Below are positions 1 through 64,000 of a DNA stretch of 64,000 nucleotides, piece by piece. Location: contig JBIKVS010000002.1 in assembly GCA_044356725.1 (NCBI GenBank), positions 1-64,000 of the forward strand. Reading direction: 5' to 3'. How positions within the stretch are numbered: the stretch's first letter is position 1; each line of letters begins with the position of its first letter. This DNA comes from Minisyncoccia bacterium (GTDB taxonomy: Bacteria > Patescibacteriota > Minisyncoccia > SW-4-49-11). The notes below the pieces were generated by a model. That model did not search any database. It was not told the DNA's origin and worked only from the letters and a program-made list of their open reading frames with translations. The position numbers were made by a program, and so were the translations under genes.

Positions 1-1313
1 CCTCCCCCTACTATCTTACCATCACTTTGGATAGCGAGGGTATTTACCCAATTATTAAACCCTGTGCCTATATTAAAGCTAGTATCTATACTGCCATTAC
101 TATTTAGCCTTACTATTCTATTAGCTGACACTCCTTGGTAAGTGGTAAATTGTCCACCCACTACTATCTTACCATCACTCTGGATAGCGAGGGTGCTGAC
201 AGTATTATTAAACCCTGTGCCTATATTAAAGCTAGTATCTATACTGCCATTACTATTTAGACGGATTATTCTATTAGCTGCAACTCCTTGGTAGCTGGTA
301 AACCATCCTCCCACCACTATCTTACCGTCTGTCTGGATAGCTAGGGTGTTGACACCATTATTAAACCCTGTGCCTATATTAAAGCTAGTATCTATTGTGC
401 CATCACTATTTAGCCTTACTATTCTATTGACTTCCGTACCGTTATAGCTGGTAAAACTTCCTACCACTACCATTTTACTATCACTTTGGATAGCGAGGGT
501 GCTGACAGTATTATTAAACCCTGTGCCTATATTAAAGCTAGTATCTATACTGCCATTACTATTTAGACGGATTATTCTATTAGCTGCAACTTCTTGGTAG
601 CTGGTAAACCATCCTCCCACCAATATCTTACCGTCTGTCTGGATAGCTAGGGTGTCAACATCAAAATCAAACCCTGTACCAGTGTTAAAACTGGGATCCC
701 TAGTCCCATCACTATTTAGACGAATTATTCTATTAGCTGCAACTCCTTGGTAGCTGGTAAACCATCCTCCCACCAATATCTTGCCATCACTTTGCTGCAA
801 TATTGTACTTACATTACTATCAAACCCAACAGGCACACCTGTATCAAAACTAGGGTCTTTAGCTCCTGCGAGTAATACGGGAAATAAGTTTACTCCTATT
901 TCTCTTTGTTCTGCATTATCTGACCAGACACTAATACTATTATTTTCTGGGTTTAAACCTATCTTATAATTATTCCCGATAGGATCTTTTGGTATACTTT
1001 TTATATAATTCGGGACTAGCATACTTAAATCTACACATTCCTCTGTTACCTCTCCTTCTGGACATATATCTTTATAGTTTCCTATTGGGATACCAGCTGG
1101 ATAGGCCCCAGAGTTTCTAACGGCATATAATTCAACTGCTTGTTGTATGTCTGAAATATCTTTTTGTCTATTAAGGTCTCTACTCTGACCTAGTTGTCTA
1201 TTAGGATTAATGGCTATCAAAGCTATTGTAGCTAATATGCCTATTAAAGTTATAGTTAATAGTATCTCTAAAAGGGTAAACCCTTTGTTTTGTATCTTGA
1301 TTCTATTATTCAT
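1..1313 (-). CDS. Type IV pilin N-terminal methylation domain fused to Delta-60 (DUF5122-like) beta-propeller repeats; runs off the window start
   Basis: Not in the ORF track; hand-translated from ATG at 1313: MNNRIKIQNKGFTLLEILLTITLIGILATIALIAINPNRQLGQSRD...ICPEGEVTEECVDLSMLVPNYIKSIPKDP, then 51-aa repeats GFNNxVxTLAIQxDGKIxVGGxFTxYxGxxxNRIxRLNSxGxxDxSF. Confidence 0.9.
   Translation of the reverse strand, partial: MNNRIKIQNKGFTLLEILLTITLIGILATIALIAINPNRQLGQSRDLNRQKDISDIQQAVELYAVRNSGAYPAGIPIGNYKDICPEGEVTEECVDLSMLVPNYIKSIPKDPIGNNYKIGLNPENNSISVWSDNAEQREIGVNLFPVLLAGAKDPSFDTGVPVGFDSNVSTILQQSDGKILVGGWFTSYQGVAANRIIRLNSDGTRDPSFNTGTGFDFDVDTLAIQTDGKILVGGWFTSYQEVAANRIIRLNSNGSIDTSFNIGTGFNNTVSTLAIQSDSKMVVVGSFTSYNGTEVNRIVRLNSDGTIDTSFNIGTGFNNGVNTLAIQTDGKIVVGGWFTSYQGVAANRIIRLNSNGSIDTSFNIGTGFNNTVSTLAIQSDGKIVVGGQFTTYQGVSANRIVRLNSNGSIDTSFNIGTGFNNWVNTLAIQSDGKIVGG
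11..860 (-). repeat. Coding tandem repeat with a 153-bp period (at least 5 units) and a near-identical segment at 306-bp offset
   Basis: ctatcttacc-like anchor recurs at about 11, 164, 317, 470, 623 and 776; 181-345 is nearly identical to 487-651. Confidence 0.9.
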
Positions 1314-1368
1314 ATGTATGAGTTTGTTATTAATACTTTTATTATAGATTATTTTATCTCTATTTAGT

Positions 1369-1416
1369 ATTATCACATGCTCCCCCCCCACCTGTCAAGT
1401 GTTGTTTTGTGGATAA
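1369..1416 (-). promoter_or_regulatory. Sigma70 promoter of the pilin gene with a G8 tract in the spacer and an upstream DnaA box
   Basis: TTGACA (1393-1398), 18-bp spacer containing 8 G (1382-1389), TGtGATAAT (-10 at 1369-1374); TTATCCACA at 1408-1416. Confidence 0.7.
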
Positions 1417-1441
1417 GTGTCGGATTGTAATATTATATGCC

Positions 1442-1476
1442 ATACACTACTTGCAAATAATTTGCAAGTAGTGTAT
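1442..1476. promoter_or_regulatory. Zur/Fur-family operator (perfect 17-1-17 palindrome)
   Basis: atacactacttgcaaat-a-atttgcaagtagtgtat ends 35 bp upstream of znuA; core TGCAAAT-A-ATTTGCA has the 7-1-7 Fur-family form. Confidence 0.75.
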
Positions 1477-1511
1477 ACTAGATTCATAAATTATAAGTTA
1501 ATATTTAAAAT

Positions 1512-2516
1512 ATGAAAATATCAAGACTATTTTTAATCGCTTTAATTATAGGCTTAGGAATTGGATCGGTACTATTAGCAAATAGACCAAATACTCAAAA
1601 TCCAACCGCTAGCACTGGTGAGAAAGAGGTGAAAAAACCAATCATAGTAACTACTCTCTTCCCATTCTATGACTTTACTAGTCAATTAGTAGGAGATAAG
1701 GCTGAGGTTTCATTATTATTACCCCCTGGTGTCGAACCACATTCTTTTGAGCCGACTCCTCAAGATATAATCAAAATTCAGGAAGCTGATATATTTATCT
1801 ACACTGGAGATATTATGGAGCCATGGGTTGCCAATATTGTAGCTAATATACCTGAATCAGTCAAAGTCATTAATGTAAGTGAAGATATCACTTTGATTGA
1901 AAGCACTGATGATCACTCTCATGAGAATGATGATGACCATAGTCACGGTCACGAAGATGAGAAAAAGGAAAAGAAATCTGACTCTAATCTAGATCCTCAC
2001 TTTTGGTTAGACTTTAGTAACTCTGTTATTGCTACTCAGACTATCTCGAAAGTAATATCTAGCTTAAATATAATAGACAATACAATCTTAGAGAACAATA
2101 CTAATGATGTCATTGCCTCATTAAATCAACTGGATACGGACTATAAATCTACCCTGGCTAAGTGTAAGAATAAAACTATTCTTCAAGCTGGACATAGAAC
2201 TTTTGAATATTTAGCTAATAGATATAATCTGGCATATATCACCACCGATGAATTAAGCCCTAATAGCGATACTTCTTCCAAAGATATAGCTAAATTAATT
2301 AGTGAAATTAGAAAAACTAAATCTACAACAATCTTCACTGAAGAATTAGTGGAACCTAGAATTGCTAATACTATTGCCTCTGAAACTGGAGCTTCAGTTC
2401 TAGAATTAAATGGGGCTCATAACATTAGTTCTGAACAGTTCAAATCCAAAATAAGTTTTGTAGATATTATGAGACAAAATTTAGAGAATTTAAGTATTGG
2501 CCTTGAGTGCAAATAA
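1512..2516 (+). CDS. znuA: Zn/Mn ABC transporter substrate-binding protein
   Basis: N-terminal anchor, EPHSFEP, His/Asp-rich loop, DPHFWLD, GHRTFEYL. Confidence 0.93.
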   Translation: MKISRLFLIALIIGLGIGSVLLANRPNTQNPTASTGEKEVKKPIIVTTLFPFYDFTSQLVGDKAEVSLLLPPGVEPHSFEPTPQDIIKIQEADIFIYTGDIMEPWVANIVANIPESVKVINVSEDITLIESTDDHSHENDDDHSHGHEDEKKEKKSDSNLDPHFWLDFSNSVIATQTISKVISSLNIIDNTILENNTNDVIASLNQLDTDYKSTLAKCKNKTILQAGHRTFEYLANRYNLAYITTDELSPNSDTSSKDIAKLISEIRKTKSTTIFTEELVEPRIANTIASETGASVLELNGAHNISSEQFKSKISFVDIMRQNLENLSIGLECK

Positions 2517-2536
2517 ATGCTATAATAATTTATAGT

Positions 2537-3286
2537 ATGAAAAATCCAATTATATCTATTCGGGACTTAGCTGTAGAGTTTAATAATATTAAAGTATTAG
2601 ACAATATTAATCTTGATATTTATCAAAATGATTTTATTGGTATTGCAGGACCCAATGGAGCTGGTAAATCTACTTTGATTAAGACTTTACTAAATCTGAA
2701 TAACTATACTGGTGAAATTAAACTTTGGGATACCCCTTTAAATAAATTCAAAAACTGGAATTATATAGGTTATTTACCTCAATCTTTAAACCAATATTCG
2801 CATCAATTCCCTGCTACGGTTGAGGAAATAGTATCTTTAGGCTTAATATCATCAATCAAATGGCCTCGTATCTTAGATTCAAAATCTATCAAAAGAGTAA
2901 ATGATATTCTGAATGAACTTGAAATTAATAATCTTGCTAAAACTTCAATTCATGATTTATCTGGAGGACAAAGACAAAGAGTCTGGTTAGCTAAAGCATT
3001 AGTTTCACAACCAAAAGTATTAATTCTGGACGAACCAACCAATGCTCTTGATCCCGAAATCAGAAAAGTATTTTATCAACAGATTACTACATTATATAAA
3101 AAAGGTGTAGCTATTATACTAATAACTCATGATACTAGTGACATAGGAACTTATGCTAGAAAACTACTCTTATTGGATAATAAAGTGATTTTTTGGGGTG
3201 AGTTTAGTGATATTTGCAACTCTAAGGAAATGAGTAATTATTTTGGAGAGGACGCCAAACATCTTATCTGTCATCAACATGAGTAA
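2537..3286 (+). CDS. znuC: Zn ABC transporter ATP-binding protein
   Basis: GPNGAGKST, LSGGQRQR, ILDEPT, ends ICHQHE; start moved to the ATG at 2537. Confidence 0.92.
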   Translation: MKNPIISIRDLAVEFNNIKVLDNINLDIYQNDFIGIAGPNGAGKSTLIKTLLNLNNYTGEIKLWDTPLNKFKNWNYIGYLPQSLNQYSHQFPATVEEIVSLGLISSIKWPRILDSKSIKRVNDILNELEINNLAKTSIHDLSGGQRQRVWLAKALVSQPKVLILDEPTNALDPEIRKVFYQQITTLYKKGVAIILITHDTSDIGTYARKLLLLDNKVIFWGEFSDICNSKEMSNYFGEDAKHLICHQHE

Positions 3287-4097
3287 TTTAATTAATATAT
3301 TACAATATCAATTTATTGAAAGAGCTATTATTGCTGGATTATTCCTAGGAGTTGTCTGTGCTGTGATGGGAGTGTTTCTAGTGTTAAGAAAAATGTCATT
3401 AATTGGAGATGGACTTGCTCATATTAGCTTTGGAGCTATTGCAATAGGGCTTGTATTTGGGTTTTATCCATTAATCATTGCTATTCCCTTAGTCATTATA
3501 GCCTCTTTGATAATATATGCACTAACTCGCAATCATATAATCGAGGGAGATGCCATTATTGGGATCCTAGCCTCTTTGGGTCTTGCTATAGGAGTAATTT
3601 TATCTAGTATTTCAACAGGATTTAATGTAGATATATTTAGCTATTTATTTGGGAATATATTAGCAATTACACAGCAAGAGCTAAGTTTTGTAATTATAGG
3701 ATCTATTGCTATATTATCTATAATCATACTGTTTTATCAAGAATTTATGGCAATATCATTTAACCCTGAACAAGCCAAAATCAGTGGGATTCCTGTCACT
3801 ATATTGGATATTTTATTCTCCATAATCACAGCCATCACTGTTATTATGAGTGTAAAATTAGCAGGGGCTTTGTTAGTCTCAGCCTTGATTATATTACCAG
3901 CCAGTTCCAGCTTACAAGTTTCAAAAAGCTTTCAAAATACAATTCTTTTTGCCATTCTATTTGCATTGATTAGCATCATAATTGGTATAGTTATATCCCT
4001 AATCATTAATATACCAACTGGAGCTACAATTGTTACTGTCAATGCTACAATTTTCTTTTGTATACTTTTAATAAAGTTACTAAAATCTAACCAATAG
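3279..4097 (+). CDS. znuB: Zn ABC transporter permease
   Basis: ABC-3 motifs GDGLAH and SYLFGNILAI; multiple TM helices; ATG at 3279. Confidence 0.92.
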   Translation: MSNLINILQYQFIERAIIAGLFLGVVCAVMGVFLVLRKMSLIGDGLAHISFGAIAIGLVFGFYPLIIAIPLVIIASLIIYALTRNHIIEGDAIIGILASLGLAIGVILSSISTGFNVDIFSYLFGNILAITQQELSFVIIGSIAILSIIILFYQEFMAISFNPEQAKISGIPVTILDILFSIITAITVIMSVKLAGALLVSALIILPASSSLQVSKSFQNTILFAILFALISIIIGIVISLIINIPTGATIVTVNATIFFCILLIKLLKSNQ

Positions 4098-5232
4098 GAA
4101 TATGCAGGGTAAACATAGTGCCCTCCCCCTCTTTTGATTGTACCTGAATAGTTCCATTATGTAACTCTATAATAGCCTTTGTCAAAGTTAACCCAAGCCC
4201 CCTACCACCAGTATGTTTTGATCTAGAAGAGTCAACTCTATAAAATTTATCAAAAATCCTGTGAATCAAATGTTCAGGAATTCCAATACCATTATCTCTA
4301 ATATACATTGTAAAAAACTTTTTATGGATTTTCGTCTCAACTTCAATGTCACTACCGTCTGTAGAGTATTTAATAGCATTCTCTATAATATTCTCTACCG
4401 CTTGAGTAATTAGAATTGGCACTAGCTCTATTTTTTTATCCAAATTCTTACCTTTGAGTACAATATTTATATTTTTTTGTTTAGCTTTAGCGTTAATATT
4501 ATTTAGAATAGTATCTAAAATAGATTGTATACTTACAGATTCAAACTGTAAATGCTCTTTAGATAAAGATAAAAGAGATAAATCATTAATTAAATCATTC
4601 AAATAGTCAACTTTACTCTGAATCTCTTGCAATAATTTTATATTTTCTTTAGCTAACTTATTATCAGTTAAAATCAAATCTGTCTTTGCCATTATAACTG
4701 AAAGTGGGGTTTTGAGCTCATGAGAGGCATATTCTATAAACTCTCTTTGAGAACGAAAACTTTTACCTAATCTTAAAAGCATTTCATTAATAGAAGATAT
4801 CAACTCTTGTAGCTCCTCATCAATATGGGGATATGATATTTTCTCCATTGACTCTGCCTGTATCGCTTTAATCTGTTTATTAATATCTTTAATCGGACTT
4901 AGAACTTGAGCCGAAATAGCATTACCACCCACCAAAGATAATGCCACCAAAATAGCAAAAATAAAAAATGAACTTCTCCTAATTGTAGATAAATCACTTT
5001 GTCTAATATCCCGAATAACTTCAATAAATTTATCATGAGGAAAAGAAGCATCTCTTAATTCAGAAAAAACCGTACTATACCGAGACAATCCATCTAAACC
5101 TAGCTCGGTTCTCTCATAATATCTAACTGCCAACACATTAACTGTAATAATTATAATCAAACTCAATAACACAAAAAGCCCTGTATAATACAGAGTTAAT
5201 CTAAATTGTAAAGTATGAATATACTTGAACAT
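4087..5232 (-). CDS. HAMP-containing sensor histidine kinase
   Basis: Two TM helices, ASHELKTPL H-box, NAIKYS, DNGIGI, GRGLGL. Confidence 0.93.
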   Translation of the reverse strand: MFKYIHTLQFRLTLYYTGLFVLLSLIIIITVNVLAVRYYERTELGLDGLSRYSTVFSELRDASFPHDKFIEVIRDIRQSDLSTIRRSSFFIFAILVALSLVGGNAISAQVLSPIKDINKQIKAIQAESMEKISYPHIDEELQELISSINEMLLRLGKSFRSQREFIEYASHELKTPLSVIMAKTDLILTDNKLAKENIKLLQEIQSKVDYLNDLINDLSLLSLSKEHLQFESVSIQSILDTILNNINAKAKQKNINIVLKGKNLDKKIELVPILITQAVENIIENAIKYSTDGSDIEVETKIHKKFFTMYIRDNGIGIPEHLIHRIFDKFYRVDSSRSKHTGGRGLGLTLTKAIIELHNGTIQVQSKEGEGTMFTLHIPIG

Positions 5233-5250
5233 ATATGAAAATTATAACAT

Positions 5251-5285
5251 AGAAAATAGAGAAAGATATACTTTCTCTATTTTCT
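5251..5285. terminator. Perfect 15-bp inverted repeat, terminator-like
   Basis: agaaaatagagaaag-atata-ctttctctattttct. Confidence 0.55.
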
Positions 5286-5388
5286 GCTCCCCACTAAGGA
5301 GAGTATTTATCTTATATTTAAGACATTGGATTAATTACTATGTGTAGAAAAGGAGCTATATTGTTGGCCTCAGATTAATTTTTGTAAG

Positions 5389-5559
5389 TTATGTCCATTG
5401 CGGACTAGGTTTGCCTTTCCAAAATTTCATAGTTCCATCTTTCTTGTGATGAATAATATGCTGCCCTATAATATGCTTTTGATTACTGAAAATACTTCTA
5501 CTATGAGCCTCCCCGAGTACCCTCATTTTACTTTGGACAAAATGTTTCTGGTATCTCAT
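5389..5559 (-). CDS. Putative 56-aa basic, His-rich small protein
   Basis: Hand-translated MRYQKHFVQSKMRVLGEAHSRSIFSNQKHIIGQHIIHHKKDGTMKFWKGKPSPQWT; promoter-like elements upstream. Confidence 0.45.
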   Translation of the reverse strand: MRYQKHFVQSKMRVLGEAHSRSIFSNQKHIIGQHIIHHKKDGTMKFWKGKPSPQWT

Positions 5560-5624
5560 ATTGTTGTCTCTTAGTTAATACAGAATCATTTAATTGATTC
5601 TATATACACTATAGATAATGATTG

Positions 5625-5641
5625 GTGAAGTTAATGTGAAG
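5625..5641 (-). promoter_or_regulatory. OmpR/PhoB-type direct-repeat box
   Basis: CTTCAC-attaa-CTTCAC with 11-bp period, followed about 11 bp later by TATAGT. Confidence 0.55.
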
Positions 5642-5645
5642 ATAT

Positions 5646-6305
5646 CTATAATATGCCATATCCTTTGCCTTTGACAGTTTTTATAATAGTTTTATTAGGG
5701 TCTATCTTTTTACGAAGAGTCTTAATGTGAGTTTTAACCGTATCAGAGAACATATCCACCGAATCATCCCAAACATGCTCTAAGAGTTCTTCAGCTGGGA
5801 TAATGCGATTTTTGTTACGAATTAAATATTCCAATAATCGCATCTCTTTAGTGGATAATTCAATCACCTTATCTGACTGAACCACTCTATTTTGAGTGGG
5901 AATAATTTCATAATCCTCTAGATACAGGCTATGATTTTTATTATATGAAAATCTCCTAATTACAGCCTCAATACGAGCTACCACCTCCGCTAAATGAAAT
6001 GGTTTTGTAATATAATCATCGGCTCCATGCTTAAATCCATCTAACTTATCGTAAATCTGCGAACGAGCCGTAAGCATAATAATTGGCACAATATTACCCA
6101 ATTCTCTAATATCATGAATAATCTCCATCCCGTCCTTACCTGGAAGATTAAGGTCTAGAATACAACAATCATATTGATTTAATTTTAAAGCCGAAAATCC
6201 AGAAGTACCATCATACCTTACATCAACCGCAAAACCTTTTTTTTCAAGATAAATTTTTATAGTATCGGCAATATCAGCTTCATCTTCTATGATAAGTATT
6301 CTCAT
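5646..6305 (-). CDS. OmpR-family response regulator
   Basis: MRILIIEDE, LDLNLP, GADDYITKPF, winged helix ending TVKGKGY. Confidence 0.95.
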   Translation of the reverse strand: MRILIIEDEADIADTIKIYLEKKGFAVDVRYDGTSGFSALKLNQYDCCILDLNLPGKDGMEIIHDIRELGNIVPIIMLTARSQIYDKLDGFKHGADDYITKPFHLAEVVARIEAVIRRFSYNKNHSLYLEDYEIIPTQNRVVQSDKVIELSTKEMRLLEYLIRNKNRIIPAEELLEHVWDDSVDMFSDTVKTHIKTLRKKIDPNKTIIKTVKGKGYGIL

Positions 6306-6308
6306 AAG

Positions 6309-6698
6309 TTAGTCCTCGTAATTATCAAAATCTTCATCCACATCATCCTCTTCATTAGATTCATCTGCTTCCTGTACTGAACCTGGTTCATATTCTGGAG
6401 GAGCATAAATAGTATATAATTTAAGCTCTCCCTCAGAATCATTAATAATATTATGCTTCACTCCAGCTGGAGCAAAAATCAAATCTCCAACTTCAATCGG
6501 ACCATCATCACCCGGCATTTCTAATCTGCCAGCACCATCCACTACCACTGTGATCTGATCTACTTCACCATAAACTTCCTCGCCAACATCATCCCCTGGT
6601 TGTAAATTCATCAAAACTAACTGACTGTCCGCCCCAGTCGCAATAACCTTACGATAATCTGTATTAGCTTGAGTTTGAGTTATAATGTCAATTTTCAT
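6309..6698 (-). CDS. Cupin-domain protein with acidic tail
   Basis: SQLVLMNLQPGDDVGEEV...PAGVKHNIIN...LKLYTIYAPP. Confidence 0.85.
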   Translation of the reverse strand: MKIDIITQTQANTDYRKVIATGADSQLVLMNLQPGDDVGEEVYGEVDQITVVVDGAGRLEMPGDDGPIEVGDLIFAPAGVKHNIINDSEGELKLYTIYAPPEYEPGSVQEADESNEEDDVDEDFDNYED

Positions 6699-6790
6699 AT
6701 TGTATAGCATTAATTATATAAATATACCATAACATATTTTAAGCCAAATCTCAATTTTTTTATAATAGGGCTGAATGAAAATATACTTCT

Positions 6791-6975
6791 CCCTTCCATC
6801 CCTACGGAGGCTATCTCCACAAGGGAGATAAAAATTTCAACTAAATTGTCCTCCTTTGGAGGAGGTGGCACGAAGTGCCGGTGGTGGACTTAAGGCTACT
6901 GAAAGGGCTACCTAATAAATGGAGGTATAAACCCTCAGCTACGAAATTCATAATCCATCATTCATAATTATAATA
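6791..6975. repeat. Intergenic REP-like hairpin mosaic A
   Basis: ttgtcctcctttggaggaggtggcacgaagtgccggtggtggact (6846-6890) matches 55397-55441 and the reverse complement of 22678-22720; cataatt-type heptamers at 6945-6975. Confidence 0.85.
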
Positions 6976-6977
6976 AC

Positions 6978-7724
6978 CTAACTTAATAAACTTGGAATTT
7001 GGTTGATATCTAGTGATGCTCCGCCGATTAGAAATCCCGAAATTGAGTTGATAGTTTTTAATTCTTCTATGTTATCTTTATTAACACTACCTCCATATAA
7101 AATTTTAACTGTTATATTTGCTTCTGTAGGGACTATATCTTGGAAAGTTTTTTTAATAAATATGCTAACCATTTCTATATTATCTAGACTTGGTATTATA
7201 CCACTGCCAATAGCCCAAATTGGCTCATAGGCTATTAGAATATGTTTGTTAGCTAATAAATCTTTATTTGGGGAAATAATATCGTATAATTCTTGCTTGA
7301 TTAGATCTATATTTATTTCGTTAGTTTGAGGCTTTGATTCATAACCTAGACAAAGAATAGGAGTTAGATTATATGTGAGTGCTTGCTGTAATTTATTCGC
7401 TATATCTTGGCTTGTATATTGTTGGTATTTTCTAGTTTCTGAGTGTCCTATGAGTGCATATTCAACACCTAAGTTACTTATCATTTCAGCAGATAATTGT
7501 CCTGTATAAGCTCCTTTGGAGGCACTGGAGATGTCTTGTATTCCTAGTGAAGCAAATATATTAGATTGTTTTTGCTGTAATAAGTTCATATAGACGCTAG
7601 GTGGCAAGATTATAAGCTCGGATCTACCTACGGCTACAGACTCAGACTCAAGCACTTCTATAATTTTATTCACTTCATCTATTGAGCTAGGATTCATTTT
7701 CCAATTAAAGACTATTGTTTTCAT
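6978..7724 (-). CDS. tpiA: Triosephosphate isomerase
   Basis: NWKMN, IGHSE, AYEPIWAIG, YGGSV, IGGASL. Confidence 0.97.
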   Translation of the reverse strand: MKTIVFNWKMNPSSIDEVNKIIEVLESESVAVGRSELIILPPSVYMNLLQQKQSNIFASLGIQDISSASKGAYTGQLSAEMISNLGVEYALIGHSETRKYQQYTSQDIANKLQQALTYNLTPILCLGYESKPQTNEINIDLIKQELYDIISPNKDLLANKHILIAYEPIWAIGSGIIPSLDNIEMVSIFIKKTFQDIVPTEANITVKILYGGSVNKDNIEELKTINSISGFLIGGASLDINQIPSLLS

Positions 7725-8623
7725 ATTATTTTAGTATAAACTGCAACTAATAATAGTATACCAAGAATTAGACGATATGCAACAAACACTTTAAATGATT
7801 GTTTTTGAATAATTTTATATAGTATATGAATGGTAAAATAAGTTACTATACCAGAGGTAATAAACGCTACTAAACTAGCAAATGAGTAGCTATATGTGGT
7901 TATAAAATCTGGCAGGGTAGCAATAGTGGCTAAAAATATAACCGGAGCTCCCAAGAGAAAAGCAAAAGCTGCACTATCTTTACGATTTAGCCCCACAAAT
8001 AAAGCTCCTGTCATTACCGAACCTGTTCTAGAAAAGCCTGGGATAAATGATAGTACCTGAAAAAATCCAATTACTAATACCTTAAAAGGATTGATATTAC
8101 TTATAGATTTAGTACGGTTACCAACTTTATCTGATATACCTAGCAATACGCCTCCAATAATCAAAGCTATAGCTATAATTAGAGGTGTACGAGCATTATT
8201 CTCAATCCAATCTTTACTAAAATATCCGATTAATAATGCTGGTATAGTGGCTATTATCAAAAATAATGATACCTTGAATGAATGTAGAGAATCTTGATAG
8301 AATTTAGTCTCTTTGGAATAAGCAGTTTCTATTTTGTTAAATCTAGGTACATATTGTTTAATGTGAGGTCTAGTGGATAGCCATACACTGCCTTTGATTT
8401 TAAAAAAGTTGAGCACTCCGACTATTAAGTCAATCCATATGTCCCAAAAATATATTATAATAGCTATCAAACTACCAAAATTCATCATTACATCAAATGA
8501 CAAACTAACTTCTTGTATATTCATTACTTTTTGAGCCAAAATCAAATGAGCGGTACTAGATATTGGTAGTACTTCAGTTATACCTTGTACTAGACCTAGA
8601 ATAAAACCTTCTAAAATAGTCAT
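7721..8623 (-). CDS. uppP: Undecaprenyl-diphosphatase
   Basis: GLVQGITEVLPISSTAH, PGFSRTG. Confidence 0.93.
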   Translation of the reverse strand: MTILEGFILGLVQGITEVLPISSTAHLILAQKVMNIQEVSLSFDVMMNFGSLIAIIIYFWDIWIDLIVGVLNFFKIKGSVWLSTRPHIKQYVPRFNKIETAYSKETKFYQDSLHSFKVSLFLIIATIPALLIGYFSKDWIENNARTPLIIAIALIIGGVLLGISDKVGNRTKSISNINPFKVLVIGFFQVLSFIPGFSRTGSVMTGALFVGLNRKDSAAFAFLLGAPVIFLATIATLPDFITTYSYSFASLVAFITSGIVTYFTIHILYKIIQKQSFKVFVAYRLILGILLLVAVYTKII

Positions 8624-9078
8624 ATTTTATCTAAATATATTTCTACCTCCTCCCATGTTTCAAATTTATGAGCATTGATACCATTCTCTTGAAATAAATC
8701 TATGGTCTCTTGAGTATCATCTAAGAATACATCTATATCTAAATCTTGAGCTAATTTTAACTTTCTATCTGAAAAACCTTTTTTAAGTCCGACACAATAC
8801 AGATTATCATACTTAATATTGGCTATGTTTTTGAGCCAATATGCTGTATAAGGTTGCATTGCTTCTGGTCTCGCTGTGATTATAGATATTTTATGCTTAG
8901 AGGCAATTTGACGAGCAATTTCTATATTATCTTGCAATGGTTGAGTTAATGTCCAATTTTCAATAACTTGAGGTAAATATTTTTGAAACAAAGCAAATAA
9001 ACCTCTAACTCCTAATCTAGAAACATGAGTATAGTCTCTTTTAGTCAGTACTCCATCAATGTCATAGCCTATATGCAT
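8620..9078 (-). CDS. HAD-family 5'(3')-nucleotidase-like hydrolase
   Basis: YDIDGVL, ITAR, FLDD. Confidence 0.8.
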   Translation of the reverse strand: MHIGYDIDGVLTKRDYTHVSRLGVRGLFALFQKYLPQVIENWTLTQPLQDNIEIARQIASKHKISIITARPEAMQPYTAYWLKNIANIKYDNLYCVGLKKGFSDRKLKLAQDLDIDVFLDDTQETIDLFQENGINAHKFETWEEVEIYLDKI

Positions 9079-9081
9079 AGC

Positions 9082-9762
9082 TTAAATTTTATCTAGAGCT
9101 TTCTTGGCAGCATCTTGTTCAGCTTTTTGCTTAGAGCTACCTCTACCAGTAGCATATTCTTTTACACCTATGTAAACCATCACCTCAAATATTTTATTAT
9201 GATCAGGTCCTTCTTCTGAAATAACCTTATAATGTGGGGTAATATTAAACTTTTCTTGAGATTTTTCTTGTAAGAGACTTTTTGCATCTATAAATGATTG
9301 TTCCGCAATAATGGTATCTAAGTCTGGAATGATAAAGTATTCGATAAATTTTTGAGCTACTTCATAACCTCCATCTAGTCTTAACGCTGCTATCATTGCT
9401 TCTATAGCATTAGCTGTAATATAGGCTTTAGCTGTATCATCATTTTTTTCTCCTTTAGATATATTTAGATACTGGTCTAGCTGAATTTTATCTGCTACTT
9501 GAGCCAAATGAGCTCCTCTTACTAAAGCTGCTCTTAAGTTTGTTAATTCTCCTTCATTTTTATCAGTATAATGATGAAAAAGATAAGCAGTAACTACATC
9601 TTCCAAGACTGCATCTCCATAAAATTCCAACCTTTCATTATGTCCCAAAGTAAATTGAGGATTCTCATTCAAAAAAGATCGGTGTGTTAGAGCTTGTCTT
9701 AATAAATCAATATTTTTAAATGTATATCCTATTTTGTCTTGCAAGTCACTCAATGCAATCAT
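9082..9762 (-). CDS. rnc: Ribonuclease III
   Basis: [13 protein letters not shown] signature and dsRBD. Confidence 0.97.
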
Positions 9763-10193
9763 ACTACTGATTCTATCTTATTTTTATATAATCCACCTAA
9801 AACCCCATTAACAAATTTACCAGCTGCTGGTCCGCTAAAAGCTTTGGCCAATTCAATAGCTTCATTAATTGCTACTTTTGGGGGAATATCCTTATCGTTA
9901 TAATACTCTATCTCGTAAATAGCTAATCTCAAAATACTTCTCTCTACAGGAGCAATAGTATCTACGATCCAACCAGTTGCATACTTAGTTATAGCTTCGT
10001 CTATTTGTAGTTTATTTTGCAAAACTCCAGATATAACTTCTTTGATATAAGAAATATCCTCTATACCTGTTGACAATCTATATAGAGATTCTTGAATAAT
10101 ATCCCAAAGTTTTTCATTTTCCCAAAGATCAGACACATCAATTTGATAAAGTGTTTGCATTGCTACTGACCTCATAAGGTGACGATTTGCCAT
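9759..10193 (-). CDS. nusB: Transcription antitermination factor
   Basis: [26 protein letters not shown]. Confidence 0.96.
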
Positions 10194-10241
10194 ATATTTT
10201 TTGTATTAGGAGCGATTTTTATAATTTTTGATAATATTGAT

Positions 10242-10379
10242 TTAACCGTTAGTTCTAGCTAAAAACTTTTTCAATCGGTGAGACACTCCCCGAACTTTAG
10301 CCTCTACTTGTTTTAAAGCATGATGAGAACGATTTTTACCAGTTCTACTATGATTATGTCGTTTCTTAGGTACTGCCAT
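10242..10379 (-). CDS. rpmF: 50S ribosomal protein L32 (45 aa, no cysteines)
   Basis: Hand-translated MAVPKKRHNHSRTGKNRSHHALKQVEAKVRGVSHRLKKFLARTNG; directly upstream of nusB-rnc. Confidence 0.9.
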   Translation of the reverse strand: MAVPKKRHNHSRTGKNRSHHALKQVEAKVRGVSHRLKKFLARTNG

Positions 10380-10406
10380 ATAATATAATTACTTAATTAT
10401 TATTAA

Positions 10407-11231
10407 TTATACAGCATTATCCTTGTTTTTGTCAATATTTGATTTATACTTCGAGATTAGCAGAATATATTCTATTGTGGCTTTATAAATTCTTCTGATT
10501 CTTTTAGGCTGCTGAATAAGACGATATAACCACTCTAAACCTATACTCCTCATCCATTTTGGAGCTCTTTTTTGAGTCCCTGCCAAAAAATCAAAGGTGC
10601 CACCAATACACATAATTACACCTTTATGATCATTTTTTATAAAGTATTGTTTTAACTGAGAGGCAAAAATTTCCTGTTTGGGATAAGATAGAGCTATTAG
10701 AACTACATCTGATTGAGTATCTAGAACTTTTTGAAAGAAACTTTCATCATTGAGAGATATTTTTTTGGAATAAGTACCTGTAATATTAATCCTAGGATAA
10801 GTATTTTGAATATAATCTTGCACTTTTTCAGGTACCACGCCCTCTCCTCCCAATAAATAGACTCTGCTTTTTTGTTTATGAGTCAACTCTAGTACATCAT
10901 AAATTAGATCCGAACCACTAATTTTTTCTGTGAACACCGAATATAAATTCATATCTCGGTTTACAATCCCTAATAGAGATATGATTAAATTATTCCATTT
11001 ACCTGCCAAATAAGCTCCCGCCCATAATATACCAATGCCATCTGGGATTCGAATTTCACTATTATTCAAAGCCGTCCTAAATTCCACATTATACTCAGCT
11101 TCAACTATAAATTCAGAATATGGAGTCACTACTTGCAAAATTTTGTTTTTTTCAATAGCTTTCCCAATTTTAGTAATCACCTCTTTGCGAGTCAATGTAT
11201 CTACTTCAACACTAGCAATTTTAACTGACAT
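10407..11231 (-). CDS. WecB/TagA/CpsF glycosyltransferase
   Basis: PDGIG, PKQE, IGGTFDF, RAPKWMRSIGLEWLYRL. Confidence 0.93.
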   Translation of the reverse strand: MSVKIASVEVDTLTRKEVITKIGKAIEKNKILQVVTPYSEFIVEAEYNVEFRTALNNSEIRIPDGIGILWAGAYLAGKWNNLIISLLGIVNRDMNLYSVFTEKISGSDLIYDVLELTHKQKSRVYLLGGEGVVPEKVQDYIQNTYPRINITGTYSKKISLNDESFFQKVLDTQSDVVLIALSYPKQEIFASQLKQYFIKNDHKGVIMCIGGTFDFLAGTQKRAPKWMRSIGLEWLYRLIQQPKRIRRIYKATIEYILLISKYKSNIDKNKDNAV

Positions 11232-11240
11232 ATTACATTC

Positions 11241-12110
11241 TTACTCTTTTTCAAATAAAGATTTCACTGATACATTTTTAATTGGTTGTTTGGCTAAAGG
11301 CAAGACTCTATTCTGAATATTAGCCTGTAACGATGGCCTGCTCTCATCTTGGAATATAATTCCGATTGGGAATTTTTTTCCTCCTTCAATTTCCATAGAT
11401 TTCTTCATTGCCCTAAATCTATCATTTGGCTTATATGGAGTTGTTGTAATATCATAGACTCTTTTAGAATAATACTCATAGGTATTAATATAATTATAAG
11501 TCACACAAGGCTGATAAATATCTACCAAAGCAAAACCTGGATGCAAAATAGCTGACTTAATAACTTGAGCCAAATGTGGGGTATTACCTGCAAAGCCTGC
11601 CGAGACAAAGGTAGCTTGAGCTGTGAGAGCCAATAGAGATGGGTTAAGCGGAGTCTCATAGGAGCCTTCCGGAGTGGTAGAGCTTTTATAACCAGGATCT
11701 GAGGTTGGAGAAGTCTGCCCTGTAGTCAATCCATAGACCTGATTATTATGTAAAATTACAGCTATATTAACATTACGCCTACAAGCATGCAAAAAGTGCT
11801 GTAGACCTTCTCCCAATAGTCCCCCATCTCCTCCAACTACAATAACAGTTAAGTCTGAATTAGCCATTTTGACTCCCTCGGCAATTGGAATAGACCTTCC
11901 ATGCAAACTCCCAAAACCATTATAATCCGTCCAATAAGCTAATTTGCCAGAACACCCAATATCTCCTACCAAAACAACTTTATGGGCTGGTAATTTTAAT
12001 TCTTGTAAAGCATTTTTCAGAGCCACCCAAATTCCATAATTACCACAACCTGGGCACCAATTGGGAGTGGATTGAGTATAATGTGATGATAAATCTTTTT
12101 TTGGCTTCAT
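11241..12110 (-). CDS. korB: 2-oxoacid:ferredoxin oxidoreductase beta subunit
   Basis: WCPGCG, IGCSG, GDG...NNQVYGLTTGQ TPP motif. Confidence 0.92.
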   Translation of the reverse strand: MKPKKDLSSHYTQSTPNWCPGCGNYGIWVALKNALQELKLPAHKVVLVGDIGCSGKLAYWTDYNGFGSLHGRSIPIAEGVKMANSDLTVIVVGGDGGLLGEGLQHFLHACRRNVNIAVILHNNQVYGLTTGQTSPTSDPGYKSSTTPEGSYETPLNPSLLALTAQATFVSAGFAGNTPHLAQVIKSAILHPGFALVDIYQPCVTYNYINTYEYYSKRVYDITTTPYKPNDRFRAMKKSMEIEGGKKFPIGIIFQDESRPSLQANIQNRVLPLAKQPIKNVSVKSLFEKE

Positions 12111-12113
12111 ATT

Positions 12114-13871
12114 TTAAAACATTTTATTACGGATAATTTTAGCAATTTCATTTGGATAAAATGGATGCCCATCATACTTCAAAAGTGAATGTTCTGGTTC
12201 AAAATTAAAATATTGCTTCAAAAGACCTGCAAACTGACCTGTAGCATTATTTTCTAATACTATTGCTCTTTTAATCTTACTTAATAAAGGTTGAGTTTTG
12301 ACTATATTAAAAGGGTAAATATAATTAAAATGAATTACATTAGCTAAAATATTATGTTCAGCCAATATTTCGGTTGCTTCTATAGCTGCCCATTTAGTAG
12401 AACCCCAACTAATCAAAGTAATATCTGCATTACTATTCCCATAAACTTGAGGTTTTGGAATTGATGGCAACATACTTTTTTCTTTCTGCATCCGCTTATC
12501 CATCATTTTGACCCTATTTTGAGCATCTTCACAAATCTCACCATATTCATTATGCTCATCTGAACCACTATGGAAAGTAATTCCTTTAGCCCCTGGCAAT
12601 GCTCTTGGGGATACTCCGTCTTTAGTAAATAAATATCTAGCATAACTTTCTGCTGACCCAATTTCATTTTTATTATGAATCAAGACACCTCTATCAATCT
12701 CTATAGCATCTAAATCTATATCTTTAGGGAATATCATTTGAGAAGTAGCTAAATATTTATCGGTTAGAACTATCACCGGAAGTTGATATAAATCAGCTAA
12801 ATTAAAGGCCTCCTGTATCAATTGATATAACTCCACACTATCTCCTGGAGCTAATACCACTCGAGGAAATTCTCCTTGAGAAGCATGCAAAACAAATCTT
12901 AGGTCAGACTGTTCGGTTTTAGTGGGGAGCCCTGTACTAGGACCACCTCGCATAGCATTAACTACCACTAAAGGAGTCTCTGTAATCCCAGCCAACCCAA
13001 TAGCTTCCACCATCAGAGAAAACCCTCCCCCTGATGACATCGTAATAGCTCTAGCTCCTGCATAAGAAGCCCCAATAGTCATACAAATTGCTGAAATTTC
13101 ATCTTCTGCCTGCTTAGCAATAATCCCATACTTATCCGAGTATGTAGCTAAATGGTCAAAAATTGGAGTGGCCGGAGTCATAGGATAGGCAGCCGTAAAT
13201 TTAACCCCCGCTTTAATAGCTCCAAAGGCTAAAGCCTGACTTCCATCAACTGAATAATAATCTTTCGCTTCTCCTTTTTTTAATGGATGATGAAATAAAT
13301 TGTCATAATTATCCTCAGCATATTCATAACCCTGCTTCATAGCTAGAATATTGTCATCCACAATTTGCTGATTTTTTTTCTTGAACTTTTTATCTATAAT
13401 TTTAGCATAAGTGCCAAGCTCCCAGCCCAAAACATAATGTAAAACTGCAATAGCAGCAGTATTAGAATATCTTGTCGATTTATTAATACCTCTTGAGATA
13501 GCGTTAAATGGAACTCCGACTCCAAAGAAAGATTGAGATTTATTAGGTTTACGGCTAATTTCTTTTTTTACAATATCCTTATCATAGATCAAAACTCCTT
13601 GTTTTTCAATTTCATCCCAGTGTATATCTAAGCTTTCAGCATCAAGAGCGATGAGATAATTAATATATTCCACCGGAGCATAAACAGGCTTATCAGACAC
13701 TCTTACAAAGACAACATTATGACCTCCTTTAATCAAGCTAGGATAATCCACCCAAACAAAGCTATATAACCCAACATTATGAGCAATTTGTTGGATAAAA
13801 TCACCCATACTCAAAATACCTTGACCGGCCTTTCCAGAGATTGCAATAACAAATTCATTTTTCAAATTCAT
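12114..13871 (-). CDS. korA: 2-oxoacid:ferredoxin oxidoreductase alpha subunit (gamma-alpha fusion)
   Basis: YPMTPAT, QAEDEI, SGGGFSLM, RGGPSTGLPT; start moved to MNLKNEF at 13871. Confidence 0.92.
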   Translation of the reverse strand: MNLKNEFVIAISGKAGQGILSMGDFIQQIAHNVGLYSFVWVDYPSLIKGGHNVVFVRVSDKPVYAPVEYINYLIALDAESLDIHWDEIEKQGVLIYDKDIVKKEISRKPNKSQSFFGVGVPFNAISRGINKSTRYSNTAAIAVLHYVLGWELGTYAKIIDKKFKKKNQQIVDDNILAMKQGYEYAEDNYDNLFHHPLKKGEAKDYYSVDGSQALAFGAIKAGVKFTAAYPMTPATPIFDHLATYSDKYGIIAKQAEDEISAICMTIGASYAGARAITMSSGGGFSLMVEAIGLAGITETPLVVVNAMRGGPSTGLPTKTEQSDLRFVLHASQGEFPRVVLAPGDSVELYQLIQEAFNLADLYQLPVIVLTDKYLATSQMIFPKDIDLDAIEIDRGVLIHNKNEIGSAESYARYLFTKDGVSPRALPGAKGITFHSGSDEHNEYGEICEDAQNRVKMMDKRMQKEKSMLPSIPKPQVYGNSNADITLISWGSTKWAAIEATEILAEHNILANVIHFNYIYPFNIVKTQPLLSKIKRAIVLENNATGQFAGLLKQYFNFEPEHSLLKYDGHPFYPNEIAKIIRNKMF

Positions 13872-13974
13872 ACTTTTATCTTTATATTTTAATGTAAATA
13901 TATTATAACACATATATATATATTTTAACAAATATTGCATTTTTAATAAAAATCATTATAATAGTATAAGTATA

Positions 13975-14047
13975 GGGCGCATAGCTCAGTTGGTAGAGCA
14001 GAAGACTCTTAATCTTTTGGTCGGAGGTTCGAGCCCTCCTGCGCCCA
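13975..14047 (+). tRNA. tRNA-Lys(CTT)
   Basis: Cloverleaf with GGGCGCA/TGCGCCC acceptor, anticodon loop CT-CTT-AA, T-loop TTCGAGC. Confidence 0.96.
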
Positions 14048-14173
14048 CAATAACCCTTGTAAAATAACTCTATTTATGCTACAATAACATTAGATTATTG
14101 TGCCTTCATTTTATAATTATGAAATGCATCATAATATATCGTATTATTAACTAACTTTGGACAAACTATCAAT

Positions 14174-15247
14174 ATGGCAAATGATATTAATATAATGGAG
14201 GACTTACTCCAAAAGAACCCTTTGGACTTACCTGTAGTGGGAGAAGATATACAAGGAAAAGTTTTAGACATTGGAACTAATGCAATGTATGTAGATTTAG
14301 GTCCAATTGGGACTGGAGTAGTACTAGGTGAAGAATTGCATGATGGTTTTGGGACTATCAAAACTTTGAAAAAAGGTGATGAAGTTACCGCTACCGTACT
14401 TACAACCAATACTACTGATGGGTATATTGAATTATCCCTCAGACAAGCTTCTGAAGATAAAGTTTGGGAAGATTTGTTTGCAAAGCAAGCTGCTGAAGAA
14501 CCTGTAGATGTCAAAATTATTGATGCTAATAAGGGAGGTCTATTAATCAGCATCAATGGAATTAGTGGATTCTTACCTGTTTCTCAATTAGCTTATGATC
14601 ATTATCCTAGAGTAGATGGTGGAGATAAGACTAAAATTTTAGGTAGACTAAAAGAATACACCGGAGAAATTTTCAGAGTAGCTATTATCAATGTGAATCG
14701 AGAAGAGAACAAATTAATTGTTTCTGAAAAGGCAGCTCGTAAAAGTGAAGAGCTAAATCTAGTAAATAGTTATGAGAAGGGAGATACCATAGATGGAGAA
14801 GTTACAGGAGTTGTAGACTTTGGAGTATTCGTAAAATTTGGTAAAAATGGACAGAAACTAGAAGGTCTGGTGCATATTTCTGAATTATCTTGGCAGTTAG
14901 TAGAAAATCCTAGAGACTTATATAAAGAAGGAGATAAAGTTCAAGCTAAAGTTATTGAAATTGTGAATGGAAAGGTTTCTCTATCTATCAAAGCTTTGAC
15001 AGAAGACCCTTGGAATACAATTGCTGAAAAATTCTCAGCCGACCAAATTGTAGAAGGACAGGTTGCTAGAATGAATCACTTTGGAATATTCGTACAACTT
15101 GATGCCGAAGTAAGAGGGTTAGTCCATAACTCTGAAATTGAAAAAGACCGTCCTAAATACACTGAATTAAAAGAAGGTACAAAAGCTAAGTTCAAAATAT
15201 TGTCCGTAGACCCGCAAGAGCATAGAATAAGTCTAGCGCTGGCCTAA
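14174..15247 (+). CDS. rpsA: 30S ribosomal protein S1 (four S1 domains)
   Basis: S1 repeats; NKGGLL, FLPVSQL, GLVHISELSW. Confidence 0.93.
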   Translation: MANDINIMEDLLQKNPLDLPVVGEDIQGKVLDIGTNAMYVDLGPIGTGVVLGEELHDGFGTIKTLKKGDEVTATVLTTNTTDGYIELSLRQASEDKVWEDLFAKQAAEEPVDVKIIDANKGGLLISINGISGFLPVSQLAYDHYPRVDGGDKTKILGRLKEYTGEIFRVAIINVNREENKLIVSEKAARKSEELNLVNSYEKGDTIDGEVTGVVDFGVFVKFGKNGQKLEGLVHISELSWQLVENPRDLYKEGDKVQAKVIEIVNGKVSLSIKALTEDPWNTIAEKFSADQIVEGQVARMNHFGIFVQLDAEVRGLVHNSEIEKDRPKYTELKEGTKAKFKILSVDPQEHRISLALA

Positions 15248-15269
15248 ATAATTTAACCCCTATTGCTAT

Positions 15270-17147
15270 ATGAAAAAATTTACCAAAAACATTCTCTCCG
15301 GACTGTTGTCAATTTTGGCTATTATAGTAATATTTGGATATTTAGTTACTCAAAACAACAGTAATGTTAGTAAAGTAGCTCTATCTGATATAGTACAAGA
15401 TATTCAAAATGACAATATAAACTCCATAGTAGTTTCTAATAATAATATTAAAGCTACTCTTAAAGATGACAGTATCAAAGAGGCTCAAAAAGAACCATCA
15501 GGAACATTTATAGAGTCACTACAAGCCTATGGAGTATCGGAAGAAAAAATAAATAATCTCAAAATTGAGGTTAAAAACAATGAAGGAAGTAGTTTGGCTT
15601 TATCTATATTCTTGAATCTACTCTTCCCTATTATCTTGATTGGTGGACTATTATGGTTCTCATTAAGACAAGCCCAAAAAGGTAATGCCCAGGCTATGAT
15701 GTTTGGTCGCTCAATGGCAAAAGTCATTATGCCCGACAAAGATAAGAAAAAAATGATTACCTTTGCCGATGTAGCTGGACTAAAAGAGGCTAAAGAAGAA
15801 TTAGAAGAGATTGTAGAATTCTTGAAGAATCCCCAAAAATACACCGATATAGGAGCTAAGATTCCAAAAGGAGTATTATTAGTAGGGCCACCAGGAACTG
15901 GTAAAACTCTGCTAGCCCGAGCCGTAGCTAATGAAGCTGAAGTACCATTTTTCTTCACCTCCGGATCTGAATTCGTAGAAATGTTCGTAGGAGTTGGAGC
16001 TAGTCGTATTCGAGATTTATTCAAAACAGCAGAAAAGAATTCCCCCGCCCTAATCTTCATCGATGAGTTAGATGCAGTTGGAAGATCTAGAGGAACTGGA
16101 GTTGGTGGAGGTAATGACGAGCGAGAACAAACCTTGAATCAAATTCTAGTAGAAATGGATGGATTTGAAGCTAATAAAGGTCTAATTGTCCTTGCTGCTA
16201 CCAATCGCCCCGATGTATTGGATTCGGCCTTAATGCGACCAGGAAGATTCGATAGAAGAGTCACCTTAGATTTACCAGATATCAAAGAGAGAGAACAGAT
16301 TTTAAAAGTTCATGCTAAAGGTAAGCCATTAGAGAAAAAAGTTAGCCTCAGAACTATTGCTGAGCGAACTCCTGGATTTTCTGGAGCTGACTTATCCAAT
16401 CTTTTGAATGAAGCTGCCATCGTTAGTGCTAGACATAATAAGAAAACTATCTCTGAGGATAATATCTTAATGTCCATAGATAAAGTATTGATGGGACCAG
16501 AGCGAAAAAGCCGAGTGATTAGCGAAAAAGAGAAGAAAATTGTAGCCTACCATGAATCTGGACATGCCGTCACCGGACATTTCTTAGAACAATCAGACCC
16601 TATTCAGAAAGTCACAATTATACCTCGTGGACGAGCTGGAGGCTATACCCTCAAAATGCCAACTGAAGATAGAAGATTTATTGCAAGGTCTCACTTTGAA
16701 GCCGATATGGCAGTGGCTCTAGGAGGATATGTAGCTGAGGAGATGATATTCGGAGAGATGACCACTGGAGCTTCTAATGATATCCAACAATTAACTCAAA
16801 TTGCCGAACAATATGTCAGATACTATGGAATGAGTAAATTAGGACCAATACATTATTCCGATTACAGGAATAATAGAACTGGAGAAATTACCAATCATAG
16901 TGAGAAAACTCTACAAGAAATTGATGATGAGGTTAAGACTATTATAGAGAAGGCTTATCAGACTTGTAAAAAAACTCTAACCGACAATAGAGACAAATTA
17001 AAACTATTAGCTCAGGCTCTAATAGAACATGAGACTATAGAAAGACAAGAATTCGAAGACTTAATGAATGGTATAAAACCTGAGTTAAAGCCTGAAAACG
17101 AAGAAGTGATTGAAGAATCTTCAACTGATACTGCTGAAAAAGTATAA
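15270..17147 (+). CDS. ftsH: ATP-dependent zinc metalloprotease
   Basis: Two TM helices, GPPGTGKT, second region of homology, HESGH. Confidence 0.98.
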
Positions 17148-17197
17148 ATATAAGTACTAGTATTTTCATAACATTTTATGATATACTAGTATAATAT

Positions 17198-17274
17198 GGA
17201 TGTGTAGCTCAGCTGGTTAGAGCAGTCGTCTTATAAGCGACAGGTCGGTGGTTCAAGTCCACCCATATCCACCA
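17198..17274 (+). tRNA. tRNA-Ile(TAT), CCA encoded
   Basis: GGATGTG/CATATCC acceptor, GTCGT/GCGAC stem, loop CT-TAT-AA, TTCAAGT, ACCA end. Confidence 0.93.
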
Positions 17275-17317
17275 GAATATAGTTTAAATTAGGTCAGATT
17301 TTACTAAAATCAACACT

Positions 17318-18151
17318 ATGAGAACCCAGTCTATACAACTTCCAAGCTATATAGAATTGTGTAACATCTTATCCTTCGAAGCTAATAGACAAGTTCCATC
17401 TAAGAAAGAAAATATACATTATACTGATTTCTCTTGTATTATTGAACTTCTAAGAGAATTTAAGTTATCAACTCAATTTTTTGATTCAAGTTTTAAATTT
17501 ATAGATTTTCAAAACCCTAGACTTTTTAATGAGGTTACATCAATTTTTTCAGATTTAGTAGATAATATTTTAGAAGCACAAAATGATAAGAATAAAAAGA
17601 TATTATTTAATAAATTATATGATTATCTTTCAGAAAATGATATAAAACAAAAAGTAGATATAATCTTTGTTTTTGGTTCTCAAACTACTTTCCGAACACA
17701 AAAAGCTATAAATTTATACAAAGATGGATATGCTCCCAAAATTCTTATTAGTGGGAAATGTCCCTTTTATAAAAATAGTAAAGATATAATTCCTGAAGCA
17801 AAAAAACTAGCAGAATTTGCTATGGAAAATGGAATACCAAAAAATGATATTATTTTAGAACAAGAATCTATAACATTACCTGATAATGTTAAGCGTTCTC
17901 TTAATATGCTGGAGAGTAAAAATATTCCTCACAATAGTTTTATTTTAGTAAACTCACCTTTTTCACAGAGAAGAGGATGGGCACACTTTAACAAGTTTAG
18001 TACAGCTGACACTAAACTAATAAGATGTAATGTTGACACTATATCTTATAAATATTCAAAAGATGGTTGGTATAAAAATGAAGATGGAGCGAAAACTATA
18101 GTTAAGGAGTTTATTGCATTAAAAATGGGTGAGATAATTAATAGCTTATAG
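17318..18151 (+). CDS. YdcF/DUF218-family protein
   Basis: DIIFVFGS, ILISG, EA..LA.FA...GIP..DIILE..S. Confidence 0.85.
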   Translation: MRTQSIQLPSYIELCNILSFEANRQVPSKKENIHYTDFSCIIELLREFKLSTQFFDSSFKFIDFQNPRLFNEVTSIFSDLVDNILEAQNDKNKKILFNKLYDYLSENDIKQKVDIIFVFGSQTTFRTQKAINLYKDGYAPKILISGKCPFYKNSKDIIPEAKKLAEFAMENGIPKNDIILEQESITLPDNVKRSLNMLESKNIPHNSFILVNSPFSQRRGWAHFNKFSTADTKLIRCNVDTISYKYSKDGWYKNEDGAKTIVKEFIALKMGEIINSL

Positions 18152-18157
18152 CTATAG

Positions 18158-18727
18158 ATCCATCCCCCCCCCTACGGGTACTCTCTCCTAAGGGAGACAA
18201 AAAACCAGACCAAACTGTCCCTCGCTGGCGAAGGGGGACCACGGAGTGGTAGTGGTGGGTGTGGACAAATACTTATAGCTTGATTTCACTGTAAGTCCTC
18301 CTCCGGCCTATCGGCCACCTCCCCCAAGTGAGGATAAAATAAAGACGACGACAAGGTCGCCCCCTCCTAATATCTCTTTTTCAAGAGCTAATAGGAGGGA
18401 CTTAATGCCCTACAAAAGAACAATGTCGGCGAGGGCGCCGACTCTACGAACTTACAATTAACCATTTATAAGTATATACTCCACCCCGTCCAGCATAGCT
18501 GTCCATCCCTCAAGAGGGGAATTTTAGGAAAATCCTAACACTCCTCAACAGCAAATGTCCTCCTCCGTCGTCGCAAATGGGATTTACTCCTTTGTCCTCC
18601 TCCGTCACCTACAGTGCCACCTCCCCCAAGGGAGGATAGTTCTTATTTTGTCTCCCTTTGGAGGGAGTACCCGTAGGGGGAGGGAGGACTGAGTTATATA
18701 TTTTTGTCATCCCCCAAGGGAGGACAG
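18158..18727. repeat. Large REP-like mosaic B (about 10 hairpin units) between convergent genes
   Basis: 18416-18459 is identical to 52159-52202; 18595-18666 is nearly identical to 45707-45778; 18478-18525 matches 45808-45855. Confidence 0.9.
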
Positions 18728-18825
18728 GCTAGCTATTATCTAATATTCTTGCTACTACTTAGATTCATTGACTTTTTATCTAGCAATTTGTCTCCAATAA
18801 TCTCTTTTTTGTTCATTCTATATAT

Positions 18826-21546
18826 TTAAGACTTAGTTTCATCTGCTATATATTTCTCATATAATTCGAATAAGAATACCATTCTATTGGCTTCACTGGT
18901 AAAGGCTTGTGGTCGATAAGCTAAATCAACGGCTTTGTCTAAGGCATTATGAGCTTTGATGAGTACTGGGGGCATAGTCAAGGGATCATACAAATCAGCT
19001 AGTGAGCTATTCGGGAATTGTGCCCTTGCATCTAATACATTCTGAGCGGCTATCTCTATAGCTTTGACTTGCTTATCACTTGGATTTTCTGGCCAAGGGA
19101 AAGTATTGTAAGTGTATAATGCAGAATATCTAAAGTCACTTTTCAATCTACCACATGTATATCTTACCCAAGTCATGTGAATGTATGAAGTCAAAACTCC
19201 AAATTCATAAACAGTTCCTTTAGGTACAATTTGAAGGTCATTACTTGCAATAATGTCAGAGTTTAAATAACCAATAGGGATATACTTTCTATTTTCAGAC
19301 GAAGTACGAGGAATAGCAATATAAAAGCCATCATTAGGCTGTCTATCTTCAGTAAACAATGATGGTATTTCAGCTTTTTTCTGAGTTGCAATCTTTGTAC
19401 TTTTAAGCCTCGTCTCTTTTACCAAATTGACCCTTTTCATAACTTCAGGCATTGCCTTTAGTTGTTCTGGTGGACAATTTTTAAGCCAGAGGCAATATCT
19501 CGTTCCTCCATTTAAAAAATCATAGCCACCAAGGTACTGTTTAATCCAAAAACTAGCAGATTTATCATTTTGCTCTATAAAATCTTTATCCTCAGCTAAT
19601 AAAATCAAATGCCCACCATCAGCAGGGACACTACCATTTACAAGTTTAGCCATTGAGCTTAAGGGTTTTGATCGTCCTTCAATAAATAAATCTTTTGCAT
19701 CAATCAAATATGGATTAATATTTTTAGCTTTGATTTCATGAGCTTCACCTCTAATATCTTCATATTCAAAGATTCGTTTATTATTAGTATCATAACTAGC
19801 AAAGCCAATAATCACACAATAAACTGCCGCATTTCCTTTGGCTTCATTACTCCATCTAAAGGTTCTATGAGCAAAATGAATCTTGATATTATAATTACTT
19901 AATAAATATCCCCATAGAATACTAGTCTGCTCTCCTTGTACAATTGAATTTGTGGATACAAAGGCTACTTTGATATTGGTATCTTGTATATATTGAGCAG
20001 CTTTGATATACCAACCTGTGACATAGTCTAATGTTCCCCCACCTGCTTTTTTATCAAACAATTGTATGATTTGGTCTCGTTGATTTTGTTTCATTATTTT
20101 AGCCCCAATAAAAGGTGGATTCCCTAAAATATAGGATAATTTATTTTTGGGGACTATATCTTCCCAATTCACTTCTAGGGCATCTCCATTTATAATTTTG
20201 GCAGATTTTTTGAGTGGTAAGCGGATATAATATTGTCCAAATTCATTGCTGACTTGCATATTCATTTGATGATCAATCAGCCACATTGCAACTTCAGCTA
20301 TTCTAGCAGGGAATTCTTCATATTCAATTCCATAAAATTGGTCAACATTAATCCACATAATAGTACTAATGTCAAATACTCGCTGTCCTGTCTTATGCAA
20401 GGCTCTGAGAACTTCTATCTCTAATAATCTTAATTCTCGATAAGTTATGACAAGGAAATTACCACAACCACAAGCAGGATCAAGGAAGGTTAGGGTGCTG
20501 AGTTTTTTATGAAATTCACCTAATTTATGTGAATTATCTTTGATACTTTCAAATTCTTTCCATAAATCATCTAGGAATAGCGGTTTGATGAGTTTGAGAA
20601 TATTGGTTTCACTGGTATAATGAGCTCCTAAATTTCTTCTTTCTTTTGGATTCATTACACTTTGGAACATTGATCCGAATATGGCTGGGGAGATTTGACT
20701 CCAGTTAATATAACAACAATTAAGTAATGCTTGTCGCATATTACTATCAAAACTTGCGGTTGGGAGTATTTCTTCAAAAAGTTTTCCATTAATATACGGA
20801 AAATCAGCAAGTTGTTCATCCAAATTGCTAAAACGATTTTCTTTGGGGGTATTCAATACCTGAAATAATTCTTGTAATTTAGCTGCTAAATCACTTCCGT
20901 CTTCTGCTGTCCGTTGTTCTAAATAATCTTGGAATTGTTGTTTATTAAAAATTGTGGTATCTTCTGAGAATAATAAGAATAGAATACGAACCAAATAAAC
21001 TTCTAATGGATGTCCAGTATATCCAATTTCTTTTAATCTGTCATGAAGTTTTCCCATTAACTCAGCAGCCTTTATATTGGCAGGATCTTGCTCTTTATAA
21101 ATTTTCTTTTGATATCCAAGCATATATCCAAAATGCTGAACATTGTCGATAAGTTTATTGAGTGTAAAATCTATAGTCTTATCTTCTTCTAAATCATATA
21201 ATCTAAAATTCTCAAAATCACATACCAGAATATATTTGGGTAATTCGTGTTGTTTCAGTCCATGAGTATATTCAATTGCTTGCTGATAGGCTTTATCGAG
21301 GTTTTTACCTCGACTTTTCATTTCAATTAAAATTGTTCCTTTCCAAAATAAATCAATATAGCCATCTTTATCATCTAGTTTTTTTACTCTATGTTCAAAG
21401 GTTGATACTCGTTTACTACTAATCCCAAAAACATTAAAGAACTCAACTAAAAATGGTTTCGCATCTGCTTCCTCATTGGTAGTATCTTCCCATTCTTTTG
21501 AAAATTTTAATGCTCTATCTTTTATTTCATTCCAGCTTAATGCCAT
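18826..21546 (-). CDS. MmeI-family fused restriction endonuclease / N6-adenine methyltransferase
   Basis: IDLFWKGTILIEMK nuclease motif, IFGSMFQ, GAHYTS, DPACGCGNF, GNPPF, GRLKSDFRYS, YNTFPWP. Confidence 0.93.
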   Translation of the reverse strand: MALSWNEIKDRALKFSKEWEDTTNEEADAKPFLVEFFNVFGISSKRVSTFEHRVKKLDDKDGYIDLFWKGTILIEMKSRGKNLDKAYQQAIEYTHGLKQHELPKYILVCDFENFRLYDLEEDKTIDFTLNKLIDNVQHFGYMLGYQKKIYKEQDPANIKAAELMGKLHDRLKEIGYTGHPLEVYLVRILFLLFSEDTTIFNKQQFQDYLEQRTAEDGSDLAAKLQELFQVLNTPKENRFSNLDEQLADFPYINGKLFEEILPTASFDSNMRQALLNCCYINWSQISPAIFGSMFQSVMNPKERRNLGAHYTSETNILKLIKPLFLDDLWKEFESIKDNSHKLGEFHKKLSTLTFLDPACGCGNFLVITYRELRLLEIEVLRALHKTGQRVFDISTIMWINVDQFYGIEYEEFPARIAEVAMWLIDHQMNMQVSNEFGQYYIRLPLKKSAKIINGDALEVNWEDIVPKNKLSYILGNPPFIGAKIMKQNQRDQIIQLFDKKAGGGTLDYVTGWYIKAAQYIQDTNIKVAFVSTNSIVQGEQTSILWGYLLSNYNIKIHFAHRTFRWSNEAKGNAAVYCVIIGFASYDTNNKRIFEYEDIRGEAHEIKAKNINPYLIDAKDLFIEGRSKPLSSMAKLVNGSVPADGGHLILLAEDKDFIEQNDKSASFWIKQYLGGYDFLNGGTRYCLWLKNCPPEQLKAMPEVMKRVNLVKETRLKSTKIATQKKAEIPSLFTEDRQPNDGFYIAIPRTSSENRKYIPIGYLNSDIIASNDLQIVPKGTVYEFGVLTSYIHMTWVRYTCGRLKSDFRYSALYTYNTFPWPENPSDKQVKAIEIAAQNVLDARAQFPNSSLADLYDPLTMPPVLIKAHNALDKAVDLAYRPQAFTSEANRMVFLFELYEKYIADETKS

Positions 21547-21566
21547 ATTTGTAAAATTATTATTTT

Positions 21567-22517
21567 TTATTTAGCTGTTTTTTGTTGAGTGACTATTTCA
21601 TAGGCCATAATGGCAGTGGCGGTGGCTACATTGAGTGATTGAATTTGTCCATACATTGGGATATACCCGAGCATATCACAGCTAGATGCTATACTTGGTC
21701 TCAAGCCTTTGCCTTCACTACCCATTACTAAGACGGTTGGTAAATTATTAAAGTCATATTGATAAAAAGGTGTAGCTTCAGGATTACATTCACTTCCTAA
21801 TATCCAAAATCCTGTTTGTTTGAGAGTATTAAGAGCTGTGTTCATATTCCCAACTTGGACTAAGGGGACATATTTATCTGCTCCTGAGGCTACTTTAGAG
21901 GCTACTGGGGAGATAATTCCTCCGCGATGTTTTGGGAATAATACTCCAAGAGCTCCCATAGTTTCAGCTACTCGGATAATAGCTCCGATATTCTGCTGGT
22001 CAGTAATCTCATCTAGGGCTATGACTAGTCCACCTGGATTTTGTTCTAACTTAGCTTTGATACTATATATCCAATCCTCTAATCCTAATAATGGCTCGGC
22101 TGTAATAAGGGCTACGATGCCTTGATGTATATAATCCCCTGCTTCGGATATTTCTTTTTCAAGTAGTCCTGTGATTTTTTGAATTGGGACATATTGTACT
22201 AGTGCTAAAGACTCTTTGGCCAGTTCCAAAATTTGCTCTAATCTCTTGTCTCTAACTTGATTTTCTCTAGTGATATAAATTTTCTGTACTCTCTTTGGTG
22301 ATTTTTTGAGTACTTCTAAAACTGAGTTTTTACCATAGATATATTGGCTACTGTCTTTGTCTATTAAAACTTTACCTTTACTTGGTTTGGCGATTTGATT
22401 GGCTGGATTTCGTCGATGTTTGGTAGTTGGCAAAGCTGACTTTGGTACATCTTTTCGGGGAGATGGGCGATTTGACTTTGACTTAAGCTTTGACTTCTTC
22501 TTGGTAGGATATGGCAT
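21567..22517 (-). CDS. rlmB: 23S rRNA 2'-O-methyltransferase (SPOUT) with basic N-terminal extension
   Basis: NIGAIIR, MGSEGKG, IPMYG..QSLNVA. Confidence 0.88.
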   Translation of the reverse strand: MPYPTKKKSKLKSKSNRPSPRKDVPKSALPTTKHRRNPANQIAKPSKGKVLIDKDSSQYIYGKNSVLEVLKKSPKRVQKIYITRENQVRDKRLEQILELAKESLALVQYVPIQKITGLLEKEISEAGDYIHQGIVALITAEPLLGLEDWIYSIKAKLEQNPGGLVIALDEITDQQNIGAIIRVAETMGALGVLFPKHRGGIISPVASKVASGADKYVPLVQVGNMNTALNTLKQTGFWILGSECNPEATPFYQYDFNNLPTVLVMGSEGKGLRPSIASSCDMLGYIPMYGQIQSLNVATATAIMAYEIVTQQKTAK

Positions 22518-22582
22518 ATATAGTATGAATTATTATGCCTATATTAGCATATATTAAGGGTTTTGTATAGGTGGGAGGGTAT

Positions 22583-22772
22583 AATTATGAATTATGAGTT
22601 GTTAATGATACTTATACAGGCTCATTATATTTTAGTCCTCCCTCCAAAGGGAGACAATATTTCAAGTTGCAAAATAATCCACCACCGGCACTTCGTGCCA
22701 CCTCCTCCAAAGGAGGACAATATAATACAAAGTTCAGGCGACTAGTAGGTCGCCCCTCAACGAGGGGAATTT
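22583..22772. repeat. REP-like mosaic C
   Basis: aattatg heptamers, then ccctccaaagggagacaa, ccaccggcacttcgtgccacctcctccaaaggaggacaa and ggcgactagtaggtcgcc. Confidence 0.85.
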
Positions 22773-22783
22773 AATTCAAAGTT

Positions 22784-24586
22784 CTAAGCATATATAACAT
22801 TAGGATTATATTCTATTAACTCTTGTTGATTTCTTGAGAGATTATCAATTTTTTGCTTTAATTCAGTGATTTTTGATTGTTTAACATAGAAGTCATCAGG
22901 CATTTGATAATTATCTATGTATGCTTTTAAATCATTCAATGCTTTAATAATAGAACTATTATCTGTAAGTTCTATTTTCCCTAATCTACTCCTTATATAT
23001 TCACTTTGACTATATATTCTATTTAATTCTTCTACGCTAGATGTGTTAATAGAAAATTCAGAATTTATTGTATTATATTCACTACTATATTGGTCTCGAT
23101 TATTAATTCTTAATTTTATATTTTCTAAAATTGGACTTAATCTAGATATGGCATCTCTGTCTTTAGTAAGATCCCATCTTGACTTAGATTTATTCTGTTG
23201 TAGGTAATCCTCTATTTGTTTTAGTTGCGCTATTCTCAAATTTCTTTCTTCTGGTACTCTAAAATCACGAAGTGCTCTGATATTGCTTATAGCTTTCTTT
23301 AAGCTATTTAATTCAGTGTCTATAGATTTTGTATTATCTGTGATTTGACTTGCTAATTCTCCTAAAGTTTTTTGATAATCTTCTTGTAATTCAAAACCTT
23401 TATCCTTTAATCTAACTTCACAAGTGATTTCTGCTAATTTTCTTGATAATAAATCTATATTTAGAATATCAACAGACCTATCTCTTTCTAAATGAGAAGC
23501 TTCTTGATATGATGAATCTCCCTCAATACCTTCTACTTCTTGTTGTAAATTATTTTTACTATCTAAAAGTAAATTCAATTCTCTCTCTTTAGCTACCCCA
23601 GCAAAATATTGAATAGATCTTTCAGTTTGTTCTGAACCTGAATAAACTCCTGAATCTGTTTTAAGTTTTTTAATTCTATCCATTCCTGCAACATACCCGT
23701 ATAATTCAAATATTCTAGATAGATTTTCATCAGATATATCAAACATATCTACTCCATCCACTGTCTTAGTAAATTCAGTTTTAGATAATGTTTCTTCTAA
23801 TTCTCTTTGAGATTGTTCTAATAAAATAGGTTTGTCATTAGCTTCAGCTCCGATTTCTGTATAATTGGTTTGTGCTTCTTTTAATTTCTCTTGTAGATCT
23901 CCTAATCTCTTTTGTATATCTGTATCTACTAATGCTTTAGTCTCTGCATCAAAAGCTGTTATTTTTGATTCTACCTCCTGTAAAGCTTCTTCATTGGCAC
24001 TTACTCGTTTACGATATGTCGGAAGATTCTTAGCTTCTTCAGTGAATTCTTCAAATGTCTTTTTTGTATCAGGATTTAATTGTTTTAATTCACCATAAGC
24101 TTGTGCAATCATCTGTGAAAGTTGTAGTTGTCTTTCTTCTAATTTTATTTTTTTATCTTCCAAACTAATTCTAGTTTTTTGTCTAGATTCTAAGGTTTTA
24201 TTTTGTATTGCATCAAATACTTCTCCCTCCCCACTTTCTAATTGCTGGATTTGAGATTTAATGTCTTGTATTTCTAATCCTTGTAATGATAATCCGTCTT
24301 CATTCACTTCAAACTTTGGCTTTGACGCTTCCCCCTCTTGCTGAACTAAACTATCTAATTCAGCCGCAAGACTATCTTCTGGCACCTCAGTATCTACCCC
24401 TTCACCACCTTCAGATATCGCCTCGCCTTCAAGATTCTCTCCTACCAGCTCTGCAGTTAAATCTGCTGGACTCATTATCTCTGGCTCGGTTTGGGGTACA
24501 GATGATTGATTACTGACACCTCCTCCTTCTGGCAACTCTGGGCTGCTTAATATATGTGGGTTTTGGTCTGGATTGAAGCTATTCAT
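22784..24586 (-). CDS. Hypothetical 600-aa coiled-coil protein with acidic, probably disordered N-terminus
   Basis: Long ORF rich in E/K/Q/L heptads; no catalytic motif recognised. Confidence 0.75.
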   Translation of the reverse strand: MNSFNPDQNPHILSSPELPEGGGVSNQSSVPQTEPEIMSPADLTAELVGENLEGEAISEGGEGVDTEVPEDSLAAELDSLVQQEGEASKPKFEVNEDGLSLQGLEIQDIKSQIQQLESGEGEVFDAIQNKTLESRQKTRISLEDKKIKLEERQLQLSQMIAQAYGELKQLNPDTKKTFEEFTEEAKNLPTYRKRVSANEEALQEVESKITAFDAETKALVDTDIQKRLGDLQEKLKEAQTNYTEIGAEANDKPILLEQSQRELEETLSKTEFTKTVDGVDMFDISDENLSRIFELYGYVAGMDRIKKLKTDSGVYSGSEQTERSIQYFAGVAKERELNLLLDSKNNLQQEVEGIEGDSSYQEASHLERDRSVDILNIDLLSRKLAEITCEVRLKDKGFELQEDYQKTLGELASQITDNTKSIDTELNSLKKAISNIRALRDFRVPEERNLRIAQLKQIEDYLQQNKSKSRWDLTKDRDAISRLSPILENIKLRINNRDQYSSEYNTINSEFSINTSSVEELNRIYSQSEYIRSRLGKIELTDNSSIIKALNDLKAYIDNYQMPDDFYVKQSKITELKQKIDNLSRNQQELIEYNPNVIYA

Positions 24587-24598
24587 ATTAATGATTTT

Positions 24599-25861
24599 TT
24601 AATCTGGGAATACCATTTTTAAGAGTTTTTGAATTGGATTTAATATTTTTGATGAACTTTTTTTCATTACATTAGATAGATTGTCTTTGGAGTCTTGTGA
24701 GTATTCTATATGGTCAAACTCTGATTTTATTAGTCCAACTAAATTAGCATAGATTGGATTATCTACATCAGCTATACTACCTTCTACTCCTTGAGGAGTG
24801 CCAATTTTGACTGGTAATTTAAGCTCTTGCTTAGCTAAATCAGCTATTGCTTTCAAATTCGCTCCTCCACCTACTAGCACTACTCCTGCTGGTAATAATC
24901 CATCTCTTTCAATTTTCTTTAATTCTTGAGTGATAAGTTCGAATATTTCTTTTGACCTAGCTTCGATTATACTAGCTATATAGGCTACTGGAAATATTCC
25001 TTCTTCTTCAGAATCAATTTTTGATAAATCAATTTTTAATTTAGCACTCTCTCCTAAGGATTTTTCTAGAGCTACTCCATATTTTAGTTTTATTTTCTCA
25101 GATACTTCAATAGATGTTCGAAGTCCAATAGCTAAATCATTAGTAATATGATTTGCTCCAACTGGAATTACTCCTATATGGATTATATGTCCTTCTTCAT
25201 ATACAGCTATTGAGGTTGTACCTGCTCCTAAGTCTATCACTGCTACTCCTAAATCTTTTTGTTTTTTGGTTAATACAGAATTAGCTGAGGCAATTATACC
25301 AATTTCTTGAGATGCTACTTTTAGTCCTAAATTATGGACACATTTTTCTAAACTTTTGATGGATGATGAATTATTTTCTACAATTAAAGCCTCTACTTCT
25401 AATCTAATACCATTCATTCCGACTGGGTTCTTGATACCAGTTTCTTCATCTAAGGTATATGTTTTGGGAATTATATCTATAACTTCCTTATTTTGACTAC
25501 TTGGTCCTGGATTGGCATTAGCAATAACTCTGTTTACATCTTCCTCTGTGACATCTCCATCTATTTTGGAGACTGCTATTCTTTCTGAGGAAGAGTAACT
25601 TTTAATATGTACTCCATTAATTGAGATATGTATTTCTTTGATATCTTCCTCTACCATTTTAGAGGTGTATTCTAAAGCTTCACTAATACTATGGGTAGCA
25701 TCTTGAATATCGCTCACCACACCTTTTTTCACTCCTTCACTAGGAGCTACTCCAAGCGCAATAATAGAAGGTGTTTTATCTTCTCTTAGACGCTTTCCTA
25801 TGGCCATCTTAGTAAAAGATGTTCCTACGTCTAATCCAACTATTATTTCATTTTGGGCCAT
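24599..25861 (-). CDS. ftsA: Cell division protein FtsA
   Basis: GLDVGT, NPVGMNGIRLEV, DLGAGTT, ITNDLA, LVGGGA. Confidence 0.96.
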   Translation of the reverse strand: MAQNEIIVGLDVGTSFTKMAIGKRLREDKTPSIIALGVAPSEGVKKGVVSDIQDATHSISEALEYTSKMVEEDIKEIHISINGVHIKSYSSSERIAVSKIDGDVTEEDVNRVIANANPGPSSQNKEVIDIIPKTYTLDEETGIKNPVGMNGIRLEVEALIVENNSSSIKSLEKCVHNLGLKVASQEIGIIASANSVLTKKQKDLGVAVIDLGAGTTSIAVYEEGHIIHIGVIPVGANHITNDLAIGLRTSIEVSEKIKLKYGVALEKSLGESAKLKIDLSKIDSEEEGIFPVAYIASIIEARSKEIFELITQELKKIERDGLLPAGVVLVGGGANLKAIADLAKQELKLPVKIGTPQGVEGSIADVDNPIYANLVGLIKSEFDHIEYSQDSKDNLSNVMKKSSSKILNPIQKLLKMVFPD

Positions 25862-25906
25862 AATTTATATATATTGTTTTTATATTTTCTATTATATCAT
25901 ATAGTT

Positions 25907-26356
25907 TTAAGAAAATGAATAGTGTTGTTTAATAATTTTTAATAAATCTTCTTCTTTAGAATGCATCTCCTCATAATCTTCATCTGTCTGATGGTCATAT
26001 CCTATCAAGTGACATAGCCCATGGACACATAAAGTGGCTATTTCATAGTCTATACGATGTCCTAATTCTTCAGACTGAGATAGAGCTTTATTATAACATA
26101 TTACAATTTCTCCTAAAGTCATATCTTCCATAGAATAGTCTGACATCAGATTAAAAGATAAGACATCGGTAACTTTGTCTTTATTTCTATATTGAGCATT
26201 CAAATTTTGAATAGTACTTTCTGATACAATTGCCACACTAACTGTTGTATCCTGAAATTTACGGTCAATATTTTTACTAAATATGTCTACACATAAAGCT
26301 ATCAGATTATTATAATCTGGTATATTAGGAACTTGTGATTCAAATTCCAATATCAT
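25907..26356 (-). CDS. ybeY: rRNA maturation endoribonuclease
   Basis: TDVLSF, HGLCHLIGYDH. Confidence 0.96.
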   Translation of the reverse strand: MILEFESQVPNIPDYNNLIALCVDIFSKNIDRKFQDTTVSVAIVSESTIQNLNAQYRNKDKVTDVLSFNLMSDYSMEDMTLGEIVICYNKALSQSEELGHRIDYEIATLCVHGLCHLIGYDHQTDEDYEEMHSKEEDLLKIIKQHYSFS

Positions 26357-26359
26357 AAT

Positions 26360-26800
26360 TTAGGCTAATTTAGTTTGAACTAAATCTTTAATTTGATTAC
26401 CGTCAGCTTTACCTTGAGCTTTACTTACTACTAGTTTCATCACTGAACCAAAGTTAGCAGAATCTCCAAGCTCAGAGATACTAGCTTCCACTAATTGCTC
26501 TAGTTCTACATCAGTCAATTTAGCTGGCAAATATCTCTGTATAATCTCTAATTCAGACATTTCAGAGGCTACCAAGTCCTCTCTTCCTCCCTCTTGATAG
26601 GCTTGAATAGAGTCTTTTCTTTGTTTCTCTAGCTTGGACAAAACTTTAATCACATCGCTGTCTTCTAATGGACTCCCTTTATCAATTTCTGCATTTTTAA
26701 ACTCTGAGCTTAGAGTTCTAAGTACAGTTTTGGCAAGGTCATCTCTATCTTTCATTGCCTGTACCATATCTTTTTTAATTGTAAGAGCAATATTAGACAT
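26360..26800 (-). CDS. yqeY: GatB/YqeY-domain protein
   Basis: AMK, KQRKDS...GREDL...E...YLP; follows rpsU. Confidence 0.92.
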   Translation of the reverse strand: MSNIALTIKKDMVQAMKDRDDLAKTVLRTLSSEFKNAEIDKGSPLEDSDVIKVLSKLEKQRKDSIQAYQEGGREDLVASEMSELEIIQRYLPAKLTDVELEQLVEASISELGDSANFGSVMKLVVSKAQGKADGNQIKDLVQTKLA

Positions 26801-26811
26801 AAATCAATATA

Positions 26812-27081
26812 TTATTTGATACTAGCTTTAATTTTGAGCTTATACTTATTGGGTAATTTTTCTGTAGATCGAACTTTTCCCATTTTGACAAGCTTATCTT
26901 TTTCAGTTAAGAATTGTACTTTTTTGATTGCAGCTTGTCTTTGCTTAGTTTTAGACTTACCTTTAGTCAAAAATCTAGAGGCTCTAGCTTGGCTTAAAAC
27001 TTCACTTTTTTGAATGCGTCGAGTAAATCGTCGAATCATAGATTCCACGTTTTCCTTTTCTCTCTTTATTACTTCTACCAT
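26812..27081 (-). CDS. rpsU: 30S ribosomal protein S21 with basic C-terminal extension
   Basis: VEVIKREKENVESMIRRFTRRIQKS; rpsU-yqeY gene order. Confidence 0.88.
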   Translation of the reverse strand: MVEVIKREKENVESMIRRFTRRIQKSEVLSQARASRFLTKGKSKTKQRQAAIKKVQFLTEKDKLVKMGKVRSTEKLPNKYKLKIKASIK

Positions 27082-27089
27082 ATATTACA

Positions 27090-27183
27090 ACCTCCTTTCA
27101 TTATTTTGACCAAATAAAGTTGGTCTTATAGCTTATATTAAGACTTTAAAATCAATTTTACCACAGAATAATATTTTTTGCAA
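27090..27183 (-). promoter_or_regulatory. Own promoter and strong SD for rpsU
   Basis: TTGCAA (27178-27183), 17 bp, TGgTAAAAT (-10 at 27155-27160); GAAAGGAGGT (27090-27099) ends 8 nt before the ATG. Confidence 0.85.
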
Positions 27184-27199
27184 TAGTATGTATTGACAT

Positions 27200-28480
27200 T
27201 TATTTAGTTACTTTTTTACTTAAAATAGATATCAACTTATCAATCGGGATAATTTCTTGATTTTCACTTTCTTTATCTCTTAGAATTACAGTTCCATCTA
27301 CTGCCTCTTTACGCCCTACAATCAAGGTGACTTCTGCATCTGACTGTTTAGCTTTTAATAGCTGTTGTCTAAGACTTTTAATTCCAAAGTTTTCTTTGAC
27401 ATCTAATCCGTGTTTTTGAATTAAAGATAATATTTTTAAGGCACTTTTCTGTCCCTCAAGCCCAATAGAAGCTACAAATATATCTGGCTTTTTACCTTTA
27501 TTTAATTTATTAGGGTTGATTTTTTGCACTAAATCTAATAATAAATCGACATAAATTTCTATTCCGACAGCACCTGAACGCTTATTACCACCTAATAGTT
27601 CAAATAATTCATTATGTCTACCTCCTCTGACCAAAATCATCTCTGGATAATCTTGACTCATAATTTCAAAATATACTCCTTCATTAAATCCAATGGAACC
27701 CGCCAAAGTAGATTCTAAATTATATTGTATATCAAGAGTATCCAAAAATTCTAATACCGCTTTGAAATACTGAGTCTCTTCTGTACTAAGATAATCTACT
27801 ATTTGAGGTATTCTAATATTAACATCTGTATCTAAACTCAAAAGCTCATTGTATAATTGAATGGGATTATATGATAAAGAACTTGATAGATCTTTAAATC
27901 TTTTTGGAGTCTTTGATATTAATTCTTTATAATACTGTTCTCTAGAATCTAAATTTCCAAGAACATTAATATTAACAACTAAATTTGTGATTCCTTGTGA
28001 TTCCAGCATACGATAAGCCGTCAAAATCAGTTCTGCATCCCGAATAGGATTAATATCTCCTATACATTCAGCTTTAAATACATGGAATTGTTTTGGAGTA
28101 GTAGCACTGTTATTATCATCATCTACCAAAGATATACCATAATCAAATAGCTTAAGTGACTCCTCTTGATATGGGATATTATTATCTATCACCGTTTTTA
28201 ATATTCCAATTGGACCAGGCGCTCCTAATACGATGGTATTTTTAGATTTATATTTTACAGTAAATAATGATTCTGTAGCTCCAATATTTAACTTATGTAA
28301 AATTTTATTATTAAACACTGATGCTTCTTGAGTAAAAGTAAAGCCACTATTTTGATATCCCACACTTTTTAGAGTATCTCTAATATCTGAGACCACACAG
28401 TCCCAAATATTTGAAAATTCAGGATTAATAATGGCTGTATCTAATGAGTGATTTTTTCTTACACCTCGTCGTCTTCTCAT
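27200..28480 (-). CDS. Degenerate histidyl-tRNA synthetase paralog with anticodon-binding domain
   Basis: HisRS layout (QF....ECIG...DAE.I, GGRHNEL, C-terminal KSLRQQL..A...IVG.KE) but catalytic motifs altered. Confidence 0.82.
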   Translation of the reverse strand: MRRRRGVRKNHSLDTAIINPEFSNIWDCVVSDIRDTLKSVGYQNSGFTFTQEASVFNNKILHKLNIGATESLFTVKYKSKNTIVLGAPGPIGILKTVIDNNIPYQEESLKLFDYGISLVDDDNNSATTPKQFHVFKAECIGDINPIRDAELILTAYRMLESQGITNLVVNINVLGNLDSREQYYKELISKTPKRFKDLSSSLSYNPIQLYNELLSLDTDVNIRIPQIVDYLSTEETQYFKAVLEFLDTLDIQYNLESTLAGSIGFNEGVYFEIMSQDYPEMILVRGGRHNELFELLGGNKRSGAVGIEIYVDLLLDLVQKINPNKLNKGKKPDIFVASIGLEGQKSALKILSLIQKHGLDVKENFGIKSLRQQLLKAKQSDAEVTLIVGRKEAVDGTVILRDKESENQEIIPIDKLISILSKKVTK

Positions 28481-28483
28481 AAT

Positions 28484-29092
28484 CTATTCGTTATTATTGG
28501 CAAATATTGTTATTGTATTGAATGGGAATAATCTAATAAGTGGCTTTCCTACTATATAAGCTTTATTTACTGGTCCCCAATATCTTGAGTCTGAGCTATT
28601 ACCTCTATTATCTCCTAGTACAAAATATTGATTAGCCTTTAATACTACATCTACAGGCTCTTGGGATAATGTTTTTAAGCCATCTATGATATAGTCTTCA
28701 TCCAAAACTGTAGGGGTCTCTGCATTGTTTTCATATAAAAGGACTCCTCCATCCTTAATTACTATCCTATCTCCTGGGATACCGATAACTCTTTTAATAT
28801 AATATTCTCTTTCACTACCCCCTGGGATAAACTCAGTATGAAATACTATTACTTCAGATCTTTTGGGGTCAGCAAAGTTATAGGTTAGCTGATCTACAAT
28901 CAGATAATCTCCATCTGAGAAAGTTTGTTCCATAGATCGTCCTTTGACCAAAAATGGTTGTGCTATATAACCTTTAATTCCAAAGTATAAAATTGCGAAT
29001 ACAATTAATGTCTTGATTATGTCAAATAATTCACTCTTAAAGACATTTGTTTTTTGTTGATTTGGCTGCTGATACTGTTCTTGCTGCTCCAT
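28484..29092 (-). CDS. lepB: Signal peptidase I
   Basis: GRSME, YIKRVIG, GDNRGNSSDSRYWG. Confidence 0.96.
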   Translation of the reverse strand: MEQQEQYQQPNQQKTNVFKSELFDIIKTLIVFAILYFGIKGYIAQPFLVKGRSMEQTFSDGDYLIVDQLTYNFADPKRSEVIVFHTEFIPGGSEREYYIKRVIGIPGDRIVIKDGGVLLYENNAETPTVLDEDYIIDGLKTLSQEPVDVVLKANQYFVLGDNRGNSSDSRYWGPVNKAYIVGKPLIRLFPFNTITIFANNNE

Positions 29093-29205
29093 GTATAGGC
29101 TTCTTAATTAGCAACATTATACATCATTTTTTGATTTTAGTAAAGACCTAAATATATCTAATTTAAGCTATTTTTTTATATGTTAAAAATTAACATATAA
29201 AAGAC

Positions 29206-29862
29206 TTAAATACTCCTATAATCTGACCTTGTTACTATAATATGGTCTAGTACTGCAATTGATAACAATTCTCCAGCTGCTTTTATAGTTTCTGTTAAAG
29301 ATATGTCTGCTTGACTTGGGGTAGCATCTCCAGAGGGGTGATTATGAACTATAATCATTGCGGCCGCATGGTATTTTATAGCTGGGACAAAAATATCTCT
29401 TGGATGTGCTATACTCTGATCAATAGTTCCGATTGATATTATCTCATCATGTATAATTTGATTTTTTATATTCAAATACAAGCCTCTCAAATACTCTTTT
29501 TTTAAATTATGCATATCGCTTACAAAATCCCAAACATCCTGTGGAGATCGTATCGTAGGAATATCTATACTTTTATCAGCAAACATTCTTCTTCCAATTT
29601 CAAAACAAGCCAAGAGCTGACAGGCTTTTACCTTGGGTAACTCAAAATCAGTCATAACATCAGAGACTCGACTATAGCCTGTAATAGTTTTGGATCCATA
29701 ATCTTTAAAAATTCTTTTAGATAACTCTAAAACATTCTCTTTTTTATACCCAGTTCCTAGAATAATAGCTAATAACTCTTCTAAATTCAAAGCCTGTACT
29801 CCAGAGTTTATCAACTTTTCTCTAGGTTGCTGATCCTCTGGCAAGAATTTTATTTTATACAT
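29206..29862 (-). CDS. radC: RadC-family JAB-domain protein
   Basis: QPREKL, HPRDIF, HNHPSGDATPS..D; start at MYKIKF. Confidence 0.94.
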   Translation of the reverse strand: MYKIKFLPEDQQPREKLINSGVQALNLEELLAIILGTGYKKENVLELSKRIFKDYGSKTITGYSRVSDVMTDFELPKVKACQLLACFEIGRRMFADKSIDIPTIRSPQDVWDFVSDMHNLKKEYLRGLYLNIKNQIIHDEIISIGTIDQSIAHPRDIFVPAIKYHAAAMIIVHNHPSGDATPSQADISLTETIKAAGELLSIAVLDHIIVTRSDYRSI

Positions 29863-29864
29863 AT

Positions 29865-30866
29865 TTAAGCTAATATTTCGGCAGATATTTCTGGGGCTAC
29901 CACACAAATATCTGTATCTGTACCCACTTCATAACCACCTACAAAATTAATTCTAGGAGTTAACCTAATAAACCATCTAAAACCTTTATACAAATTTCCA
30001 TCTACTGGAGCAGTTATAATACTCATATTATAGTCAATATCTCCAATTTTTTCATAATAAGATTTGAGTATAGCTTTGTATATTTTGGCCAGATTATATA
30101 ACTCAGTCTGATTGGAATAAGCAAAATGAGTTTGTGGATATTTAGGATAAATCTCAACTTCATAAGCTACTCTAGAGGCATAAGGAGCTATAGCTATAAA
30201 GTAATCGTTCTCTACAATAACTCTTGTCTTAGCAGTTTGTTCATAATCAATAACTACTTGAGCTAAATCTCTATTATTGGAGCGATGGTATTCTCTTGTA
30301 CCTTCAATGATTCTTTCTATACCATCTGGGACAATTGGAGTTGCTATGATCTGAGAATGGGGATGCTGTATAGTAGCTCCTGCTTTCTGCCCATGATTAT
30401 GCACAATAGCAATATATCTAATCTGTTTATTGCTCATTAAATGCAAACTTCTGGCTTGAAAGGCTTTGAACATTAAAGCTAATTTTTTAATGGAAAAGTC
30501 TCTAATCTGAGTTTTAGATTCACGATAAATTACAACTTCATGAACACCCTCCCCTGCCACAAAGTTATATGGACCTGCTGTATTATAAGTTGGGGAATTA
30601 ATATCTTTTAAAAGTGGATATTGATTTTTGACTACAAATATTTGTGATTCTTGTCTGTCATCTTGTAATTCTAGTAAAATTTCTTCTTTAGATTTACCAG
30701 ATACTATATCTGCAAAAGGATTTATTAAGTTAGATAAATTACTAGCCTGAGCTTCATTGATTATTAATGTATGTGGCCTATGATTACGATTAGTCGAAAC
30801 CAAGACCCATTCTCCTGTGAATATATCTTGACGAAATTCTTGAGTTATTTTTTGTTTTTGCTTCAT
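29865..30866 (-). CDS. galT: GalT-like nucleotidyltransferase
   Basis: GEWVLVS..R..RP, G.HEV, AGATIQHPHSQ. Confidence 0.82.
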   Translation of the reverse strand: MKQKQKITQEFRQDIFTGEWVLVSTNRNHRPHTLIINEAQASNLSNLINPFADIVSGKSKEEILLELQDDRQESQIFVVKNQYPLLKDINSPTYNTAGPYNFVAGEGVHEVVIYRESKTQIRDFSIKKLALMFKAFQARSLHLMSNKQIRYIAIVHNHGQKAGATIQHPHSQIIATPIVPDGIERIIEGTREYHRSNNRDLAQVVIDYEQTAKTRVIVENDYFIAIAPYASRVAYEVEIYPKYPQTHFAYSNQTELYNLAKIYKAILKSYYEKIGDIDYNMSIITAPVDGNLYKGFRWFIRLTPRINFVGGYEVGTDTDICVVAPEISAEILA

Positions 30867-30879
30867 ATGAGTTTATATT

Positions 30880-31599
30880 TTATTTATAATATCCTGTAAA
30901 TAATCTATATTTTATTATTATAGTGTCTATTAATACTTTTATATAATCTTTTAACTTTACATGAGAACTATCATCATTATACCATATAACTGGCATTTCT
31001 TTAATACTATATCCAAAATGGCGAGCTAAAGCTAAGAGTTCAATATCAAATGACCAGCCTTTCATATGGATTTTAGAGAAGATATGACGAGCCTTATCCC
31101 CAGCGAAAACCTTAAATCCACATTGCGTATCTTTAATACCACCCACCAAAAGTATCTGTATCCATAAATTTCCTAAATCGCCTAAAATCTCTTTATATCT
31201 AGCTTGTCTGATTTCAACTTTACTACCTTGCATATCTCGAGAGCCTACTACTATATCTACTCCCTGCTTCATCACTGGCAGTATTTTATCTAATTCATCT
31301 ATATGAGTGGAGTTATCTGCATCCATAAATAAGACATATTCGCCTTTTGACTCCATAATTCCCTGCCGTACTACTGCCCCTTTACCTTGATTGACTTTAT
31401 TATCAATGATTGTAATTGCTTTATATTTTTTAGCCAATTTAGAAACTACTTCTAAGGTATTGTCTTTGGATCCATCTAGTACAATTATAGTTTCATAACT
31501 ATCTTGAACCAAATTATCTAAATATTCTACTACACTTTTGATTGTAGGAGTAATTCGTTTTGCTTCATTATAGGCAGGTATTATTACGCTTATTTCCAT
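30880..31599 (-). CDS. GT2 polyprenyl-phosphate glycosyltransferase
   Basis: IIPAYNE, FMDAD, DTQCGFK, FDIE. Confidence 0.92.
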   Translation of the reverse strand: MEISVIIPAYNEAKRITPTIKSVVEYLDNLVQDSYETIIVLDGSKDNTLEVVSKLAKKYKAITIIDNKVNQGKGAVVRQGIMESKGEYVLFMDADNSTHIDELDKILPVMKQGVDIVVGSRDMQGSKVEIRQARYKEILGDLGNLWIQILLVGGIKDTQCGFKVFAGDKARHIFSKIHMKGWSFDIELLALARHFGYSIKEMPVIWYNDDSSHVKLKDYIKVLIDTIIIKYRLFTGYYK

Positions 31600-31604
31600 A
31601 TCTT

Positions 31605-31982
31605 TTATCTATTTTCTAGCCATTCTTCTAATAAAATTCTTGCTGATTCTATGTCTATACTTTGTCCTTTTGGAATATATCTTTTAGCTAGAGAGCTTGT
31701 TAACCTTTCATCGTATTCTTCTATTTCAATTTGAAACTTGGATTTTAATTCTTGAATAAAGTTTCTAACTTTGAGAGTTTGCTGAGTATCCGTGGATTGA
31801 AAATTAAGAGGCAATCCAACTAGAATATAGTCTATAGAATATTCTGTTATAACTTTTTCTAACTCTTCCCAGATTGTACTATTATTGTGAATAACTTTTA
31901 ATGGAAAAGCAATACTATGCTCTGTAGATGAGTGAGCTAGACCGATTCTAACATCTCCATAATCTATACTGAGAATATTCAT
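31605..31982 (-). CDS. ruvX: YqgF/RuvX nuclease
   Basis: IDYG..RIGLA, VGLP, DERLTS. Confidence 0.93.
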   Translation of the reverse strand: MNILSIDYGDVRIGLAHSSTEHSIAFPLKVIHNNSTIWEELEKVITEYSIDYILVGLPLNFQSTDTQQTLKVRNFIQELKSKFQIEIEEYDERLTSSLAKRYIPKGQSIDIESARILLEEWLENR

Positions 31983-31988
31983 ATCTAA

Positions 31989-32864
31989 TTATTGAGATAA
32001 TTTTTTATATAAATTCTCAATTTCGGACTCCTCGAAAAAGTTTAATGTAACTATATATCTTTTACCCTTCTTTCTTACCTCCACTTTATTATGAATAGTC
32101 TCAGACAACTGAGATACCCATTGCTTCACATCTGAGCTAACTTGATTTTGGGCACTATTAGGGTCTTTTTTTATGACTTTAGCAGTTTGCCGAACATTGA
32201 GAGCATTATTAATAATATTATCTAAAACCTGCTCTTGCATCTCTTGAGTTTCTAATCCAGCAATAATTTTGGCATGTCCTTCAGTAATGTCTCCTACTGC
32301 TAAGGCATTTTGCACCTTTTCTGGTAATTGTAAATATCTAAGAGTATTAGCTACGGCTGACCTACTAATATCTAATTGCTTAGCTATAGCTTCTTGTGTG
32401 ATATTGAATTTGTGCTGTAACTCAGCAAATCCTTTTGCCTTTTCAATTGGATTTAGATTTTGTCTTTGAATATTCTCAATCAAAGCCAATTCTGCTTTGT
32501 CTTGGTCAGTAATTCCTTTTTTAATTACTACCGATACCTTTTTGAGACCTGCTAATTTAGACGCTCTTAATCTTCTCTCTCCGGCTATTAACTGATATTT
32601 ACCCTCACTAACTTCTGTTACTACTAATGGCTGCAATATACCTTTATCTTTAATGGACTGTGCTAAATTTTCTATCTCTTCTTGTAAAAATTCGGTTCTA
32701 GGCTGATATGGATTTGGCTCTATGGAGTTAATATTTACTTCTAGTAATTTATCTTCTGATACAGGAAAGTTTTCAGATTGTAAAACCTGAGCCTTAGATG
32801 GTTGATCTGATGTTTTATTCGGGATTAGAGATGATAAACCTCTACCAAGTGGGCTTTTACTCAT
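31989..32864 (-). CDS. parB: Chromosome partitioning protein ParB
   Basis: LGRGLSSLI, NPYQPR, AGERRLRA, ENIQR, HTH. Confidence 0.96.
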   Translation of the reverse strand: MSKSPLGRGLSSLIPNKTSDQPSKAQVLQSENFPVSEDKLLEVNINSIEPNPYQPRTEFLQEEIENLAQSIKDKGILQPLVVTEVSEGKYQLIAGERRLRASKLAGLKKVSVVIKKGITDQDKAELALIENIQRQNLNPIEKAKGFAELQHKFNITQEAIAKQLDISRSAVANTLRYLQLPEKVQNALAVGDITEGHAKIIAGLETQEMQEQVLDNIINNALNVRQTAKVIKKDPNSAQNQVSSDVKQWVSQLSETIHNKVEVRKKGKRYIVTLNFFEESEIENLYKKLSQ

Positions 32865-32917
32865 AGCATTATTTTATATTAAATAAATTATATCACAAAT
32901 ACAAATATTTGATAATC

Positions 32918-33682
32918 TTAATTTTGATTAGTTAACTTGATGAGCTCCTGGGCTAATTGACGATAAGCAAACGAACCCTTAGATAATGGAGCATAATCAT
33001 GTATAGCTTTTCCAAAACTAGGAGCTTCAGAAAGGCTAACATTACGGGGTATAACGGTATCAAAGACATATCCAGGGAAAAACTTACTAACCTCTTTTGC
33101 GACCATAGCAGATAATCTATTCCTTCTATCATACATAGTCAAGATTGCCCCCAATACAGATAAGTCTGGTTTCAAGTTATCAGATATTAACTGAATAGTC
33201 TCTAAGAGCTGTCCTAACCCTTCCAAAGCATAATACTCACATTGTACTGGGATTATCACTTTATCTGCCGCTACAAGCCCATTAATGGTTAAAAGTCCCA
33301 AGCTAGGAGGAGAATCAATAATAATATAATCGTACAAATGCACGAGACTTTGTAACTGGTCATACAATACAAACTCTCGACGATTCATATTGACTAACTC
33401 TACTCCGATACCAGCTACATCTTGAGTCCCAGCAATTATATCAAGTTTAGGGTACCTAGTAGTATGAATACTGTGACTGAGAGGAGTTGTTTCATCCATC
33501 ATTAATTCATATAAACCTGGCTTATTTCCTATTTCAAATCCAAGCCCACTTGTAGCATTGCTCTGAGGGTCTAAATCTATTAATACTACTTTTTTACCAA
33601 ACTTAGCCAAATAAGAAGCAAGATTAATGCTTGTCGTTGTTTTACCAGTTCCTCCCTTTTGATTCGTAACAGTTATAATCAT
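32918..33682 (-). CDS. parA: ParA/Soj ATPase
   Basis: NQKGGTGKTTT, DLDPQSNAT, PVQCEYYALEGL. Confidence 0.96.
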   Translation of the reverse strand: MIITVTNQKGGTGKTTTSINLASYLAKFGKKVVLIDLDPQSNATSGLGFEIGNKPGLYELMMDETTPLSHSIHTTRYPKLDIIAGTQDVAGIGVELVNMNRREFVLYDQLQSLVHLYDYIIIDSPPSLGLLTINGLVAADKVIIPVQCEYYALEGLGQLLETIQLISDNLKPDLSVLGAILTMYDRRNRLSAMVAKEVSKFFPGYVFDTVIPRNVSLSEAPSFGKAIHDYAPLSKGSFAYRQLAQELIKLTNQN

Positions 33683-34662
33683 ATCTCGTAGTTATCCTCT
33701 ACCCATTTTATCAGATTTCTAGTGTCTTGGAAACGATAACCACCAATTCCGGATTTCAAAACTACAATTCCAACGATTCTATCTTTAATCGAGACTACGG
33801 AGGACAAAGTCTCGCCAGCCTCATCAGTAAGACCAGTTTTTCCCACTATCATCTGAGTGTCTTTCTCTAACATTTCATTAGTATTACCAACTCTAATAGC
33901 TTGCCCTGATTTAGAATTAATCATAGTCTCTTTTTGTTTTAGAACGGCTATTAAATCTGGATAATTGTCATATAAAGCTTGAGTTAACTTCATCACATCA
34001 CTAGCAGTACTATAATTACTAGTTGGTTTTTGGTCCAAACCATGAGAATTAAAGAATTCACTACCTTGCATACCCAAATCTTGAGCTTTTTTATTCATTT
34101 TGGACATAAATTCTTCTGTACCTCCAAAGCTCTCAGCCAATAATTGAGCAGCATCATTACTAGAAACCATCAAAGAAGCCCGTAATATATCCTCAACCGT
34201 AAATTGCTCACCTACTGTGAGAGAATTCCCTCCATAAGTATCAAAGGCAGTCTGAGTCATAGAAATATATCTCTCACTACTCCATTTATATTCATCCATT
34301 ACCACCATAGCACTCAAAAGCTTGGTGATGCTTGCTAACTGATATCTATTAAGGGCATTTTTATTATATAATATATCTCCAGTCTCAAAATCTACCACCA
34401 AAGCTGACTCAGCTGTAATACTTGGTTCTATAATTTCTTTATCAAGTTTACGAAATTTTACAATAGGAGCGGGTTGTAAAGTATTGGTATTAGTATTAGC
34501 TACAACCTGAGTAGAAGGCATATTCAGAATTTTGATATGATGCAAAACTCCTAAATTATTAAGACTTTCTACACTATTTTGAGTCGCACCCAAAACCACA
34601 TTACCAACACCAACAATGGCTATAAGAATTCCCAAATACCAATAAAAATTTTTGAACTTCAT
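33679..34662 (-). CDS. D-alanyl-D-alanine carboxypeptidase (peptidase S11)
   Basis: SITK, SSN and KTG motifs. Confidence 0.92.
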   Translation of the reverse strand: MKFKNFYWYLGILIAIVGVGNVVLGATQNSVESLNNLGVLHHIKILNMPSTQVVANTNTNTLQPAPIVKFRKLDKEIIEPSITAESALVVDFETGDILYNKNALNRYQLASITKLLSAMVVMDEYKWSSERYISMTQTAFDTYGGNSLTVGEQFTVEDILRASLMVSSNDAAQLLAESFGGTEEFMSKMNKKAQDLGMQGSEFFNSHGLDQKPTSNYSTASDVMKLTQALYDNYPDLIAVLKQKETMINSKSGQAIRVGNTNEMLEKDTQMIVGKTGLTDEAGETLSSVVSIKDRIVGIVVLKSGIGGYRFQDTRNLIKWVEDNYEI

Positions 34663-34706
34663 AGATTATTTATATTTTATATATTATATCATAAAAAAAT
34701 ATAAAT

Positions 34707-34915
34707 ATGAATTGTAGTTTGTGAATTGTCAATTATGAATGGTGAATGATGAATTGGTAGTTGTGCTTTTGTCTCCCTCCAACTACCTACGGCAGTTAAA
34801 AAGGGAGACGAAAATTAAGTATAGGCGACTGAAAGGTCGCACCTACTAAATTTAAGTATCGGTGAGAGCACCGACTCTACGGAATTCATAATTCACCACT
34901 CACAATTTATCATTA
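34707..34915. repeat. REP-like mosaic D framed by inverted heptamer arrays
   Basis: Left (tgaattg/aattatg)n, right (cataatt/cacaatt)n; inside ggcgactgaaaggtcgcacctac and tcggtgagagcaccgactctac. Confidence 0.85.
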
Positions 34916-34921
34916 AAATTG

Positions 34922-34994
34922 TGCTCTCACCAAGACTCGAACTTGGATTAGAGGCTTAGGAGTCCCCGGTTCTATCCTGTTGAACTATGAGAGC
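34922..34994 (-). tRNA. tRNA-Arg(CCT)
   Basis: GCTCTCA/TGAGAGC acceptor, A20 in D-loop, loop CT-CCT-AA; A31-G39 mismatch in the anticodon stem. Confidence 0.9.
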
Positions 34995-35056
34995 ATTGGT
35001 CTTATTATACTCAAAAAATTAATTTTTGTATATAAGACACCTTAACAGGTTTGGAT

Positions 35057-37054
<1,998 letters not shown>

Positions 37055-37058
37055 CTAT

Positions 37059-37976
37059 ATGCAATCTATTATTACTATTTTAGGTCCAACTGCGATTGGT
37101 AAATCTAAGTTAGCCGTGGAGTTAGCTAAGGAATTTTCTGGATCTATCATCTCTGCTGATTCTAGACAAATTTATAAAGAATTTGATATTGGTAGTGGTA
37201 AAATTACTCAGAAAGAGATGCAGAATGTTCCCCATTATATGCTTGATATCCAAAAATTATGGGAAGATTATAATGTAGCTGAATTTCAAAAAGATGTGGA
37301 ATCTATTTTACAAGAATTAGAAGTGCAAAAAACTTTACCATTCTTGGTAGGTGGGACTGGCTTATATATTGAGTCTATTATATATGATTATCAGCTACCT
37401 AATATACCTATTCAAAATCAATTACGACAAGAGTTGTCTCAGATGAATAAATTAGAACTTCAAAATAAACTTTTATCCCTAACCCCCCAAATTAACTTAA
37501 ATCAATCCGACTGGAATAATCCTGTTCGATTAATTAGGGCTATTGAAAAAAACATTTTAGGAATTAAGCCTACAGACACAAACCCATCCCCTATCTATAA
37601 ACCTCTATTAATTGGCTTAAAATCTGATTTAAATAATATAAGGGATAGAATTACACTTAGGGTAGAAGAAAGACTATCACAAGGTGCTATTGACGAGGTG
37701 CAGAATATAAAAACAATTCTAAACTCACAACTATCCCCTATTATGGCTCAAAAAAAACTTCAACAATTTGGGCTAGGTACTATAGCTATCTGTGATTATC
37801 TGGATAAAAAAATTGACTATGAAAAAATGAAGAGTAAATATATTCAATCCGAGTACCAATATGCTAGAAGACAAATGACTTGGTTTCGTCGTATGTCAGA
37901 CATTCATTGGTTTGAGGCTGATGATAAAAATTTATTAATTAAAACTAGTCAACTGATTTCTGACTTTCTTGAATAG
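37059..37976 (+). CDS. miaA: tRNA dimethylallyltransferase
   Basis: GPTAIGKS, SADSRQIY, VGGTGLY, YARRQMTWFR. Confidence 0.97.
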   Translation: MQSIITILGPTAIGKSKLAVELAKEFSGSIISADSRQIYKEFDIGSGKITQKEMQNVPHYMLDIQKLWEDYNVAEFQKDVESILQELEVQKTLPFLVGGTGLYIESIIYDYQLPNIPIQNQLRQELSQMNKLELQNKLLSLTPQINLNQSDWNNPVRLIRAIEKNILGIKPTDTNPSPIYKPLLIGLKSDLNNIRDRITLRVEERLSQGAIDEVQNIKTILNSQLSPIMAQKKLQQFGLGTIAICDYLDKKIDYEKMKSKYIQSEYQYARRQMTWFRRMSDIHWFEADDKNLLIKTSQLISDFLE

Positions 37977-38631
37977 CAGTCTTGATGGTAGTGTGTCCAA
38001 GAACTAGAGTATCATAAATAAATACATAAAATCTAAATCCAAGTACAAATACTCCAAAACTAAATAAAATAAGGGATAAAGGTGGGTACAATATATCTGA
38101 GTTGATATAATTTTGCCAGACTGGTAGCTTTGCTAAATATATATGCATAGTAGCTAATATAAAAGCTGTATAACTTACATATCTAATTAATCTTCGCCAT
38201 CTTTTTGGACCTAATGTCTTGATTACTATAATCTCAGAAATAGCATAGCAAATATAAAATAAATATAAGGCTATAATGCCTAAAGCAACTGCCCAATAGT
38301 TTATAATTAGAATATCAGGGTTTGGGAATACATATATCATTGTACCCACAACTCCGTGGATTAAGGCATACATAAATCCAATTATCCCTAATTGTTTACG
38401 ATAAGTTAAAAACTGGTCAAAATAATTCCAAAATTTACCAAAAGGCCCTAGTATTAATGACAGTCCTATTAGCAAATACCCTGTATTAGTAAATCCTTTA
38501 AGCACCATCTCAACTACAGACACCGATTCAGAAACTGTCCCTACATAATAAACAGAGAAAAAAGGTATGGTTGTCAGACTAAAAAGTATAATATTTTTCC
38601 AAGGATTTCTTTTTTTTATAATATTGGCCAT
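37945..38631 (-). CDS. Ferric reductase-like / MsrQ-like membrane protein
   Basis: About six TM helices, YRKQLGI..F.YA..H, LG.KRW. Confidence 0.8.
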   Translation of the reverse strand: MANIIKKRNPWKNIILFSLTTIPFFSVYYVGTVSESVSVVEMVLKGFTNTGYLLIGLSLILGPFGKFWNYFDQFLTYRKQLGIIGFMYALIHGVVGTMIYVFPNPDILIINYWAVALGIIALYLFYICYAISEIIVIKTLGPKRWRRLIRYVSYTAFILATMHIYLAKLPVWQNYINSDILYPPLSLILFSFGVFVLGFRFYVFIYDTLVLGHTTIKTAIQESQKSVD

Positions 38632-38633
38632 AT

Positions 38634-39722
38634 TTATTTTAAAATAATATTTTTAGTATTTTCTATAGTGTCTTTAAAGTTGAATTTTTGACTATAATCT
38701 TTAAGAGCTTTGATATCTTCTTTAGATAAATTAGTAGCTAATATTTTTATAATAGCCTTAGCCCAAGCTCTGACATCCTCAACTTCTACATATTCTATCA
38801 TAGACTTTCCAATTTCTCTAGAACTGGGAATATCTGAGGCAATCACTGGGACACCTTGTTGCAAAGCCTCCAAAATTGGAAACCCAAATCCCTCATAATA
38901 AGATGGGTATAATACAGCTTTTGCCTTTTGATATAATGTCAATTTTTCTAAATTATTAACTCGATTGAGATTGATAATATCTTTTTTATACTCTGATTTA
39001 TCAATGACTTTGACTATATCTTGATATCCATATCCTGGGATACCAGCTAATACTAATTTCAAATCTGGATGACTTAATTTAACTAAATCAAAGGCTTCAA
39101 TAATAGTTATTAGATTTTTTCTTAACTCTTTTCTACCAATAAATAAAAGATACTCTTTACCCTCTAACGCTGTAATTGTTGTCTTTATCTTATCCTTCTG
39201 ATTGATATCTAAACTTGGAATTCCTGATGGTATGACTTTAATTTTATCAGGGTTAATCTCATATTCACTTGACAGGTCATCTTTGGTAGATTGACTAGGA
39301 GTGATTATAGTAGATGCCCATTTAGCTGATAACTTTGTAAAAATAGCCAAATGCCAAAACCTGAATAAAGAATAGGCTTGAGGGAAAGCTTCATACTCTA
39401 AACCGTGGATTACTATAATGCTATTTTTAGGATGAATTGGTGGGATAATACTAGCTGGGGTATAAAATCTATCTGGCTTATCTTTTAGCAAAGCCAATGA
39501 CAATCCCCATAATGTCCATACAAATTTAGTATTAATAATCTGGTTAGTAATGTTCGGTTGTAAATCTAAAATTTCTCTATCTAAAGGTGCTCGTGAATAC
39601 AGAATAATTTCATGCTCCGCTGGGATTGATTGAAGTAAGCCTAAAATTATATTTTGGGCATAATATTCAGTACCTGTTTTATTTTTAACTTCTAATTTGG
39701 AAGCATCAATGGCTATTTTCAT
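38634..39722 (-). CDS. GT4 glycosyltransferase
   Basis: RKNL, YEGFGFPILEA. Confidence 0.93.
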   Translation of the reverse strand: MKIAIDASKLEVKNKTGTEYYAQNIILGLLQSIPAEHEIILYSRAPLDREILDLQPNITNQIINTKFVWTLWGLSLALLKDKPDRFYTPASIIPPIHPKNSIIVIHGLEYEAFPQAYSLFRFWHLAIFTKLSAKWASTIITPSQSTKDDLSSEYEINPDKIKVIPSGIPSLDINQKDKIKTTITALEGKEYLLFIGRKELRKNLITIIEAFDLVKLSHPDLKLVLAGIPGYGYQDIVKVIDKSEYKKDIINLNRVNNLEKLTLYQKAKAVLYPSYYEGFGFPILEALQQGVPVIASDIPSSREIGKSMIEYVEVEDVRAWAKAIIKILATNLSKEDIKALKDYSQKFNFKDTIENTKNIILK

Positions 39723-39742
39723 ATAATATTATTTAATTATTT

Positions 39743-40744
39743 TTATCTTTGATAACCTAATACTCTCTTATACTTATCGAGACTATCGAGCATTATACCA
39801 GTACCTTTAGCGACACAGTATAATGGATCCTCCGCAATACTACAAGGCACACCTGTTGACTTAGAAATAAGCTCAGCTATATTCTTAAGCAATGCTCCCC
39901 CTCCGGTTATAACAATTCCTTTTTCTATGATATCACTAGCTAGTTCAGGTGGAGTTTCTTGCAGCACATTTTTGACTGTTTGAATTATTTCTCTTAGCTC
40001 GGCTTGCATAGCTATAGTTACCTCTTCTGAAGTAATTGTGACATTTTTAGGCAGACCAGTTAAGACATCTCGTCCTCTAATATCCATTGTGTCTGTTTCA
40101 ATTGGAAGAGCTGAGCCAAGTTGTTTTTTGATATCCTCAGCGGTTTGCTCTCCTATAGCTAGGCTATATTTTTTCTTGATATGAGTCACAATGGCTTCTG
40201 TTAATTTATCTCCTGCTACTCTAGCTGAGGCAAAGGCAACAATTCCACCTAGAGAAATAACTCCTACTTCAGTTGTCCCTCCACCAATATCAATCACCAT
40301 ACTTCCTGAAGGAATATCAATAGGAATCCCAGCTCCTAGGGCTGCTAGAATTGGCTCTTTGACTACATAGGCATTCTTTGCCCCTACATTTAGAGCAACT
40401 TCAATCACCGCTCTTTTTTCGGTAGAGGTAATGGAGGCAGGTACAGATATAATACAATCTGGTCTAAAAACTCTAATTCGCCCACTGACTTTATGAATTA
40501 AATACCCAATCAAAGCTTCAGTCATACGATAATCAGCAATTACCCCATCTCTAATTGGTCTGACTGCTTTAATGCCATCTGGTGTTCGGCCAATCATTTC
40601 TTTAGCTTGATTACCAACTGCTAGAATAGAATTAGTATAAAGATCTACTGCTACTACAGATGGCTCATCCACTACAATACCTTTATTAGGCAAAAATACT
40701 AATACATTTGCTGTTCCTAAATCTATACCTATTCTTTTTACCAT
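39743..40744 (-). CDS. mreB: Rod shape-determining protein MreB/Mbl
   Basis: IDLGTAN, DIGGGTTE, TGGGALL. Confidence 0.95.
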   Translation of the reverse strand: MVKRIGIDLGTANVLVFLPNKGIVVDEPSVVAVDLYTNSILAVGNQAKEMIGRTPDGIKAVRPIRDGVIADYRMTEALIGYLIHKVSGRIRVFRPDCIISVPASITSTEKRAVIEVALNVGAKNAYVVKEPILAALGAGIPIDIPSGSMVIDIGGGTTEVGVISLGGIVAFASARVAGDKLTEAIVTHIKKKYSLAIGEQTAEDIKKQLGSALPIETDTMDIRGRDVLTGLPKNVTITSEEVTIAMQAELREIIQTVKNVLQETPPELASDIIEKGIVITGGGALLKNIAELISKSTGVPCSIAEDPLYCVAKGTGIMLDSLDKYKRVLGYQR

Positions 40745-40781
40745 ATCAATTCTTAACTATCTTTATACTATTATATCATCT

Positions 40782-42272
40782 TTATCCTAATTTGACTCCT
40801 TGTTTTCTCAAATTATTCCTGATGGCTCGGGCAGCCGAACCAGTTTTAACCATATTAAGCCAATCGCGATGAGGTTTTTGCTTTTTATCGGTAATAATTT
40901 CTACTATATCTCCATTTTGTAAACTTGCTGATAATTTAACTGGACTACCATTAACTTTAGCTAGAACTGCATGCTTACCTATATCTTGATGTATTCTAAA
41001 AGCAAAATCAAGGGCGGTGGAGCCCTGCAATAACCTGATAGCATCTCCTTTTGGAGTCATTACAAAAATCTGGTCTTGAAATAAATCTAATTTAACATGC
41101 TGTAAATATTCTTCTTCCGATAAAGGTTCTTTACCTAAATTTACTAAATCTTGAATCCATTTAAATCTATCTGTATCAATAAAAGAATGTTTGTCTAAAT
41201 CTGATTTTTGCTTATATGCCCAATGTGAAGCCACTCCATATTCACAGTATTCATGCATCTCTTCAGTCCTAATTTGTACTTCAAAGATAGTATCTGTCTG
41301 CTTGTCCCTGACAGTAGTATGAATACTTTGATAGCCATTGTCTTTTGGACTAGCAGTATAATCTTTGACCCTATTTGGCAGAGGCTCAAAATATGATTGT
41401 ATAACAGAAAATACCTGATAACAAGTAGCTAAGTCTGGGGTTATAATTCTCAAGGCTATTAAATCATACACCTGCTCTAACTTTTTACCTGTACCTAATT
41501 TTTTATATAAAGAATAGTATTTTTTGGCTCTACCATATAAGCGACCATAGTTAATATTCTCTGATTGTAAGACATTTTCTAAATTTAATTCAATTTTTTC
41601 TAAGATCTCTTGTCTTGTCGTATATTCTTGTTTTACTTGTGAAATTAATGACTTATATTCCTCAGGATAGGCATAAGGAAAACTTAAATTTTCTAACTTC
41701 TCTTGCAATTTTCCCATTCCTAATCTTTCTGCAATAGGGGCATATATTTCTAAACTCTCAAGAGCAATTCTTTGAGCTTTTTCTTGAGGTAGAGCTGATA
41801 ATGTTTCTAGATTATGTAATCTATCTGCTAGCTTGATAAAGATAACCCTAATATCGCGACTCATAGCTACAAACATCCTTCTTAAATTCTCAGCATATCT
41901 ATCCTCACCCTTATATTTAATCACAGATAATTTGGTGACTCCTGAAATCAAGAAAATCACTTCTCTACTAAATACTTTAGATAATTGACTTAAACTAACT
42001 TCAGTATCCTCAGGTACATCGTGGAGTAACATAGCAATTAGACTATCTCTATCTAATTGCATATCAGCTAGTATAATACAAGCTGAAACAGGGTGAATAA
42101 TATAAAAATCACCACTTTTTCTTCTCTGCTCCTGATGGGCTTCAACCATTTGGATAAAAGCCATCTCAACTTGATCTAAATCAGTGTTTGAAAGATACTC
42201 TAAATGTGGTTTTAGTACATCCCAGAGTTGCTGACTTGCTAACTCTAGATTATCCTTGCTAATATTATCCAT
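40782..42272 (-). CDS. rel: RelA/SpoT homolog (HD-SYNTH-TGS, no C-terminal ACT domain)
   Basis: LHDVPED, KLADRLHN, RVKDY, YQSIHT, EVQIRT, TGS domain. Confidence 0.93.
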   Translation of the reverse strand: MDNISKDNLELASQQLWDVLKPHLEYLSNTDLDQVEMAFIQMVEAHQEQRRKSGDFYIIHPVSACIILADMQLDRDSLIAMLLHDVPEDTEVSLSQLSKVFSREVIFLISGVTKLSVIKYKGEDRYAENLRRMFVAMSRDIRVIFIKLADRLHNLETLSALPQEKAQRIALESLEIYAPIAERLGMGKLQEKLENLSFPYAYPEEYKSLISQVKQEYTTRQEILEKIELNLENVLQSENINYGRLYGRAKKYYSLYKKLGTGKKLEQVYDLIALRIITPDLATCYQVFSVIQSYFEPLPNRVKDYTASPKDNGYQSIHTTVRDKQTDTIFEVQIRTEEMHEYCEYGVASHWAYKQKSDLDKHSFIDTDRFKWIQDLVNLGKEPLSEEEYLQHVKLDLFQDQIFVMTPKGDAIRLLQGSTALDFAFRIHQDIGKHAVLAKVNGSPVKLSASLQNGDIVEIITDKKQKPHRDWLNMVKTGSAARAIRNNLRKQGVKLG

Positions 42273-42304
42273 GTCTAAAACTTAGATTGTTGATAATTAT
42301 TTCT

Positions 42305-43579
42305 CTAATTCACCCTCACTATATCAAAGCCTAGCTGAGTTAATCTTTGTTCAATCTGCTCATACCCTCTATCTATATGATGAATATTATCAATGATGCT
42401 ATCTCGCTCTGAAATTAAAGCTGCCAATAAAAAAGTCATCCCTGCCCTAATATCAGGACTCTCAATTTTTTTACCATATAATTTAGTTGGGCCATTTACT
42501 ACCACTCGATAAGGGTCACACATAATTATATTGGCACCCATCTGATTCAAAATATCAGTATAGAATAATCTTCCATCAAAAATAGTCTCTTGCACCACTG
42601 ATGTCCCCTCAGCCTGGGTCAACAACAAAGTAAATGGTGCTTGCAGGTCTGTTACAAATCCAGGATATTCGTGAGTTTTTAGTTGTAATCCTTGATAAGG
42701 CTCATTATGAGATATAATTTGTATAAAATCATCACCCAATTCATATTTTACCCCAGCTAAATCTAAAAACTTCCAAAATACTCGCAAATGCCTTGGTTCA
42801 ATACCTGTCACCTTAATATCACTTCTAGTCAAAGCTCCTAATATAGCAAAAGTTCCCGCCTCCAATCTATCGGGTATATTAGTATACTCCAGGGAGTTAG
42901 AGTCTAAAACATCTACCCCCTCAATAATAATCTCAGAAGTACCATCACCTGTAATCTTAGCTCCAGCTAATCTTAACATATCACAGAGAGCTGTAATTTC
43001 AGGTTCTAGGGCTGCATTATAAATAGTAGTCTTCCCCCTAGCCTTAACTGCTGCCATAATAAGATGTTCTGTAGCAGTATGAGAAATCCATTTGAATACA
43101 TATTCTATACCATTGAGAGATTTATTTGGTAGTCTAAATATATATTGGCTACTCTCCTCTATTACCTCAGCTCCCATTAGAGAAAGACTTTCTAAAGTCA
43201 TATCAATCGGCCTTCTGCCAATAGCATCTCCACCTGGATGAGGGAATACTACCTCCCCAAATCGTATCAATAATGGGGCAATAAACAGAAAGGAAGCTCG
43301 CATTTTTACAGCTAAGTCGGTTGGAATAATATTAGTATAGACTTTAGTAGTATCTATATTATAGGAATGATGAGATACTCTCTCTACTATTGCTCCCAAT
43401 GACTCTAAAATGGCAATCATATCTCTAATATCCTCAATGTCTGGAATATTACGTAGAGTTATTTGACCATCTATCAAAAGTGTAGCTGGCAAAAGCTTTA
43501 TAGCTGAATTTTTAGCTCCATAAACTGGAATTTCTCCCTTTTTACCAAATTGATTACCTTTAATTTGAAACTTTGCCAT
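42305..43579 (-). CDS. murA: UDP-N-acetylglucosamine 1-carboxyvinyltransferase (Asp variant)
   Basis: GAKNS, MRAS, PGGDAIGRRPID, PDRLEAGT, YPGFVTDLQ, IDRGYE. Confidence 0.96.
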   Translation of the reverse strand: MAKFQIKGNQFGKKGEIPVYGAKNSAIKLLPATLLIDGQITLRNIPDIEDIRDMIAILESLGAIVERVSHHSYNIDTTKVYTNIIPTDLAVKMRASFLFIAPLLIRFGEVVFPHPGGDAIGRRPIDMTLESLSLMGAEVIEESSQYIFRLPNKSLNGIEYVFKWISHTATEHLIMAAVKARGKTTIYNAALEPEITALCDMLRLAGAKITGDGTSEIIIEGVDVLDSNSLEYTNIPDRLEAGTFAILGALTRSDIKVTGIEPRHLRVFWKFLDLAGVKYELGDDFIQIISHNEPYQGLQLKTHEYPGFVTDLQAPFTLLLTQAEGTSVVQETIFDGRLFYTDILNQMGANIIMCDPYRVVVNGPTKLYGKKIESPDIRAGMTFLLAALISERDSIIDNIHHIDRGYEQIEQRLTQLGFDIVRVN

Positions 43580-43585
43580 ATAATT

Positions 43586-44884
43586 TTAATTTAATAATTT
43601 TAGAATCTCCTCTGTATCATTCCAATTTTCTTTAACCCCTCCAGCTCTCATAATACTAGTCTCACTGCCTTTACCTGTGATTATAATTATATATTCATTC
43701 TGAGATAATTCTATAGCTTTTTTGAAGGCCTCTCGACGAGATAAAATTCGCCAAGCATTTTTATGTTCTTGTTTACCAGCTTCCAATACTCCAGCAAAAA
43801 CCTCATCTATAATAGCTTGTGGATTCTCATCATAAGGATCCTCATCGGTAATGATAACATAATCATTCATCTCACCTGCCACTCTTCCCATTGGAGATCT
43901 TTTCCAAGTGTCCCTACCACCACCACAAGAACCCAAGATAGCAATAGTCTTACCATTATCCTTAAAGCTAGTATTAATAGTCTGATAGACTTTCTCTAAT
44001 GCCTCTGGGATATGTGCATAATCTACAAATACAGTAGGATTAGTATACACTTTATTCATCCTACCTGGAATATCGTTTAAGTTGGCTAAAACTTTATTAA
44101 TCTTATCATAATCATACCCCAACCAATGGACAATTCCAATTACAAATAAAAGATTATAGCCCATAAATTCTCCTAAAACTGGCGTTTTTACATTATATTC
44201 TTGGTTAGTATTATTATCTTTATACCTAAATTCTAGCCCATTTTGGTCTGATTTAATAGATAGCATTTGCAAAGTAGCTTGACTGGACTTACCAGTAGAA
44301 TATACTTGCTTATCAGTAAGGCTGCGATAATAGTCTTGATGAGCATCATCTTGATTCACCCAAGAGAGAGGTTTTATAATTTTAGAGTTGATTGTCTTAG
44401 ATTGAGACTTATCAAAGGACTGGAACAATAATCCTTTAGCTTTCTTATAATTCTCAAAGCCTCCATGAGCCTCTAAATGTTCAGGATATAAGTTAGTAAT
44501 GACAACTGAATCAAAATGTATACCTCGATGCCGATTCTGAGCTAGTCCCTCACTAGTGACTTCTACTATGAAGACTGTTGCTCCATTATTCTTAGCCTCT
44601 CGCATCAATTTATGAATTTGTCCTCTACCAGGCATAGAGTTACGGATTTTATTCTTAGATAATTCTATACCGTTGCTAGAGTAGACCGAAGAAGTAAGCC
44701 CCACCTTCAACCCTAATTTAATTAAGGTCTGATACAGAGTATAAACTGTACTAGTCTTACCTTTTGTACCTGTAATACCGATTACAATCAGACCTTCACT
44801 AGGTTTGCCTAATATAATATTAACTCCATAGTTTAAAACCAAGTGATAGAATGATTTTAACTGTTTTAATATTTTTTTTATCAT
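43586..44884 (-). CDS. murE: Mur ligase, MurE-like, lacking the N-terminal domain
   Basis: GITGTKGKTS, EVTSEG, PGRM, VDYAH, GGGRD..KR, DEDP, GKGSE. Confidence 0.88.
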   Translation of the reverse strand: MIKKILKQLKSFYHLVLNYGVNIILGKPSEGLIVIGITGTKGKTSTVYTLYQTLIKLGLKVGLTSSVYSSNGIELSKNKIRNSMPGRGQIHKLMREAKNNGATVFIVEVTSEGLAQNRHRGIHFDSVVITNLYPEHLEAHGGFENYKKAKGLLFQSFDKSQSKTINSKIIKPLSWVNQDDAHQDYYRSLTDKQVYSTGKSSQATLQMLSIKSDQNGLEFRYKDNNTNQEYNVKTPVLGEFMGYNLLFVIGIVHWLGYDYDKINKVLANLNDIPGRMNKVYTNPTVFVDYAHIPEALEKVYQTINTSFKDNGKTIAILGSCGGGRDTWKRSPMGRVAGEMNDYVIITDEDPYDENPQAIIDEVFAGVLEAGKQEHKNAWRILSRREAFKKAIELSQNEYIIIITGKGSETSIMRAGGVKENWNDTEEILKLLN

Positions 44885-44893
44885 ACTGATAAA

Positions 44894-45556
44894 TTAACTT
44901 TGCAATTTGTCTACTAAATCTTGATAACTTTGTGCTGGATTATCTGACTTAAATATAGTGCTACCAACTGCAATTCTTGTTACTCCCAGACTTTGAATAT
45001 GATCAATATTATCTAAACTCACAGCCCCATCCCAAGCAATATCTCCCTCATACATAGTATAGCGATTCTTAAAATCTACTACCTTATCATATACTTTATC
45101 CTGTAAGGCTGATCCATAAAACCCTGGATTTACTCCCATAAATTGTACTCCGTCAATTTTTTTCACCACTTTACCGATATCTCTTATATCAGTATCTGGA
45201 TTAAGTGCAATTGCCACTTCTTTATTGATAGATTTAATCAAATTGACTAGTTGACGAAGTTGTTCCAAGTTAGCACAAATCTCTTGATGCACAATAATGC
45301 GAGAACAAGGCTTAAAGGATTTGACACTTTCAATAATATCACGAGTATTATTGAAGTTAGCCATAATATGTAGTTCGACCTGTAAGTCTCCAAAGTCTTC
45401 ATAGAAGAATTCTCTTGGCAACAAAGATTTAGACTCTACGAACTCCCCATCCATAATGTCAATTTGAATAATTTTAGCTACAGGCTTAATGCTAGACAAA
45501 TATTCTCTAAACTCTTGTTTAGAATTAGTCAAAATAGCAGGGATAATAATACTCAT
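44894..45556 (-). CDS. rpe: Ribulose-phosphate 3-epimerase
   Basis: QIDIMDG, ELHIM, ALNPDT, MGVNPGF.G, DGAV, VGS.IF. Confidence 0.92.
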   Translation of the reverse strand: MSIIIPAILTNSKQEFREYLSSIKPVAKIIQIDIMDGEFVESKSLLPREFFYEDFGDLQVELHIMANFNNTRDIIESVKSFKPCSRIIVHQEICANLEQLRQLVNLIKSINKEVAIALNPDTDIRDIGKVVKKIDGVQFMGVNPGFYGSALQDKVYDKVVDFKNRYTMYEGDIAWDGAVSLDNIDHIQSLGVTRIAVGSTIFKSDNPAQSYQDLVDKLQS

Positions 45557-45600
45557 AGTTTATAAGTTAACTTGAACATAATTATAGCATATATTAAAAA

Positions 45601-45903
45601 AATTATGAATTGTAGGTTGTGAATGGTAAATTGTGAGTTATGAATTATTAACTGTAGGGCTTTTGTAAAGAGATATTAGGAGGGGGCGACCTTTCAGTCG
45701 CCTGAATCCTCCTCCGTCACCTACGGTGCCACCTCCCCCAAGGGAGGACAGTTCTTATCTTGTCTCCCTTTGGAGGGCGACAGAGACGGAAACTCAAATC
45801 ACAAAACACTCCACCCCGTCCAGCATAGCTGTCCACCCCTCAAGAGGGGAATTTTAATACAAAAGACCCTAAAATTCATAATTTACAATTCACAATTTAT
45901 AAT
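45601..45903. repeat. REP-like mosaic E framed by inverted heptamer arrays
   Basis: aattatg-type array 45601-45650, cataatt/cacaatt array 45872-45903; internal units shared with mosaic B. Confidence 0.88.
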
Positions 45904-45909
45904 TAAAGC

Positions 45910-47079
45910 CTACAGCCCAAATCTACCTCTAGTTACATTGAAGTTTTGTTGGACTTCTTGTAGTGTTAGACCTTTTCCCTTATAAACTAAAATATTAGCA
46001 ATATTACCTTGATGAATATATCCTCCACCCCCATATCTTCCTATATTGAAATTAGTTCCCCATGTACCAATATTCCCTGAATCATTAGCACTATTTATTA
46101 AAACACCATTAGAATAAAACTTAGTACTACCTGATATCCTTGAGATTACAATATTATACCAAGTATTAATACTATGTGTTGGTCCAGAAGTATAAAGTAC
46201 TCCTCTAACTCCTATAGTTGGATTATAATATCTAAATCCATTATTAATACTAGTTCCAGTTGATAGAGTCCCTCCATTAGCACCAAAATCCCAAATGTAT
46301 CTATTTGCAACTATTTCTGTTTTATATACCCAAGCAGCAACAGAGAAATCGCCAGTTCCTGGGGAGATATTATTGGAAACTATTACATAATCATTTATCC
46401 CATCAAAAATAAGAGAACCTCCATTAGCAATATTATACCCGACTCCATTGATGAGAGTTCCATGATTATTTCCCCCACTCAAATCAAACCAAGTTGTACC
46501 AGATCCAGGATAACTAGCTGGAATACCTGCATCTAAATTCAATATTAGACCATCTGTCACGATTGGTAACTTTGGCACAGTAGCTGCTAAAGGAGTATTG
46601 GCATTACTAGTTTCTACACTAGGTAGGGGGTCATTTATTTTAATATCCACACCTCCTTCTCTTAATGCTTCTTTTAATCTAATACTAACAGTACTGCTAG
46701 CTTCATCTACTGCTATCTCATAACCCGAGCCACCTATATTATCGGTGTCATTTGGATCCTGTGGTATAGCTTGGATAAAATCAGGGACTAGAGATGATTT
46801 TAAATCGATAAATCCTGTACAAGAAGTAGCATCTGGGTCACAAATTTCCTGATAATCTCGGGTAAGACCTGCTGGATAGCTTCCTTTTTGTAACTTATAT
46901 TGGGTAATAGTGCTTTCTAAAGTTTGAATATGAGTCTTTCTAATATCATTACGAGCATCAATAAATCTAGCATCAGCATTAAAATTTACTAAACCAATAG
47001 TTAGCAATATACCTATTAGGGTAATTACTAATAATACTTCTATCAGAGTAAATCCTTTATTTACATTTTTAGTTTTCAT
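45910..47079 (-). CDS. Type IV pilin head fused to a LamG/concanavalin-A-like domain
   Basis: KGFTLIEVLLVI, ICDPDATSCTGFIDLKSSLVPDFIQAIPQDP, then GLILNLDAG..SYPGSGTTWFDLSG...FDGINDYV...EVQQNFN..RGRFGL. Confidence 0.9.
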   Translation of the reverse strand: MKTKNVNKGFTLIEVLLVITLIGILLTIGLVNFNADARFIDARNDIRKTHIQTLESTITQYKLQKGSYPAGLTRDYQEICDPDATSCTGFIDLKSSLVPDFIQAIPQDPNDTDNIGGSGYEIAVDEASSTVSIRLKEALREGGVDIKINDPLPSVETSNANTPLAATVPKLPIVTDGLILNLDAGIPASYPGSGTTWFDLSGGNNHGTLINGVGYNIANGGSLIFDGINDYVIVSNNISPGTGDFSVAAWVYKTEIVANRYIWDFGANGGTLSTGTSINNGFRYYNPTIGVRGVLYTSGPTHSINTWYNIVISRISGSTKFYSNGVLINSANDSGNIGTWGTNFNIGRYGGGGYIHQGNIANILVYKGKGLTLQEVQQNFNVTRGRFGL

Positions 47080-47102
47080 TGATTTAATATTAACTTAACT
47101 TT

Positions 47103-48383
47103 TTATTCTGACCTTAATGCTTTAACTGGATTTAAGCTAGCTGCCTTAAGAGATGGGTATATTCCTGCTAATATTCCAATCCCTATACTAATAGCCACTA
47201 CAATGAGAGTAGAGACTAAGTCAAAGTTAAAGAAAGTCTCAACTTGGAATCCAATTTGATTCAATTGCTCTACAATAAATATATTCCCTATTTGCATACT
47301 AAGTATAACTATTATCAATCCTGTAACTCCACCTAAGAGACCTATTATAGCTGACTGGATTAAGAACACTCCTAATATCTGTCCATTAGAGGCTCCCATA
47401 GATTTTAGAATTCCGATTTCCTTAGTTTGCTCATAAATACTCATTATCATAGTATTAGTAATACCAATCGAGGCAATTACAGCAGAGATTGCTCCAAATG
47501 CAAATAAAGCTATAGTGAATGCCTGAATAATATCATCTAAAAATCCTAAGACATCATCGGCGGTGAATATACCTTGAAAATTATATTTTTCATCAATAGC
47601 AGTTTTAATAGCTTGCAATTTTGCTTCCTCTCCAGTTACTCTTAATAGATCATATCCCACGGATGAGACATATTCTTCTTTAGAATCAAAACCTCCAATA
47701 TCAGCTAAAATAGAAGTTGAAGTTGTGAGAGATACAATGGCATCATTTCTATCAGAACCTGGGTCGAATACTCCTTTAATAGTATAATCATATTGTTTAT
47801 CAAGAATTTCCTTAGTCTTGACTGTTCCAAACAAAGCACTCTTAGAGGTTACAAAGCTAACTTTTTTGCCTATCAACTCTTCTGGAGCGACATTATAAAA
47901 ATCTGCTACGAACTTGGAGACAAAGATATTATCTCCAGTTGGTTTACTTTTATCTCCCCAGAAATCTACAAAATATGAATCATCCCCTGTCAAATCCCAA
48001 CCTGAGATGAAGGCAGGAGCATAAGCTTTATCTTGACCATCTAGTTTGATCTCTAAATTATTGACAACTGTTACTGGGACTATATCCGTCACTCCATCTA
48101 TTTTAGCAATATTATCTACTACTTCCTGTGTAATAAGGGTTGTTTCATTCACATCGGTACTCTCTGCAGAGGGTGGGTTAAAAGCTCCTGGACCACTGGA
48201 ATTGGTAATAAATATTTCATTAGATTTAAATTGAGTCTGGATAGCAGAGACTAACAATGTCCTTAAATCTTGCATTCCAAAGATTATTAAAGACAATAAA
48301 ATTACCGCAATTGTAATACCTAAACTAGTCAAAATTGTTCTTAATTTCCGTCTTGCCACTAGACTAATAGCATATTTAATCAT
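47103..48383 (-). CDS. MacB/FtsX-family ABC permease
   Basis: RKLRTILT.LGI.I, GI.NTM.MS..E.TKEIGILKSMGA, PVKALRSE. Confidence 0.92.
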   Translation of the reverse strand: MIKYAISLVARRKLRTILTSLGITIAVILLSLIIFGMQDLRTLLVSAIQTQFKSNEIFITNSSGPGAFNPPSAESTDVNETTLITQEVVDNIAKIDGVTDIVPVTVVNNLEIKLDGQDKAYAPAFISGWDLTGDDSYFVDFWGDKSKPTGDNIFVSKFVADFYNVAPEELIGKKVSFVTSKSALFGTVKTKEILDKQYDYTIKGVFDPGSDRNDAIVSLTTSTSILADIGGFDSKEEYVSSVGYDLLRVTGEEAKLQAIKTAIDEKYNFQGIFTADDVLGFLDDIIQAFTIALFAFGAISAVIASIGITNTMIMSIYEQTKEIGILKSMGASNGQILGVFLIQSAIIGLLGGVTGLIIVILSMQIGNIFIVEQLNQIGFQVETFFNFDLVSTLIVVAISIGIGILAGIYPSLKAASLNPVKALRSE

Positions 48384-48387
48384 ATAT

Positions 48388-49056
48388 TTAAATATTATCT
48401 ACTAATTGACCGTCTTTTAGGAATAATTTTCTGTCAATTCCTTCAGCTAAATGTAAATCATGAGTTACGAGGAACATTGTCATATTTTCCTCAGCATTAA
48501 GTTCAAACAAAAGATGCATTATTTCCTTACCTGTTACTGAGTCTAGATTACCAGTTGGCTCATCAGCTAATAAGATTTCTGGTTTAGCAACTAAAGCTCT
48601 TGCTATAGCGACTCTTTGCATCTGCCCACCAGACAGCTCATTTGGTCTATGCTTCAATCTATCTGACAGCCCCACTTTATCTAGAAGATATCTAGCCCTA
48701 TCTTCTGCCTCTGAACCTGCGAGTTGATGACCAAATTTAAGTGGCAATAATACATTTTCGATGACATTGAGTGCTGAGATTAAATTAAATTGTTGAAATA
48801 TAGTCCCGACTTTAAATCTTCTATATATATTGGGATTATAATCTTTAATATCTTTATTATCTACAATTACTTGTCCTTCATAAATTCTATCCAAGCCACC
48901 TAATATATTAAGTAAAGTGGATTTACCTGATCCTGAGCTACCAATTATAGCTACCATTTCTTTGGTTTGAGCGGTAAATGAAATATCATTTAAGGCAATA
49001 ACTATATTGTCCTTATTCATTTGATAGACTTTTTTGAGATTTTTGACCTCTATCAT
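48388..49056 (-). CDS. LolD/MacB-type ABC ATPase
   Basis: GSSGSGKST, LSGGQMQRVAIARAL, ADEPTGNLD. Confidence 0.94.
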   Translation of the reverse strand: MIEVKNLKKVYQMNKDNIVIALNDISFTAQTKEMVAIIGSSGSGKSTLLNILGGLDRIYEGQVIVDNKDIKDYNPNIYRRFKVGTIFQQFNLISALNVIENVLLPLKFGHQLAGSEAEDRARYLLDKVGLSDRLKHRPNELSGGQMQRVAIARALVAKPEILLADEPTGNLDSVTGKEIMHLLFELNAEENMTMFLVTHDLHLAEGIDRKLFLKDGQLVDNI

Positions 49057-50894
49057 ATAGATTGTCTTAGATTTTCTACTTGTTCCACAATGCTATCTAC
49101 ATTTATTTGCTCAAATTGTAATAACTCTTCTGGAGTTCCGCTCCTTGGAGTTTCTTGTACCGATAAAGATCTAATTGGAATATGTACATCCTCTAATTCA
49201 GATCTAATCGCTTCAGCTATACCTCCAGCTTGATGATGATCTTCCACCACAATCAAACCTTTAGTCTCCCGAGCAGCTAAATGTAGTGTTGCAGTATCAA
49301 GAGGTTTTATACTATATAAATCTATCACTCTAACACTAACCCCTCTTTCTCTTAGTATATCATAGGCTTTCAAACATTCATAGAGAGTAATACCTGCTCC
49401 AACTAAAGTTATCTCATCTAATTCACTATTATAAATAGTTTTACTACCTCCAACAACAAAGGTTTCATTATTACTATATAGAGTCGGAACACCCGCCCTG
49501 GTTAATCTTAGATAGCTAAGACCTTCATACAAATAAGCTTGTTCAGTTAATTTAAGAGTTGATATTGAATCACTGGGATATAAAACTACCGAACCAAACA
49601 TACCTCTAAAAAAAGCAATATCATTCAGAGCCATTTGAGAGGGTCCATCAGCTCCAATTGAAACTCCTGGATGAGTTCCTACTATCACAATATTAGCTTC
49701 ATTGTATTGAGCCATACGAATTTGGTCATAGGCTCTAGTTAGAAACCCAGCAAAGGATGAAACAAATGGCTTTTTACCAGTCAGGGACAATCCTGTGGCT
49801 ACGGATAGCATATTTTGCTCAGCGATAAACATTTCTAAAAATCTATTCTCATCAATATGATTAGCATAAGTAGAATTACTTACTTCAGCATCAAGTACAA
49901 TAATATCATTATAATTACTGGTTAAAATTTTCATAGCTTCTCCAAAAGCTTTACGGGGAGAGACTAATTCATCCAAACTATAATTAGGATATATTGTATC
50001 ATCTACTTGTGGTGGAGTATAATTGTATGGAGATAACTTAATAGGAGCTTCAATTTCAGCCCGCAAATCTAAATTAAGTTGTCCTAACTCTTCAATATAA
50101 ACCTCAAATTGCTCTTGAGTAAGAGCCTTACCATGCCAATTATCTTTATCCTCAATCAAAGATATTCCCTTACCTTTAAGGGTTTTAGCTAATATAACTG
50201 TAGGCTTATCTGAGTTTTTTGCTTGCTTCAAAGCATCTAAAACTTCATCTAGATTATGACCATCTATTATAATAGCCTCCCAACCAAAAGATTCAAATTT
50301 TTTCTTATAAATTTCAATATTATGACCCTCCATAGTCTCTCCTCGTTGCCCTAATCTATTGATATCTACTATAGCAACTAGATTATTAATTCCATAATGA
50401 GCAGCACTGGCAACACTTTCCCAAACCGAACCTTCTGCCAATTCACTATCCCCTAACATAACATAAGTGTATGAATTAACTTGGTCAAATTTTTTAGCAT
50501 TAATTGCATAGCCAATACCAATCCCTAATCCTTGCCCAAGAGACCCGGTGGCAGCATCTGTAAATATAAATCTACGACTAGGATGCCCCTCTAAAACACT
50601 TGTGAATTGTCGCAATGTTTGAATTTCCTCAGGGGTAATTACTCCAGATAATAACCAAAGACTATATAATAATGGTGAAGCATGGCCTTTAGATAAAATA
50701 AATCTATCATTATTTATATCCCTAGAATTATTAATATCATACTTAAACTCACCTCCAAAAAATAGTCCTACCCCTAATTCAACAGACGATAAAGAGGAAG
50801 TGGGATGCCCTGAACCAGCCTGAGTTGTAGAATATAAAATCCAATATCTAACTAATTTGGATATTTCCTCAAGTTGATTAATTGTATATTTCAT
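49053..50894 (-). CDS. tkt: Transketolase
   Basis: SGHPTS, SKGHA, GSLGQG, GDSE..EG..WE, IAEQNM, DGPSQM. Confidence 0.95.
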   Translation of the reverse strand: MKYTINQLEEISKLVRYWILYSTTQAGSGHPTSSLSSVELGVGLFFGGEFKYDINNSRDINNDRFILSKGHASPLLYSLWLLSGVITPEEIQTLRQFTSVLEGHPSRRFIFTDAATGSLGQGLGIGIGYAINAKKFDQVNSYTYVMLGDSELAEGSVWESVASAAHYGINNLVAIVDINRLGQRGETMEGHNIEIYKKKFESFGWEAIIIDGHNLDEVLDALKQAKNSDKPTVILAKTLKGKGISLIEDKDNWHGKALTQEQFEVYIEELGQLNLDLRAEIEAPIKLSPYNYTPPQVDDTIYPNYSLDELVSPRKAFGEAMKILTSNYNDIIVLDAEVSNSTYANHIDENRFLEMFIAEQNMLSVATGLSLTGKKPFVSSFAGFLTRAYDQIRMAQYNEANIVIVGTHPGVSIGADGPSQMALNDIAFFRGMFGSVVLYPSDSISTLKLTEQAYLYEGLSYLRLTRAGVPTLYSNNETFVVGGSKTIYNSELDEITLVGAGITLYECLKAYDILRERGVSVRVIDLYSIKPLDTATLHLAARETKGLIVVEDHHQAGGIAEAIRSELEDVHIPIRSLSVQETPRSGTPEELLQFEQINVDSIVEQVENLRQSI

Positions 50895-51354
50895 AGTCTG
50901 TATTATTATTTTCTAATTCTGTAATTTTAGACACTCTTCTAATATGTCTTTCTTGATATGATGGTTCGGTTATAATAAAAGTTTCCACAATATCTGGCAT
51001 TATATCCAATTCTAGAGAGGCTGATAGTGCTAAAACATTAATATGATTATGAGCTCTTGCAATAGCGGTAGTCTCAATTGAATCCAATAAAGCAGCTCTT
51101 GCTCCTGCAATTTTATTAGCTGCAATACTAGCTCCCACCCCAGTACCACAAATCACAATACCTAAAGCATCGCTATCCTCTACTACTCGTTTAGATACCT
51201 CAGAAGCATATTCTGGATAATCATCATCTGGATCATAGACTGTATTACCACAATCTATTACCTGTAAGTTTTTGGCATTTAAAAACTGAATAATTTCTTG
51301 TTTAAGTTCAAATCCTCTATGATCTGAGCCTATGTAAATTGTATCTATATTCAT
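50878..51354 (-). CDS. rpiB: Ribose-5-phosphate isomerase B
   Basis: SDHRG, DDYP, CGTGVG, RHIRRV. Confidence 0.95.
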   Translation of the reverse strand: MNIDTIYIGSDHRGFELKQEIIQFLNAKNLQVIDCGNTVYDPDDDYPEYASEVSKRVVEDSDALGIVICGTGVGASIAANKIAGARAALLDSIETTAIARAHNHINVLALSASLELDIMPDIVETFIITEPSYQERHIRRVSKITELENNNTDYEIYN

Positions 51355-51364
51355 ATATTTAGAG

Positions 51365-51961
51365 TTATTTTTGTAATAATTTAAGAGCTAAGCGAATTTG
51401 TTCTGAGACCTCAAGAGTACCGTCTAAATTTGAGAGTACTTTTTGAATTTGAGACGGTTTATATCCAAGAGACTCCAAAGCATCCCAAACATCTTGAGTA
51501 TTTTGAGATGAAGCTGAGTTAGTAGAAATATCATCAGCAATAGTAATATGATTATATAGTGGGCTTAATTTATCTTTTAACTCTAAAATTATTCTTTCAG
51601 CAGTTTTTTTCCCAATTCCAGAGGCTTGATTCAAGACACTGATTCTTTCTTGTTGAATTGACTGCATAATAGCTTCTGGTTGGTCTAAATCTAGAATTGC
51701 AAGTGCACTTTTAGCTCCTACTCCATTCACTGAAATTAAATATTTGAATAACTCAAATGAAATCATATCCAAAAAACCAAATAGAGTAAGGCTATCTTCT
51801 TTTACATCTAAATATGTTATCAAAGAAACATTTTCCCCAACAGAACCAACTGAAGTATAAGTAATACTATTTACCAAAACACTATACCCCACTCCACGCA
51901 CATCCACAATTAGGTTGTTATTTTGTTTGTATTGAATTGTTCCAGCTAAACTAGCTATCAT
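51365..51961 (-). CDS. ruvA: Holliday junction branch migration protein
   Basis: GVGY, LFGF, GVGAKSAL, GIGKKTAERIILELK. Confidence 0.96.
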   Translation of the reverse strand: MIASLAGTIQYKQNNNLIVDVRGVGYSVLVNSITYTSVGSVGENVSLITYLDVKEDSLTLFGFLDMISFELFKYLISVNGVGAKSALAILDLDQPEAIMQSIQQERISVLNQASGIGKKTAERIILELKDKLSPLYNHITIADDISTNSASSQNTQDVWDALESLGYKPSQIQKVLSNLDGTLEVSEQIRLALKLLQK

Positions 51962-52005
51962 AAAGTGATTTATATTTATATTTTTATTATATCATATAAA
52001 TTTTT

Positions 52006-52218
52006 AATTATGAATGGTGGATAATTTAATTATGAATTGTAAGTTGTGAATTATGAATGGCGCTTCTGTCTCCCTTCGGAGGGAGTACCCGTAGGGGGAG
52101 GGAGGACTTCAGACAACACAAGATAACCCCCTCCTAAACTAAAGTATAGGAGGGGCTTAAGAACAATGTCGGCGAGGGCGCCGACTCTACGAACTTACAA
52201 TTTAGAATTCATAATTAT
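52006..52218. repeat. REP-like mosaic F framed by inverted heptamer arrays
   Basis: aattatg array, tgtctcccttcggagggagtacccgtagggggagggaggact, GTAG-REP at 52159-52202, cataatt at right. Confidence 0.88.
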
Positions 52219-52284
52219 ATTATTTTATGCTATAATATATAAGGTATAATTTTATACCCGATTATTAAATTAAATAAAATCATT

Positions 52285-52806
52285 ATGATGAAAGTAGGAC
52301 AACCAGCTCCTGACTTTACCTTACAAGGTTATCAGGACGGAAAATTTGCAGAATATTCACTATCTCAAATCACTGGTTCTGGGAAATGGGTGGTATTATT
52401 CTTCTATCCTCTAGACTTTACTTTTGTATGTCCAACAGAAATTACTGGATTTAACAAAAAAATTGAGGAGTTTGATAAGTTAGGAGCTCAAGTATTAGGA
52501 GCTAGCGTAGATAGCGTTCACTCTCACAAAGCTTGGGTTGAGAAAGATTTAGGAAAATTAGAATTCCCTCTTCTATCTGACTTCAAAAAAGAAACAGCTG
52601 ATAGCTACAATATTCTAGTTGATGAAGATGGTGGTGTAGCCTTAAGAGGAACATTTATTATTGACCCTGATGGAATCTTACGCTACTCAGTAGTTTCTGA
52701 CTTGAATGTAGGACGAAGCATTGATGAGACTGTAAGAGTATTATCTGCTCTTAAAAATGGAGGTCTTTGCCCGGTAGAATGGGAAGAAGGAGAAGCTACC
52801 TTATAA
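52285..52806 (+). CDS. ahpC: 2-Cys peroxiredoxin
   Basis: FFYPLDFTFVCPTE, GLCPVEW. Confidence 0.95.
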   Translation: MMKVGQPAPDFTLQGYQDGKFAEYSLSQITGSGKWVVLFFYPLDFTFVCPTEITGFNKKIEEFDKLGAQVLGASVDSVHSHKAWVEKDLGKLEFPLLSDFKKETADSYNILVDEDGGVALRGTFIIDPDGILRYSVVSDLNVGRSIDETVRVLSALKNGGLCPVEWEEGEATL

Positions 52807-52822
52807 TAGCTATCCCTTAGAT

Positions 52823-52857
52823 AATAAAAAAGGCGGTTTTAAACCGTCTTTTTTATT
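52823..52857. terminator. Bidirectional intrinsic terminator
   Basis: aataaaaaaggcggttt-t-aaaccgtcttttttatt between convergent genes. Confidence 0.8.
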
Positions 52858-52878
52858 TAATATTCTTTAAACAGTGTA

Positions 52879-53124
52879 TTATGCTTCTATACCAACTAAT
52901 TTAGCTAAAGTAGCTCTGTCATATCCAATTAGAATTTGACCATCTACATCAATAACAGGGACTCCCATCTGTCCGCTTTTTTCAACTAATTCATTACGCT
53001 TTTCTGCATCTGCAGCAACATTATATTCTACAAAAGGAACATTGTTTTCAGCTAAAAACTCCTTAGCTTGCTTACAAAAACCACAAGTTGGGGTGGAATA
53101 AATCTGTATATTTGGTGTGCTCAT
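52879..53124 (-). CDS. Glutaredoxin/NrdH-like redoxin
   Basis: YSTPTCGFC, GQMGVPVI. Confidence 0.92.
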   Translation of the reverse strand: MSTPNIQIYSTPTCGFCKQAKEFLAENNVPFVEYNVAADAEKRNELVEKSGQMGVPVIDVDGQILIGYDRATLAKLVGIEA

Positions 53125-53165
53125 AATTTTAATAGTTAATTTAATACTCTTATATTATATCACAA

Positions 53166-53909
53166 TTATTGTAAGAATTCATCTATATATGTCTTAAAGG
53201 TATCAATTGGTAAAGCTCCAGCAATTCTAATACCTTGAGTTAACTTCCCATCTTCCAGTTTACCTATTATGAATCCTGGAGTTCCATTAACACCATTTTG
53301 ATTAGCAAAATCCATATCAGCTTTTACTTTATCCAAAGTCTCTTCTTCTTTAAGACAGGTATCAAATTTATTAGTATCTAAGTCTTGAATCTCCCTTGCC
53401 AATTCATTAAGCTTGGATTCTTGCATACCCTCTCCTCCACTTTCAGTATTAGCAAAAATTAAATCCACATATTCAAAGTAAGCTTGATTTCCTTTTTGCT
53501 CATACACACATTGAGCTGCTACAGCTTGTTTAGTAGCTAATGGATCATGAAAATCTAGGGGATAATCTTTCCAAGCTAAGATTGCTTTATCTGTATTCAC
53601 GTATTGTTCTATAATTTCCTTACGAGCCTCATCATGGAATTTTTTACAAAATGGACATTCAAAATCACTAAATTCAATAATAGCAATTTGTGATTTTGAC
53701 TTAGAACCCAGATAAGGCGTATCTTTTGATAAATCTACAGATATATTCCTAGCATCTACTGGGTCATCTTGTTCTTGCTGGGAATCTGTATTGGAAGCTG
53801 TATTATTGTTAGCTCGAGACTGTGCTCCATTATACAAAACTGCCGAAGCAATCATCATACCAGATAAAAGAATCGAAGCGACTATTAATAGAATTGATTT
53901 ATTTTCCAT
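53166..53909 (-). CDS. DsbA-family oxidoreductase
   Basis: TM anchor, FSDFECPFC, GTP. Confidence 0.92.
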   Translation of the reverse strand: MENKSILLIVASILLSGMMIASAVLYNGAQSRANNNTASNTDSQQEQDDPVDARNISVDLSKDTPYLGSKSKSQIAIIEFSDFECPFCKKFHDEARKEIIEQYVNTDKAILAWKDYPLDFHDPLATKQAVAAQCVYEQKGNQAYFEYVDLIFANTESGGEGMQESKLNELAREIQDLDTNKFDTCLKEEETLDKVKADMDFANQNGVNGTPGFIIGKLEDGKLTQGIRIAGALPIDTFKTYIDEFLQ

Positions 53910-54003
53910 ATTATATTATGCTAATTATATAGATATATTATATCATATATTTTTATCTACATCAAAACACCTTATAAATTTATAATTAAACAACAATATT
54001 ACT

Positions 54004-54942
54004 ATGATTTATGACACTATTATAATCGGAGGAGGACCTACAGGAACAGCTGCCTCTATCTATGCTGCCCGAAAACAACTCAAAGCTATTCTTATCACTG
54101 ATAGCTTTGGTGGACAATCTGTAGTATCCAATGACATAGACAATTGGATTGGAGACATTAGAATTTCTGGTTTTGACTTAGCTCAAAAGTTTGAGGCTCA
54201 CATCAAAGCTCAACCTGGTCTTGAGACTTTAGTAGATAGAGTTGCTAAAATTGACCAAGTCTCAGAGAATCCTTACCCAATTTATGAAGTTGTGACTGAG
54301 GGTGGTAAAACTTTTCAAACTAAAACTCTTATTCTTGGAATGGGAGCACATAGAAGGAAATTAGATGTACCAGGAGAAGCAGAATTTAGCGCAAAAGGAG
54401 TAGCCTACTGTGCAACTTGTGATGCTCCATTCTTTGAAGGTAAAAAAGTAGCCGTAGTTGGAGGCGGGAATGCTGGACTTGAAAGTGCCCTTGACTTACT
54501 TGCCTATGCTAGTGAAGTATATCTATTCAATCGTAGTGATGAGTTGAAAGGAGACCCTCAAACAGCTGAGAAAATTCAAAAGCACCCTAACTTTAAGGGG
54601 ATTCTATATAATACAGTTGTAACTGATATTTTTGGTGAGACTATGATGACAGGAGTGCATTATCAGAATGTATTAACTCAAGAAATAACGGAGTTAGAAT
54701 TAGATGGATTATTCATTGAAATTGGATCTCTGCCAAATTCAGATATAGTCAAACATTTAGTAAACACTAATCAAATTGGGGAGATTATCATTGATCATAA
54801 ATACTCCACCACCTCTCGAGCAGGGATATTCGCAGCTGGAGATATCACTGATGAGGCTTATAAACAGAATAATATCTCAGCTGGAGATGCTGTCAAAGCT
54901 GCCCTCTCAGCTTATGCTTATATTCATAAATTGGAGGGGTAG
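54004..54942 (+). CDS. trxB: Thioredoxin reductase (TrxB/AhpF-like)
   Basis: GGGP, YCATCD, GGGNAG, FAAGD. Confidence 0.9.
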   Translation: MIYDTIIIGGGPTGTAASIYAARKQLKAILITDSFGGQSVVSNDIDNWIGDIRISGFDLAQKFEAHIKAQPGLETLVDRVAKIDQVSENPYPIYEVVTEGGKTFQTKTLILGMGAHRRKLDVPGEAEFSAKGVAYCATCDAPFFEGKKVAVVGGGNAGLESALDLLAYASEVYLFNRSDELKGDPQTAEKIQKHPNFKGILYNTVVTDIFGETMMTGVHYQNVLTQEITELELDGLFIEIGSLPNSDIVKHLVNTNQIGEIIIDHKYSTTSRAGIFAAGDITDEAYKQNNISAGDAVKAALSAYAYIHKLEG

Positions 54943-54962
54943 TTATTATAATTGCTCTAAAG

Positions 54963-54998
54963 TAAAAAGAGTATCTTATGGTTAGGATACCCTTTTTA
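54963..54998. terminator. Probable bidirectional terminator
   Basis: taaaaagagtatctta...taggatacccttttta between convergent ORFs. Confidence 0.6.
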
Positions 54999-55001
54999 TA
55001 G

Positions 55002-55286
55002 TTATTTACAAGGAAGAGAATATAAAATAAGTATATTATTTTTATCTATCAGCTCTATTGGATCTCCAGGATATAAAATTATATGTCCTGAATTTTGGTT
55101 TTCATTAACTATTTCATTACACCGAACAGCGTATATAGTGTATAAATATGATCCATACCTTAATAAAATTTTAGATCCGTGATTTATCCTTAAAGCATTA
55201 TATGTTCTTTCTTTTATTGGTTTTGACAAGATAGGTTCTGGGAAAAAAATTAATCCCAATAATAAGATAAAGAACAACCTTTTCAT
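55002..55286 (-). CDS. Hypothetical exported protein (94 aa)
   Basis: Signal-peptide-like MKRLFFILLLGLIFF. Confidence 0.5.
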   Translation of the reverse strand: MKRLFFILLLGLIFFPEPILSKPIKERTYNALRINHGSKILLRYGSYLYTIYAVRCNEIVNENQNSGHIILYPGDPIELIDKNNILILYSLPCK

Positions 55287-55394
55287 AAATCGATTCCTAA
55301 GAACTGGAACACAAATACTATATCATAAAAAGTAGTTATATACAATTGTCTGTACTAGATGATATGATCGAAATATATAGAGTACTAAATAAGC

Positions 55395-55539
55395 AATTGT
55401 CCTCCTTTGGAGGAGGTGGCACGAAGTGCCGGAGGAGGACTAAGGCTGATGTTGTTGTTATAAAGTTTATTCTAATATTTTAGTATTTCAAGTATAGTCC
55501 TCCCTCCCCCTACGGGTACTCCCTCCAAAGGGAGACAAA
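55395..55539. repeat. REP-like pair G (two oppositely oriented units)
   Basis: 55397-55441 matches mosaic A; 55496-55539 is the reverse complement of 18648-18691. Confidence 0.88.
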
Positions 55540-55680
55540 ATAAAGTTCAACCTTTTGAATATAAGAATCTAAAAATAAATCTATGTATGCAAGATGAAAC
55601 TGATTTGATTTAAGATTTTCAGGATTCACATTGTTTCTCCATTGATCAAATACTATTTTGATTTCAACTATATCAATCAT
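55510..55680 (-). pseudogene. 56-codon ORF whose stop lies inside a REP unit
   Basis: ATG 1 nt after the idi stop; MIDIVEIKIVFDQWRNN...KVELYFVSLWREYP; last codons and TAG come from the repeat. Confidence 0.4.
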
Positions 55681-55681
55681 C

Positions 55682-56239
55682 CTACCTCTCCATAAACTCC
55701 TGAAACACCTTCGTTTTTTCCAATAATCTCAATTCCTCTTTACACCATTCTGAAAAGGTTGTCTCATCGGCAAAGGCTCTCGCCACAAATTCTTCCCAGT
55801 CAAGCCAACGATAATTCTCTACTTCCTCGGGGTGGGGCTTGATAATATCTGAGCTAATACCAAAGAATATTGGGCAAATTTCATTTTCTACCACTCCATC
55901 TCGCTCAAAACGGTAACGATAAGGACTAGCCTCTACTAAAATCTCAAAATTTTCAATCCCTAATTCATATTTAGCTCCTCTTCTTACAGCATCTATAGTA
56001 TCCTCACCAAGTTCAGGGTGACCACAACAGCTATTAGACCAAACTAATGGCCAAGTTTTTTTACCACTCCACCTTTGTTGAATTAAAAACTTTTTATCCT
56101 CAGGACGGAATACGAATAAAGAAAAAGCTCGATGAAGCGGAGTGTCTGCAGTATGAACATCAGATTTAGGAGCAACTCCAATTACTTCATCAAGATCCGT
56201 CACTAAAACAACATGTTCAAAATCTGGTTTCTGTAGCAT
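55682..56239 (-). CDS. idi: Type 1 isopentenyl-diphosphate isomerase
   Basis: VH...PLHRAFS, WSNSCCGHP, ENEICP. Confidence 0.94.
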   Translation of the reverse strand: MLQKPDFEHVVLVTDLDEVIGVAPKSDVHTADTPLHRAFSLFVFRPEDKKFLIQQRWSGKKTWPLVWSNSCCGHPELGEDTIDAVRRGAKYELGIENFEILVEASPYRYRFERDGVVENEICPIFFGISSDIIKPHPEEVENYRWLDWEEFVARAFADETTFSEWCKEELRLLEKTKVFQEFMER

Positions 56240-56248
56240 TGCAAAAAT

Positions 56249-56902
56249 TTATTTCTTTAATTCGGCATCTATTAGAGCTTTGAATTCATCTACTGTTTGA
56301 GGATTTTTAATAACAACCCCATTTAAAATGAAGGTTGGAGTTGAATTAACCCCAAGTGCTACTCCTGATTGATAATCTTTCTCTACTCGCTCTTTAGCAT
56401 CATCTTCAGGTAATAAATCTTCATCAAATTCAGCTACATCAAGACCAATAGCTTTAGCATAAGCTCCAAATAAACCTCTTGGATCTTCTTCTTTAGACCA
56501 TTCTGCTTGATTTTTGAAAAGCTCATCTTTCATCTCCCAGAATTTACCTTCCTCACCTGCAGCCTCAGCAGCTTGAGCAGCTAGGCCGGCATTAGGATGA
56601 ATACTTCTTAGAGGGAAATGCCTATAAACTATTCTCAAATCCTCAGCACTATAGTCTGATCTTAATTGTTTTACAATATCTTCATAAGCCTTACAGGCTG
56701 GACATTGAAAGTCAGAATATTCAACTAGAGTAACTTTTGCATCTTTATTCCCCAAATAAGTATCCTCATCTGTAACCTCTACATTCACATTCCTTGAACC
56801 TGTATCTTGAGTTCTAATTCCCCAAAACACTGCACCTGCTACTACCAAAATTGTAATTATAACTATTACTTTTCCGATTAAATTATTTTCCGTTGCTTCC
56901 AT
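56249..56902 (-). CDS. DsbA-family oxidoreductase
   Basis: YSDFQCPAC, YRHFPL, STPTF. Confidence 0.93.
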   Translation of the reverse strand: MEATENNLIGKVIVIITILVVAGAVFWGIRTQDTGSRNVNVEVTDEDTYLGNKDAKVTLVEYSDFQCPACKAYEDIVKQLRSDYSAEDLRIVYRHFPLRSIHPNAGLAAQAAEAAGEEGKFWEMKDELFKNQAEWSKEEDPRGLFGAYAKAIGLDVAEFDEDLLPEDDAKERVEKDYQSGVALGVNSTPTFILNGVVIKNPQTVDEFKALIDAELKK

Positions 56903-56980
56903 ATATATCTGTTAATAATTAATTTATAATCCTTTTTTATTATACCATATTTTACATTAAATTAACAATAATATGAATTA

Positions 56981-58222
56981 TTAATGACTATGCCCGTGAT
57001 GATGTGTATGTTCTGTTTGAGATCTTGGCTTATGAACGTATTTATCAAACACCTTAGCAGCAATCAAACTAGTAATTGGTACAGCTAGTATAATAGCAAT
57101 ACTTCCTGAAAGAGTTCTTATTAATTCCTGTCCAATAAATTCCGAATTTAAGGTCACCCAAATTGGAATATTGGAACTATTAATATACAATAGTAAGAAT
57201 AGTGGCAAGCTAGATCCCACATAAGCTAAAGCGAGAGTATTGACTAATGATGCAATATGATCTCTTCCAACTGACATCCCAGCACTATATAATTGCTTAA
57301 ACTTAGTCTTGGGATTTGCTCTTTTTATCTCATCTATGGTGGCAGCTTGAGCTACGGTAACATCATCTAGAACCCCAAGCATACCTACAATTACTCCTGC
57401 TAATAGTATTCCTCTTAGGTCTAAATCCGAATTTACAACTGAAGCTAAATAAAAGGTATCTTCACTACCAACCCCAAACATCTGTGCCAAATAGACAAAA
57501 ATTGCTGAAATACCATAAGCCAGTATTAAGGTTAGGTTCATACTAACAAAAGCGATAAAAGTACGAGTCCTAAATCCATGAGATACAAATATAGTTAAAG
57601 TAATAATTGTAAAACTAGCTATAAAAGTTACTAAAACTGGATTTTGCCCTCCTAGTAATGAAGGTACTAGATACCCAACCAGTACAGCTACACTAGCAAT
57701 TAAGCCTATCATAGAACCTATCCCTTGCCTGCCAGCAAAGATTACAGTTAAAATCAGAAAAAAGACAAGCATTCCAAGCAAGCCCGGCAATCTATACCTA
57801 TCCTGAATATAGTACTGCTCATTATCACCTACCATTGTCCTTACCACTACCAAAACATCTCCTTTTTTATAAATTTGACTTTCTTGCAAATCAGTCCCTC
57901 CCCCATTTTCAACTACTATAATTTCACCATTTTTATCTTTATCTAAAATTTTGAGAGTCAAATTTTGAGTTATAAGTTTACGGCCTAATAATTCACCTTC
58001 TTCTGTTTCTACTGCTTGTACCTCCGCTCTATAAAATCCATCTGGCTCAGTATATTGATCACTTTGACCCCCCTTTCTATTGTCATTATCTATAGGAGTC
58101 TCATCTAAAATTTCTTGTTCCTCTAAATTATTAATCAATTCACTTTCTTGCTCTTGAGCAAAATTATATTTGGGTAAAAAAATTAAAGATATAATTCCAA
58201 GAGTATAGATAAATTTTTGCAT
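56981..58222 (-). CDS. YibE/F-family membrane protein with His-rich tail
   Basis: LGVLDDVTVAQ, GRDHIASLVNTL.LAY.G, HTHHHGHSH. Confidence 0.9.
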   Translation of the reverse strand: MQKFIYTLGIISLIFLPKYNFAQEQESELINNLEEQEILDETPIDNDNRKGGQSDQYTEPDGFYRAEVQAVETEEGELLGRKLITQNLTLKILDKDKNGEIIVVENGGGTDLQESQIYKKGDVLVVVRTMVGDNEQYYIQDRYRLPGLLGMLVFFLILTVIFAGRQGIGSMIGLIASVAVLVGYLVPSLLGGQNPVLVTFIASFTIITLTIFVSHGFRTRTFIAFVSMNLTLILAYGISAIFVYLAQMFGVGSEDTFYLASVVNSDLDLRGILLAGVIVGMLGVLDDVTVAQAATIDEIKRANPKTKFKQLYSAGMSVGRDHIASLVNTLALAYVGSSLPLFLLLYINSSNIPIWVTLNSEFIGQELIRTLSGSIAIILAVPITSLIAAKVFDKYVHKPRSQTEHTHHHGHSH

Positions 58223-58238
58223 ATTTTATAATTATAGA

Positions 58239-59564
58239 TTATTTACTTTTTGAAATAATGTCTTTAGCAAGATATGGTCTTAATACCTTAGGGATTACAA
58301 TACTACCATCAGCTTGCTGATAGTTTTCCATAATCGCAATTATAATTCTACCGATAGCAAAGACAGTAGCATCATTCATATGTACAAAATTCTTTTTGCC
58401 ATCGACATCTCTGTATCTGGTCTGCAATCTACGAGCTTGGAAATCTCCCATATAATCTGAAGTATGCGTTTCACGATATTGATTTTGTCCAGGTAGCCAA
58501 GTTTCTATATCATAAGCTCTTATATCTGGAGTTCCCATATCAGCAGTACATTTTAGTACCACCTGATAAGGTAATTCTAATTGTTGCATAAGATATTCTT
58601 GAATAGCTACAATCAAATCTTGTTCTGCAAACCCTGAGTCCTTATCACTAAATACTTCAATTTCAATTTTATCAAATTGATGTAATCTCAAAATACCCTT
58701 CATATCCTTACCATAAGTACCAGCTTCTCGTCTAAAAGCAGTTGAATACCCCACATATCTAAGAGGTAGTTGTTTATAATCTAAAATTTCATCCATATGA
58801 AGTGGTCCCAAAGTATGCTCAGCACTACCAACCAACATCAATCCATCCTCAGTAGTCTGATACCTATCATCAATTGGATCAAGCCTTCCCATTCTCTTCA
58901 TAACTTCTGCCTTCATCAAAACTGGGGGAACAACAGGGGTATAGGCTTTATAAGATATATTTCCAAGCCCTGATTTATGAATAATTGCTTGAATAGTATT
59001 ACTGTCTTTGAGTGTAGATAACACCCATTGCACTAAAGCAAATTGCAAAAGCACTAAATCTCCTTTTAGATAAGCAAATCTTGCCCCCGAGACTTCGGCT
59101 GACTTTTCAGTATCAATTAAATCCAAAGTTTTACCCAATTGCCAATGTTCCAAAGGAGTAAAGCTAAAGACTGGCTTTTCCCCAACTTGTCTTAATACCA
59201 CATTCTCATCCTCAGACAATCCAATTGGAGTATCATCTGAATAAGTATTAGGAATTTTATACATTAAGTCACTATAAATCTCATCAACTTTCACAAAATC
59301 TAAATCTAGCTGAGATAATTTATCTTTAATATCTTTACCTTTTTGAATTAAAGCCTTTTTCTCATCATCTGTAAGAGTAGACATTTGCTTCATTTGCTCA
59401 GCAATAGAGTTTTTGTCAGTCCTCAAACTTTCAATTCTTTGTAATAAACCCTGCCTTTCCTCAAATACAGACATCAGATAATCTATATCTACTACTACTT
59501 TTTTATTCTTTGCAACTTCAATCAGAAAATCTCGATTGGCTTTAATATAAGATATATCTAACAT
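58239..59564 (-). CDS. serS: Seryl-tRNA synthetase
   Basis: MLDI, FRREAG, RLHQFDK.E, DFQARRL. Confidence 0.97.
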   Translation of the reverse strand: MLDISYIKANRDFLIEVAKNKKVVVDIDYLMSVFEERQGLLQRIESLRTDKNSIAEQMKQMSTLTDDEKKALIQKGKDIKDKLSQLDLDFVKVDEIYSDLMYKIPNTYSDDTPIGLSEDENVVLRQVGEKPVFSFTPLEHWQLGKTLDLIDTEKSAEVSGARFAYLKGDLVLLQFALVQWVLSTLKDSNTIQAIIHKSGLGNISYKAYTPVVPPVLMKAEVMKRMGRLDPIDDRYQTTEDGLMLVGSAEHTLGPLHMDEILDYKQLPLRYVGYSTAFRREAGTYGKDMKGILRLHQFDKIEIEVFSDKDSGFAEQDLIVAIQEYLMQQLELPYQVVLKCTADMGTPDIRAYDIETWLPGQNQYRETHTSDYMGDFQARRLQTRYRDVDGKKNFVHMNDATVFAIGRIIIAIMENYQQADGSIVIPKVLRPYLAKDIISKSK

Positions 59565-59664
59565 ATTTATGCATAATTTTATATAATATTAAGTATATCA
59601 CAGCTAAGCTATACACTCAACACAAATTATATGATATAATGAGACATATTATTAAGTAATAAAA

Positions 59665-61989
59665 ATGAAAATAAGAATTAATAAAGGTTTTTCACTCCTA
59701 GAAATACTCTTAGTAATAACATTATTGTCTATATTGTTTACTATATTAGTGGTGAGAATAAATCCTCGAAATATAGTTTATATATCAGAAGACAATAAAA
59801 GAGAGGCTGATGCATTGACAATTTATCAAGCCTTAGAGCAATATGCTATCAAGAATAATGCCTATCCAGAGAGTATAAAGAATATGCCTAATAATAGTTC
59901 AGCTTATATCTGTAAAACCTCCGCCCCAAATTGCCAAGCCCCAAAAATAAATTTATCTTCCATACTAGTACCAACATATTTCTCTAAAATTCCAGAATAT
60001 TCTACAGATAATACTAATAGTGGGTTTTATGTAATTAAAGATATTAATGGTAAAATTGGAGTTGGAGGAGTAAGACAATTAGACGAGACGACCTTTGTCA
60101 AAGGATTGGAGAGTCAAAGTTTTGCGACGATTCCAAATCAACCATCAAAGTTAGCTGTAACCTCCTGTACATATGCGAATAAAAAAATAAGTATACCCTA
60201 TACAGCAGGAGAAGTAGGCTATAATTATGCTAGTCAAACAATTAACTCCACGGGAGTAACCGGATTAACAGCAACATTATTAGGAGATGAACCTCTCGCA
60301 ACAGGAGGCACCGTCATAGATAGTGGAGGTTTCCGCTATCACGTCTTTACGAGTAGCGGAACATTTAATGTAACAACTACCAACCAGATGACTGTTGTTC
60401 TTGTCGGCGGTGGGGGTGGCGGTGGTGGTGGACACGCTAATGCAGGTGCAGGTGCAGGTGCGGGCGGTAAACTTGTCACACTTGCTGAATCTATTCCATC
60501 AGGCTCATTTAACATTGTTATCGGTGACGCCGGAGGCGGAGGAGCAAATGGTGTCGCCGGGAATAACGGCCAAGCGTCAACAGGATTCAGTTATACGGCT
60601 ACCGGTGGACAGGGCGGAGGATCGGGTTGGATCGGAGATTCACGAAATGGCCAAGGTGGGACTACGGGTGGTTCTGCGGGTGGGGCCAGTGGTCTTGCAG
60701 GAAGCCAAGGTGGTGCAAACGGTGGCGGATGGGATGACGGAGCAGAGGTTCTTAATTCGTTTATCGGCAACGGTGCCGGCGGAGCAGATGTAGGTGGTAC
60801 TTATTCTGGTGGAGGCGGCGGAGGTGGTGTTACGGTATCACTTTCCAGTGTGGCGGCGATAAATGGCACCATAGGTTCAAATGCGGTCAAGTACTACACA
60901 GAAAATGCAGGCCCTGGCGGAGCTGGGTATGGGGCTGGCGGTGGAGGTGCATCTGGACCGAATGCCGGGGGTGCAGGAGCAAAAGGGATTGTCATAGTGA
61001 GGTATCAATTAGCAACAGGAGGTAACTTAGCTACCAGTGGACTTCTAGAATATACAGTCACAGGGACTCCTAGTGGAGTAGGAACCGCTAATTTTGATCT
61101 TAGCAATATTGGTAATATGGGAGTTGGTTGTAATAATAGTAATATAGCGGTTAATGTGACAGGAACTCTCGCAACAGGAGGAGATACTACAACAGATATA
61201 ACAGTAGGAGCCGATACATATAGAGTACACACATTTACAACCGTCGGTACATCTAGTTTGAATGTAACACAAGGTGGAGAGTTTGAATATCTAGTAGTTG
61301 GTGGAGGCGGTGCTGGAGGTCCTACATATCATGGCGCCGGGGGAGGAGCAGGGGGATATCGTTCTTCAGTGATAGGAGAAATGTCTGGTGGAGGAAGTAT
61401 GGCAGAGCCAAGTTTAACTATAAATAGTGGATCCTATCAAGTTACGGTTGGAGCTGGTGGAATTGGAGGAGTGAATAATGGTAATGGCGTAAATTCAACA
61501 TTTTCTAATATAATAGCACTAGGTGGTGGAGGCGGTAATGGCAGAACTGGAGGATCAGGGTCAGGTACTTCTTACGGTTCCTCAGGTGTTAGTGTTGGTT
61601 TAGGAACTGCTAGCCAAGGATATAATGGTGGTACGGGACTTATGACATCTGCTGCACCTAATTATGGCTCAGGTGGTGGTGGTGGTGCCGGAGGAGTAGG
61701 CCAAACAGGGACATCTACTTCTGGTGGAAATGGAGGTATAGGTTTAACCTCATCAATTAATGGGACTCCGATGACACGTGCAGGTGGTGGTGGTGGATCT
61801 ACATATAATGGGGGCTCCCCAGGACAAGGTATTGCTGGCGGTGGAAATGGAAGTAACGGACAAGGTACATCTGCAGCATTAAACTCTGGAAGTGGAGGTG
61901 GAGGATCTGAACGATCTGCTGGAATAATTCAAGGTGGCTCCGGTGGTTCCGGCATCGTAATCGTGAGGTATAAGTTATTTGACTATTGA
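59665..61989 (+). CDS. Type IV pilin head fused to two glycine-rich adhesin-like modules
   Basis: KGFSLLEILLVI, ICKTSAPNC...LVPTYFSKIP; two modules LATGG...YR.H.FT..GT...GGGGGG...GIVIVRY. Confidence 0.9.
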   Translation: MKIRINKGFSLLEILLVITLLSILFTILVVRINPRNIVYISEDNKREADALTIYQALEQYAIKNNAYPESIKNMPNNSSAYICKTSAPNCQAPKINLSSILVPTYFSKIPEYSTDNTNSGFYVIKDINGKIGVGGVRQLDETTFVKGLESQSFATIPNQPSKLAVTSCTYANKKISIPYTAGEVGYNYASQTINSTGVTGLTATLLGDEPLATGGTVIDSGGFRYHVFTSSGTFNVTTTNQMTVVLVGGGGGGGGGHANAGAGAGAGGKLVTLAESIPSGSFNIVIGDAGGGGANGVAGNNGQASTGFSYTATGGQGGGSGWIGDSRNGQGGTTGGSAGGASGLAGSQGGANGGGWDDGAEVLNSFIGNGAGGADVGGTYSGGGGGGGVTVSLSSVAAINGTIGSNAVKYYTENAGPGGAGYGAGGGGASGPNAGGAGAKGIVIVRYQLATGGNLATSGLLEYTVTGTPSGVGTANFDLSNIGNMGVGCNNSNIAVNVTGTLATGGDTTTDITVGADTYRVHTFTTVGTSSLNVTQGGEFEYLVVGGGGAGGPTYHGAGGGAGGYRSSVIGEMSGGGSMAEPSLTINSGSYQVTVGAGGIGGVNNGNGVNSTFSNIIALGGGGGNGRTGGSGSGTSYGSSGVSVGLGTASQGYNGGTGLMTSAAPNYGSGGGGGAGGVGQTGTSTSGGNGGIGLTSSINGTPMTRAGGGGGSTYNGGSPGQGIAGGGNGSNGQGTSAALNSGSGGGGSERSAGIIQGGSGGSGIVIVRYKLFDY

Positions 61990-62204
61990 TTCTATATTAA
62001 GTGTACTAATTCATAAAGTTAATAAACATATCGACATAGTATTTTAGCACTTTGAGTTCCTGGACTCCTTGATGGGAGGTGGAACCGTAGGTGTCGTAAG
62101 AGTGCAGATTTAAATTTCCCTCTATTCCTTAACTTAATAAAAAAATAAAGTCACCCGTAGTAGAAAAAATGTTTTCCCCTACCCCCTCCCTGTCCGTTCC
62201 CAAC

Positions 62205-62242
62205 ATAAAAATAATCCCCAAGTTTTTGGGGATTATTTTTAT
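62205..62242 (-). terminator. Terminator after tRNA-Leu
   Basis: ataaaaataatcccca-...-tggggattatttttat. Confidence 0.75.
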
Positions 62243-62244
62243 TG

Positions 62245-62327
62245 TGCTGGTGAACGGACTTGAACCGTTACGGAGTTGCCTCCAAAGGATTTTGAGTCCT
62301 TCGTGTCTACCATTCCACCACACCAGC
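62245..62327 (-). tRNA. tRNA-Leu(CAA)
   Basis: GCTGGTG/CACCAGC acceptor, loop CT-CAA-AA, long variable arm. Confidence 0.95.
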
Positions 62328-62343
62328 TATGTATTATTATAAT

Positions 62344-62388
62344 TGTGGATAACTATGTTAGTATACCTGTCTATAAACCCCTTGTCAA
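62344..62388 (-). promoter_or_regulatory. tRNA-Leu promoter with a DnaA box near the start site
   Basis: TTGACA (62383-62388), 17 bp, TATACT (62360-62365); TTATCCACA at 62344-62352. Confidence 0.7.
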
Positions 62389-62449
62389 TAATTTTAAAGT
62401 ATGTTATAATATAAAAGTATTAGCGATATCAAAATAAAATATTAAAGAT

Positions 62450-63145
62450 ATGCATAACTCAGACGACAAATCTCAGCAAATTGCTGAACTAGAACAAATT
62501 GTAAAAGAAGCAGAAGCTAGGCTAAACCAAGCAAGGGCTATGTTAACTCAAGTTGCTGGAGCTAGCCAACCCTACACAAGTGTAGCTGGACAAGCAGAAA
62601 AAATTGTATTGGGAGAATTTACCGGAGAATATATGGTAGATGAAAACAAAAAACAATATCCTGTACCTGCCAACTATGCTAGTAAATCTAAGTTGATTGA
62701 AGGAGATCAGCTTAAGCTTACAATAACTGCAGATGGAGCTTTCATTTATAAGCAAATTGGTCCAGCTCCTCGTAGAAGAGCTATTGGAATTATTACCTAT
62801 CAGGATAATAGTTATTTTGCTAAAGTTGGAGATGAGCTTTATAGATTATTAACTGCTTCTGTTACCTACTTTAGATTATCTCCAGGAGATGAAGTAACAA
62901 TTTTAACTCCTTTAACCAAAAAAAGTGAATGGGCAGCTATTGAAAATGTAGTTAGTTCTGTAACACTTGGAATAGTTAATCCTAATGCTCCCTCACAACT
63001 TGGAACTACAACTGTGACTAATTATCAAACTTCTACCCCTAATAACCCTACTGTTACTGAGACTGAACCAGAAACTACGCCAGCCGATGAAACTGATTCT
63101 GATGAAAAATCAGATGATGAGGAATTAAAAATACAGCCTTGGTAA
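62450..63145 (+). CDS. Conserved CPR-type hypothetical protein
   Basis: N-terminal coiled coil, YPVPANYASKSKLIEGDQLKLTI...YKQIGP core, Thr/Pro-rich acidic tail. Confidence 0.75.
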   Translation: MHNSDDKSQQIAELEQIVKEAEARLNQARAMLTQVAGASQPYTSVAGQAEKIVLGEFTGEYMVDENKKQYPVPANYASKSKLIEGDQLKLTITADGAFIYKQIGPAPRRRAIGIITYQDNSYFAKVGDELYRLLTASVTYFRLSPGDEVTILTPLTKKSEWAAIENVVSSVTLGIVNPNAPSQLGTTTVTNYQTSTPNNPTVTETEPETTPADETDSDEKSDDEELKIQPW

Positions 63146-63570
63146 ATCTCAGAGAAATTATAGTATTTGGTATAATTGGAGTCATAAATACCTCGATTGA
63201 TATCGGGGTATTTATGTTTTTAAAATATATATTTCAGATTAATAATCAATCTGATTGGCTAATTTTCATAAATCTAATCGCTATTATATTAGCAATTATT
63301 TTTAGTTATTTTGCTAATAAATACTTTACTTTTCAACATAAAGCAAAAACTAATACTAAAGAAATAACTAGTTTTCTAATTGTAAATTTAGTTGGATTTT
63401 TAGTTAATACAAGTATTTTAAGGCTTGTTATTTATTTATTACCTAGTGAAGTTAGTTTGCCTGTAATTCCATTCTTGATAGATCCTGCCTTTATTGGTAA
63501 AATATTAGGAACAGCTGGCTCAATGGTAGTTACCTTTATTGGATATAAATTTTTTGTATTTAATAAATAA
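63139..63570 (+). CDS. GtrA-family flippase-like protein
   Basis: FGIIGVINTSID, SYFANKYFTF, YKFFVF. Confidence 0.9.
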   Translation: MVNLREIIVFGIIGVINTSIDIGVFMFLKYIFQINNQSDWLIFINLIAIILAIIFSYFANKYFTFQHKAKTNTKEITSFLIVNLVGFLVNTSILRLVIYLLPSEVSLPVIPFLIDPAFIGKILGTAGSMVVTFIGYKFFVFNK

Positions 63571-63582
63571 AAGAATAGTTTT

Positions 63583-64000
63583 ATGCCCGCTTTATATCGT
63601 ACTTATAGACCTCAAAACTTCAAGCAAGTTATAGGTCAAGAAATTATTAAAACCACCCTACAAAATGCGATTATCAACAATCGCACTGTACATTCATATC
63701 TTTTCAGTGGACCTCGTGGAACTGGGAAAACCACAATGGCTAGAATTTTTGCAAAAGCCTTAAATTGTATCAATCGACAACCTAATTCAGCCGAACCTTG
63801 TAATCTTTGTGATAATTGTAAATCTATTAACGATAATTCATTTATTGACTTAGTTGAAATTGATGCCGCTTCCAATCGTGGAATCGATGAAATTCGTAAT
63901 TTAAAGGAAGCTATTCGATTTGCCCCTTCTCAGAAAAATGGCTATAAAATATATATTATAGATGAGTCTCATATGTTAACCAAAGATGCGTCCAATGCTC
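63583..64000 (+). CDS. dnaX: DNA polymerase III gamma/tau subunit (partial)
   Basis: Hand-translated MPALYRTYRPQNFKQVIGQ...FSGPRGTGKTT...ALNC...EIDAASNRGIDEIR...IIDESHML. Confidence 0.96.
   Translation, partial: MPALYRTYRPQNFKQVIGQEIIKTTLQNAIINNRTVHSYLFSGPRGTGKTTMARIFAKALNCINRQPNSAEPCNLCDNCKSINDNSFIDLVEIDAASNRGIDEIRNLKEAIRFAPSQKNGYKIYIIDESHMLTKDASNA

What the first reader, a model, noticed from the sequence alone, without database searches (positions are those of the whole stretch)
27082..27183. A perfect Shine-Dalgarno reserved for rpsU: candidate bS21 translational autoregulation in a CPR genome
Seen: GAAAGGAGGT 8 nt before the rpsU ATG, a 10-nt complement to the common 16S tail ACCUCCUUUC, with its own promoter and a small GACCAA/TTGGTC hairpin upstream. 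The starts I inspected (rpsA, rpmF, ftsH, gyrB, mreB, ahpC, trxB, serS, dnaX, znuA) are A/T-rich with no comparable SD. Established: in Flavobacterium/Bacteroidia the anti-SD is sequestered by bS21, bS18 and bS6, and rpsU carries a strong SD so that bS21-deficient ribosomes preferentially translate it. Inference: the same feedback circuit operates here, perhaps convergently, and the basic C-terminal extension of this bS21 may occlude the anti-SD. I do not know of a description in CPR but cannot check.
Basis: partly seen in the sequence, partly recalled or inferred. Interest (0 to 1): 0.82.

Follow-up and report, generated by a model that had tools for sequence, protein, structure and literature searches.

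The report
Extended Shine-Dalgarno on CPR rpsU gene
In a tiny Parcubacteria genome whose genes otherwise avoid ribosome-binding sequences, the gene for ribosomal protein bS21 keeps an unusually long one, which hints at a self-regulating ribosome circuit so far described only in Bacteroidota.

Summary
GAAAGGAGGT (27099-27090, minus strand) lies 8 nt before the rpsU ATG and is a perfect 10-nt complement of this genome's 16S tail.

Shine-Dalgarno (SD) sequences are depleted at gene starts: 7% of 917 ORFs reach -6 kcal/mol, against 49% for E. coli in the same pipeline. EF-Tu, 20 S10-spc ribosomal genes, SecY, and S6, SSB, S18 and S20 have none.

"Reserved for rpsU" is wrong. HU, the major pilin and an acidic membrane protein carry equal or stronger SDs, also conserved in the family.

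The rpsU SD is kept in 17 of 17 family genomes. It is strong in 51 of 79 and 43 of 71 sampled Patescibacteria loci, against 2-3% of neighbouring ORFs. It covaries with 16S-tail variants. In this class it disappears exactly where the anti-SD core is lost, 10 of 10.

The published criteria that predict bS21 autoregulation in Bacteroidota are met. The mechanism is untested, and bS21's C-terminus is strongly basic, unlike Bacteroidia. I found no description for the candidate phyla radiation (CPR).

The parts
26812..27081 (-). rpsU, ribosomal protein bS21, 89 aa, with a basic C-terminal extension (LPNKYKLKIKASIK)
   Evidence: ORF. Pfam Ribosomal_S21 E=1.4e-5, 25.2 bits, just under the 27-bit cut-off. 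bS21 chains of solved ribosomes match at E down to 0.0015. It sits in the rpsU-yqeY-ybeY arrangement.
27090..27099 (-). Extended Shine-Dalgarno GAAAGGAGGT, a 10-nt perfect complement of the 16S tail ACCUCCUUUC
   Evidence: Duplex energy -16.8 kcal/mol. Kept in 17 of 17 family genomes while the flanks vary.
27082..27089 (-). 8-nt A/U-rich spacer (tgtaatat) ending in U at -1
   Evidence: From the GGAGG or GGGGG core to the start is 9-10 nt in rpsU, HU, the pilin and the C2 ORF.
27155..27183 (-). Promoter-like site: -35 TTGCAA (27183-27178), 17-nt spacer, extended -10 TGgTAAAAT (27163-27155)
   Evidence: Consensus scan, 9 of 12 matches with TG. The TTGC and TG-n-TA..AT columns are conserved across the genus and most of the family. 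The transcription start itself was not observed.
27123..27147 (-). Conserved leader block AAAGUCUU just after the -10, able to pair with a downstream AAGAC (GUCUUA 27144-27139 with UAAGAC 27128-27123)
   Evidence: The block is invariant or nearly so in 12 genus sequences. A small hairpin is the minimum-energy fold in 9 of 12. RNAalifold predicted no consensus structure, so this is weak.
27108..27125 (-).
   Evidence: An RNA-library contig of a relative has an 8-nt deletion at 27131, beside it. No terminator-like site was found.
25907..26800 (-). Downstream co-oriented genes yqeY (26360-26800) and ybeY (25907-26356)
   Evidence: Pfam YqeY E=1.5e-42 and YbeY E=1.1e-36. There is an 11-nt gap after rpsU and no terminator-like site.
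27200..28480 (-). Upstream hisS-like gene; its stop lies 118 nt before the rpsU ATG
   Evidence: Pfam tRNA-synt_His and HGTP_anticodon.

Best explanation
The element is a functional, unusually long Shine-Dalgarno sequence. It base-pairs with the 3' tail of 16S rRNA to start translation of rpsU (bS21). It sits in a Parcubacteria/Paceibacteria genome whose other genes start without SD, using an A/U-rich leader with U at -1.

Shown:
- 10-nt complementarity to this genome's own 16S tail.
- Genome-wide SD avoidance.
- rpsU is the only ribosomal-protein gene with an SD.
- Strict conservation in the family and wide occurrence in the phylum.
- Covariation with 16S-tail variants, and joint loss with the anti-SD.

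Inferred: bS21 sits beside the anti-SD on the 30S platform. Subunits that still lack bS21 would use the anti-SD more readily and so translate rpsU preferentially. Replete ribosomes would do so less. The result would be negative feedback on bS21 supply, as demonstrated in Flavobacterium johnsoniae.

In this family the same long-SD route also serves three other genes: HU, the major pilin and an acidic membrane protein. The circuit is therefore a small SD-dependent gene set with rpsU at its core, not a single-gene device.
For: 1. Anatomy and the 16S tail.

2. The genome avoids SDs.
- 14.0% of 917 ORF starts reach -4.4 kcal/mol, against 27.3% of random 20-mers.
- SD-window hits number 53 against 105 mock-window hits at -6 kcal/mol.
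- G falls to 5-8% at positions -8 to -3.
- The same naive pipeline gives 49% at or below -6 on 40 kb of E. coli, against 7% here.

3. rpsU is unique among translation genes. EF-Tu, 20 ribosomal genes from S10 to L15, SecY, S6, SSB, S18 and S20 are all weaker than -5.7. Among 57 candidate starts with dG <= -14 and an ORF of 25 aa or more, I recognised no other ribosomal protein.

4. E. coli rpsU (-8.5) is mid-rank among its own ribosomal genes, so the feature is not universal.

5. Conservation. 11 of 11 same-genus and 5 of 5 other same-family genomes keep GAAAGG(A/G)GGT.
- 51 of 79 loci found through a bS21 peptide motif reach -12.5 or lower, and 50 of those 51 are the strongest in their locus of up to about 20 kb. 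The first 16 of these loci are genus or family kin.
- 43 of 71 loci from an even sample of the phylum do so, and 40 of those 43 are the strongest within about 12 kb.
- Among neighbouring ORFs, 21 of 1059 and 21 of 753 reach that level.

6. Covariation.
- The two genomes with tail GGAAUACCUCC (G042, G167) have rpsU SDs that extend GGAGGUAUU.
- Many canonical-tail genomes extend GGAGGUGA(U).
- G143, with tail CCUCCUUUUA, has UAAAAGGAGGUG.

7. In the same class, five genomes with a strong rpsU SD and a readable tail, plus this genome, are canonical. All five without an rpsU SD have lost CCUCC.

8. Strong SDs on the pilin (3 genomes) or HU (1 genome) outside the family occur only in genomes that also have the rpsU SD.

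9. The criteria of PMC9976891 section 33 (rpsU the winner, below -13 kcal/mol) are met.
Against: - No experiment or structure bears on whether bS21 hinders SD pairing in these ribosomes.
- HU, the pilin and the C2 ORF have SDs as strong or stronger, conserved in 15 of 15, 11 of 16 and 15 of 17 family loci. Abundant proteins are unlikely to depend on a minority of incomplete ribosomes.
- F. johnsoniae has one SD gene, so the tidy single-gene logic is absent here.
- The bS21 C-terminal domain is strongly basic: pI 10.6, with 16 K+R against 3 D+E. The Bacteroidia domain is described as less basic, with a signature Tyr54.
- Of the 18 phylum genomes with a weak rpsU pairing energy (above -6), 11 have the canonical 16-nt tail and 5 more keep the CCUCC core. 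The link is not obligatory.
- Gene starts were called naively, without a gene finder. A few weak cases are misplaced starts, for example G154.
Confidence: 0.5

Rival explanations
1. A plain high-efficiency ribosome-binding site without feedback. The anti-SD is freely accessible in all ribosomes of this organism. Most genes simply do without an SD, and a handful of short, own-promoter genes keep a very strong SD to win the few ribosomes in the cell.
For: Four genes share the feature, with the same core-to-start spacing of 9-10 nt. HU and pilin are plausibly very abundant proteins. The bS21 C-terminal domain lacks the Bacteroidia signature.
Against: - bS21 is needed at one copy per ribosome, like the roughly 25 other ribosomal proteins examined, which have no SD. 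EF-Tu has none either.
- It does not explain why rpsU is the gene that keeps a strong SD in 43 of 71 phylum loci, against 2.8% of neighbours. Nor does it explain why pilin and HU SDs are nested within rpsU-SD genomes.
- Moderate SDs are under-represented rather than graded. That fits an anti-SD which only long SDs can engage.
Confidence: 0.33
2. A fail-safe rather than a brake. As reported for E. coli in older work (recalled, not checked here), bS21 helps SD-anti-SD pairing. The extra-long SD lets bS21-poor subunits still initiate on rpsU, which guarantees re-supply.
For: This gives the same comparative signature: rpsU-specific, extended, and covarying with the tail. The basic C-terminal domain resembles those of SD-using bacteria more than that of Bacteroidia.
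Against: If bS21 promoted pairing, replete ribosomes would translate rpsU even better, which is positive feedback with no homeostasis. Nor does it explain genome-wide avoidance of moderate SDs.
Confidence: 0.12
3. A chance purine-rich run, or an element with another role such as a protein operator or transcription signal, and not a ribosome-binding site.
For: None beyond the general A/G richness of leaders. The leader shows no significant fold.
Against: - The match to the genome's own 16S tail is exact, at canonical spacing.
- It is conserved while the flanks drift.
- A-to-G changes keep pairing as G-U.
- It covaries with tail variants and is lost together with the anti-SD.
Confidence: 0.02

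Closest known systems
rpsU (bS21) translational autoregulation by bS21-lacking ribosomes in Flavobacterium johnsoniae and Bacteroidia (PMC7797042, PMC9976891, PMC13000453)
   Same: - An SD-avoiding genome that keeps a canonical anti-SD.
- rpsU carries an extended SD of 9-13 bp, below -13 kcal/mol.
- rpsU is the strongest among ribosomal-protein genes.
- SD-window hits are rarer than mock hits.
- The rpsU SD covaries naturally with 16S-tail variants.
   Different: - A different phylum (Patescibacteria/CPR).
- About four conserved SD-led genes rather than one.
- The bS21 C-terminal domain is strongly basic rather than less basic.
- The pocket residues of bS18 and bS6 were not comparable with the tools at hand.
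- There is no programmed frameshift in prfB.
- No biochemical or structural evidence exists.
Predicted bS21 autoregulation in Chlorobia (PMC9976891, discussion)
   Same: It is predicted from the same two sequence criteria only. bS21 there lacks the Bacteroidia Tyr54 signature, so the authors call the mechanism 'similar but not identical'.
   Different: Chlorobia belong to Bacteroidota and conserve 11 other tail-contacting residues. No such conservation could be shown here.
Canonical Shine-Dalgarno initiation (E. coli control)
   Same: Purine-rich complement of the 16S tail at normal spacing before AUG.
   Different: - In E. coli 76% of 41 annotated starts reach -6, and rpsU (-8.5) is unremarkable.
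- Here 7% of starts reach -6, and the few SDs are 10-13 nt long.
Classical ribosomal-protein autoregulation by mRNA mimicry of the rRNA binding site (recalled, not examined here)
   Same: Feedback that matches ribosomal-protein supply to ribosome assembly.
   Different: Those proteins bind a structured operator in their own mRNA. Here no conserved, significant leader structure was found. The proposed sensor is the ribosome itself.

Membership tests
Bacteroidota-type bS21 autoregulation (extended SD on rpsU) | rpsU initiation region pairs with the 16S 3' tail below -13 kcal/mol, with 9-13 consecutive base pairs | tested here: met
   10 consecutive Watson-Crick pairs, -16.8 kcal/mol by ViennaRNA duplexfold against GAUCACCUCCUUUCU. 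The energy method differs from the papers' free_scan.
Bacteroidota-type bS21 autoregulation (extended SD on rpsU) | rpsU is the clear winner among ribosomal-protein genes | tested here: met
   The next best of the 26 translation-related genes examined is -5.6. I recognised no other ribosomal protein among the 57 candidate starts with dG <= -14. Not every ribosomal-protein gene was identified by name.
Bacteroidota-type bS21 autoregulation (extended SD on rpsU) | Genome-wide avoidance of SDs, with SD-window hits fewer than mock-window hits, and a canonical anti-SD retained | tested here: met
   Hits are 123 against 216 at -4, and 53 against 105 at -6. The tail is canonical.
Bacteroidota-type bS21 autoregulation (extended SD on rpsU) | Natural covariation between 16S-tail variants and the rpsU SD | tested here: met
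   G042 and G167 (AAUACCUCC) pair with GGAGGUAUU. G143 (CCUCCUUUUA) pairs with UAAAAGGAGGUG. Loss of the core coincides with loss of the SD in 5 of 5 genomes of the class. This is three variant-tail genomes only.
Bacteroidota-type bS21 autoregulation (extended SD on rpsU) | rpsU is the only gene with an exceptional SD (typical of Flavobacteriales) | tested here: not met
   HU, the major pilin and the C2 acidic membrane ORF are as strong or stronger, and conserved in the family.
Bacteroidota-type bS21 autoregulation (extended SD on rpsU) | bS21 C-terminal domain less basic than in other bacteria, with signature Tyr54 | tested here: not met
   The domain after K42-S43 has pI 10.6, with 16 K+R and 3 D+E. 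The Tyr54 position could not be aligned reliably: the 7JIL bS21 chain matched only at E=0.33 and no alignment was shown.
Bacteroidota-type bS21 autoregulation (extended SD on rpsU) | Pocket residues of bS18 (Phe50, Asn56, Lys37) and the bS6 C-terminal helix (Trp100, Arg103) | not testable with these tools
   No F. johnsoniae sequences could be obtained. This genome's bS6 does have a long C-terminal extension (143-aa ORF), but its equivalence is unknown.
Bacteroidota-type bS21 autoregulation (extended SD on rpsU) | Ribosomes lacking bS21 initiate faster on rpsU mRNA, and the anti-SD is sequestered in replete 30S | not testable with these tools
   Needs biochemistry or cryo-EM.
Canonical Shine-Dalgarno site | Complementarity to the organism's own 16S 3' tail at functional spacing from a start codon | tested here: met
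   From the GGAGG core to AUG is 9 nt, the same as in the other three SD-led genes at 9-10 nt.
Ribosomal protein bS21 (Pfam PF01165) | Sequence match to the family | tested here: inconclusive
   25.2 bits against a cut-off of 27. Supported by matches to bS21 chains of solved ribosomes (E=0.0015), by the conserved N-terminal RRFTRR motif shared with named Patescibacteria loci, and by rpsU-yqeY synteny.

The most novel reading that the evidence does not exclude
Patescibacteria ribosomes in their bS21-replete state are largely blind to ordinary SDs, as in Bacteroidia but by an independently evolved arrangement. 30S subunits lacking bS21 act as specialised ribosomes for a tiny regulon entered only through 10-13-nt SDs. 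rpsU is its universal core member, and lineage-specific members are added, here HU, the major pilin and an acidic membrane protein. This would make rpsU translation the main reason the anti-SD survives in SD-poor CPR lineages. It would also explain why anti-SD loss and rpsU-SD loss go together.
Probability: 0.3. Interest if true: 0.85.

Novelty: new variant of a known kind. Interest (0 to 1): 0.7.

Why it matters
bS21-lacking 'specialised ribosomes' are so far documented for a single phylum. The same sequence signature is widespread in the candidate phyla radiation, with covariation and joint loss with the anti-SD. This suggests that coupling of bS21 supply to SD-anti-SD pairing is either ancient or has evolved repeatedly in SD-poor bacteria.

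It offers a testable reason why SD-poor lineages keep the anti-SD. It also bears on why some Parcubacteria have lost the anti-SD and others bS21, as noted without explanation in PMC9297842.

There is a practical side too. Gene finders and expression designs for CPR organisms should expect SD-less starts, here with U at -1, plus a few very long SDs.

Tried and rejected
Leader structure. The 91-nt leader folds no better than shuffles (z = -0.01), and RNAalifold found no consensus pairs. I drop it as a regulatory element.

prfB. I looked for an SD-dependent +1 frameshift as another client of the anti-SD. RF2 (C14) is a single 360-aa ORF without a frameshift, and the other release factor on C2 is RF1.

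bS21 length against SD presence. The medians are 86 against 77 aa in the motif-found loci, but 70 against 68 in the even phylum sample. This is not robust and is confounded by kinship. G024 has lost the anti-SD yet keeps a similar C-terminal tail.

Residue-level comparison with the F. johnsoniae pocket. The 7JIL bS21 chain matched only at E=0.33 and no alignment could be displayed. I abandoned this.

Expression. One RNA-library run (X20, contigs) held part of the stretch. A 669-nt contig of a roughly 94-95% identical relative covers 26569-27245, has no listed difference within the SD, and has an 8-nt deletion at 27131. Contigs cannot show a transcript start, strand or level, and DNA may be present in the library. 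X21 and X22 gave nothing, which proves nothing.

Spurious strong hits.
- C10:4684-5040 (-16.8) lies on a palindromic terminator-like hairpin and looks like a false ORF.
- C13:21287 is internal to a 302-aa ORF.
- Many short GTG 'ORFs' with strong pairing belong to a G-rich repeat.

Rfam found only 4 tRNAs in the window, and nothing significant at the repeat.

Literature. Four searches, plus term look-ups in PMC7797042, PMC13000453, PMC9976891 and PMC10783764, found no link between rpsU or bS21 SDs and CPR or Patescibacteria. PMC9297842 (passages read) reports anti-SD motif detection in only 48% of Parcubacteria and frequent absence of bS21, but says nothing about rpsU SDs. Supplements were not available, and the supplementary tables of these papers might list non-Bacteroidota genomes. 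PMC13000457 was seen only as a search listing and abstract start.

Full report
WHAT IS THERE

rpsU lies on the minus strand at 26812-27081. Read on that strand, the upstream region is ...aaaataatGAAAGGAGGTtgtaatatATG. The 10-mer is at 27099-27090, followed by an 8-nt spacer.

The genome holding the window (897 kb, 20 contigs, 33% G+C, standard code) has one 16S gene. Its 3' end reads GGAUCACCUCCUUUCUaagg. The 10-mer is therefore a perfect complement of ACCUCCUUUC.

A sigma-70-like promoter is present: TTGCAA, 17 nt, then TGgTAAAAT at 27183-27155. Its key columns are conserved in the genus.

The protein scores just under Pfam's S21 cut-off. It matches bS21 chains of solved ribosomes and sits in an rpsU-yqeY-ybeY row.

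Close relatives recovered from a named collection are labelled Parcubacteria, Paceibacteria, Paceibacterota or Minisyncoccia; some are labelled Saccharibacteria or simply uncultured bacterium. uL30 is missing between S5 and L15. The CPR assignment holds.

IS IT EXCEPTIONAL IN THIS GENOME?

I called ORFs mechanically (917 with an evaluable start). I then scored the 20 nt from -22 to -3 against the 15-nt tail with ViennaRNA duplexfold.
- The median is -1.5 kcal/mol. 14.0% of starts reach -4.4 and 7.0% reach -6.
- Random genomic 20-mers give 27.3% and 15.2%.
- A mock window (-52 to -33) gives more hits than the SD window from -2 to -8 kcal/mol, for example 105 against 53 at -6.
- G drops to 5-8% at -8 to -3.

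As a control, the same naive pipeline on 40 kb of E. coli gives 49% at or below -6. Annotated E. coli starts give 76% (31 of 41). E. coli rpsU at -8.5 is unremarkable among its ribosomal genes.

In the CPR genome EF-Tu, 20 ribosomal genes from S10 to L15, SecY, S6, SSB, S18 and S20 are all weaker than -5.7.

An exponential fit to the SD-window distribution predicts one gene by chance at -15.2. Beyond that lie:
- the C2 ORF (-22.2);
- a type IV pilin (-19.3);
- rpsU (-16.8);
- a spurious ORF on a terminator-like palindrome.
HU joins them at -19.4 once its ATG is chosen correctly.

A scan that included ORFs down to 25 aa added a second pilin-like protein (-15.9) and no ribosomal protein that I could recognise.

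So the SD is exceptional but not unique. About four credible genes in roughly 900 have 10-13-nt SDs, and moderate SDs are under-represented.

RELATIVES

All 11 same-genus and 5 other same-family genomes keep GAAAGGAGGT before rpsU. One has GAAAGGGGGT, which still pairs through G-U. The surrounding leader drifts.

In the same family:
- HU keeps GAGAAAGG(A/G)GGTG in 15 of 15 loci with a match, out of 17 genomes searched.
- The major pilin keeps AGAAAGG(G/A)GGTG in 11 of 16 loci evaluated. For G001 and G002 only distant paralogues were retrieved.
- The C2 ORF keeps AGAAAGGAGGTGA in 15 of 17.

I took two wider samples.

Sample 1: 80 loci found through the bS21 peptide motif [LI]RRFTRR[VIL][QN][QKN], up to 20 kb each. 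Of 79 evaluable, 51 have rpsU at or below -12.5, 2 are intermediate and 26 are weak. In 50 of the 51 no neighbouring ORF is as strong. The first 16 loci are genus or family kin.

Sample 2: an even draw of 151 genomes of the phylum. Of these, 124 have an S21 match. I fetched the rpsU locus (about 12 kb) and the 16S 3' end for 72 genomes, and 71 were evaluable. 43 are strong, 10 intermediate and 18 weak. 40 of the 43 are the strongest in their locus.

Only 21 of 1059 and 21 of 753 neighbouring ORFs of 100 aa or more reach -12.5. A few 'weak' cases are misplaced starts, for example G154.

PAIRING WITH THE rRNA IS UNDER SELECTION

Many canonical tails (GGAUCACCUCC) go with SDs that extend GGAGGUGA(U). 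The two genomes with GGAAUACCUCC (G042, G167, different families) have GGAGGUAUU. G143, whose tail ends CCUCCUUUUA, has UAAAAGGAGGUG.

Within the window's own class:
- Genomes with a strong rpsU SD and a readable tail (G018, G023, G026, G029, family member G012 and the window's genome) are canonical.
- All five without an rpsU SD (G017, G019, G024, G028, G168) have lost the CCUCC core, each with a different decayed tail.
- That is 10 of 10. The losses may share ancestry, so the number of independent events is unknown.

Outside the family, strong SDs on the pilin (G018, G026, G027) and HU (G018) occur only in genomes that also have the rpsU SD.

Across the phylum, of the 18 genomes with a weak rpsU pairing energy, 11 have the canonical 16-nt tail and 5 more keep the CCUCC core.

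Of the 16 genomes without an S21 match whose tails I read, 5 have an altered or lost core. Three of these belong to one family.

HOW IT MOST LIKELY WORKS

Shown: a long SD that pairs with the 16S tail, in a genome that otherwise avoids SDs. It is specific to rpsU among ribosomal genes, and it is conserved, covarying and co-lost with the anti-SD.

These are the features from which bS21 autoregulation was first proposed and then demonstrated in Flavobacterium johnsoniae. There the tail is sequestered by bS21, bS18 and bS6, and ribosomes lacking bS21 initiate faster on rpsU. I read the abstracts and passages of PMC7797042, sections 32-34 of PMC9976891, and the abstract of PMC13000453.

The two criteria those authors use to predict the circuit elsewhere are met: rpsU the clear winner, and below -13 kcal/mol.

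Inferred: the same feedback operates here.

The absence of moderate SDs alongside a few very long ones fits an anti-SD that only long SDs can engage.

Against a simple transfer of the model:
- Four genes share the route.
- The bS21 C-terminal domain is strongly basic (pI 10.6), whereas the Bacteroidia domain is described as less basic with Tyr54.
- The pocket residues could not be compared.

I put the feedback model at about 0.5. A plain high-efficiency SD without feedback is about 0.33, a fail-safe model in which bS21 helps pairing is about 0.12, and non-function is about 0.02.

COMPARISON AND NOVELTY

The nearest known system is Bacteroidota rpsU autoregulation. Its Chlorobia extension is, like this case, only predicted, and it lacks Tyr54.

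Four literature searches and look-ups in the key papers found no mention of CPR in this context. A CPR ribosome survey noted missing anti-SD motifs in half of Parcubacteria, frequent bS21 loss and enlarged bS6 and bS21, without connecting them to rpsU. Supplements could not be read.

I rate this a new variant of a known kind, with interest 0.7. It is a clear, testable extension of the specialised-ribosome idea to a very large, poorly understood radiation. The claim of an SD 'reserved' for rpsU is corrected.

Noticed in passing
whole genome; in the window for example 27082 (the base before the rpsU ATG); S10-spc cluster on contig C2:38181-49627: Start codons have a strikingly uniform context. 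U stands at -1 before ATG in 82% of 714 ORFs, and in 84% of ORFs in genus and family loci. The figure is 42-45% in wider Patescibacteria samples and 15% in 40 kb of E. coli. 21 of 22 ORFs from EF-Tu to SecY have it; the exception is a doubtful TTG start for L22. HU, the pilin and the C2 ORF, which are SD-led, do not have it, which suggests two distinct initiation modes.
   Followed up: partly
contigs C15:2170-2445 (HU), C8:19394-19837 (pilin), C2:8979-9530 (acidic membrane ORF), outside the window: Three further genes carry 12-13-nt SDs that are conserved in the family. The C2 ORF starts with GTG, follows rpmE-prfA-prmC and has no Pfam family. Its only hit is a weak, sub-threshold one to archaeal flagellin.
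   Followed up: partly
window 6840-6890 (+), 22685-22705 (-), 55412-55432 (+); further copies on C4, C5, C10, C14, C16, C18: A G+C-rich repeated element in an A+T-rich genome. It has nested hairpins (GTCCTCC..GGAGGAGG, GGCAC-GAA-GTGCC) and contains both CCTCC and GGAGG motifs. The pattern gives 3 exact copies in the window against 0 expected. There is no Rfam family; the best E-value is 0.31.
   Followed up: partly
window 27123-27147 (-): A conserved AAAGUCUU block lies right after the rpsU -10 element and can pair with a downstream AAGAC. It may be a 5'-terminal stem-loop of the mRNA. The 3' arm varies only in G-U-compatible ways, and no consensus fold was predicted.
   Followed up: partly
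window 25907-26800 (-): rpsU is followed by yqeY and ybeY. YbeY is known (recalled) as the nuclease that matures the 16S 3' end, the very segment that pairs with the rpsU SD.
   Followed up: no
contig C14, locus L362:1408-2490 (-): RF2 (SPF motif) is encoded as one uninterrupted 360-aa ORF, without the programmed +1 frameshift and its internal SD.
   Followed up: yes
contig C2:39510-40437: There is no uL30 gene between S5 and L15, as reported for CPR genomes.
   Followed up: no
phylum sample, 16S loci L178, L181, L201, L215, L216, L219-L221, L223, L236-L238, L240: In 13 of 72 genomes the model-defined 3' end of 16S fell in unrelated sequence, so the tail could not be read. This is consistent with insertions or introns near the 3' end.
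   Followed up: no

Follow-up and report, generated by a model that had tools for sequence, protein, structure and literature searches.

Exchangeable glycine-rich modules, one nested within another domain, on a probable type IV pilin of a Minisyncoccia bacterium

The gene studied here, which lies in a 64,000-nucleotide window (the whole stretch of DNA that was analysed), most likely codes for a type IV pilin of modular build, probably a minor or tip pilin of low abundance. Ordinary recombination, both between lineages and between paralogues, appears to shuffle its modules; we give this overall reading a probability of about 0.8. Behind the pilin module the protein seems to carry an exchangeable "cargo" made up of a repeat domain of ~90 residues, a Gly_rich_2 domain nested within it (slot 1) and a C-terminal Gly_rich_2 domain (slot 2). 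Given that the slot is empty or otherwise filled in related strains, the pilus tip probably evolves by the swapping of parts. Ultra-small bacteria of this kind are thought to need pili for finding and holding other cells, and a cargo assembled from exchangeable parts, with one domain nested in a tolerant loop, offers a concrete and testable picture.

A Probable Modular Pilin in a Small Genome

The gene is one uninterrupted open reading frame encoding 774 residues (P0001; Table 1). Its N-terminus has a short leader ending in Gly, a hydrophobic helix and Glu at +5 (GFxxxE), as in type IV pilins and pseudopilins. The N_methyl profile PF07963 scored 21.4 bits, marginal against a cut-off of 21.2, and TIGR02532 scored 22.9 bits against a cut-off of 16.3. 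When the host genome was searched by tblastn, several matches spanned residues 2-133 of the pilin module, and the module was also matched in 53 of 61 related genomes. A search of solved structures with P0001 gave weak matches to pilin N-termini (E 0.05-0.13) and none to the modules. The combination of an N_methyl signal with two PF21722 domains, and with PF13385 in relatives, is that of a modular pilin in the sense of Raynaud et al. (2021).

The host is a patescibacterial (CPR) lake bacterium known from a metagenome-assembled genome of 897 kb (0.9 Mb; 33% GC, 99% complete). Profile searches showed that it encodes a prepilin peptidase (PF01478, 49.9 bits, contig C8), RecA and ComEC, and gave five matches to PF00437 (T2SSE ATPase) above the cut-off. 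The genes neighbouring the pilin gene are housekeeping genes.

Table 1. Positions in the window of the pilin gene, its parts and its surroundings
Feature	Position	Strand	Basis
Whole gene, modular type IV pilin-like protein P0001 (774 aa)	59665..61989	+	single ORF; Pfam N_methyl and two Gly_rich_2 stretches
Pilin module, aa 1 to about 133; many paralogous pilins homologous	59665..60063	+	tblastn against own genome
Class III (prepilin) signal and N-terminal methylation motif (..KG/FSLLEILLV..), aa 5-28	59677..59748	+	PF07963, TIGR02532
Split domain, first half (SCTY...STGVTGLTATL), first conserved Cys	60163..60279	+	92-95% identical to G002, G005 copies
Low-divergence tract common to the pilin gene and contig L141	60165..62115	+	mismatch bins, dS
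Slot linker LGDEPLATGG with 16-mer copy 1 (60293-60308)	60280..60309	+	linker DNA recurs in relatives
Module 1, complete nested Gly_rich_2 domain, 244 aa	60280..61011	+	PF21722, E=1.4e-13, profile 1-226 of 226
Split domain, second half (ATGGNLATSGLLEYTVTGTPSGVGTANF...GVGCNNSNIAVNVTGT), second conserved Cys; 11-mer GCAACAGGAGG at 61012-61022	61012..61167	+	blastn, protein comparison
16-mer copy 2, start of module 2	61166..61181	+	exact match
Module 2, C-terminal Gly_rich_2 domain, 273 aa, with ~145-nt conserved 5' "handle"	61168..61986	+	PF21722, aa 525-770
tRNA-Leu (CAA), downstream context, outside the feature	62244..62327	-	ARAGORN

A Complete Module Nested in a Repeat Domain

The original prediction was that 732 bp had been inserted in frame in the middle of a domain, and this was borne out. 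The insert (module 1) comprises 244 codons and, taken alone, matched PF21722 (Gly_rich_2) over the full profile, with 51.8 bits, while the sequences on either side are the two halves of a split domain. In hmmscan the whole protein scored 101.1 bits (cut-off 24.3) in two stretches, and the second of these, module 2, also spans positions 1-226 of the profile. A family search of the whole host genome for PF21722 returned no matches in spite of these two domains, which we ascribe to the low complexity of the family, to which such a search would be insensitive. That modules 1 and 2 belong to a common family is taken from Pfam, because composition-adjusted BLASTP sees almost no similarity between them (E=60); tblastn without adjustment gave 33% identity.

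Both halves of the split domain are present, in order, and resemble contiguous copies found elsewhere. The domain is unbroken in three pilins of relatives (P0005, P0007 and P0009; protein alignment), and in G005:C8, where the slot is empty, blastn matched 60160-60279 and 61014-61162 to abutting DNA (1394-1513 and 1513-1661); the match to the second half directly adjoins that to the first in L143 as well. The statement that the joined halves form one contiguous repeat unit of Bacteroidota surface proteins also proved correct: a degenerate DNA pattern for TGVTGLTATL had at least 120 matching stretches in genome contigs, the titles listed being nearly all from Bacteroidota. In the Bacteroidota translations the second half (..L.Y.ITGTP..GTA.F) follows ~10-25 residues after GLTATL, and the contiguous domain of G005:C8 aligned with a Chryseobacterium copy across the slot (BLASTP E=7e-14). 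The slot sits in a stretch of variable length, the Bacteroidota copy L027 being ~12 residues longer there.

Relatives of the split domain numbered 888 library representatives at E<=1e-3. For the best 150 of these 888, 149 best matches ran across the slot position and one, P0004, was split; a check of the same 150 by regular expression found one to be nested. No Pfam or NCBIfam model matched the domain; this ~90-residue repeat is undescribed as well as widespread. The form found here is carried by three of 17 family genomes, and since the proteins in the comparison are related to one another they do not count as independent samples. On these alignments the two halves would constitute one domain, probably Ig-like, in a loop of which module 1 would be nested with its termini adjacent.

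The insert had also been described as richer in GGC, GCC and ACG codons than its flanks. GC3 was indeed 0.352 in the insert (86/244) and 0.202 in the remaining gene (107/530; Fisher p = 1.1e-5), and for non-glycine codons alone it was 0.368 in module 1 versus 0.191 in module 2 (p = 2.8e-4). The long ORFs of the genome have a GC3 of 0.226, and other modules have 0.165-0.29. The value of 0.35 thus departs only moderately from its surroundings. The closest non-orthologous relatives of module 1 are P0013 and P0122, while that of module 2 occupies slot 1 of P0003 (68% identity). These observations support the view that the 732 nt form a complete, foreign-looking domain nested in the middle of another.

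Could the insert, or the mosaic as a whole, have arisen when metagenomic contigs were misjoined at repeats of glycine codons? The genome was assembled from a metagenome, such repeats draw spurious short joins (they explain the numerous joints whose sides measure 21-24 letters), and in G002 two copies of the split domain lie at contig ends. An artefact is nevertheless so improbable as to be nearly negligible. The reading frame stays open across both junctions, which are bridged with no differences by an independent contig from run X6 (59477-61500); a contig from X10 (60268-62179) also had no differences, these runs being possibly related to the source samples. The same architecture recurs at ~94-96% identity in the 285-kb contig L141, from another collection, and in a contig from X18, and five further proteins with a filled slot have the same junction sequences. 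Parts of the gene that were uncovered in X10 and X14 were not counted as evidence.

Slot Contents Differ between Close Relatives

The comparison of strains proposed originally was informative. Slot 1 is empty in P0005 and G005:C8 and holds other Gly_rich_2 modules in P0003, P0004, P0006 and P0010, and slot 2 of relatives holds either a Gly_rich_2 or a LamG lectin-like domain. The orthologue P0002 has the same architecture as P0001 at 90% identity. P0003 and P0004 are identical at residues 1-203 and over the 124 residues that follow the module, whereas their modules are 58% identical and their LamG cores likewise; P0004, in which the slot is filled, and P0005, in which it is empty, have flanks that are 98% identical. 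The comparisons with P0003 and P0005 were made at the protein level, and the identities among P0003-P0005 were computed with the second half-domain nine residues short. The modules differ by insertions and deletions and by replacement of whole segments. A metagenome scan yielded five loci, P0003 not being among them.

An empty allele of the pilin gene itself was sought by way of the 21-mer that would join the two halves, and this was absent from the genome assembly. A joint in X18 from 60248 to 61020, with 36 letters between, was considered as such an allele and rejected; it belongs to a paralogue of the P0007 type, which is natively empty, and its loose end resembles P0007 upstream.

Recombination Tracts

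Comparison with the syntenic contig L141 revealed a tract in which most 30-nt bins hold 0-2 mismatches, against 5-15 outside it. Its edges are sharp, at ~60165 (the start of the split domain) and at ~62115 (~130 nt beyond the stop codon). Over the cargo (60163-61986) dS was 0.078, with values of 0.036 for the first half-domain, 0.052 for module 1, 0.026 for the second half-domain and 0.117 for module 2; outside the cargo it was 0.77 for the pilin N-terminus and 0.78, 1.60, 0.83 and 0.77 for four neighbouring genes. The low dS might in principle stem from codon-level constraint, but this would leave unexplained the tenfold drop, the sharp edges and the continuation of the tract past the stop codon. 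Judged by its divergence, the tract records the recent arrival of the entire cargo by recombination. Whole parts have passed in recent times from one lineage to another, although the DNA of their other genes is 15-20% different.

A second case was provided by L142 and L143, which have 98.1% DNA identity over 427 nt, up to the very last position of the split domain. Past that point there is no homology (LamG in one, Gly_rich_2 in the other), and identity returns downstream at 88.5%. Recombination is thereby shown to generate the combinations of modules, both from one lineage to another and among paralogous pilin genes, and its breakpoints fall at domain borders, or close to them, where the DNA is conserved.

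One might suppose instead that there has been no recent exchange, i.e., that an old insertion was inherited vertically, that slippage in glycine codons made the modules diverge where they stood, and that the identity of the boundaries is due to constraint alone. The interiors of the Gly-rich modules are crowded with short repeats, the orthologue P0002 has kept its architecture, and the ATGG start and IVIVRY end of the modules occur family-wide, including in phage-contig and non-pilin proteins. We regard this account as highly improbable, and on the alignments described above it is already contradicted by the results: the divergent modules between the identical flanks of P0003 and P0004, the slot filled or empty in 98%-identical backgrounds, the jump from 98% identity to no homology between L142 and L143, the fall in dS restricted to the cargo and the shifted codon usage of module 1 all speak against it.

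Since a complete domain is nested in another, slots are empty or otherwise filled in near-identical backgrounds, junction DNA is conserved and recombination tracts can be mapped, cassette-wise exchange of the modules takes place on both the evolutionary and the population scale. To that extent the exchange of cassettes envisaged at the outset stands, but an active or dedicated mechanism operating at the 16-mers is not supported.

Junction Sequences and the Exchange Mechanism

The short repeats that had been noticed at the module borders are all present. TTA occurs at 60277-60279 and at 61009-61011 (the full shared letters being ATTA), although this repeat is not significant in itself, since TTA accounts for 47% of Leu codons. 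The 16-mer CTCTCGCAACAGGAGG is found exactly at 60293 and 61166, with a partial third copy, the 11-mer, at the start of the second half-domain, and both modules end with GTGAGGTAT.A.TTA, at 60997 and 61963. In the whole genome the 16-mer occurs twice and the 11-mer three times (expectation for the latter, 0.08), always inside the pilin gene, and all three 11-mers lie at domain junctions. The junction DNA is conserved across three genomes. The linker DNA (TTA GGA GAT G.. CCT ... GCA ACA GGA GG) precedes another type of module in G002:C7 and G005:C58, and the handle of module 2 (61166-61310) has 83-85% DNA identity to the slot-1 modules of the same two contigs.

That amino-acid constraint might explain the identity of the boundaries had been named as a possible refutation. 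Constraint does account for it in part, because the whole family shares the ATGG start and IVIVRY end at the amino-acid level; they are found also in a phage-contig protein and in P0013, P0122 and P0123. The probability of the 16-mer identity, given the amino acids and independent codon choice, is ~0.005.

These features could point to a dedicated mechanism that exchanges or deletes cassettes frequently within a lineage, in the manner of shufflons or of pilE/pilS variation, with the 16-mers and the GTGAGGTAT ends as its sites. The confinement of the 16-mer to the two module starts would fit such a mechanism, as would the recurrence of the same junction codons in G002 and G005 when a fourth ATGG, internal to module 1, uses others (GCT ACC GGT). 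Homology to the slot-1 modules of G002:C7 and G005:C58 also halts at 60322 and restarts at 60997 (blastn), just inside the conserved ends, leaving a core specific to the module-1 type at ~60323-60996. We nonetheless consider a dedicated mechanism very unlikely. As had been noted from the window, there is no recombinase among the neighbouring genes scanned, and the 99%-complete genome contains no reverse transcriptase, resolvase or invertase and a single tyrosine recombinase, on another contig. Nor does the genome hold silent cassettes: other Gly-rich matches were parts of pilin genes with ~30-38% identity, and tblastn of four segments against the genome found no donors of the pilE/pilS type and no second copy of the split domain. 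The housekeeping neighbourhood and the direct orientation of the repeats argue the same way, the ends of the mapped tracts do not fall at the 16-mers, and 11-16 nt of homology is short for RecA-dependent exchange.

Recombination between the 16-mers, it had been proposed, would delete 873 bp in frame. The spacing is as described (61166-60293 = 873 = 3 x 291), but the product would lack half of the split domain and no such form occurs in any relative. The contigs of the four runs compared, which cannot display rare variants, likewise contained no deletion joint of 732, 714 or 873 nt, whether at 60279/61012, between the 11-mers or between the 16-mers.

Three specific mechanisms were rejected. Switching by a shufflon or invertase does not agree with border repeats that are direct and not inverted, nor with the enzymes encoded; for a diversity-generating retroelement there was no PF00078 match in the genome; and the insert, judged by inspection, lacks any splicing motif of an intein-like element.

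The machinery is more probably ordinary homologous recombination acting on DNA taken up from relatives, which we infer from the gene content (RecA, ComEC and the genes of a type IV pilus). Less frequent events, relying on short homology in the conserved sequences of the ATGG start and IVIVRY end, may first have placed a module in the loop, and a later event of this kind may have swapped the resident module for the GC3-richer module 1.

Neisseria pilE/pilS, in which pilin antigenic variation arises through gene conversion, resembles this case in that a pilin gene is diversified by recombination at conserved sequence flanking variable cassettes. It differs in that the present genome is without silent donors, that whole domains are swapped rather than mini-cassettes of the pilin head, and that exchange is seen between genomes and not within a clone.

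Relation to Known Pilins and to Phage Proteins

The closest known systems are the modular type IV pilins of Streptococcus sanguinis, of which PilB bears a vWA module and PilC a lectin module (Raynaud et al., 2021; PMC8179133). As in these, a pilin module with a class III signal bears grafted modules that are not specific to pili; unlike them, P0001 has three extra domains, one nested in another, and its type of module content is polymorphic between close relatives, with recombination tracts mapped. The same paper lists pilin plus PF13385 (LamG-like) among frequent architectures, with Candidatus phyla among the examples, and proposes a tip location and an adhesin role for modular pilins. It also mentions GspK, in which an α-domain is inserted in the pilin β-sheet. 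P0001 resembles GspK in having a complete extra domain within another domain of a pilin-family protein, but its insertion host is a repeat domain of the cargo, and the insert is present, absent or replaced among close relatives. Our literature search found no description of PF21722/Gly_rich_2 (or of IVIVRY or IPR049304) on pilins, and the papers listed on glycine-rich domain-containing proteins were all plant studies; we know of no mention of Gly_rich_2 as a pilin module in PMC8179133, the Dataset S1 of which may list it. Among patescibacterial minor pilins, the Saccharibacteria proteins PilX1 and PilX2 similarly have large C-terminal accessory domains, and PilX2 is required for efficient host binding (PMC11623550); the account of these proteins there reports neither a nested domain nor module exchange, unlike P0001.

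By analogy with these systems, the putative function of the protein is adhesion or host recognition, and turnover of the modules would alter binding specificity. From the exchange pattern it follows that the modules are likely specificity determinants under diversifying pressure. Binding experiments could draw on the filled, empty and swapped alleles that nature provides at this locus.

The exchange pattern also ties the modules to a class of domain that is abundant in phage proteins. Phage tail-fibre and receptor-binding proteins are mosaic, with conserved proximal "handles" beside variable distal parts and exchange at module borders. P0001 has modules with a conserved handle, of a family (Gly_rich_2) common in phage proteins: Gly_rich_2 modules matched phrog_2295, a stand-alone Gly_rich_2 copy of 290 residues lies on a viral contig, and the structural neighbours of module 2 in the Atlas (TM 0.89-0.92) were all in virus-labelled Gly_rich_2 clusters. 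Unlike a tail fibre, however, P0001 is a cellular pilin and not a virion protein, and its gene sits among housekeeping genes; an exchange of modules between phages and pilins is a candidate process only. An unlikely extension of the main reading is that the loop slot with its conserved linker DNA is an evolved "socket", that receptor-binding Gly_rich_2 modules circulate among pilin paralogues, related species and the phages that infect them, and that module 1, with its different codon usage, was captured recently from a foreign protein, of a phage or otherwise, similar to P0013 and P0122. If so, epibiont-like bacteria and their phages would share one pool of exchangeable host-recognition modules. 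A viral scan with module 1 gave one locus, with the match limited to residues 5-54.

A Glycine-Rich Module Interrupts a Surface Repeat Domain in a Modular Pilin

The pilin-like protein P0001 carries a GFxxxE pilin domain (NCBIfam) together with the features listed in the table, and is too large to be a major pilin. Its genome, G000 (20 contigs, 897 kb, GC 33%, completeness 99%), has numerous pilin paralogues and encodes a prepilin peptidase and five T2SSE ATPase matches. The genes around the locus are housekeeping genes, i.e., seryl-tRNA synthetase, YibE/F, a DsbA-like protein and NUDIX upstream, and tRNA-Leu, GtrA and DNA polymerase III delta' downstream.

Features of the pilin locus (window coordinates unless marked aa)
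Feature	Position	Strand	Remarks
P0001 gene	59665-61989	+	single open frame, 774 aa
Prepilin methylation motif	aa 5-28		N-terminal; Pfam
Pilin N-terminal module	59665-60162
Split domain, first half	60163-60279
Module 1 (insert in slot 1)	60280-61011		732 nt; Gly_rich_2 (PF21722, Pfam), first of two stretches in P0001
Split domain, second half	61012-61167
Module 2 (C-terminal)	61168-61986		Gly_rich_2 (PF21722, Pfam), second stretch
16-mer, exact copies	60293; 61166		at the module starts
11-nt partial copy of the 16-mer	61012
Near-identical tract, cargo	~60165 to ~62115		window versus L141
Near-identical tract, upstream	59390-59600		window versus L141
132-aa ORF	60395-60793	+	overlaps module 1 in a different frame
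Segment between pilin gene and tRNA-Leu	62141-62244

The original prediction was that a foreign cassette with GC-richer codons had been inserted in frame, with TTA at both junctions. Module 1 does keep the frame and has TTA on either side, and its GC3 was 0.352 compared with 0.202 in the remaining gene (p = 1.1e-5); for non-glycine codons only, GC3 was 0.368 in module 1 versus 0.191 in module 2. Taken by itself, module 1 is a Gly_rich_2 domain that covers the complete profile (1-226 of 226; E = 1.4e-13). The two modules could barely be aligned with composition adjustment, so that their relationship within the family is distant. In a relative with an empty slot (contig C8 of genome G005), the matches to window 60160-60279 and 61014-61162 lie next to each other, which places the insert within 2-3 nt of 60280-61011. 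The 132-aa ORF is most likely a by-product of GC-rich glycine codons and no gene. A whole-genome PF21722 family search gave 0 matches in G000, although two domains of P0001 pass the Pfam cut-off, and negatives from searches of this type should not be trusted for low-complexity families.

The contiguous TGVTGLTATL unit, which the original prediction placed in Bacteroidota surface proteins, does exist: a degenerate pattern found at least 120 stretches in species-representative genomes (from locus L021 on; e.g., L044, L030 and L079), and among the matches listed the titles were nearly all Bacteroidota. In 59 of 60 translated instances from these stretches, the second half of the domain (..L.Y.ITGTP..GTA.F..C) followed ~10-25 residues past GLTATL; the exception was an Actinomycetota match in an unrelated context. 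Copies among the 60 were often in tandem arrays. A contiguous copy from a close relative aligned with a Chryseobacterium copy across the slot (E = 7e-14), and an exhaustive search with the relative's copy returned 888 representatives at E<=1e-3. Within the best 150 of these 888, the best match crossed the slot position in 149, the domain being split only in P0004. The slot lies where Bacteroidota copies differ in length (e.g., L027), and the insert is bracketed by two conserved Cys residues, one in SCTY and one in GVGC. The host domain was matched by no Pfam or NCBIfam model; we infer it to be Ig-like, and it appears to be a widespread repeat of surface proteins that has yet to be described. 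At the pattern-matched loci it forms tandem arrays of as many as 15 copies, in proteins of up to ~2,800 aa.

Of 17 family genomes, 3 have this form of the domain, at 1 to 3 copies per genome, and these 3 belong to a single genus. Two more first-half copies lie at contig ends in the related genome G002 (C27:61-177 and C24:58241-58297; L148 and L152). Assemblies appear to break at multi-copy cargo sequences, so that the counts of copies and of slot states are too low.

Modules and Whole Cargo Have Been Exchanged between Relatives

P0002 has the same architecture as P0001 (90% identity). Slot 1 is empty in P0005, P0007 and P0009, and filled with other Gly_rich_2 modules in P0003, P0004, P0006 and P0010. 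At the C-terminal position, Gly_rich_2 is found in P0001, P0002, P0006 and P0007, and LamG in P0003, P0004, P0005, P0009 and P0010. P0003 and P0004 are identical at aa 1-203 and along 124 aa past the module, with slot-1 modules 58% identical and LamG cores likewise 58%. The flanks of P0004 and P0005 are 98% identical, with the module present in one and absent in the other. The nearest relative of module 2 is the slot-1 module of P0003 (68%), so that one module type sits in either slot.

Two loci of relatives, L142 and L143, share 98.1% identity across 427 nt, a match that breaks off precisely with the final codon of the split domain; the two have nothing in common through the LamG/Gly_rich_2 modules, and are 88.5% identical again downstream. 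The window is syntenic with a 285-kb contig, L141, at 83-85% identity, rising to ~96% in a tract that begins in the first codons of the split domain and ends ~130 nt beyond the stop. The dS against L141 was 0.078 for the cargo, versus 0.77 for the pilin N-terminus and 0.77-1.60 for four neighbouring genes; the whole cargo therefore moved between the two lineages long after their divergence.

The upstream tract, with 0-2 mismatches per 30 nt, takes in the 5' end of the divergently transcribed gene for seryl-tRNA synthetase and some of the intergenic DNA, and is flanked by DNA differing from L141 by 15-25%; recombination may have acted here too, or the promoter/5' region may be strongly conserved. 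The pilin N-terminal module has 77% nucleotide identity to L141, with dN 0.19 (dN/dS ~0.24) compared with 0.07-0.13 for neighbouring genes, which suggests that this module itself has evolved fast or undergone allele replacement. The segment between the pilin gene and tRNA-Leu is without homology to L141 (27% identity in that bin); a contig from sequencing run X18 has 34 other letters in its place, resembling a hairpin terminator.

Short Boundary Identities and the Mechanism of Exchange

As predicted, both modules start with the same 16-mer and finish GTGAGGTAT.A.TTA. Genome-wide, the 16-mer and its 11-nt form occur only in the pilin gene. One explanation is that amino-acid constraint alone produced these identities, and the ATGG start and IVIVRY end are indeed family-wide, being found also in the non-pilin proteins P0013, P0122 and P0123 and in a viral-contig protein. 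However, identity of junction codons goes beyond such constraint (p ~0.005), and an internal ATGG uses other codons than the junction ATGG. Left-junction DNA (TTA TTA GGA GAT G.. CCT ... GCA ACA GGA GG) is identical in the window, G002:C7 and G005:C58. At the right junction, GTG AGG TAT is common to the window and G005:C58, G002:C7 having GTG AGG TAC, and the next part (... TTA GCA ACA GGA GGT) occurs in the window and G005:C58 only. These filled-slot junctions are alike although the window's module type differs from the other two, homology ending at ~60322 and restarting at 60997.

G000 encodes RecA and ComEC, so that general recombination and DNA uptake are available. The original prediction saw no RT or recombinase at the locus, and we found no RT, resolvase/invertase or silent cassettes in the whole genome, whose one tyrosine recombinase sits on a different contig. 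Neither an empty nor a deleted allele was present in the assembly or in contigs of four runs, contigs being blind to rare forms. The only apparent empty joint, seen in X18, comes from a paralogue of the P0007 type. Losing the 873 nt between the 16-mers would cost P0001 the second half of the split domain, and losing the 714 nt between the 11-mers would leave LGDEPL behind, a six-residue scar absent from empty relatives. Cassettes have indeed been exchanged, on both evolutionary and population scales, but the data do not support a programmed mechanism acting at the 16-mers. We read the short identities as conserved linker DNA and as likely crossover sites of rare short-homology events, one of which would be the replacement by which module 1 arrived, and not as the targets of a dedicated system.

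Relation to Known Pilins and to Phage Proteins

Modular pilins are tip-displayed adhesins in the concept presented in PMC8179133, which P0001 would fit. PMC11623550 reports accessory-domain minor pilins required for host binding in Saccharibacteria; from both parallels we infer a probable adhesin function for P0001. The locus is in line with known modular pilins, here with mosaic adhesin evolution.

The Gly_rich_2 modules resemble phage proteins: both match phrog_2295, and Atlas neighbours (TM 0.89-0.92) are labelled viral. A viral contig, L146, encodes a stand-alone 290-aa Gly_rich_2 protein (2920-3792) with the same ATGG..F-R-x-H start and a GIVIIRY end, and with small ORFs ahead of it. The next ORF (3840-4313) opens with an unrelated N-terminal stretch and turns glycine-rich (VVAGGGNG) close to where the locus ends, which may be the start of a second Gly_rich_2 module.
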